Position numbers and translations under genes: made by a program | Source: Candidatus Saccharimonas aalborgensis | GTDB lineage: Bacteria > Patescibacteriota > Saccharimonadia > Saccharimonadales > Saccharimonadaceae | DNA: 32,000 bases | NCBI RefSeq assembly: GCF_000392435.1 | Contig: NC_021219.1 | Coordinates: 210,001-242,000 of the forward strand | Reading direction: 5' to 3' | In this document: positions 1-32,000 of the stretch, in pieces | Layout of the letters: each line of letters opens with the position of its first letter | Numbering within the stretch: the stretch's first letter is position 1 | Notes under the pieces: model-generated | Database searches by the model: none | What the model was told of the DNA's origin: nothing | What the model saw: only the letters and a program-made list of their open reading frames with translations

Positions 1-101
1 GTTGGCGCCAAAAACATGAGAGCGATTGTTCGCTTGTCATGCCATAATTGCTCAATGATTCGCCATGCTGTTGCAAGAGTTACCCTCAAATGGTAGATCA
101 T
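1..101 (-). CDS. ABC-2 type transporter permease, N-terminal fragment (gene continues past window start)
   Basis: ATG at 101..99 overlaps the TGA stop (98..100) of the upstream ATPase gene (ATGA coupling). My translation MIYHLRVTLATAWRIIEQLWHDKRTIALMFLAP stays open to position 1 and looks like ABC-2 permease N-termini. Confidence 0.5.
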   Translation of the reverse strand, partial: MIYHLRVTLATAWRIIEQLWHDKRTIALMFLAP

Positions 102-802
102 TTTTGCTCCTCAATCATTGCGACAAAGGCGTCGCCAACGGTCGATTTTTTTGTTCTGACGAGAAGTGCTTTTTTGCTATCGTTCCATAGCATTTCGCCT
201 GCCCGCAATAAGACTAACTCATCGCAGCGTTCTGCCTCATCCATGACATGACTCGAAATGAGAAGTGTCTTTCCCTTTTTGGCGAGTTTATCAAACAACT
301 GCCACAGATCGTTTCTTAAAATGGGGTCCAGGCCAACGGTTGGTTCATCAAGGACGAGAAGATCGGGATTACCGATCAATGCGACTGCTAAGTTTACACG
401 AGCCCGCTGCCCACCTGACAAATTGTCGACAAGACGTTTGCGATAGCGTGTCATATCTACCTCTTTAAGCACACGCTCAACCTCATGCGCATGAGCACCA
501 CTCACCCGCGCAAAATAGCGCAGGTTCTGTTCAACCGTGAGATCACCATATACTGCAGGGGCTTGCGTCGCATAGCCAATCCTTGATCGTAGTAACGCAT
601 TCCCAGCAGGAATACCAAATACCATGAGAGATCCCCGATACCGCTGAACACCAACTATCACTCTCATCAGGGTTGTTTTGCCGCTGCCACTTGGTCCCAC
701 AAGACCAATGAGTTTACCCGGGGGAATAGAGAAGGTTACATTATGAATAATTTTCTGATTATTTCGACTGACCAGCAGACCGCTAGCAACTATTGCATCC
801 AT
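98..802 (-). CDS. ABC transporter ATP-binding protein (ABC-2/DrrA-like exporter ATPase)
   Basis: Walker A GPSGSGKTT, ABC signature LSGGQRARV, Walker B LLVLDEPT, H-loop SSHVM. Confidence 0.95.
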   Translation of the reverse strand: MDAIVASGLLVSRNNQKIIHNVTFSIPPGKLIGLVGPSGSGKTTLMRVIVGVQRYRGSLMVFGIPAGNALLRSRIGYATQAPAVYGDLTVEQNLRYFARVSGAHAHEVERVLKEVDMTRYRKRLVDNLSGGQRARVNLAVALIGNPDLLVLDEPTVGLDPILRNDLWQLFDKLAKKGKTLLISSHVMDEAERCDELVLLRAGEMLWNDSKKALLVRTKKSTVGDAFVAMIEEQK

Positions 803-824
803 ATGACCATTGTATCACTCAATA

Positions 825-4794
<3,970 letters not shown>

Positions 4795-4801
<7 letters not shown>

Positions 4802-5676
4802 TTGTGCATATCCTTCTTGAGACGAGCTATCCTTGCCTCGAGAGGAGGGTGCGTACTAAAAAGCTGGGCGATGAGACCCGGCTTCAACGGATTAGAAAAA
4901 AACAAGTGAGCAGTCGAGGTGCTTTGACGACGCATCGGTTGACCATATTCCATAAGTTTTTCGAGCGCGCTTGCCAACCCCTCAGGATCACGTGTTGAAA
5001 ACACTCCTGTGGCGTCGGCCAGATATTCGCGCTGGCGGCTGATCGCCATCTGGATCATCGCGGCAATAAGCGGTGATATAAGTATCAGCACAAAGCCAAT
5101 CACATAAAACAGTGGGCTGTTTGCGTTGTCTTCGCGGTCGTCTCCCCCAAACCACATCAGGCGAAATGCCATGTCCGACAAGAGGCCGATAGCACTCACC
5201 AAACCAAACGCAATCATGCTAACACGTATATCGTAGTTGCGCACATGACCCATCTCGTGAGCAATCACCGCCGTCAGCTCGCGGTTGTCCATGATCTCGA
5301 GTAATCCTGTTGTTGCCGCCACTACTGCATGTTCGGGATCACGACCAGTCGCGAACGCATTTGGTGAAGGGTCATCGATAAGACATACTTTTGGCATTGG
5401 CATGCCTGTGGTGATCGATAGATTTTCGACAGTACGCCATAGACGAGGACTGTCTGCTTTGGTGATTTCCCGCGCACCAGTTGTTACGAGCGCTAGCTTA
5501 TCGGCAATGACGTACTGAATCAATGCGTATACACCAGCAACAACGAGTACACCAATTCCTATACTTGACTGTCCATTGATTGCACCCACGAGCCACCCAA
5601 TAGCACCCACAAATCCAACGAATACCGTCATAATCATGACGGTATTTCGTTTGTTTGCTGCGATTGCCTTATACAT
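4795..5676 (-). CDS. htpX: M48-family zinc metalloprotease HtpX
   Basis: HEMGH zinc motif, N-terminal TM helices, downstream E..ADA motif (REYLADA), conserved pairing with lemA. Confidence 0.9.
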
Positions 5677-5692
5677 GAATTGCTAGTCGAGA

Positions 5693-6268
5693 CTAGAACT
5701 TGACTTCAACGGGTTTCTCAACAGCTGCGCGATCCTCGACCTCAAAGAACTCGCGTTGCTTGAAACCAAGCATACCTGCAATCGTATTTGCCGGGAACAT
5801 CTGAATCTTAGTGTTGAGGCTGCTAACACCACCATTGTAGAAGCGTCGTGCTGCCTGTATCTTATCCTCGGTATCAACCAGCTCGTTTTGCAGTTGGAGG
5901 AAGTTTTCATTTGCCTTGAGCTGAGGATAGTTCTCTGCTACCGCAAAAAGGCTCTTGAGAGCACCCTCGAATTGATTTTCTGCTTGAGCAGTTGCTTTTG
6001 GCCCCTGAGAGCTGGCATTGACAACGTTTGCCCTGGCTTCGGTGACATTTTCAAATACTTGTTTCTCGTGCGCTGCGTAGCCTTTAACCGCCTCTACAAG
6101 ATTTGGAATAAGGTCGGTACGCCGCTTAAGCTGGACGGTGATATCGCTCCACGCTTCATCGACACGTACTTTGAGTTTGACAAGACCGTTGTACGTTGCC
6201 CAAACAAAGAGGACAAGCAAAACAACCACACCGCCCACGATGAGTAAGGTTACTGTTACTGGATCCAT
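5693..6268 (-). CDS. lemA: LemA family protein
   Basis: N-terminal TM helix followed by a LemA-type helical domain (YNGLV..L..RR.DLIPNLV..VKGYA.HE...F..V..AR). The gene ends in TAG (5693..5695). Confidence 0.9.
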   Translation of the reverse strand: MDPVTVTLLIVGGVVVLLVLFVWATYNGLVKLKVRVDEAWSDITVQLKRRTDLIPNLVEAVKGYAAHEKQVFENVTEARANVVNASSQGPKATAQAENQFEGALKSLFAVAENYPQLKANENFLQLQNELVDTEDKIQAARRFYNGGVSSLNTKIQMFPANTIAGMLGFKQREFFEVEDRAAVEKPVEVKF

Positions 6269-6308
6269 GAGTTCTTTTACCCTTTCTTTCTCTACTTTTA
6301 CTGTCTAC

Positions 6309-6317
6309 AGTATACCA
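6309..6317 (-). promoter_or_regulatory. putative extended -10 element (TGgTATACT) upstream of lemA-htpX
   Basis: The minus strand reads TGGTATACT about 40 nt upstream of the lemA ATG (6268), with an AAAGGG Shine-Dalgarno-like element (SD) between them. No clear -35. Confidence 0.35.
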
Positions 6318-6391
6318 CTCGCCGCGCTAAAAGAATAGCTCAACCTATCATGACATCCTAGCAGGACAAAGACTGTCTAGTATTTGTTGAA

Positions 6392-6769
6392 TTAATTACC
6401 CGACTCCGCGTCTAAAGCATGACGGTGTCTCACATACTCTTCGATCGTCTGGGCGTCAGAAAATACTAGATAATATTCCCGCCTGTATGCTTCTTGAACA
6501 CTAAGGGGTTCGTCACCCGTCAGGTCTCTTGTTGTGTCTTTTTTCGAATATAGTTGAGCAAACCTCACATAATCAAATGATTCCTTATTGGGGTTGGCTG
6601 CTATTGCCTCAGCGATCGCCTCTGCAATTGTTCGATCTTGCTCTGCAAGCGTAGCCGCCATAAGTGATTCGTGAGTAGGGCCAGGTACAAATCCATCGGG
6701 CACAAGGTTATTTGTGCTGTCATGCTTGGGTGGTGAAAATTCCGTACCGTTCATTTTACTTATCTCCAT
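6392..6769 (-). CDS. small acidic hypothetical protein (third gene of the kinase/Fic-HD cassette); real start may be ATG 6754
   Basis: 125-aa ORF starting 15 nt after the HD gene stop. The second ATG (6754, MNGTEF) is preceded by GGAGATAAGTAAA, a better SD. No recognisable motif. Confidence 0.6.
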   Translation of the reverse strand: MEISKMNGTEFSPPKHDSTNNLVPDGFVPGPTHESLMAATLAEQDRTIAEAIAEAIAANPNKESFDYVRFAQLYSKKDTTRDLTGDEPLSVQEAYRREYYLVFSDAQTIEEYVRHRHALDAESGN

Positions 6770-6784
6770 TTCTATTATAACGTA

Positions 6785-7378
6785 TCACTCTTTAATTTTA
6801 CTAGATATCTCTTGATCCAGCTTCGACCGTAACAGATTAGCAAATAAATGTACCGACGAGTTGAGTAGTGACGCTGCCTTATTATGTGTCAAGAACTCAC
6901 TGGAGCCAAGAACTGTCATTGTGCGTTCCATAATTGGCCTAAAAAAATCGTTTCCCCATTCGATACCAAGCTGGTGTAGATTATAAGCAACACTGGTCGT
7001 GTTATCGATTAGATCTCCATACTTAATAATTCGTACTTCCTCGGGCGCAGAGGCAATTTGCTGCATATATTTGTCAGTGTGATAATCATCCTCGTGGTTG
7101 GTCAGTAGTTCAATAAATGATAGTACACGTTCTCCATACTGATCGCGCAAAAGTTCGCGAGGAATATCCGTATCTTCGAGCAAATCGTGACCCAGCGCCG
7201 CCAGAGTGATATCCTCTAGTAACCCTTTATCCCTAACAGAGCCGGTGGCTGTAAGCGCATATTCAACAATATTTGCAACATTTTGACAATGTATCGTAAC
7301 GGGCACGTCACCCCTAAACTGCCCCTTATGCCACTGACTAACCGTATCTAGCATCTGTCTATGTTTATCGCTTATCAT
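6785..7378 (-). CDS. stand-alone RelA/SpoT-type HD hydrolase (HD_4; Mesh1/small alarmone hydrolase-like)
   Basis: WHKGQFR..PVTIHCQNVANIV..AALGHDLLEDT..YGERVLSFIELLTN..IIKYGDLIDN matches the SpoT hydrolase signature (H.GQ.R, P...H..VA, AALLHD..EDT, FG..V, IK.aD...N). The ATG overlaps the upstream gene's stop (ATGA, 7375..7378). Confidence 0.8.
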   Translation of the reverse strand: MISDKHRQMLDTVSQWHKGQFRGDVPVTIHCQNVANIVEYALTATGSVRDKGLLEDITLAALGHDLLEDTDIPRELLRDQYGERVLSFIELLTNHEDDYHTDKYMQQIASAPEEVRIIKYGDLIDNTTSVAYNLHQLGIEWGNDFFRPIMERTMTVLGSSEFLTHNKAASLLNSSVHLFANLLRSKLDQEISSKIKE

Positions 7379-9603
7379 ATGCCCCCATTATCAGTTTTTA
7401 CCATTGACTTATAGTACTGCAGGAAATCTTGCCAAGCCGCTCTATCCGCGATCTGATCAACTCTGACTATACTCCTTGGAGCGTGTTTATAATACTCATC
7501 ACGTCCACCCTTATAGCTCGGCAATGATAAACCGGCACGCATCAAGACAAAGGAGGAGATAGCTTTAGCTGTTTTACCACAGCCATCAGCAAAAAAGTGG
7601 TCAACAAGGTCTATATGGTACTCACAAAAAGCAGCAACCTCGACGGGGTCACTATCGGGGTTGGTTAGTTTTTGATGTAACTCCTCATAAAACTGTTCCA
7701 TGGCAGCAGGCAATTCGTCAAGTCTAGTGTATGGATATTTATCGGAGTCTTCGCCAGTTCTGATAAGAGAACCTTCCTTTACAATACCGTCATTAATCTG
7801 AGCAGCAATAGACTCAACTAATTGTCTAACTTTGCTGGCTGATGAAAAATCTGCGTCTCTTTGTTCAAAAGCCAATGATATCGCCTTATCAAAGTTTGCT
7901 TTAGCTCTTGCTGCGGCTTCATCACCATCGATGGATTCCATACTGGCTGCTTTTGTACTACTCGCCGATGTGTCGATTGTGCCGTTAGCGGTTCGGGAAG
8001 TAGCCAATAGATTATGATTAGCGTCAGCCAAATAACCCTTAAGCTCTTGAGCGGTACCCGCACCTGCCATTATGTCCACCGCTCGGCGTAACGTCTTGCC
8101 CTTAAACCCTCCAAGTCTAGCCGCAACCTTCGCGGCATGTTCACGGCCCTTCTCGCTATTATCGTAGGATGAATTACAGTGTTGCTGTATAAAGGCATCG
8201 TCAATTACCGTGTTACCCAGTACCTCCGCATCAGCTTCCGCTTGCTCAGGCGTACTAAATAATCTAGCGTAAAGTTCTTGTCGTTTCTGATCGACAACAA
8301 CTTTACCATCAATTAGAACAGCTACCACTACAGGTCTTCGCTCATCTGGGTCAAATGCCATAAGCATGTACCCATCAACTGCCGTATTGCTACCAGTCTC
8401 AACCTGCTTTATAAGCTCAGACCTATTTGCTCTAATACCGACAAAACCTTTGATTATTGCATCAAATGGCACATTAGGATCTTCGCCACCTTTTTCGCGC
8501 ATTAATACGCCCACCAGTGAGGATTCTAGCGGTACGTCGACATCAAGAATCCGTACATTACGTTCCGTCTCAGAAGCATTTGCTAAGATGTCCTCTATAT
8601 CTCCGGGGGTTTCGTTGCGCTTATCTAGTACTACTGACATATCAGGATCTGTTAATTGTCGCTCGATTCTTCGGCTTATCATCGATCCCTCATCGTGTAC
8701 TTGTGCGGCACTGATATCTGGGTCACCCTCTCTCAAGGCAAACTTATAGGAATCAGGGTTGATTGCACCCGAGGGTTCTCCCCTTCCGTCTAATATTCCA
8801 GCGAACATTTCGTGACCAGCGCTTAAAGCACGGGTTTTTCCAGATGCAGTATTACCACGCAGAGCATAGATTGTCGGCTTTGGATTTTTTTCTTTGAGCC
8901 TTTCGGAAAGTGCGTGAGCTTTTAAGATTGCTTCTTCGAAAACACTTTCGTGCAACTTGCGCCTTTCAGAATCCCAGCTTTCCGGATTATCAAGCAGGGA
9001 TTTCCTCTCCTGTTTGCTTAAACTATCTAGATTAGCTGATGTAAAGGATTCTATGGAAGAAGTGGTGGTTTCTTTGAGTCGTTTAATCTTAGCTTTGTAG
9101 ACCTCTCGCGCCGCGTGTTCAGGAGTTCTAAGCACCCCTTCAACACGATCAATTTCTTTTGCTATCGCTTCGGCAGTTTCGGGATCTTCTGCTGCTATCT
9201 CTACAGTTGCATCTACTAACTCTTGATCAAAACCATCTCTCTCTAATGTTTCTATGGGGTTACTCCTGCCCACTAAACCCCCGGCTACTGTCTGCTCAGC
9301 AGCTGCTCCAACTGCTTCCGTTATTCTTTCGCTGTCCCCCGGGCCCCTCATTTCATAAGCACCGGCATCGGCTATTGTACGCTCAGCGACATAGGTTAGC
9401 GCCTCACCAGTCTGTTGCTCAAGTTCGGGAGAAGTCAGAGGATTTACATGTTCTTTAATCCAAGATTTTGCACCATCAATCTTATCCCTAATTTTTTCCA
9501 TCAATGGTCGGCGACTTTCTGTTTCAGGGGATTGAAGTGGTACAACTGGAATATTTTCTGGGTTTCTATTTTGTATCACATACAAATTATACGAAAAGCT
9601 CAT
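7375..9603 (-). CDS. large fusion protein: acidic N-terminal region + zeta-toxin-like P-loop kinase + C-terminal Fic/Doc-like domain
   Basis: Residue numbers follow the 770-aa track ORF. Walker A is GNTASGKT (aa 278-285, nt 8833..8856). Zeta-like blocks follow: INPDSYKF, VHDEGSMISRRIERQL, SVVLDKRNETPGDI, VRILDVDVPLESSLVGVLMRE. The C-terminus has VAAFCEYHIDLVDHFFADGCGKTAKAISSFVLMRAGLSLP (nt 7564..7599 = HFFADGCGKTAK), compared with the Fic motif HxFx(D/E)GNGRxxR. Start chosen at ATG 9603 (M29), because the longer ORF would overlap the divergent gene that starts at 9654. Confidence 0.75.
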   Translation of the reverse strand: MSFSYNLYVIQNRNPENIPVVPLQSPETESRRPLMEKIRDKIDGAKSWIKEHVNPLTSPELEQQTGEALTYVAERTIADAGAYEMRGPGDSERITEAVGAAAEQTVAGGLVGRSNPIETLERDGFDQELVDATVEIAAEDPETAEAIAKEIDRVEGVLRTPEHAAREVYKAKIKRLKETTTSSIESFTSANLDSLSKQERKSLLDNPESWDSERRKLHESVFEEAILKAHALSERLKEKNPKPTIYALRGNTASGKTRALSAGHEMFAGILDGRGEPSGAINPDSYKFALREGDPDISAAQVHDEGSMISRRIERQLTDPDMSVVLDKRNETPGDIEDILANASETERNVRILDVDVPLESSLVGVLMREKGGEDPNVPFDAIIKGFVGIRANRSELIKQVETGSNTAVDGYMLMAFDPDERRPVVVAVLIDGKVVVDQKRQELYARLFSTPEQAEADAEVLGNTVIDDAFIQQHCNSSYDNSEKGREHAAKVAARLGGFKGKTLRRAVDIMAGAGTAQELKGYLADANHNLLATSRTANGTIDTSASSTKAASMESIDGDEAAARAKANFDKAISLAFEQRDADFSSASKVRQLVESIAAQINDGIVKEGSLIRTGEDSDKYPYTRLDELPAAMEQFYEELHQKLTNPDSDPVEVAAFCEYHIDLVDHFFADGCGKTAKAISSFVLMRAGLSLPSYKGGRDEYYKHAPRSIVRVDQIADRAAWQDFLQYYKSMVKTDNGGI

Positions 9604-9653
9604 GTTATTTACCACACCAGTGAATAAACAAGTAACGATGGTAGAATTAGTAT

Positions 9654-10694
9654 ATGAAACACTTCCAAACCCTTCCCAAACTCTCACCGGGCGACCAAGT
9701 TGGTATTATTTCACCGTCTGCGGGACTACCAGGACTCTTTCCATGGGTACAAGATTTGGGCCTAGAGCGCATGCGAGATATATTCGGTCTTATTCCTGTA
9801 GAATATCCCACCACACGTATGATGAATGCTTCGCTTGAGGACAGAGCGCGCGATATCATGGCCGCATTTGCCGACCCGAACAACAAAGCAGTGTTTGCTT
9901 CTATAGGCGGTAATGATCAGATAAAACTTATCAAGTACCTTGACCCACAGGTATTCAGAGATAATCCAAAGCCGTTTTTTGGCTATAGCGACAATACACA
10001 TTTGCACAATTTCTTGTGGAATTTGGGTATACCATCGTACTATGGCGGCGGTATTATGAATCAATTTGGTATGAATGTCCGAATGTTTGATATGACGATA
10101 GATTCTCTCAAGCACGCCCTATTTAACAAGGGCGAATTTCCTCTTGATATCGCAAATAACTATAATGATGAGGGCTTAGACTGGTCAGTAAAAAATAACT
10201 TGGCGTTGGAACGCAAACTTGAACCAAACGATGGCATATACTGGGATGGCACCACAAACGCTAAAGGTATTTTGTGGGGTGGCTGCGTAGAAAGCCTAGT
10301 GGCTCAAATGGCAACAGCAAAATATCTACCAAGTGATAAAGACATTGATGGCACAATCTTAGTATTGGAGACCTCGGAGAACATACCTCAACACTGGATT
10401 ATTGAATATCTACTAGTAGGACTAGGTGAGCGCGGCTGGCTGGATAAGTTCCAGGCTGTGTTAGTTGGAAGACCAAAGGCGTGGGAATTTAACAAACAGA
10501 TGACGCCGCAACAAAAAGCAGACTACCGAGATCAACAACGCAAAACGGTTGTAGGTACTATACGCCAATATAACGCACGTATTCCGATCGTCCAAAATAT
10601 TGACTTCGGACATACCGATCCCCAAACGGTATTACCCCTCGGCCAGAAAGCGCGAGTCATAGTAGATAAGCAAATAATATACTTGAGTTACTAA
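9654..10694 (+). CDS. S66-family LD-carboxypeptidase (LdcA/MccF-like)
   Basis: L.PGD.VGIISPS, IGGNDQIKLIKYLD, nucleophile motif GYSDNTHLH, C-terminal DFGHTDP. Confidence 0.85.
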   Translation: MKHFQTLPKLSPGDQVGIISPSAGLPGLFPWVQDLGLERMRDIFGLIPVEYPTTRMMNASLEDRARDIMAAFADPNNKAVFASIGGNDQIKLIKYLDPQVFRDNPKPFFGYSDNTHLHNFLWNLGIPSYYGGGIMNQFGMNVRMFDMTIDSLKHALFNKGEFPLDIANNYNDEGLDWSVKNNLALERKLEPNDGIYWDGTTNAKGILWGGCVESLVAQMATAKYLPSDKDIDGTILVLETSENIPQHWIIEYLLVGLGERGWLDKFQAVLVGRPKAWEFNKQMTPQQKADYRDQQRKTVVGTIRQYNARIPIVQNIDFGHTDPQTVLPLGQKARVIVDKQIIYLSY

Positions 10695-10744
10695 ATCTCA
10701 GAAAAGCCAGAAAAACAGAGGCGAACTTGAATATTATTCCAACC

Positions 10745-10830
10745 TGGTGCGCGGGGCGGGAATCGAACCCGCACGACTTTTGGTCAAGGGATTTTAAGTC
10801 CCTCGCGTCTACCTATTCCGCCACCCGCGC
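10745..10830 (-). tRNA. tRNA-Leu(UAA), class II with long variable arm, CCA encoded
   Basis: Hand fold: acceptor GCGCGGG/CCCGCGC, anticodon loop CUUAAAA, variable arm GAC-CAAA-GUC, T arm GCGGG-UUCGAUU-CCCGC, discriminator A, CCA. Confidence 0.9.
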
Positions 10831-10852
10831 TCAACTTTAGTATACTAGAAAT

Positions 10853-11443
10853 ATGAAGCAAATCCTCATAATTCATGGTGGTGAAAGTTACAATTCATAC
10901 AACGCCTATTTGACGAAGCTGCGATCAAAGCGTGTTGACTATGACCGCCTAAAGGTTCATCAGAAATGGAAACCATGGATCGCAAATCAAATAAAAGATG
11001 CCGACGTACTCCTTCCTGAGTTTCCCAATGCGTGGAATGCTGTCTACGATGAGTGGAAATTATATTTTGAGAAACTCATCCCCTTCTTCGGCAATGACGT
11101 TCAGTTAGTGGGGCATTCCCTCGGCGCTATGTTTTTGGCAAAATACCTTCATGAGGTTCCGCTCAAACAAAAAGTGAAGCGACTTATTTTGGTCGCACCG
11201 GTTTACGACAATGACTTTACGGGAGATAATGGTAGTTTTCTCGTTGGTGACGCACGTGGTCTCGATAAGAGTGCGAATGAAATCCACTTGTTTCATAGCA
11301 AAGATGACCCTCTCGTGCCATTTGCTGAACTAACAAAGTTTCACCGTGATTTGCCCGATGCCATAGTTCATACGTTTGAAAACCGTGGGCATTTCATCGA
11401 GGAGACATTTCCCGAGATGCTCGAACTCCTCAAAAAGAAATAA
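10853..11443 (+). CDS. YdeN/RBBP9-like serine hydrolase (alpha/beta fold)
   Basis: ~195 aa, starts ILIIHGG, nucleophile elbow VGHSLGA, late D (HSKDDPLVP) and H (NRGHF), as in this small esterase family. Confidence 0.8.
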   Translation: MKQILIIHGGESYNSYNAYLTKLRSKRVDYDRLKVHQKWKPWIANQIKDADVLLPEFPNAWNAVYDEWKLYFEKLIPFFGNDVQLVGHSLGAMFLAKYLHEVPLKQKVKRLILVAPVYDNDFTGDNGSFLVGDARGLDKSANEIHLFHSKDDPLVPFAELTKFHRDLPDAIVHTFENRGHFIEETFPEMLELLKKK

Positions 11444-11467
11444 CCTCGAGCCATCGAGATTATTTCA

Positions 11468-11541
11468 TGGAGGCACGTATGGGAGTTGCACCCATCTACG
11501 CGGTTTTGCAGACCGCTGCGTAACTGCTCCGCCAACGCGCC
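11468..11541 (-). tRNA. tRNA-Cys(GCA), CCA encoded, atypical D/T loops
   Basis: Hand fold: acceptor GGCGCGU/ACGUGCC (one G-U), anticodon loop CUGCAAA, discriminator U73 (a Cys identity element), T arm AUGGG-UGCAACU-CCCAU. Confidence 0.8.
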
Positions 11542-11591
11542 ACGTTTTTTAGTATAACAAATAGATTAGCTTTGGTCTCTCGGAATAATAA

Positions 11592-11612
11592 GAGATGCCT
11601 TGGAGGCATCTT
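11592..11612 (-). terminator. stem-loop between tRNA-Leu(GAG) and tRNA-Cys (possible terminator or processing hairpin)
   Basis: AGATGCCT-TGG-AGGCATCT forms an 8-9 bp stem with a 3-nt loop. On the minus strand it lies 6 nt after the tRNA-Leu 3' end and is followed by CTTATTATT. Confidence 0.3.
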
Positions 11613-11617
11613 ATTTG

Positions 11618-11705
11618 TGGTGCACTGAAGAAGACTTGAACTTCCACGATCGCAATGATCACTAGCCCCTCAAGCTAGCGCGTCTACCAATTCCGCCACC
11701 AGTGC
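11618..11705 (-). tRNA. tRNA-Leu(GAG), class II with long variable arm, CCA encoded
   Basis: Hand fold: acceptor GCACUGG/UCAGUGC (one G-U), anticodon loop UUGAGGG, T arm GGAAG-UUCAAGU-CUUCU, D loop with GG. Confidence 0.85.
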
Positions 11706-11742
11706 ATATCACCTGTTGGATACCCCCATAGTATACTGCAAT

Positions 11743-13536
11743 TTACGGTGTTTTGTAAACCATGTCACTCTCAACTGTCCAATAGATGACAGTTGAGAGC
11801 CGATCGGTAGAGGTAACAAGTTTTGCGTTACTACGGACTGTTTGTGCATTTTTGTTTGATACATACTCAGCAACGGGTTGGTAAAGACCGATCGCTGGCG
11901 CATCCTCTATCCACTGCCGCGCAAACTGCTTGTACTTAGCATTACGTAGATCGGGTTCGAGACGAGACCGCGCACTTGCTAAACTTGCGTCTGCTGTCTT
12001 GTTACTGTAGCTGGTGAAATTGTATCCCGATGGTCCCGCCTGCGATGAATGCCAGTACGCATAGACATCAGGGTCAGCACCGATGGAAAGCTGGTAGAGT
12101 AACACGTCAAAGTTTCTTCCCTGCAACGTATCTTGCACAAAGGTTGATGATACAGTTGCAGTGTCAACGGTACGTGTATTGACTTTTATACCAAGTGCCT
12201 GCCATTGCCGCACTATTTCTTTGAGTACCACTCCATACTCGCTACTTTTCGTTGTTGTGATGTTGAGCTCAAGCGGCTTGCCATCTTTGACACGATACGA
12301 ACCCTCTGCTTTCCAGCCAGCTTCGTCCAGTAGTGCTTTCGCTTTTGTTAGATCGGTTTTTGGTGCATGCGGAATATCCGCTCCCGTCAGCTGCCCATCA
12401 ATAAATGGCGAATCGAGTGAAAGTGTTCCCTCACCTAATCTCGCGCGAATGGCTTCAGTATCTGTTGCATACTGAAGTGCTTTTCTCACCTTGCCATCAC
12501 GTAGTACCGGGTGAGTGGTGTTGAGGAGCAGATAAACACCGCTATCGAGCGATTGAGGTGCCACAGTGTAGCTGTTTGGTATTTGCGAACGAGAGGCAAT
12601 AGAAATGTCCGCCGCACCATTGACCTCACCTGATTTTAAGGCACTCAGTATTGCTTCTTCGCTTGTGTATGCCTGCACTTCAAACCTATCTAGTTTCGGT
12701 TGCCCGCGATAATAGTTTTTATTTGCCTCAAGTGTGACACGCCTCGTTCCCGTTAGTACATCCGCTGACTGGAGAGACTTGAAACGGAATGGTCCACTTC
12801 CCACCGGCGACTGACTAAATATGTTTTCCCGAACCGCACCCGGACTCACGCTCGACAAGATATGCTCAGGCAGCACAGGAAAGGTGAGCGCATACGGAAA
12901 GGCGGCATAGACTGTTGGTAGTGAAAATTGCACCGTTGTCGCATCGATCGCCTGTACCGATACGTCAAGCCAGTTGATCCTGAGCGAAGAGCGAGAGAGG
13001 GGGTTTTTGATGAGATTTATAGTAAATACTATGTCTTTTGCCGTCAAGGGCGCACCATCATGCCATGTTACATTTGGTCTGAGTTTGATGGTATATTGCT
13101 TTCCTGTTGAATCCACTTGCAGCGAAGCGGCTATGTCCTGGTGCAAACTACCCGTTTCATCATAATCATATAAGCTCGAGAATACTAAACGACCAACGGT
13201 TGCTTCGGCACTTGACGAAATATAGAGTGGATTGAGCGTCGTAATCGGCCCGAGTGAAGCTTCAACGTAGCTTCCACCCCCCTGCCGTGCAGAAACCATG
13301 TAATTTGACTGTCCCCACATCCACTGAAGTCCCAAGCCGGCAATGATAAACCCCATCATAGTAAGCCAGAGGGTAATTTGGCGTCGAACAGCGCGTACGT
13401 TTTGAATACGACGAATAATAAAACGATGAGCATGTCGACGTGTTGTCCCTTCGATGCGTCGAGCCCGCCGAGCCAACGCCTTACGATCAAGACGTATTCG
13501 CCTAAACTGATTCCACCCCTGTTTATCTTTATTCAC
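11743..13536 (-). CDS. ABC transporter substrate-binding protein, family 5 (Opp/Dpp/Nik-like), membrane-anchored
   Basis: ~600 aa with typical SBP_bac_5 blocks (LV..D..G......LA........G..YTIKLRPNVTWHDG.PLTAKDVVF, NP.Y..G.PKLD). GTG start with an AAGGGA SD. The N-terminus is an Arg-rich segment followed by one TM helix, with no lipobox. Confidence 0.85.
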   Translation of the reverse strand: MNKDKQGWNQFRRIRLDRKALARRARRIEGTTRRHAHRFIIRRIQNVRAVRRQITLWLTMMGFIIAGLGLQWMWGQSNYMVSARQGGGSYVEASLGPITTLNPLYISSSAEATVGRLVFSSLYDYDETGSLHQDIAASLQVDSTGKQYTIKLRPNVTWHDGAPLTAKDIVFTINLIKNPLSRSSLRINWLDVSVQAIDATTVQFSLPTVYAAFPYALTFPVLPEHILSSVSPGAVRENIFSQSPVGSGPFRFKSLQSADVLTGTRRVTLEANKNYYRGQPKLDRFEVQAYTSEEAILSALKSGEVNGAADISIASRSQIPNSYTVAPQSLDSGVYLLLNTTHPVLRDGKVRKALQYATDTEAIRARLGEGTLSLDSPFIDGQLTGADIPHAPKTDLTKAKALLDEAGWKAEGSYRVKDGKPLELNITTTKSSEYGVVLKEIVRQWQALGIKVNTRTVDTATVSSTFVQDTLQGRNFDVLLYQLSIGADPDVYAYWHSSQAGPSGYNFTSYSNKTADASLASARSRLEPDLRNAKYKQFARQWIEDAPAIGLYQPVAEYVSNKNAQTVRSNAKLVTSTDRLSTVIYWTVESDMVYKTP

Positions 13537-13545
13537 GTGGTTCCC

Positions 13546-13779
13546 TTACCTAAATGATGGCAGAAGTAGTCCGGCCAGGATAGAGGCGACGAACGTAATC
13601 GCTAAAAAGATAGTTACTTCAAATAGATTTTTGTCTAAGCCGCGCCGCGTAGTATATAACTCCCCCGAACCTCCAAATCCAGCACCTAGGCTCGCGCCGC
13701 GTTGCTGAAGTAAAATGGCAAGCGACATAAGAATTGCCGACCCAACGGTAATACTTTGCAAAATACTGTCAAGACTCAT
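13546..13779 (-). CDS. secG: preprotein translocase subunit SecG
   Basis: 77 aa, two TM helices, LLQQRGASLGAGFGGSG..TRRGLDK..TIFLAI motif pattern typical of SecG. Confidence 0.85.
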   Translation of the reverse strand: MSLDSILQSITVGSAILMSLAILLQQRGASLGAGFGGSGELYTTRRGLDKNLFEVTIFLAITFVASILAGLLLPSFR

Positions 13780-14172
13780 TTATTGCTCCTTTCGCATATT
13801 CGAATACTCTAGTTCGAGCACGCTACTTACTACATAGTTTACCAGACTTAGTACCAATCCTGTAAGAACCGAGTGCCAAAATGTCATCTGTAGACCTGGA
13901 GCGAGCTTTAGTGATATCCAGACCATAAACCCGTTGACAATAATAGTGAACAGACCGAGCGTCAATAAGATTGCAGGAAGTGCCAAAATTATGACAATCG
14001 GTTTTAGGATGGCATTGACAACTGAAAATATTAGTCCGGCCAACAAAAAGACAGCGACCCCGGCATCAATCTCAGCTCCGCTATAGCCCGTGCCAAACAC
14101 TCTCACGGCGATCCAAAGCCCAAAGGAATTAAGTATCCAACGGATGGCAAACATCATCATTTGTTGTTTCAT
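13780..14172 (-). CDS. YvlD/DUF360 (phage holin 4_2 family) membrane protein
   Basis: 130 aa, four TM helices, N.LKPI..IL.LP....TLGLF..I.N characteristic block. Abuts the secG start with zero gap. Confidence 0.7.
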   Translation of the reverse strand: MKQQMMMFAIRWILNSFGLWIAVRVFGTGYSGAEIDAGVAVFLLAGLIFSVVNAILKPIVIILALPAILLTLGLFTIIVNGFMVWISLKLAPGLQMTFWHSVLTGLVLSLVNYVVSSVLELEYSNMRKEQ

Positions 14173-14198
14173 AGTCTCCGTATGAGTATAGCGTTTTT

Positions 14199-15392
14199 CT
14201 ACAAACTTGTCGACAAGGCGCGACTCAAGTTTTCATGTCCATCGGCGGTTATCAGGATATCATCCTCGATTCTCACCCCGATATGTTCCTCTTCGATATA
14301 AATACCAGGTTCAACCGTCAGCACCATGCCGGGTTGAAAATAGCGCGGTGCCCCAAGGCTATCATGAACATCAATGCCTAGACCGTGACTGATAGCATGA
14401 GGGAAATATTTTCGGTACGTCTCAGTGTCATCCCGATTTTTGAGCAAGCCAACCTCACCGAGAGCATCTTTCATAATCTCATCAACTTGACGTAAATAGT
14501 CTGCAATAAGCAAGTCTGGTCTGAGTAGTGCAATAATTCGGCGATGCGCATTCTCGACCGCTGCATGTACTTGCTGCTGACGCTTTGTCGGTTTCAGACA
14601 ATACGTCCTCGTAATGTCAGCCGCGTAACCATCAACCCGCGCACCGACATCGATCAGTAATGCCTGATTTTTCATTATTCTGCCACTGTTTTCGACATAA
14701 TGAAGCGTCACTGCGTGGCTTCCGCCGGCGATAATTGGTTGATAGGCGTGTGCTGCGTTTGCCCGACGAAATGCCCTCGTCATATCAGCCTCAACCTCAT
14801 ATTCATAGCGGTATTCTTCGAGTTGCGCACGGACAGCGGTAAAGGCCATGATTGTTAACTTCACCGCTCGACGAATTGCCGCAATCTCCTCAGGCGATTT
14901 GATCGCTCGAAGTCGAGCCAGTTGATCACTGCAGTCTACTACCTTGGGAAATATTCGGCAAAGCAGAGAATGTAGCTCAGCTGGTGCTGGGTTCATAACA
15001 AAATGATGCGGATGTGGTCGATACGGTGTATAAGCAATTGTATGCTGACGGCTCAGCTGGCGTAGTCTTGTTTCAAAATCTGTTTCGTCAATGATCTCAT
15101 TTGCTCCAGTTGTCTCGAGCAAGGCTTCTTCGTCTGTCTTACCATCAAATATAACTTCCGCTTCCGACCGAGACGGTCTCACCAACACCACATGCTGACG
15201 TATGCCGTCAATAATCACTTTCCACCCAGGTAACGTAATTCCTGTAAGCCACAGAAAATTAGCTTCCTGTAGGAATGGTGCTACCATATCGTTACTTAAT
15301 TGCACTTGGTCATACGATGAAACTACGACAAGCCCTCCGGACAACTGCGCGGTTAGTTGCTCGTGTCTTTTTTTTATCTTCTCACTATCCAT
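14199..15392 (-). CDS. pepP: M24B Xaa-Pro aminopeptidase
   Basis: Pita-bread fold metal ligands: DVGARVDGYAADITRT, HGLGIDVHD, VEPGIY, GVRIEDD. Confidence 0.9.
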   Translation of the reverse strand: MDSEKIKKRHEQLTAQLSGGLVVVSSYDQVQLSNDMVAPFLQEANFLWLTGITLPGWKVIIDGIRQHVVLVRPSRSEAEVIFDGKTDEEALLETTGANEIIDETDFETRLRQLSRQHTIAYTPYRPHPHHFVMNPAPAELHSLLCRIFPKVVDCSDQLARLRAIKSPEEIAAIRRAVKLTIMAFTAVRAQLEEYRYEYEVEADMTRAFRRANAAHAYQPIIAGGSHAVTLHYVENSGRIMKNQALLIDVGARVDGYAADITRTYCLKPTKRQQQVHAAVENAHRRIIALLRPDLLIADYLRQVDEIMKDALGEVGLLKNRDDTETYRKYFPHAISHGLGIDVHDSLGAPRYFQPGMVLTVEPGIYIEEEHIGVRIEDDILITADGHENLSRALSTSL

Positions 15393-15456
15393 TTATTAAC
15401 TGCTGCGTAACTCAACTTCTGCTGGTTGGCTAAAGATACTGAGTATCTCATTTATT

Positions 15457-16281
15457 CTAATTTTTGGTAAATATTACCTTTGAATATCCACCGTTAATGT
15501 TTGCTTGTACCTGAGGGTTACTTACCGATGCTGAGTATGCTTCAAAGGTCGCTACCGTGCCCACCGGGCTAGTATTTCCAGGTGTGATACGCACCTGATA
15601 TGTCCAGCCAGCTGATGAAGTCGTCATCGAAACAGTATTTGTAGTTGTCCACGTAGTACCTCCATCTATGGACATCTCAAGAGGACCAGTAGTTCTCAGC
15701 TGAAACACTGTTGTACCACACAGGATTGTTAGCTCAGTGCAGCCAGCGGTAGAGTTTATATTAATCGTCGTCCCAAGTGCTAAATTGGTAACTGCTGGCT
15801 TCAATATAGCCAAATCTACACGTGCACCCCAGCCACTACCTGTATATCCAAAGACAAGATCGGATGTACCAGAAGGAGGCATCGTTATCTGCCACGCACC
15901 AGGAACTATTACTCCACCCGCACAGGTACCATACTGAGGAGTTTGGTACTTATCTGAAACAAACATTTTAACCGTAGGCACTGCCACACTAACCCCTTCG
16001 ACACAATATGTAGAGCTGGTACCTGAAATGTAGGTGACCGTCACACCAGAGTTTATCGTCACATCAGTTGGTATAGACGTTGGAAAAGCATTATCAAAAT
16101 TCCGGGCATTTTTCATCCCATCGGCAACAGAGGACAATGCGCTCCTTACTTCTGCTACAGCAGTACGTTGTCGCCAAGACCCAAAAGCGAAAATTACTAT
16201 ACCCGCAAGTATAGTAATCACGGCGATCATTATAAGTAACTCAACTATTGTAAATCCATGCTGCTTGTGGTTAGTTTTCAT
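15457..16281 (-). CDS. type IV pilin-like protein (prepilin N-terminal cleavage/methylation domain) with large C-terminal extension
   Basis: N-terminus KQHG|FTIVELLIMIAVITILAGIV (class III signal, Glu5). Four Cys; the C-terminal ~150 aa are Thr/Ser/Gly-rich and beta-like. Confidence 0.85.
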   Translation of the reverse strand: MKTNHKQHGFTIVELLIMIAVITILAGIVIFAFGSWRQRTAVAEVRSALSSVADGMKNARNFDNAFPTSIPTDVTINSGVTVTYISGTSSTYCVEGVSVAVPTVKMFVSDKYQTPQYGTCAGGVIVPGAWQITMPPSGTSDLVFGYTGSGWGARVDLAILKPAVTNLALGTTININSTAGCTELTILCGTTVFQLRTTGPLEMSIDGGTTWTTTNTVSMTTSSAGWTYQVRITPGNTSPVGTVATFEAYSASVSNPQVQANINGGYSKVIFTKN

Positions 16282-16300
16282 ACAATTACTATAGCACTCC

Positions 16301-17779
16301 TCATGACTTTACAAAAGAAATGATTCTCTGTGCTAACTTGTCGCCAACAACTTGAGTGATATCTGTCTGGCTCGCTTGCTCGATACCTCGCAGGCTACCA
16401 AAAGCTTTGATCAGCTTCTTGCGTGTCACCGGGCCAATGCCAGGAATATCCTCGAGTGTACTTTTGGTTTGTGAGGTACGCTTAAGGGTCGTATGGTATG
16501 TCACAGCAAAACGATGCGACTCATCCCTAATGCGTTGTAAAAGTTTAACGATATGGGAGCTGTGAGGAAGACTGATTAGGGTAAACTTGTCACTCGTCAT
16601 AGTATGACCGTCCAATCTCTCGAGTACCTTATGGTCGAGCCTCACGCGAGATCTCTCGAGGTGTACGACTATCTCTTCGTGCTGTTTAGCTAAGCCGATC
16701 ATTGGTATCGTGAGACCTGCCTGATCCCGCGCAGTAATCGCCGAATCAAGCTGACCCTTACCACCATCAATCAAACAGATGTCCGGAAGTTTCCACCGAG
16801 AACGATTTTTTTCACTAAACCGACGCGACAAGGTCTCAAACATATTTGCGAAATCATTGTTTTGCTCCTTGTGCATTTTGAACTTTCGATACTCAGTACG
16901 ATCACTAACGCCGTTTGTAAATACCACCATACTCGCGACAACATTTGTGCCACTCATATGGCTAATGTCGTATCCCTCCACTCGTGCCGGTATCGACGCT
17001 AGCCCCAAAAGTAATCGTAGATCATCGAGCGCCCTGTCCTTGCTGATATCCAAGAATTCTTTGTCGCCAAACATAATACGCCGCTGCAATTCTCGCAGAT
17101 ATCCGAGCCTATTGCGCAATTCGGCAGCAATCTCAAATTGCTGCTGCCGTGCGGCGCGATTCATGTCTCGCTCGAGTTCGCGAGTGATAGTTAACTTATC
17201 GCCCTCAATGTATCGTATGAGCTTTTTAAGACTAGATTTATATTCTTGGCTTGTCATATCGGAGCGCGGACTCAGCCCCAGATGAACATCAAAGTCGACG
17301 CGGTGTGTACCCGGCGGTTTCGTATAATACGGAAACACTTTTCGCAGGTATCGAAGAGCTTTTTTGAGAGCATGGCCATTATAGAATGGTCCGATGTACC
17401 GAGCCTTGTCGTCAGCTGGATTGCGCGTAAAACTGACATGTGGCCACTCGCTTTTTATGTCAATACGGACATACAGTTGGGACTTGTCGTCGCGAAGCAA
17501 GATATTGTAACGAGGCATGTAGCGCTTTACCATTTCGCTTTCCAAAAACAGAGCATCAATTTCGCTGTCCGTCTCAATCCAGTCGGTATCCTCTATCTCC
17601 GCCACCAGCGCACGCGTTTTGGCATCGATATCTCGATTTGCCTGGAAATACTGCCGGACACGATTTTTTAAGACCGCCGCTTTTCCCACATAAATCACTT
17701 CTCCAGAGGTTGATTTATGAAAGTACACCCCAGGGGAATTGGGAAGGTTTTTTAACTTTTGCGCGAGACTGGTGTTCAT
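16301..17779 (-). CDS. uvrC: excinuclease ABC subunit C (compact, 492 aa)
   Basis: GIY-YIG (GVYFHKS..GEVIYVGKA..L..RV..Y), UVR motif (FEIAAELRNRL), RNase H-like endonuclease region, C-terminal (HhH)2 (IPGIGPVTRKKLIKAFGS). Confidence 0.95.
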   Translation of the reverse strand: MNTSLAQKLKNLPNSPGVYFHKSTSGEVIYVGKAAVLKNRVRQYFQANRDIDAKTRALVAEIEDTDWIETDSEIDALFLESEMVKRYMPRYNILLRDDKSQLYVRIDIKSEWPHVSFTRNPADDKARYIGPFYNGHALKKALRYLRKVFPYYTKPPGTHRVDFDVHLGLSPRSDMTSQEYKSSLKKLIRYIEGDKLTITRELERDMNRAARQQQFEIAAELRNRLGYLRELQRRIMFGDKEFLDISKDRALDDLRLLLGLASIPARVEGYDISHMSGTNVVASMVVFTNGVSDRTEYRKFKMHKEQNNDFANMFETLSRRFSEKNRSRWKLPDICLIDGGKGQLDSAITARDQAGLTIPMIGLAKQHEEIVVHLERSRVRLDHKVLERLDGHTMTSDKFTLISLPHSSHIVKLLQRIRDESHRFAVTYHTTLKRTSQTKSTLEDIPGIGPVTRKKLIKAFGSLRGIEQASQTDITQVVGDKLAQRIISFVKS

Positions 17780-17812
17780 CCCACTAGTATAAGCCGAAGT
17801 GATCGCGGGGGT

Positions 17813-17995
17813 CTACTTTTTCTCGGCGCGCATCATACCAAGCGCCATACCGACAAATGCAGCTGATAACACCAAAAAAACTGATCCGACAGCATACTTT
17901 GATGCCAGCAGCGCAGTGCCGATTGGCAACATGGCGATGCCCAGTACCAATACAGCCGTTGAGTCTTGTGATGATTGCTTCTTATGCTTTTTCAT
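17813..17995 (-). CDS. small two-TM membrane protein, unknown function
   Basis: 60-aa ORF in otherwise empty intergenic space, with charged ends (MKKHKKQ / RAEKK) flanking two hydrophobic helices. Confidence 0.45.
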   Translation of the reverse strand: MKKHKKQSSQDSTAVLVLGIAMLPIGTALLASKYAVGSVFLVLSAAFVGMALGMMRAEKK

Positions 17996-18085
17996 ACATC
18001 AAAGTATATCACATGCTGTTGCCGACTGGCACTAGAGATCGTATAGTAGTCATATGAAGCAAGTGTATCTGGAGAATAATTTCGC

Positions 18086-19009
18086 GTGCTAAAACGCTAC
18101 TATCGAGCCATCGCCTCAAAAGACCTTGCCCTTCTGGGAGAGTATCGCGACAACGTATGGGTTCACTTGGAATCTCCCTCGCAAGATGAACTGGCTGAAG
18201 TTGTCGAACGATACGATCTCGTGCCTGGTCACCTAGAAGATGCGCTCGACGAAGACGAAGTGCCGCGGCTTGAATCAGAGGGCAAACAGACCTACATCTA
18301 TGTACGTTATGTGGTTCGTGAGCGAACTGGTGATTTTGAGACCTTTCCGTTGCTCATCATCCTGCTAGAGAACGCGCTTATCACCGTTTCATCACGGCAC
18401 GTTGCTCCGCTCGAGCCCCTTCTCTCTGGCAAGATTCCCTTCACCACCCGGGAACAGACGCGGCTGGTCTTGCTTATTATGCAGCGAATTACCGAGCAGT
18501 ACGACAGCTTAACAGACAAGACGAGTCGAAAAATAAAAGCAGTTCGGCAGCGATTGCGCACCCATGCAGTGAGCAACCAAGATTTTGTTGATTTTGTCTT
18601 GATCGAGGATGAATTAAATGAGTTTTTGAGCGCATTGCAGCCAAACAGCGCTGTGCTGAGGCGGCTTTTTGTCGGTCATCGTTTGGCAGAGCAAGACCGT
18701 GATCTCGTGGAAGATGCACTACTCATGAACGAGCAGTCGGTCGAAAAATGTAATGATAACATCAAGGCAATCGTTGGGGTGCGCAACGCGCATAGCTCCA
18801 TCAGCGACAACAGCCTCAACCAAACAATGAAAGTTCTCACTGTGGCTACACTCGCTATGGCAATTCCCAACATGATTTTTGGGGTATATAGCATGAATAT
18901 CGAGACACCATTTCAGCATGATACCGGTGCCTTCTGGATTATCCTTGGCATTACGACAATTGTGCTAACGATCGCAATGTGGCTTGGTCGTAAAAAGGGT
19001 ATTTTTTAG
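18086..19009 (+). CDS. corA: CorA-family divalent cation transporter (variant SMN signature)
   Basis: GTG start after GGAG. Cytoplasmic funnel domain plus two C-terminal TM helices. The signature position reads FGVYSMNIE instead of YGMNF. Confidence 0.85.
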   Translation: MLKRYYRAIASKDLALLGEYRDNVWVHLESPSQDELAEVVERYDLVPGHLEDALDEDEVPRLESEGKQTYIYVRYVVRERTGDFETFPLLIILLENALITVSSRHVAPLEPLLSGKIPFTTREQTRLVLLIMQRITEQYDSLTDKTSRKIKAVRQRLRTHAVSNQDFVDFVLIEDELNEFLSALQPNSAVLRRLFVGHRLAEQDRDLVEDALLMNEQSVEKCNDNIKAIVGVRNAHSSISDNSLNQTMKVLTVATLAMAIPNMIFGVYSMNIETPFQHDTGAFWIILGITTIVLTIAMWLGRKKGIF

Positions 19010-19013
19010 AAGT

Positions 19014-19241
19014 ATGAACAGAGCTTTACTTATCAAAATCGTCGATGTGGCAGCGAGTATTTATGGGCGCATGCTTCGCATTCTGTTGGGAGCATGGCTT
19101 GTATATACTGCGTTCGGAACTCTTCGAGACCCCTGGCAGTGGATAGTTGGCGACCTTGGCTTACTGTTGATCGTCTCTGGCCTACTGGGTGCCTGTCTGC
19201 TCAATAAGCTAATAGGCAAACCAATTATCACTCGTCGCTAA
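19014..19241 (+). CDS. small membrane protein, DUF2892/YgaP-like
   Basis: ATG 19014 lies 5 nt after the corA stop. Two TM helices with the R..LG......G....W...G..GL.L..SG..G.C pattern. Confidence 0.5.
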   Translation: MNRALLIKIVDVAASIYGRMLRILLGAWLVYTAFGTLRDPWQWIVGDLGLLLIVSGLLGACLLNKLIGKPIITRR

Positions 19242-19955
19242 TTACGTTTTTTTGATTGATAGATAGTACTGACGTTGAGTTTCAGGCAAGTGCTCAATAG
19301 CATAACGTAGTGCCGTCCGTGGCATACCGCGGGCATGACGGTCGAGAAAATCACGCAGCAGTTGCTCGTCACAGCGTTTGCCGACTTCGCGGAGTGTCCA
19401 GCCAACGGCTTTATGCATCAGGTCTTCGCGGTCACAGAGTAGCAGTTCGGCCAAGTCGAGTGAGGTACTTGCGTCACCACGAGCGATATAGGCAAATGTA
19501 CTAATGATACTGACGCGGCGCTCCCACAAGTTGTTGCTTTTCGCAAGTTCATACAGCTGTCCGCGATCGCCTTGTAGATGTTCACCAACGATCTGGCGAC
19601 AGGTAACATCGACAAGGTCCCAATTATTGATATTTCGCTTGGTTAGCTCCTGCATATAGAGGTCAAATATGTCATTTTTCGCTTGATTTGACGCACGCGG
19701 GTATTGGAGTGTCAATATGATAAGCCCTGCCATGCGGTGCTCGTGTAACGGGCTTTCGATGAGTTTTTGTACCTCCCCGAGCGATAACTGTCGAAACTCT
19801 TTGCAAACCTTCCGAATCATCGGCACCCGTACGCCTAGGAATTGATCACCCTCACCGTACTCCCCCGGCCCCGTCTTGAAAAACCATTGCAAATTCACTG
19901 CATCGGCATCACTGGTGTAGGCCTGAAGCATGGCCTTAACATCTTCAGCCTTCAT
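19242..19955 (-). CDS. DNA alkylation repair protein (AlkD/AlkC-like HEAT-repeat glycosylase family)
   Basis: N-terminal motif NLQWFFKTGPGEYGEGDQFLGVRVP.IRK and W.REV/HEAT-like repeats, ~235 aa. Confidence 0.8.
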   Translation of the reverse strand: MKAEDVKAMLQAYTSDADAVNLQWFFKTGPGEYGEGDQFLGVRVPMIRKVCKEFRQLSLGEVQKLIESPLHEHRMAGLIILTLQYPRASNQAKNDIFDLYMQELTKRNINNWDLVDVTCRQIVGEHLQGDRGQLYELAKSNNLWERRVSIISTFAYIARGDASTSLDLAELLLCDREDLMHKAVGWTLREVGKRCDEQLLRDFLDRHARGMPRTALRYAIEHLPETQRQYYLSIKKT

Positions 19956-20476
19956 TGCACCAGCTCTGCTAGTTTACGGGCGGTGTTCACGTTACGAATG
20001 GTCATCTGCTGGTACAGTGGCGTACCGACCGCCCTGAGCAAGCTGCTGCGATGTTGGTTTTTGCGCTCTACAGAGTACAGCAGCGCACCCTCTACATACA
20101 CCGCGGTTTCTATGTCTGCGTTGCAGCTGAGCTTCATGGTAATGGTCGCCTCATCGACCGCGGGGAACAGGTAGGCTACGTCTGACTTCTGTGTGGTGTC
20201 GTTTTGCCACCCTTCCGGAATCGCTTCGGCAATGCGGCAAATGTTGTTAGCGTCGAGAATAAGAAGCGGTATTTCAAACCCAAAGGCTGACAATAACGTA
20301 TTTTGAATAGCGCTCACATTTAGCTTCTTGAGCGATTCGAAAATGACATTGCCAGAGTTTATGTACGTCCTGACATCGCTAAAACCACATCGCTCAAACA
20401 CGGTCTTCAGCTCTGCCATCGACACCTTGCGGTTGCCCCCTACATTGATTCCGCGCAGCAACGCAACGTATTTCAT
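19952..20476 (-). CDS. DUF1697 domain protein
   Basis: MKYVALLRGINVGGNRKVSMAELK..F...GF..VRTYI.SGNVIF is the hallmark N-terminus. The stop overlaps the next gene's start (ATGA). Confidence 0.8.
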   Translation of the reverse strand: MKYVALLRGINVGGNRKVSMAELKTVFERCGFSDVRTYINSGNVIFESLKKLNVSAIQNTLLSAFGFEIPLLILDANNICRIAEAIPEGWQNDTTQKSDVAYLFPAVDEATITMKLSCNADIETAVYVEGALLYSVERKNQHRSSLLRAVGTPLYQQMTIRNVNTARKLAELVQ

Positions 20477-20533
20477 AATGATATAGTATAAGAGTTATAT
20501 CATTTCATTCAACCGTAATACGGAGAAAACACT

Positions 20534-21256
20534 TTGTCATTTTTACCCCTACTTCTGATCGCACTTGCCATATCGGCTTACTCAACCTACACCGGCGTCA
20601 AAGATTACGCCGAGCTCATACGCACAAAAGAAAGAAGCAGGTTATACCTGCGCTGGATTAGTCAGTCCTGGCTCATTTTTGCCCTCCCAGCAGCGACGCT
20701 TTTGCTGCTCGCTGGACACATCCACTATCTGTTTGAGCCGATTGCTCGCAGCGACAGCTCTGCATTCATCAGTCTGAGCGGCAATAGCGAACACGACACG
20801 AGCGTCATCATTGGCGTCGTGGTAGGGCTTCTCGTCGCAGCCTTCATTGTTGGCTGGCGAGTCAAACGTAGCCTAAAAAAGCGCCGCGAGGCACCGCAAG
20901 AAGCACTTATTCCTACTACAACCAAAGAGCGATGGTTGGCTGTCGGCATGTCGGTAACGGCCGGCATTACCGAAGAACTGTTTTTCCGCGCCATGCTGCC
21001 CGCGCTCCTTTTTCTTGTCACTGGCAACGCGGCCGTATCGATGGGTCTAGCGCTTCTTGTTTTTGGGATTGAGCATCTCTACGGTGGCTGGAAGGTTGTG
21101 CTTGCAACTACCGTCATTGGCTGGGTATTTCTGAAGCTTTTTATGAGCAGCGGAACTATTTTTGTACCTATGGCTGTCCATGCACTGCTCGATATTAACG
21201 GGCTCATTGTCATGCCATACCTTGCGAAAAAAGGCATATTTGGCAAACGCGCGTAA
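20534..21256 (+). CDS. CPBP-family intramembrane glutamic endopeptidase (CAAX protease/Abi)
   Basis: TTG start. Multi-TM protein with motif 1 EELFFR (GITEELFFRAMLP), a later H (IEHLYGG) and a final HALLD. Confidence 0.8.
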   Translation: MSFLPLLLIALAISAYSTYTGVKDYAELIRTKERSRLYLRWISQSWLIFALPAATLLLLAGHIHYLFEPIARSDSSAFISLSGNSEHDTSVIIGVVVGLLVAAFIVGWRVKRSLKKRREAPQEALIPTTTKERWLAVGMSVTAGITEELFFRAMLPALLFLVTGNAAVSMGLALLVFGIEHLYGGWKVVLATTVIGWVFLKLFMSSGTIFVPMAVHALLDINGLIVMPYLAKKGIFGKRA

Positions 21257-21286
21257 GACGCCTAAACCATGCGCTATACTGGTGGT

Positions 21287-21844
21287 ATGAAAAAACGTTC
21301 ACAACTCATCATCATACTTGCCTGCCTCATTGTCGTTGGCGCTGGCGTAACGTTCCTGCTGTTTTCTAAACGAAGTGATACCCCTACAAATACCGGCACA
21401 AATGACATCACAAAAGCCTTGCGCTGCGACCGCGCAACCGCGGACTACACCACAACCGACCCGCTTTGCACCAACACCGATTATGCCCGTCAGCTTTTCG
21501 AGCGGGGCATAACCTTTGGCGTGAATGTGCCGGGTACTGGCACGAAACCCTCGCAGGTAACACTGGTTGTCATAACAAATGGAGCAAAGGCGCAGCCGCT
21601 CGCCCGTACCCGCGTGAAGGTTTCGAGCGAGGTCAAGGTACAGTGCATAAAAGCACCATGCAACCCCGTCAGCGAAGTACTCACCGAAGCGACAACGGAT
21701 GAGTTGGGCGTCATCAGCCTGCCGGCCCTACCTTCCGGCACCGAACCGCTCATAACGCTCATCGTCGAAGCCGATGGCCACCCCACCAAACGCGAAAGCA
21801 TTATGCGCTCCGATTTGGGGCAGTATTTAGTCAGGATTGACTAA
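21287..21844 (+). CDS. membrane-anchored secreted protein, possible CarboxypepD_reg/prealbumin-like beta-sandwich; unknown function
   Basis: MKKRSQ followed by a TM helix and four Cys. The C-terminal part (RVKVSS...TTDELGVISLPALPSG...LIVEADGH) resembles small beta-sandwich domains. An alternative ATG is at 21269. Confidence 0.55.
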   Translation: MKKRSQLIIILACLIVVGAGVTFLLFSKRSDTPTNTGTNDITKALRCDRATADYTTTDPLCTNTDYARQLFERGITFGVNVPGTGTKPSQVTLVVITNGAKAQPLARTRVKVSSEVKVQCIKAPCNPVSEVLTEATTDELGVISLPALPSGTEPLITLIVEADGHPTKRESIMRSDLGQYLVRID

Positions 21845-22092
21845 GGCTGAAAGAAACTGCAGGAAATAATCGGGGTCTAAATCGCTTTGAACGTCAGCGT
21901 GACACCCACGGACAATCGCTTTCCATTTGTCTGTTGCGCTCGCAGGTACCCCGCAGCCCATCTTCTGATGCGCGGAACAAGTCGCCAACACTTCTAGCTG
22001 ACCAATGGCGATATCTTTCTTACCCGCCTACAGGCACATAGGTTAGCCTACTCACATGCAGTATATCTGCCGCTTATTGGTATTGACTATTA

Positions 22093-22620
22093 CTATCTAT
22101 CCTTAACGTACACGACTATGCCTGACTTTTGATCATGAACAATTACGCCGCTACGGTTAATATATTTCCAAAGTCTTTGGGCAGCCCATAAGTCTCCAAC
22201 TGATCCGGTAAAGTTAACTATAAACACAAGTGAAAAAATATGTTGATACATGGGTAGTACTACAGATAGCATGAGAGAAAGCACAGACAAAACGACAAAA
22301 GGCAAACATCCCGCTATCAGCATTGGCTTGACAGACAGGAGCCGGTTGGCGGTTACATAGAGAAACCCAAAACCAATGCCAAATGCAGGTTTCACGCCTG
22401 CCAGCAAGAACCCAACAGCATGGAGAAGCTCATGTACGACCAAAGTCATGCAGAATACAATAATAAATACACCTAGTCCTATGGGTGTTCCATTACCGTC
22501 GCCGACAATATTGTTATATACTGCACCACCCAAAAAGGCCACCGCCAGTCCGACAACCTGCAGCACTGCTAGGCTTTTTGCGGACATCTTGATTGTTTCT
22601 ACCTTTTTCATAATTTTCAC
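22093..22620 (-). CDS. DUF3267-like membrane protein (putative zincin, HExxH)
   Basis: Polytopic, with HELLHA within or just after a TM helix, as in the DUF3267 family. Confidence 0.65.
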   Translation of the reverse strand: MKIMKKVETIKMSAKSLAVLQVVGLAVAFLGGAVYNNIVGDGNGTPIGLGVFIIVFCMTLVVHELLHAVGFLLAGVKPAFGIGFGFLYVTANRLLSVKPMLIAGCLPFVVLSVLSLMLSVVLPMYQHIFSLVFIVNFTGSVGDLWAAQRLWKYINRSGVIVHDQKSGIVVYVKDR

Positions 22621-22788
22621 TATACCATGTTCATGAAAATTATGGGTTTCACCCCCGTAACATGCCGGTCTGTACTATTGAGATTTACATAATTTTTATA
22701 CTATAGGCATGACCTTCTGCACACGCAAACGTTACACCATATGACAATCTCAACCTCGATGTGAACGTAATGCTCGAGCGACAACAGG

Positions 22789-23445
22789 TCAGCGCTTTAC
22801 CTCGATACCTGCCATGATGAGCACCCCATCGAGATAGAGTATCGGCGCATCTTTCGAGTGAACGGGGCTTGTTTTGTCTTCTATGCCACCCATCACCATA
22901 ACAGCGCGAGATTTCACGATGACATTTTCGGGTACGCGTAGCTCCACTCCACCCATAAACACAAAAACGTCAAGCAGCGCGTCTTTTTTAATAGTTGCCT
23001 TGCTAAGATCAATTTCGCTGCCGCCCATCACGGCCGTCACCTTACCGCCACGGTAGTCTGACGACGTATTTTTGTGCGAACTGCCACCGAGTATTGCAGT
23101 AATATCTTCGTCATTTTTTTCACTCACTCGCCGAATAGTAGAACCGGTGCTTTGACGCAATATCGATAAGCCAATAGCCACTAAAACCGCTGGGAAAAAG
23201 ATGTCACCTACACTTACCCTTGCGATATCGAGCGTGTTTACCAAAAAAAGTACCCCAAGGCCCGACACAAACAAACTCCAGATGTAATTTTTGCTGTCAT
23301 TAATTAGCATCAGTAGTCCCGCTCCGATAAGCAGTAGGGGCCACCAATCAGCAAACACAGGACCAAAGTTCAATACGTTAATATTTGAGAGTAAGATCAT
23401 GACACCCGCGAGGATGATAGTGATGCCCGTGATAATTCGTTTCAT
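22789..23445 (-). CDS. LiaF-like / cell wall-active antibiotic response domain membrane protein
   Basis: N-terminal TM helices, then a C-terminal repetitive beta region (GGSEIDLSKA......DVFVFMGGVELRVPENV....AVMVMGGI) typical of the LiaF/DUF2154 C-domain. Confidence 0.7.
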   Translation of the reverse strand: MKRIITGITIILAGVMILLSNINVLNFGPVFADWWPLLLIGAGLLMLINDSKNYIWSLFVSGLGVLFLVNTLDIARVSVGDIFFPAVLVAIGLSILRQSTGSTIRRVSEKNDEDITAILGGSSHKNTSSDYRGGKVTAVMGGSEIDLSKATIKKDALLDVFVFMGGVELRVPENVIVKSRAVMVMGGIEDKTSPVHSKDAPILYLDGVLIMAGIEVKR

Positions 23446-23545
23446 AATACAATTATCATATCACCCATCGAGAAAAAGCCACACCACGCTTCACTACAAC
23501 AAAACTAATCCATGTCTCAGTCAGGCCCTGGTCGGTAGCTCTTCT

Positions 23546-24028
23546 TTACATATCTGACACAAATGTACGTTCGTAGTGACAGGTATACCCACCGGGGTGC
23601 TTTTGCAAATAATCTTGGTGATATTCTTCGGCCGAGTAAAACTGCGTCAACGGCTCCAGACTCGTCACGATCGCACCGTCCCAGCGAGGCTGCGCCCGCC
23701 CAATCGCCTGTGTGGCCGCATCTTGCTGCACGTCATCAGCATAAAATATCGCTGAGCGATACGACTCGCCAACATCATTTCCCTGACGGTTTACCGTCGT
23801 GGGGTCGTGGATACGGAAAAAATAATCTAACAGTGTTGCTAGTGTCGTCTGAGATGGATCGTAACTAATCCGTAGCGCCTCAGCGTGACCAGGATGATGC
23901 TCATAGGTTGGATGGTCATTGCTACCACCAGTGTAACCGACTTCTGTGTCGACAACGCCGACTTGCGCGCGAAACAGCTCCTCCATGCCCCAAAAACATC
24001 CACCAGCTACAACGATTTGTTCAATCAT
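23546..24028 (-). CDS. msrA: peptide-methionine (S)-S-oxide reductase MsrA
   Basis: AGGCFWGME active-site motif, GYTGG, HAE......D. ATG 24028 (MIEQIVVAGGCFWG) is preferred over the TTG at 24058. Confidence 0.9.
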   Translation of the reverse strand: MIEQIVVAGGCFWGMEELFRAQVGVVDTEVGYTGGSNDHPTYEHHPGHAEALRISYDPSQTTLATLLDYFFRIHDPTTVNRQGNDVGESYRSAIFYADDVQQDAATQAIGRAQPRWDGAIVTSLEPLTQFYSAEEYHQDYLQKHPGGYTCHYERTFVSDM

Positions 24029-24049
24029 ACATTTAAGTATACTAGGTGT

Positions 24050-24427
24050 ATGAAACAACCCATAAATCCCAGTCTAAACAGTGCGCAAGTTGCGGTACTC
24101 CGTGACAAAGCAACTGAGGCGCCGTTTAGCGGCAAATTTTTAGAGCTAAACGAAAACGGTACTTATGCCTGCGCCAACTGCAACACGCCCTTGTTTGCAT
24201 CAGATAACAAATTCGACTCTGGCTGTGGCTGGCCGAGTTTCGACGATGCGCTGCCAGGCAGTGTTGAGTTCACCGACGACACTAGTCACGGTATGCAGCG
24301 TACAGAAGTGACTTGTAGTGACTGCGGGGGCCACCTCGGCCATATCTTTGAGGACGGCCCATGCGAAACCACCGGCAAACGCTACTGTATCAATTCATTG
24401 TCACTCAGTTTTGCCCTGAAAAAGTGA
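24050..24427 (+). CDS. msrB: peptide-methionine (R)-S-oxide reductase MsrB
   Basis: Two CxxC pairs (CANCNTPLF, CSDCGGHLGHIF), GCGWPSF, catalytic RYCINS. ATG 24050 (MKQPIN); the long track ORF upstream is antisense to msrA. Confidence 0.9.
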   Translation: MKQPINPSLNSAQVAVLRDKATEAPFSGKFLELNENGTYACANCNTPLFASDNKFDSGCGWPSFDDALPGSVEFTDDTSHGMQRTEVTCSDCGGHLGHIFEDGPCETTGKRYCINSLSLSFALKK

Positions 24428-24506
24428 CTGCGCCACGGGTCATAACTATGGGAGTTTAGTGCCGAATCTGCCAAGAGTATAATCAGTAGCGTAGGAGGTA
24501 AACAAT

Positions 24507-24767
24507 ATGAGCAAACAATGCCAAAGCTGCGGGATGCCGCTAAGTACCAAAAAAGCAGGTGACTGTCGTGGTACAGAAGCAGACGGCACCAAGAGCGAGA
24601 AATGGTGTAGCCTCTGCTACGAAAATGGTGCGTTTATTGGACCAGATTGCACGCTCGATGAGATGAAAACAATTGTTGACAAAGCATTGGTCGAAAACGG
24701 CAGCGGCCGACTGATGCGTTGGCTGGCGCAGAAACAACTTCCCCATCTCGAGCGCTGGAAAACGTAA
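24507..24767 (+). CDS. putative zinc-ribbon domain protein (Zn_ribbon_2-like)
   Basis: CQSCGMPL...17 aa...WCSLCYENGAF pattern. AGGAGG SD 7 nt upstream of the ATG. Confidence 0.7.
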   Translation: MSKQCQSCGMPLSTKKAGDCRGTEADGTKSEKWCSLCYENGAFIGPDCTLDEMKTIVDKALVENGSGRLMRWLAQKQLPHLERWKT

Positions 24768-24789
24768 AAAGAGTCCAGCCTACGAGTTG

Positions 24790-26100
24790 CTAGTTTGAGC
24801 CGGCTTGTGCTGCCCTGTACTTGTGAGTCAACGACGTATACGCCCGCGATCGAAATGCCATGAGGGCTGCAATGAGCATGATGAGACTTGCACCCATAAA
24901 TACGAGGGCCATACCGCGCGCTTCGCCCTGCCCGACCAGCCAGCCCCAGGTCGCCTTGCCTTCAGGGCTTGCCATGTACGGAATGATCCAGAGCTGCGCA
25001 ATCGGGCCAATCATGTAGGCCGAGACGGGTGACGCCGCGGCTTCGACACTTTGCCCAAACCCAAACACGCGACCTTGTTTTTTGAGCGGCACGATTTTTT
25101 GCAGTGTCGTTTGTTCGGCCGCTTCGATAACTGGCACCGTCGACATATAGGCAAACATACTGACCGCGAGTAACCACAACGACTCACGGATACCCATAAC
25201 AAAACCGATGATCCCGACGACGACGTTACCAAGCAGCAGCACGCGTAGCGGGTTTTTACCTAACCCCATTTTAGCAACGAGTGCCCCACCAACCATAAAC
25301 CCAAGGCTCGAGATTGCATAGACAAATCCCCACATCTGCACGCTGGTAAGTGTCAATCCATACGGATCAAGCAATGTCATAAAGACACCACCGACTAGAT
25401 TGTTAAATGTTGCAAATAATATCAGTGCCAGCAGGCCCGGCACGGCTTGTATGGCCGACCATGCGCCTCTGAAATCAACCAGTTTCTGTTGGAGTTTGGG
25501 GTCGTGAATGATCTGCTTTTCGTTGATTGTTACAAATAGCAAGTCGATGAGAGCAAAAAGCGTCAGCGCAATTGAAATCACCAGCGTCCAACCCATGCCG
25601 AGGTAGCCAATGGCCAACCCGCTAAATATCGATGTAATCATAAAAGCCAGACCCTGCACCATGCCGACGAGCCCGTTGGCGTTCGCGCGCCTATCTTCAG
25701 GAACCATAATTGTCACGCAGGTACTAAGGGCAATATTGCGGCTATTTTCGACGATACAGCCGCACAAAATAATCGTTGTAAACAACCAAAACCACGGACT
25801 ACCTATTGTAAGCAGCTGCTCATGAGGCACAAATACATAGATAGCGCCGCCTAAACCGTACATAAGTGCCGTTATGGCAGATGCGACCGTCATAACATGC
25901 TTTTTATGAAAGCGGTCAACCAATGTTCCGAAAAACAACCCGGTGACCGCCAGCATCAACATATAACTACCGCCAAGGATTGCTGTAGCCATAACATTTT
26001 TCGTCTCTAAATATACCCAGAATGTCAGTGCAAACCACAAAAAGCTGGTCGTGACGTTGGCGATGAGCGTGTTTACGAGTAGACGATAGAAATGTTTCAT
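24790..26100 (-). CDS. MFS transporter (drug/macrolide efflux-like, 12 TM)
   Basis: About twelve hydrophobic helices, G.L.DR..KK motif (GTLVDRFHKKH) after TM2. ATG 26100 is preferred over the TTG at 26130. Confidence 0.85.
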   Translation of the reverse strand: MKHFYRLLVNTLIANVTTSFLWFALTFWVYLETKNVMATAILGGSYMLMLAVTGLFFGTLVDRFHKKHVMTVASAITALMYGLGGAIYVFVPHEQLLTIGSPWFWLFTTIILCGCIVENSRNIALSTCVTIMVPEDRRANANGLVGMVQGLAFMITSIFSGLAIGYLGMGWTLVISIALTLFALIDLLFVTINEKQIIHDPKLQQKLVDFRGAWSAIQAVPGLLALILFATFNNLVGGVFMTLLDPYGLTLTSVQMWGFVYAISSLGFMVGGALVAKMGLGKNPLRVLLLGNVVVGIIGFVMGIRESLWLLAVSMFAYMSTVPVIEAAEQTTLQKIVPLKKQGRVFGFGQSVEAAASPVSAYMIGPIAQLWIIPYMASPEGKATWGWLVGQGEARGMALVFMGASLIMLIAALMAFRSRAYTSLTHKYRAAQAGSN

Positions 26101-26268
26101 ATCAATCCAGTATAGCTGACAATTATCCAACCGCAGTAATTGTCATTATAACTGCGCCAGTGCCAGTACTCAGCTCACCACTACAATTTCAAACTACGTA
26201 GTCTAGGTATTATTCGCATCTCATGGCACAAGGAACATGAACAATATTTGATTAATATAAGTACTAGC

Positions 26269-26297
26269 TTGCAAAACAAGTTATCGTGTGCTATATT
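26269..26297 (+). promoter_or_regulatory. putative sigma70-type promoter of the padR operon (TTGCAA-17 nt-TATATT) with overlapping imperfect inverted repeat
   Basis: -35 TTGCAA at 26269..26274, 17-nt spacer, -10 TATATT at 26292..26297, ~37 nt upstream of ATG 26335. The inverted repeat AGCTTG-caaaa-CAAGTT overlaps the -35 and could be a PadR operator. Confidence 0.45.
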
Positions 26298-26334
26298 GCT
26301 TTACAAGATAGCGACAGACTATCAGAAAGGTTGC

Positions 26335-26664
26335 ATGGAATTAAATAGCCAACTACTAAAAGGCGTCCTAGATGGCGGAATACTACTTGCAATTTCAGCC
26401 CGTGGCGAGCTGTATGGGTACGAATTGTGCAGTGCTCTTGCCACATATGGTTTCGATACAGTTCGGAGTGGTAGTATTTATCCCGCCCTGCTTCGCCTAG
26501 AACGAGATGGTCACATAGACTCAGTACTACGCAGCTCGCCTGTCGGACCAGACCGTAAATATTATCGTATAACCGAAAAAGGAATCGAATATATGCAACA
26601 GTTCATCGAATTCTGGGAGTCCATGAATCAATCAATAAACCAACTCATTCGGGAGGTACAATGA
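26335..26664 (+). CDS. PadR-family transcriptional regulator
   Basis: LLKG.LD..IL.......LYGYEL...L........S.G..YP.L.RLE.DG.I........GP.RKYY.ITEKG is the canonical PadR wHTH. ATG 26335 follows an AAAGG SD. Confidence 0.85.
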   Translation: MELNSQLLKGVLDGGILLAISARGELYGYELCSALATYGFDTVRSGSIYPALLRLERDGHIDSVLRSSPVGPDRKYYRITEKGIEYMQQFIEFWESMNQSINQLIREVQ

Positions 26665-27311
26665 AAGACAATACCAAATTACACACGCTTCAAGCAGTGG
26701 TTAACCAGCTTGAGCCAGAAAACAAACAGGTCTTTAGCTATATTAAACGCTATGTAACAGACCAAAGCCTATACGAGCAGAAAGCAACCGAAGGAGTGCT
26801 GATCGAAATTGCATCTCACTTTTATGAGGCCCAAAAACAAGGTATCAAAGCCAAGGAGGTCGTCGGGAATAATCCAAAAAAATATTGTAGTGAACTTGGG
26901 CTATCCCTTGTACGCAAACCGTGGCGCTTCGCTTTAATGCTCGGCGCTGCTCTGTCATGGAGCGTTTTTCTAATTCTTTTTCTTAGCGAATATGCACTCA
27001 ATATGTATGGCGTCAGATCGCCATTCAGTGGACAAAACCACTTACTGATCTTATTGACACCACTAGTTATTTTACTGCTACTCGACTTTATATATGATGC
27101 TTTCCGTAATACGGTCAACCCGATACTGTTAAAGGTCTTACTGGCTGCTGCCTCCATATCTGTCATCATAGCTATCGTACTTTCTTACGAAAGAGCAGTT
27201 GAGTCTTTTCCTGAATTTACACAATCAAATATTTCACTTCTAATAATTTTCTTGGTCACTCTGGGCTCATGGGGCCGGGTGTGGCGACACAGAAAAATTC
27301 ACTTGTCCTAA
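26661..27311 (+). CDS. PadR-associated membrane protein (DUF1700/DUF1048-like N-terminal helical domain + TM region)
   Basis: ATGA overlap with the padR stop. The N-terminal soluble helical part (..IEIASHFYEAQKQG..AKEVVG.NPK.Y..EL) is followed by 4-5 TM helices. Confidence 0.6.
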   Translation: MKDNTKLHTLQAVVNQLEPENKQVFSYIKRYVTDQSLYEQKATEGVLIEIASHFYEAQKQGIKAKEVVGNNPKKYCSELGLSLVRKPWRFALMLGAALSWSVFLILFLSEYALNMYGVRSPFSGQNHLLILLTPLVILLLLDFIYDAFRNTVNPILLKVLLAAASISVIIAIVLSYERAVESFPEFTQSNISLLIIFLVTLGSWGRVWRHRKIHLS

Positions 27312-27427
27312 GCTTCACAATCAACAGTGGCGTGTTTTATCGGCGCACATAACAGATTCATTTGTGACTAGGATACCAACGGGATTTAAGCAACTTAGCA
27401 CATAATCGCTCATTGTTGCCTTGAACG

Positions 27428-27772
27428 TTACTTTTTCGCCGAATCTGGATATGCCCTGTACCTCACGACTTTTTTCACCAGTTCAAGTGGCAAGGGTTGG
27501 TTGAGGGGAAACTGAACGGAACCTTTGCCCTGTTTGTACGGCGCAAATTCTGCTTTGAACGCTTCGTGACCGTTTGGTGTAGCGTAGAACCCGATGTGGT
27601 TTTTATACCCAGCAAAGTAAACGAGCGGCTTACCGTGTAGTTTGTATGCTGGCATGCCATAGGCCATCGATTCTTCGGCGTCTGGTGCAAGTTCACGAAT
27701 AGCTCGGCGCACGGTTTCAAGCCGTTCACGTACGTCGCTGTGGAATTGTCCGATATAGTCGTCAACTGTCAT
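27428..27772 (-). CDS. DUF1801 (YdhG-like) domain protein
   Basis: VDDYI......R..L..VR..I....P.AEE...YGMP.YK..GK.L.YFA..K.HIGFY pattern. Confidence 0.8.
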   Translation of the reverse strand: MTVDDYIGQFHSDVRERLETVRRAIRELAPDAEESMAYGMPAYKLHGKPLVYFAGYKNHIGFYATPNGHEAFKAEFAPYKQGKGSVQFPLNQPLPLELVKKVVRYRAYPDSAKK

Positions 27773-27780
27773 GATAATGA

Positions 27781-28185
27781 CTAGTGGACATACGCATTAC
27801 GAATCATCATACGCAGAATTGACTCATCGATATCGGAAAGTTTTTTGATATAAAGGCAACCCTTGCCGCGCGTATGCGGACCGAGCTTTTCAAGAAGTTG
27901 GTTGTTTGGTTCGTTTTCGTCATAAAATACGAGTCCGTAAAACACAAATGCTGCTTTACGCGGTGAGAAGCCGACCTTGAGCATATCGCCCTCACGACCA
28001 GACTCGTACTTATAATGATAGCTGCCGAATCCAATCATACTCGGCCCCCACATGACCGGTTCAACCCCAGTCACTTCTCTCATAATTGCCACTACTCGAC
28101 GGGCTTCTGACCGTCGTGGCTCGGCGGCTGTGTCGATAAACTCATCGACACTGACGTCTGTTGGTTTCGTTTTGTTCTCAGTCAT
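27781..28185 (-). CDS. DUF1801 domain protein (second paralogue type)
   Basis: KPT.VSVDEFI......RR.EA..V..IM...TG..P.MWG.SMIGFG.Y.YKY.SGREGD. ATG 28185 (MTENKTKPT) is preferred. Confidence 0.75.
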   Translation of the reverse strand: MTENKTKPTDVSVDEFIDTAAEPRRSEARRVVAIMREVTGVEPVMWGPSMIGFGSYHYKYESGREGDMLKVGFSPRKAAFVFYGLVFYDENEPNNQLLEKLGPHTRGKGCLYIKKLSDIDESILRMMIRNAYVH

Positions 28186-28296
28186 CGCGTCTACCCATTC
28201 GTACTCCTTGCACCTAGTATAATTATTATACACTAGACACTGCGCCCTATGGGGTAGAAGTAGTCGCTTAGAGGTATTTCTGTCATACCCTGTCCA

Positions 28297-28326
28297 TTGA
28301 CGCCGGATAACGATAAGCTATATAAT
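28297..28326 (+). promoter_or_regulatory. putative sigma70-type promoter of the surface-protein operon (TTGACG ... TATAAT)
   Basis: TTGACG at 28297..28302, TATAAT at 28321..28326 (18-nt spacer; alternative TATATA with 16 nt), then a GAGGAGG SD at 28341..28347. Confidence 0.45.
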
Positions 28327-28355
28327 CATGAATAACATTTGAGGAGGAAAACCGC

Positions 28356-30755
28356 GTGACTATGCAGACAATAAAACGAGTGGTGCTGAGTTTGGTAATC
28401 GCAGCAGCTCCATTTTTCGTTGTATCACCCGTATCGGCCGCCGTCGACACCTGTACGTGGACTGGTGCCGTTGATAATACCTGGAGCAATGGAGGCAACT
28501 GGACGGGTTGTGACAACGCCGGCGTGCCAGAAAACGGCGATGCGCTGACTTTTCCTGAGGTTGCAAACAATAAATCTATGAACAATGACCTCGTAGGACT
28601 TTCTGTGACCGGACTCAGTTTCACTGGTACCGGCTACACGGTAGGCGGAAATGCATTTAGTATCAGTACCGTGACAGCGCTCGATGCCACAGAATCCGTC
28701 ACAATCAACGCCGACATTACCTATACGGCTTTTAACGCTTCTATCACGCCAAGTGCTGGTAAAACCGTCACGATTAACGGCGTAAGCAACTTCACACTTG
28801 GCGGTGGCGAGGTCAATATAGGCGGCTCCGGTCGATCTGGTACGGTCGACTTCTATGGCAACATCACCGGAACCGCAGCCCAACTCGTAGCCGTCAGCGG
28901 GGCAACTGCTGTTGTGCGAGGTGCCGCCAACACATACACGGCCGCAACAGTCGGTGCCGAGAGCAATGCGCATTTTGTCTGCCGCTCACTCACTTGTTTT
29001 GGAGACAACGCCAACGATATTTATAGTGGCGGTGGTGTCGTTGAACTACACACAACCGGCACATACGTAAACAACATTCAGACATCTGTAGTCACTCCCG
29101 ATACTTCCTCTATATGGGCCTACGATGATGTGACGCTCAACGGTGCAATAACGGTCAATGACGGCCTGTACTTCGGGCAAGGCACCAATGGTAAAACATT
29201 GGCTGTCGATGGCGATGTAAACCTCGCCGCAGAAGACTTGCAAATCTCCGGTATGAGCCGTGCGGCAAATGTTGTTATAAATGGTGTGGTAAGTGGCAAT
29301 CATAGTATTTTCGTTTACTCGTCTACACTGACACTAGCTGGGACCAATACATATACCGGTGCTACCTATGCGACATCTAATAACGCAACGATTGAGGTAA
29401 CAAACCAAAGCGGACTCGGTACGAGTGGCGCTGGCACGCAAATCGGCGATGGTGATTCACTAGAGTTCAACTTTGCGAGTGCCCAGACAGTGAGCGAGCC
29501 GCTGTATGTTATGGGTACTGGTGTATCTGGTACGGGTGCAGTTGTCCAGACGGGTGCATCAACAACGCTATCTGGTGCTATTGCGCTCGCCGGTGACACA
29601 ACCTTTGGCGTCGATAGCAACGCACTATTTTCAGCCTTCATGCTCTCAGGGGTTATATCTGGAACTGGGAATATTACCGTTACTACCAGCCCAACGACCG
29701 TGGTGGCCAATAGCTCTATCCAGTTTACTGGCGCCTCACCCAACACTTACACTGGTAAATTGACCGTCCAGGGCGTTCGTTTCTACCCTAGTAAAGCAGC
29801 TAGTGTCGTTGCGGTTACCGGCGACATGGACGTGCTCGCTTCAGCTAGCAAGCCATCGACTGTCGAGACCGCGTTCAGCGAATCGATCGCAGACACGAGC
29901 CACGTGCATCTTGTCAAAGACGGCAGCAACAAAGCAAGTTTGAGTATCGGCTCAAGCGCAACCGAAACCATCGGCTACGTCACGGGTGATGGTGAATTGT
30001 CGGTAGGTGCCAATGGCGCAGCTGTTGTTCTCACCAGCAACGCTGACTACACATTTAGTGGAACTGTCTCGAAATTTAGTAACTTCCCAGCTGGTGATTC
30101 CTTTGTCGTCAAAAAAGGTACCGGTACAGCAACTCTCACTGGCGGTCTCGATACAAGCTATATCGCAGGTGTCGCCCCAGTATTTGGCGCCCAAGAAGGA
30201 TCACTTATCTTAAATGGTGTATTTACGGAAGCGGGTACGCAGGTCTTGAGTGGCGCGACACTCAAAGGCACTGGAACAGTTGGCGCTGTCACTGTCGATA
30301 ACGGCGGCGCAGTGAGTGTTGGCAATAGCCCTGGTTGTATGACCTTCGGCTCACTGACCCTCAACTCTGGCTCCACATACACGCAAGAGATCTCTGGCAC
30401 AACCGCCTGTACACAGTACGACCAAGCAACCGTCACCGGCGCCGCAGTGCTTGGCAATGCGACTCTAGCTACTACACTAAGTACAAACCCTGCTGACGGC
30501 ACTGTCTTCACAATCTTGACCGCAGCGTCGGTCAGCGGCACATTTAACGGTCTCCCAGACGGCGCTACCGTGAACGTCAACGGCGTTACACTACGTATTA
30601 ACTACACCGCAACATCAGTCACCTTGACGAAAGTTGGCGGTAACCTTGCACCAACCGGATCGTCTACCGCTATCTACGGGCTACTCGGTCTATGTATGGT
30701 GCTGCTTTCCACTCTTGCACTCAGACGTTATCGATTTAACAATCACACTAATTAG
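28356..30755 (+). CDS. large secreted surface protein with autotransporter-associated beta-strand (PATR) repeats and C-terminal LAPTG cell-wall sorting signal
   Basis: Signal peptide (..VVSPVSA|AVD). Repeated G.LTL.G.NTYTG.T units (STLTLAGTNTYTGATY, GASPNTYTGKLTV, GTGTATLTGG). The C-terminus has LAPTG (30645..30659), a hydrophobic helix and an RRYR tail. Confidence 0.85.
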   Translation: MTMQTIKRVVLSLVIAAAPFFVVSPVSAAVDTCTWTGAVDNTWSNGGNWTGCDNAGVPENGDALTFPEVANNKSMNNDLVGLSVTGLSFTGTGYTVGGNAFSISTVTALDATESVTINADITYTAFNASITPSAGKTVTINGVSNFTLGGGEVNIGGSGRSGTVDFYGNITGTAAQLVAVSGATAVVRGAANTYTAATVGAESNAHFVCRSLTCFGDNANDIYSGGGVVELHTTGTYVNNIQTSVVTPDTSSIWAYDDVTLNGAITVNDGLYFGQGTNGKTLAVDGDVNLAAEDLQISGMSRAANVVINGVVSGNHSIFVYSSTLTLAGTNTYTGATYATSNNATIEVTNQSGLGTSGAGTQIGDGDSLEFNFASAQTVSEPLYVMGTGVSGTGAVVQTGASTTLSGAIALAGDTTFGVDSNALFSAFMLSGVISGTGNITVTTSPTTVVANSSIQFTGASPNTYTGKLTVQGVRFYPSKAASVVAVTGDMDVLASASKPSTVETAFSESIADTSHVHLVKDGSNKASLSIGSSATETIGYVTGDGELSVGANGAAVVLTSNADYTFSGTVSKFSNFPAGDSFVVKKGTGTATLTGGLDTSYIAGVAPVFGAQEGSLILNGVFTEAGTQVLSGATLKGTGTVGAVTVDNGGAVSVGNSPGCMTFGSLTLNSGSTYTQEISGTTACTQYDQATVTGAAVLGNATLATTLSTNPADGTVFTILTAASVSGTFNGLPDGATVNVNGVTLRINYTATSVTLTKVGGNLAPTGSSTAIYGLLGLCMVLLSTLALRRYRFNNHTN

Positions 30756-30768
30756 CCGGAGGTAACCT

Positions 30769-31407
30769 ATGAAAGCTAAGCTACTGATCGCTGCCCTTGT
30801 CAGCTGTGCCGTGATTGCTGGAGGAGTATTCCTCTTTGTTAGCAAGAGTAACCCTAACGCACCGAGTGGTGGAGCAACCCCCTCGCAAAATAACACATCT
30901 GATACAACACCAGACTCACCAAAACTCAAAGCCCAAACCGTTGGTCAATTAGCCGACTGCTCTACCTACACGTTTGACGAACTCAGCAAGGTCTGGGGTG
31001 TGCCCTTTGTTGATACCGATATCAACAAAGTCTCCGAGTTGTCGACAAGCGGCGGCAAGCTATACTCCTGTACCTACAACCAGACCGATTCCGGCACCGG
31101 TGTGAGCTATGTCATAGAATACCGTGAACATCCGAGCGTTGAAAGCGCAAAGCAAAGCATGAACGACACTCGCAGCACCGAAAAATACGGCGACAAAGTG
31201 TATTACCTCAAAGAGGACAAAGCCGGCGTCGGTGACGAAGCATTTTTCTGGGCGCGTAACCGCACTGACGGCAGTAAGGAGCCCAATCAACAGATGTATA
31301 TCCGGAAGGGAGCTGTCGTATTCCTTCTCTCAGCGATAAATCTCGATGGTGTCAATTCGACCTACAAAGATAAGCTAGTATCTTCTTATAAATTACACTA
31401 TGAATAA
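30769..31407 (+). CDS. membrane-anchored/secreted hypothetical protein co-transcribed with the surface protein
   Basis: GGAGG SD; the ATG is 13 nt after the upstream stop. N-terminal TM/signal anchor, a Ser/Thr/Pro linker and a ~150-aa globular domain. No family recognised. Confidence 0.6.
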   Translation: MKAKLLIAALVSCAVIAGGVFLFVSKSNPNAPSGGATPSQNNTSDTTPDSPKLKAQTVGQLADCSTYTFDELSKVWGVPFVDTDINKVSELSTSGGKLYSCTYNQTDSGTGVSYVIEYREHPSVESAKQSMNDTRSTEKYGDKVYYLKEDKAGVGDEAFFWARNRTDGSKEPNQQMYIRKGAVVFLLSAINLDGVNSTYKDKLVSSYKLHYE

Positions 31408-31418
31408 ATATTCAGCCG

Positions 31419-32000
31419 TTAGAACTGACTACTAAAGGCGCGTAAGTGGTTCTCGGAACCCCTACGAAGCCCCTCTAGGGTCAAGATAACGTCCTGATCA
31501 CTGGCAGTTTTGAGCTGAGCGTTGATATCTGCAATATCTTTTTCCTCGATTGCAATCCCGGCCTTATATGCCTGGATAACGCTTTTGCTACCTTGAGCGA
31601 TCAGTTGATTATACAGGGTCTGTAGTTCTTGATTACGAAATACTCCGAGTTCGGCCGACCGCGGATCAGCAACATTTCGCGCTTGGAGCAACGTCAGAAC
31701 TCGGCTTTGATGTGCCTGTTCGCTACTAAGTATGTTACCGAATACCCTAACTCCATAGAGCTCATACATCTTTGTGTAGACATCGTGTGCAAGCTTCTCT
31801 TCCTCAATAAGGTACAACAGGAGCGACTCTGTCGTGTCTTTGGTAGCAGAACCTTGTTCAATTGTAGAATCAAACGCATTGGAATTATTTGCTACCATGT
31901 TTGTTTGAATCTTATTCGTGGGAGAGGGCTCATACCGAATGGCGACACTATAACCTACTACACCCGCTAGTATCGTTATTGCTATAGCTATTATAGCGGT
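31419..32000 (-). CDS. DUF2202 (ferritin-like) domain protein, 5' end outside window
   Basis: L.YL.EEEKLA.DVY......YG...F.NI..SEQ.H...V..LL motif. The frame stays open upstream of M at 31898 to the window edge and encodes a TM helix (TAIIAIAITILAGVVGY), so the true start lies beyond 32000. Confidence 0.75.
   Translation of the reverse strand, partial: TAIIAIAITILAGVVGYSVAIRYEPSPTNKIQTNMVANNSNAFDSTIEQGSATKDTTESLLLYLIEEEKLAHDVYTKMYELYGVRVFGNILSSEQAHQSRVLTLLQARNVADPRSAELGVFRNQELQTLYNQLIAQGSKSVIQAYKAGIAIEEKDIADINAQLKTASDQDVILTLEGLRRGSENHLRAFSSQF

Follow-up and report, generated by a model that had tools for sequence, protein, structure and literature searches.

The cassette occupies positions 6392..9603 on the minus strand of the window, the 32,000-nucleotide stretch of Candidatus Saccharimonas aalborgensis DNA analysed here, and consists of three co-directional genes, as an earlier sequence-only reading had described and the ORF list agrees. 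Gene 1 (7375..9603, minus strand) encodes 742 aa from its ATG and combines an acidic N-terminus, an AvrRxo1-type kinase and a Fic domain; it corresponds to AGL61921 of Triplett et al. 2016. The ORF can be extended upstream to a GTG at 9687, and the residues K284 and H697 singled out in the sequence-only reading are numbered on that 770-aa ORF and become K256 and H669 in the 742-aa protein. Gene 2 (L336_0211; 6785..7378, minus strand) encodes a 197-aa SAH/Mesh1-type HD phosphohydrolase of a subfamily that we designate type A, and gene 3 (6392..6769, minus strand) a 125-aa putative antitoxin/chaperone resembling Arc1 (AvrRxo1-ORF2). As read from the sequence, gene 2 is translationally coupled to gene 1 through an ATGA overlap at 7375..7378 (minus strand), where the junction ...GGC ATA TGA ends gene 1 (TGA, 7377-7375) and gene 2 begins one base earlier with ATG ATA AGC (ATG, 7378-7376); loci L001 and L002 have an identical 4-nt overlap. 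The flanks are housekeeping genes, as previously noted, with LigA, HtpX and LemA at one end and, at the opposite end, genes for an LD-carboxypeptidase, three tRNAs and a solute-binding protein. Among the homologues of gene 1 are cluster P0001, identical at 100%, and Saccharibacteria proteins that match over the full length at 57-62% identity.

Residues 1-184 of gene 1 (9052..9603, minus strand) form an acidic region (34 D/E versus 22 K/R) that has no family match in Pfam or NCBIfam and possibly serves delivery or regulation. Residues 185-512 (8068..9051, minus strand) constitute a zeta-superfamily P-loop kinase, passing the family cut-off of Pfam Zeta_toxin (9.8e-7), and the earlier assignment as zeta-type can be sharpened to the AvrRxo1/XopAJ type: the domain matches the NCBIfam XopAJ/AvrRxo1 profile NF041405 almost end to end (E 3.6e-73, positions 3-321 of 324), with a score of 246.6 that is below the AvrRxo1 subfamily cut-off of 300, and matches AvrRxo1-ORF1 (PDB 4z8v) with an E of 2.6e-43. 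The Walker A, NPD, QVHxE, DKR and DxDxPLExS blocks align between gene 1 and 4z8v, with Walker A reading GNTASGKT at 250-257 (K256, T257) and the NPD aspartate D284 corresponding to AvrRxo1 D193; the block residues are invariant across 12 relatives. In AvrRxo1, D193 and T167 are required for toxicity (PMC5491322), and the enzyme, which is neutralised by Arc1, phosphorylates the adenosine 3'-OH of NAD and NAAD and thereby makes 3'-NADP (PMC5491322, PMC5087710, PMC4938570).

The C-terminal part, residues 513-742 (7378..8067, minus strand), has a Fic fold of a distinct subfamily, as indicated by alignment, profile and an AlphaFold model searched with Foldseek. The single sequence gives only a sub-threshold Pfam match (0.0065), but the family profile matches FICD (8.5e-6) and the model (pLDDT 95.1) retrieves exclusively Fic proteins from the PDB, so that the Fic domain proposed earlier is upheld. 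The motif begins at H669 and reads HFFADGCGK, compared with the canonical HxFx[D/E]GNGRxxR, and its H, F, A, D, G, C and K are invariant (alignment A3). Across 586 representatives of the family the canonical Asn was not seen; Cys or Val stands there instead, and Lys mostly replaces Arg. An alpha-inh-like SRTANG at 536-541 is located 129 residues N-terminal to the catalytic His, and a conserved DTSAS loop comes after these elements. The inhibitory Glu is missing from SRTANG, as it is in 38 of 39 aligned family members, and on the strength of its sequence the gene 1 domain (HxFxDG[C/V]G[K/R]), lacking this Glu, is expected to be constitutively active. Members of the family are often embedded in proteins of 1000-6100 aa, and 48 of 138 sampled representatives are fused to zeta-type kinases in either domain order. 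In locus L044 a protein of >1654 aa has kinase-Fic at its C-terminus, and an HD gene comes next, in the immunity position.

Gene 2 had been read as an intact SpoT/Mesh1-type HD hydrolase, and every line of comparison agrees. The metal-binding and catalytic residues (family invariants H30, H64, D65, E68, D69, K119, D122 and N126) are all conserved in 38 family members of 26-63% identity, indicating that the active site is intact. The family profile matches Drosophila Mesh1 (1.9e-14) and PaSAH (6.7e-13), and the model (pLDDT 95.2) superimposes on PaSAH with TM 0.71/0.80, a MESH1-PAPS complex being among its structural matches. Identity to MESH1/HDDC3 and bacterial SAHs is only 17-24%, and the signature blocks PYWHHC, LTNE and SVxY...LGxxW...FFxPI are distinct from theirs. 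A separate SAH-like subtype, type B, also occurs near these toxins, tail-to-tail with Arc1 in six kinase loci devoid of Fic and as a second HD in L014. MESH1, the closest characterised relative of gene 2, removes ribose 2'/3'-phosphates, dephosphorylating NADPH and, at its 3'-phosphate, CoA. SAHs are antitoxins against toxSAS enzymes (PMC7229694), a group with some members that pyrophosphorylate tRNA at the CCA end.

Gene 3, previously thought to belong to no recognisable family, proved to be related to Arc1. A profile built from gene 3 and six small ORFs adjoining related kinases (alignment A1) matches AvrRxo1-ORF2 (Arc1, PDB 4z8q_B) with an E of 1.3e-8; the protein, which is acidic (22 D/E versus 12 K/R), contains KESFD with a YY motif further downstream. 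By homology, gene 3 is an Arc1-type putative binding antitoxin of the gene 1 kinase. The remark that no epsilon/PezA gene precedes the kinase is thus literally true but misleading, because the antitoxin of AvrRxo1-type systems sits downstream and is present here.

The cassette is kept across genomes. In 14 of 18 distinct candidate-phyla or uncultured loci the kinase has a SAH-like HD gene no more than two genes away; these 18 loci are not phylogenetically independent and comprise 16 of candidate-phyla type and two unassigned metagenome contigs (L119 and L120). None of the 14 loci belonging to Myxococcota, Proteobacteria, Chlamydiia and other groups has such a gene. Kinase:Arc1 pairs without HD are common, including the classical AvrRxo1:Arc1 modules and the remaining four candidate-phyla or uncultured loci (L006, L015, L119, L120), indicating that cells can do without HD in protecting themselves from the kinase. 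The flanks differ at each locus and the arrangements vary: with a kinase-Fic fusion the orders are [KIN-FIC]->HD->ARC and HD->[KIN-FIC]->ARC, with a separate Fic gene KIN->ARC->FIC->HD->HD, KIN->ARC-> <-HD<-FIC and FIC->HD->KIN->ARC, and without Fic KIN->ARC-> <-HD. The HD gene is a conserved partner of these kinase loci in variable arrangements. An HD-Arc1 fusion (L040) groups HD with the antitoxin; kinase, Fic and HD form a single chain together with a cNMP-binding domain in L061/P0225; HD-Fic and Fic-HD fusions both occur, one of them (P0220) an HD-Fic joined to an SDR epimerase, and some fusion partners and neighbours are NAD(P)-binding enzymes. The sequence-only reading had paired HD with the kinase, but comparative genomics ties the gene 2-type HD primarily to Fic. 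The Fic family precedes the best HD relatives in 13 distinct loci, at least nine of which are Fic->HD pairs lacking both kinase and Arc1 in the surrounding 5 kb, whereas type A HD with a kinase but no Fic was never found in the retrieved loci. HD distances correlate better with Fic distances (r 0.84) than with kinase distances (0.62), which we take as soft evidence that HD tracks Fic. Type A HD genes without a Fic neighbour also exist (e.g. L041, L043, L048, L038), and ordinary SAHs without kinase, Fic or Arc1 partners are abundant (L063-L118).

We propose, with confidence that is about evenly balanced, that the locus is a composite putative toxin/antidote operon in which two two-gene modules have merged and HD acts as an enzymatic antidote. 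One module would be the known AvrRxo1:Arc1 pair, formed by the kinase in the middle of gene 1 and its Arc1-type binding antitoxin, gene 3; the other would consist of the C-terminal Fic enzyme of a special subfamily and the HD hydrolase of gene 2. The producer would be protected because HD hydrolytically takes off a phosphate-containing group placed by the toxin on a ribose hydroxyl, the only type of bond for which cleavage by SAH/Mesh1 enzymes is known; the hydroxyl might be that of an adenine (di)nucleotide or perhaps of a tRNA 3' end. Gene 1 would be toxic either inside the cell or upon delivery to an actinobacterial host. HD had earlier been suggested to be an enzymatic antidote rather than a binding antitoxin; a binding antitoxin is present in gene 3, but a counter-activity remains plausible from the invariant catalytic residues, the HD-Arc1 fusion, the immunity position in L044 and MESH1 chemistry, and HD is probably an enzymatic eraser. 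In favour of the model we counted the domain identities, the earlier experiments on AvrRxo1 and Arc1, the linkage seen from both the kinase and the HD side, the fusions, the toxin-like architecture and the MESH1/SAH chemistry. Counted against it were the type A HD genes without Fic, the four kinase:Arc1 loci without HD, the phylogenetic dependence among the linkage counts, and the L061/P0225 and P0220 fusions, which fit a regulated writer/eraser or a metabolic role better than a simple toxin/immunity pair. To our knowledge, Fic enzymes modify proteins and not ribose hydroxyls, and we know of no case in which a SAH-family enzyme reverses a protein modification; both points also weigh against the model.

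Alternatively, HD could serve the kinase, converting 3'-NADP and 3'-NAADP back to NAD and NAAD beside or instead of Arc1 binding. The AvrRxo1-family kinase as a maker of 3'-NADP, the ability of HD relatives to strip 2'/3'-ribose phosphates from NADPH and CoA, the MESH1-PAPS match and the NAD(P)-binding enzymes in some fusions and neighbourhoods all fit this idea, and a kinase-HD link is still plausible because type B adjoins Arc1 in six Fic-less kinase loci, with the second HD in L014, and about a third of Fic representatives (the 48 of 138) are kinase-fused. Conversely, Arc1 already serves the kinase here, HD is dispensed with in classical modules and in the four loci named above, Fic is the sole partner of type A in at least nine loci, and among the retrieved loci type A never accompanies a Fic-less kinase, which makes this reading rather unlikely. 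The same kinase-Fic fusions would also suit a nucleotide signal, with kinase and Fic acting successively on one nucleotide, for example by 3'-phosphorylation and then Doc-like phosphoryl or nucleotidyl transfer to yield a 3'-pyrophosphorylated or 3'-extended adenine (di)nucleotide, and HD erasing the group in the way that Rel/SpoT acts on (p)ppGpp, in a regulatory or abortive-infection-like role and not as a plain toxin. The single kinase-Fic-HD chain with its cNMP-binding sensor domain, the Fic loop altered at the phosphate-binding GNGR and the fact that 3'-pyrophosphate hydrolysis is the canonical SAH-family reaction point in this direction; domain logic is its sole basis, however, no Fic enzyme with a nucleotide acceptor is known, Fic:HD pairs occur without kinase and Arc1 is an established antitoxin, and we judge it distinctly improbable.

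HD might instead neutralise Fic purely through binding, like a type II antitoxin, or be a housekeeping enzyme that dephosphorylates (p)ppGpp/(p)ppApp or NADPH and merely shares the operon. Such tight translational coupling is a common mark of binding antitoxins, and the partnerless SAHs and solitary type A genes would suit a housekeeping function, but the metal-binding and catalytic residues stay invariant at 26-63% identity among 38 members, the linkage persists through rearrangements and fusions with different flanks everywhere, and two different SAH subtypes have been recruited, leaving this explanation improbable.

The combination of genes, which the sequence-only reading did not recognise as a described system, is not entirely new. 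The kinase-Fic-antitoxin part of the operon was published in 2016, when Triplett et al. listed the 742-aa AvrRxo1-like protein of S. aalborgensis with its C-terminal Fic/Doc domain, a 121-aa arc1-like ORF and another, unnamed ORF between the two (PMC4938570, section 8, Table 3). The conserved HD hydrolase partner seems undescribed so far, as apparently does the Fic:HD two-gene module. What is new is that the intervening ORF is an HD gene and a conserved partner, that its subtype follows the Fic family, and that kinase:Arc1 pairs lacking Fic have a SAH partner of a second subtype.

AvrRxo1:Arc1 of Xanthomonas oryzae pv. oryzicola and its relatives is a type III effector doubling as a zeta-like toxin-antitoxin pair, whereas we know of no type III secretion in S. 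aalborgensis. The two share a kinase that is homologous throughout its catalytic part, Walker A and catalytic Asp included, and a toxin gene followed by a small Arc1 homologue, the S. aalborgensis locus itself being a listed distant homologue (PMC4938570); only here are there an extra 184-aa acidic N-terminus, a C-terminal Fic domain and a SAH-type HD gene between toxin and antitoxin; the kinase scores under the NCBIfam subfamily cut-off, and its substrate is putative. The toxSAS:SAH pairs (FaRel, FaRel2 and others; Jimmy et al. 2020, PMC7229694) likewise place a SAH-family HD beside a nucleotide-modifying toxin and presumably reverse a 3'-ribose modification enzymatically, but here the toxin is a zeta-type kinase plus Fic and not a RelA/SpoT synthetase, and the HD proteins fall into subfamilies of their own (types A and B) with no indicated role in (pp)pApp or pyrophosphorylated tRNA. 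Compared with Fic/Doc systems (FicT:FicA, class II FICD/SoFic, Doc:Phd), the fold, catalytic His, H-x-F-x-D-G-x-G-[K/R] and an N-terminal alpha-inh-like S-x-x-x-x-G at class II spacing are retained, while the motif Asn and mostly Arg are exchanged, the inhibitory Glu is nearly always missing, kinase fusions are frequent and the partner is an HD hydrolase instead of a FicA- or Phd-type inhibitor. MESH1/HDDC3, PaSAH and RelH share fold and catalytic residues with gene 2 and are its best sequence and structure matches, but identity is low, the signature blocks are distinct, and genomic coupling to Fic/kinase toxins is specific to the group described here. Tre1:Tri1 and DarT:DarG, in which protein or DNA is ADP-ribosylated and the erasers are of macrodomain or DraG type, have no homology to genes 1-3, but share with this locus the concept of a writer toxin countered by an eraser antidote, sometimes combined with binding.

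The cassette consists of three genes arranged head-to-tail on the minus strand, namely gene 1 (7375..9603), encoding 742 amino acids from its ATG within an open reading frame that continues to a GTG at 9687, gene 2 (6785..7378; 197 amino acids), which corresponds to L336_0211 of Candidatus Saccharimonas aalborgensis at 100% identity, and gene 3 (6392..6769; 125 amino acids). The stop codon of gene 1 and the start codon of gene 2 overlap in an ATGA, and 15 bases separate genes 2 and 3. One flank carries an NAD-dependent DNA ligase, a membrane protein, HtpX and LemA, and the other an LD-carboxypeptidase on the opposite strand, three tRNA genes, a serine hydrolase and a solute-binding protein. 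The list of open reading frames and the annotation of the flanks bear out a sequence-only reading that had described three co-directional genes amid housekeeping genes, and the coupling of genes 1 and 2 that it proposed is present as an overlap in the sequence. The cassette, which has housekeeping genes on both sides, lacks integrase, transposase and phage genes in its vicinity, and its GC content dips only slightly, to 0.43–0.46 compared with 0.47–0.50 in the flanks. The tRNA genes (Leu-TAA, Cys-GCA and Leu-GAG) lie at window 10745–11705, about 1–2 kb from the cassette. A promoter and terminator scan of 6200–9800 was uninformative, as its counts were no higher than those of shuffled sequence. 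A known anti-phage defence system was rejected, given that the only PADLOC match was a weak one to SoFic (4.6e-5) in the Fic region; genes 2 and 3 had no match in PADLOC.

Gene 1 starts with an acidic region of 184 residues, for which Pfam and NCBIfam returned no match, followed by a kinase domain at residues ~185–512. The XopAJ/AvrRxo1 profile NF041405 matches gene 1 with E 3.6e-73 over profile positions 3–321 of 324, and the sequence of the AvrRxo1-ORF1 crystal structure (PDB 4z8v) does so with E 2.6e-43. Since the NF041405 score of 246.6 stays under the NCBI subfamily cut-off of 300, the kinase is assigned, judging from its sequence, as a divergent AvrRxo1/XopAJ member of the zeta superfamily, which upholds and sharpens the earlier call of a zeta-type kinase. 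The Walker A motif GNTASGKT at residues 250–257 (K256/T257) aligns to AvrRxo1, the Asp of the NPD motif, D284, is equivalent in the alignment to AvrRxo1 D193, and both elements are invariant across 12 relatives. AvrRxo1 phosphorylates the adenosine 3'-OH of NAD and NAAD (PMC5087710, PMC5491322), with D193 and T167 required for its toxicity (PMC5491322), and substrate-facing residues differ even between proven AvrRxo1 homologues (PMC4938570).

When searched as a single sequence against Pfam, NCBIfam, PADLOC and PDB, gene 3 gave nothing meaningful, the best match being a globin at 0.07. Small open reading frames adjoining related kinases are plainly homologous to it, and the profile of this family matches AvrRxo1-ORF2, or Arc1, the antitoxin of AvrRxo1 (PDB 4z8q_B), with E 1.3e-8. 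This match identifies gene 3 as the predicted cognate Arc1-type antitoxin or chaperone, so that two earlier claims, that gene 3 belongs to no recognisable family and that the system works without a binding antitoxin, had to be given up. Compared with the Arc1 motif KExFD(x25-27)(Y/L)ExxYY, gene 3 has KESFD and the YY pair, which are invariant in the family, a spacer of 28 and a second block YRREYY in which the Glu is shifted. The Arc1-type gene lies downstream of the kinase in the same direction, with gene 2 in between.

The Fic module occupies residues 513–742 of gene 1. Single-sequence scores are weak; a 39-member family alignment matches human FICD with 8.5e-6 and the catalytic motifs in register. 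The AlphaFold (AF2) model of the module has a pLDDT of 95.1 and a pTM of 0.92, and a Foldseek search of the PDB yielded 32 matches at E ≤ 1e-3, all of them Fic proteins, with TM values up to 0.66, so the Fic/Doc-like C-terminal domain named in the sequence-only reading stands. In its motif, H669-F-F-A-D-G-C-G-K-T-A-K, the His, Phe, Asp and both Gly of the canonical HxFx(D/E)GNGRxxR are retained, whereas Asn is replaced by Cys and both Arg by Lys. These replacements define a variant Fic subfamily, and by its residues the motif would count as neither the canonical AMPylase motif nor that of Doc. At 129 residues before the catalytic His, gene 1 has S-R-T-A-N-G, which matches in spacing the inhibitory (S/T)xxxE(G/N) helix of FICD (class II), the FICD His being positioned from the family-profile alignment. 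The inhibitory Glu of FICD, E234, falls at a variable position that is Glu in only one of the 39 aligned sequences, and gene 1 does not have (S/T)xxxE(G/N); by likeness to Glu-to-Gly Fic mutants, its Fic domain should be constitutively active. An exhaustive profile search extended the family to 586 representatives at 50% identity (218 at E ≤ 1e-30). Among 138 new representatives, none of the motif matches has the canonical Asn, a zeta-type kinase is fused to Fic in either order in 48, HD is fused to Fic in 7 and NAD(P)-binding enzyme domains occur in 2; 54 exceed 900 amino acids, the largest reaching 6100.

For gene 2, the single-sequence Pfam HD_4 score is 18, under the cut-off of 27.2; the family profile matches Drosophila Mesh1 (1.9e-14), PaSAH (6.7e-13) and human MESH1. 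H30, H64-D65, E68-D69, K119, D122 and N126 are invariant in the family, and the HD active site is under selection. The predicted structure (pLDDT 95.2) aligns with PaSAH (6yvc) at TM 0.71/0.80 and further matches RelH and MESH1, including complexes with NADPH and PAPS. By profile and model, gene 2 is thus a predicted SAH/Mesh1-type HD enzyme (SAH, small alarmone hydrolase) with intact catalytic residues, in agreement with the earlier call of an intact RelA/SpoT-type hydrolase. Enzymes of this family act on (p)ppGpp, (p)ppApp, pyrophosphorylated tRNA, NADPH and the 3'-phosphate of CoA, and we know them only to split off a phosphate or pyrophosphate bound to a ribose hydroxyl. Two clusters emerge among the HD proteins, each about as distant from the other as from PaSAH and Mesh1. 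Type A, to which gene 2 belongs, is found wherever the Fic family occurs among the loci compared; type B is nearer to canonical SAH motifs, lies tail-to-tail with Arc1 in loci lacking Fic, and is the second HD of L014 (L and P numbers denote loci and protein representatives, respectively).

To compare neighbourhoods, we scanned with the kinase alignment, taking one genome per species, and then applied home-made kinase, Arc1, HD and Fic profiles. The same three genes occur with wholly different flanks in other Saccharibacteria (L001, L002, L003/L004). The order kinase–Fic fusion, HD, Arc1 is common to the window, L001, L002, L003, L017 (Berkelbacteria) and L039, answering in the affirmative the earlier question whether the combination recurs across genomes. 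HD precedes the kinase–Fic fusion and Arc1 in L018 (Parcubacteria SG8_24), L014 has kinase, Arc1, Fic and two HD genes in succession, and in L019 kinase and Arc1 converge with an oppositely oriented Fic and HD, HD lying next to Arc1. L034 and L036, which stand for a large Saccharibacteria clade (P0027–P0063), show Fic, HD, kinase and Arc1 in this order. Fic is absent from L005, L007, L010, L011, L012 and L013, where kinase and Arc1 converge with HD, and only kinase and Arc1 are found in L006, L015, L119 and L120. An HD gene lies within one or two genes in 14 of the 18 kinase-retrieved loci from candidate phyla or uncultured bacteria (16 of candidate-phyla type, with L119 and L120 being unassigned metagenome contigs), and the loci so counted are not independent of one another phylogenetically. 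Nevertheless, genes that stay linked through six or more arrangements and amid different flanks show a classical signature of functional association. HD and Fic are absent from all 14 kinase loci of Myxococcota, Proteobacteria, Chlamydiia, Bdellovibrionota and others. Mirror-tree correlations of HD distances, r = 0.84 with Fic and 0.62 with the kinase, are soft evidence only, because all four parts co-vary.

Two side observations concern these loci. Several kinases, Fic-less or fused, have a small, highly charged helical open reading frame immediately upstream (L003:5801-5974 and L006:3824-3997, 57 amino acids), with a counterpart in the C-terminal part of a 161-amino-acid protein (L005:1384-1869); the tails look alike (…KRIDQILADL, …KTQEIRKQL, …RKIDEIKKRL), none occurs in the window, and it may be a further conserved component. 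In L010, L012 and L013, HD (about 90% alike by eye) and the kinase:Arc1 modules are close relatives, and the respective metagenome-assembled genomes are labelled Saccharibacteria, Pseudobdellovibrionaceae (a 3-kb contig) and Uhrbacteria, which suggests mis-binning or recent horizontal transfer.

The linkage was also approached from the HD side, by scanning metagenomes with the type-A HD alignment and examining the best matches. A Fic-family gene precedes HD in 13 distinct loci among these matches, and in at least 9 of the 13 (L049–L054, L057, L060, L062) neither a kinase nor Arc1 lies within 5 kb. These loci share Fic and HD alone, down to 23–30% identity, and retain the Cys of the Fic motif (e.g. 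HPFADGCGR, HPYADGCGK). Fic is missing next to some type-A HD genes, and all of the partners are missing around more distant SAHs. A P-loop NTPase of 193–215 amino acids adjoins Fic:HD pairs without the AvrRxo1-type kinase (L050:2241-2888, L054:1106-1687, L057:2347-2928); it is 33–43% identical across the three loci, matches Pfam only at the level of Walker A, and may stand in for the kinase without being homologous to it. A more distant type-A-like HD (P0070; L038:1-1209), which has neither kinase nor Fic nor Arc1 close by, is in a toxin-rich neighbourhood, with a Gln_amidase toxin and the immunity gene Imm35 some 5 kb away. In L045 and L059, both short contigs, type-A-like HD genes form tandem or near-tandem pairs with no detectable Fic.

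Gene fusions tie the parts together further. Directly after a kinase–Fic gene, L040:3732-4730 encodes a 332-amino-acid fusion of a type-A HD (residues 18–210) with an Arc1-like domain (222–331), and in L044 a protein of more than 1654 amino acids that ends in a canonical zeta kinase and Fic is followed by HD. In L061:213-5549, as in P0225, a single chain of ~1770 amino acids joins a long N-terminal region, a cNMP-binding domain, a zeta/AvrRxo1-type kinase, a Fic variant and HD, an architecture that hints at a ligand-regulated writer/eraser enzyme. Chains that combine kinase, Fic and HD speak against a simple toxin/immunity pair and for a regulated writer/eraser enzyme in at least some members of the family. 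A link to pyridine nucleotides is hinted at, anecdotally, by an HD–Fic–SDR epimerase fusion (P0220, 710 amino acids), a fusion of Fic, Zeta_toxin and a pyridine nucleotide-disulphide oxidoreductase (P0151, 1368 amino acids), NAD synthase and NadD-like genes at a distance of 4 kb from the L001 cassette, and the SDR epimerase that follows Arc1 in L003.

Taken as a whole, the cassette would represent a merger of an AvrRxo1:Arc1 pair with a Fic:HD(A) pair. Its fusion to Arc1, its immunity position after giant toxins and its translational coupling place HD on the antidote side. Considering this grouping, the selection on the active site and the only chemistry known for the family, the reading that we favour, at about even odds, is that HD enzymatically erases a ribose-linked product which gene 1 would make, with the Fic domain as its primary partner. 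The sequence-only reading had instead proposed that HD hydrolyses 3'-NADP, the kinase product. The type-B HDs adjoining Fic-less kinases and the frequency of kinase–Fic fusions speak for this proposal, which we nevertheless hold to be rather unlikely. A consecutive action of kinase and Fic, yielding a new nucleotide that HD would erase, appears improbable. Equally a long shot is the broadest reading, in which the kinase, a Cys/Val-variant Fic and a SAH-type HD would form a widespread enzyme triad independent of RelA/SpoT that writes and erases a 3'-phosphorylated, 3'-pyrophosphorylated or 3'-nucleotidylated adenine (di)nucleotide, or else a modified tRNA 3' end, used by Saccharibacteria and other candidate phyla against hosts or phages with HD as dedicated eraser; if true, it would amount to new toxic or signalling nucleotide chemistry. 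If HD is a mere bystander, the locus reduces to the AvrRxo1:Arc1 homologue catalogued in 2016.

Whether Mesh1-type hydrolases act physiologically on ppGpp, NADPH or CoA is a matter of continuing debate, and we know of no dedicated enzyme that degrades 3'-NADP, the product of AvrRxo1. Both questions become open to direct and inexpensive experiments through the conserved genetic coupling of SAH/Mesh1-like enzymes to AvrRxo1-type kinases and to a previously unclassified Fic subfamily. This coupling further indicates an unstudied Fic chemistry that would combine an altered phosphate-binding loop and a lack of auto-inhibition with a SAH-family eraser, and it suggests how ultra-small epibiotic Saccharibacteria may safely carry multi-domain nucleotide-targeting toxins. 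The earlier view that the three-gene combination is undescribed holds in part: in section 8 and Table 3 of PMC4938570, Triplett et al. (2016) listed for Cand. S. aalborgensis the AvrRxo1-like protein AGL61921, 742 amino acids long and ending in a Fic/Doc domain, together with a 121-amino-acid arc1-like gene from which another open reading frame separates it. The kinase–Fic fusion and Arc1 have thus been known since then, whereas the SAH/Mesh1-type partner, although conserved, and the Fic family with the Cys variant seem to be new to the literature. A literature search that missed most subscription journals found no reports on AvrRxo1 or Fic with alarmone hydrolases or phosphohydrolases, or on zeta toxins in Saccharibacteria.

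Compared with known systems, the cassette differs from epsilon/zeta (PezAT), in which the epsilon/PezA antitoxin is encoded upstream of the kinase; here the antitoxin is of the Arc1 type and lies downstream, and, as the sequence-only reading had observed, no epsilon/PezA gene precedes the kinase, its upstream neighbour being a divergent LD-carboxypeptidase. It also differs from toxSAS:SAH pairs, whose toxins are small alarmone synthetases of the RelA/SpoT type; no such synthetase domain was found in gene 1 or its neighbours. In Corallococcus and Myxococcus (L020, L022, L033), an AvrRxo1-type kinase forms the C-terminal domain of proteins of 1277–1510 amino acids and is followed by an Arc1-like gene, the same layout as in polymorphic toxins with their immunity genes.
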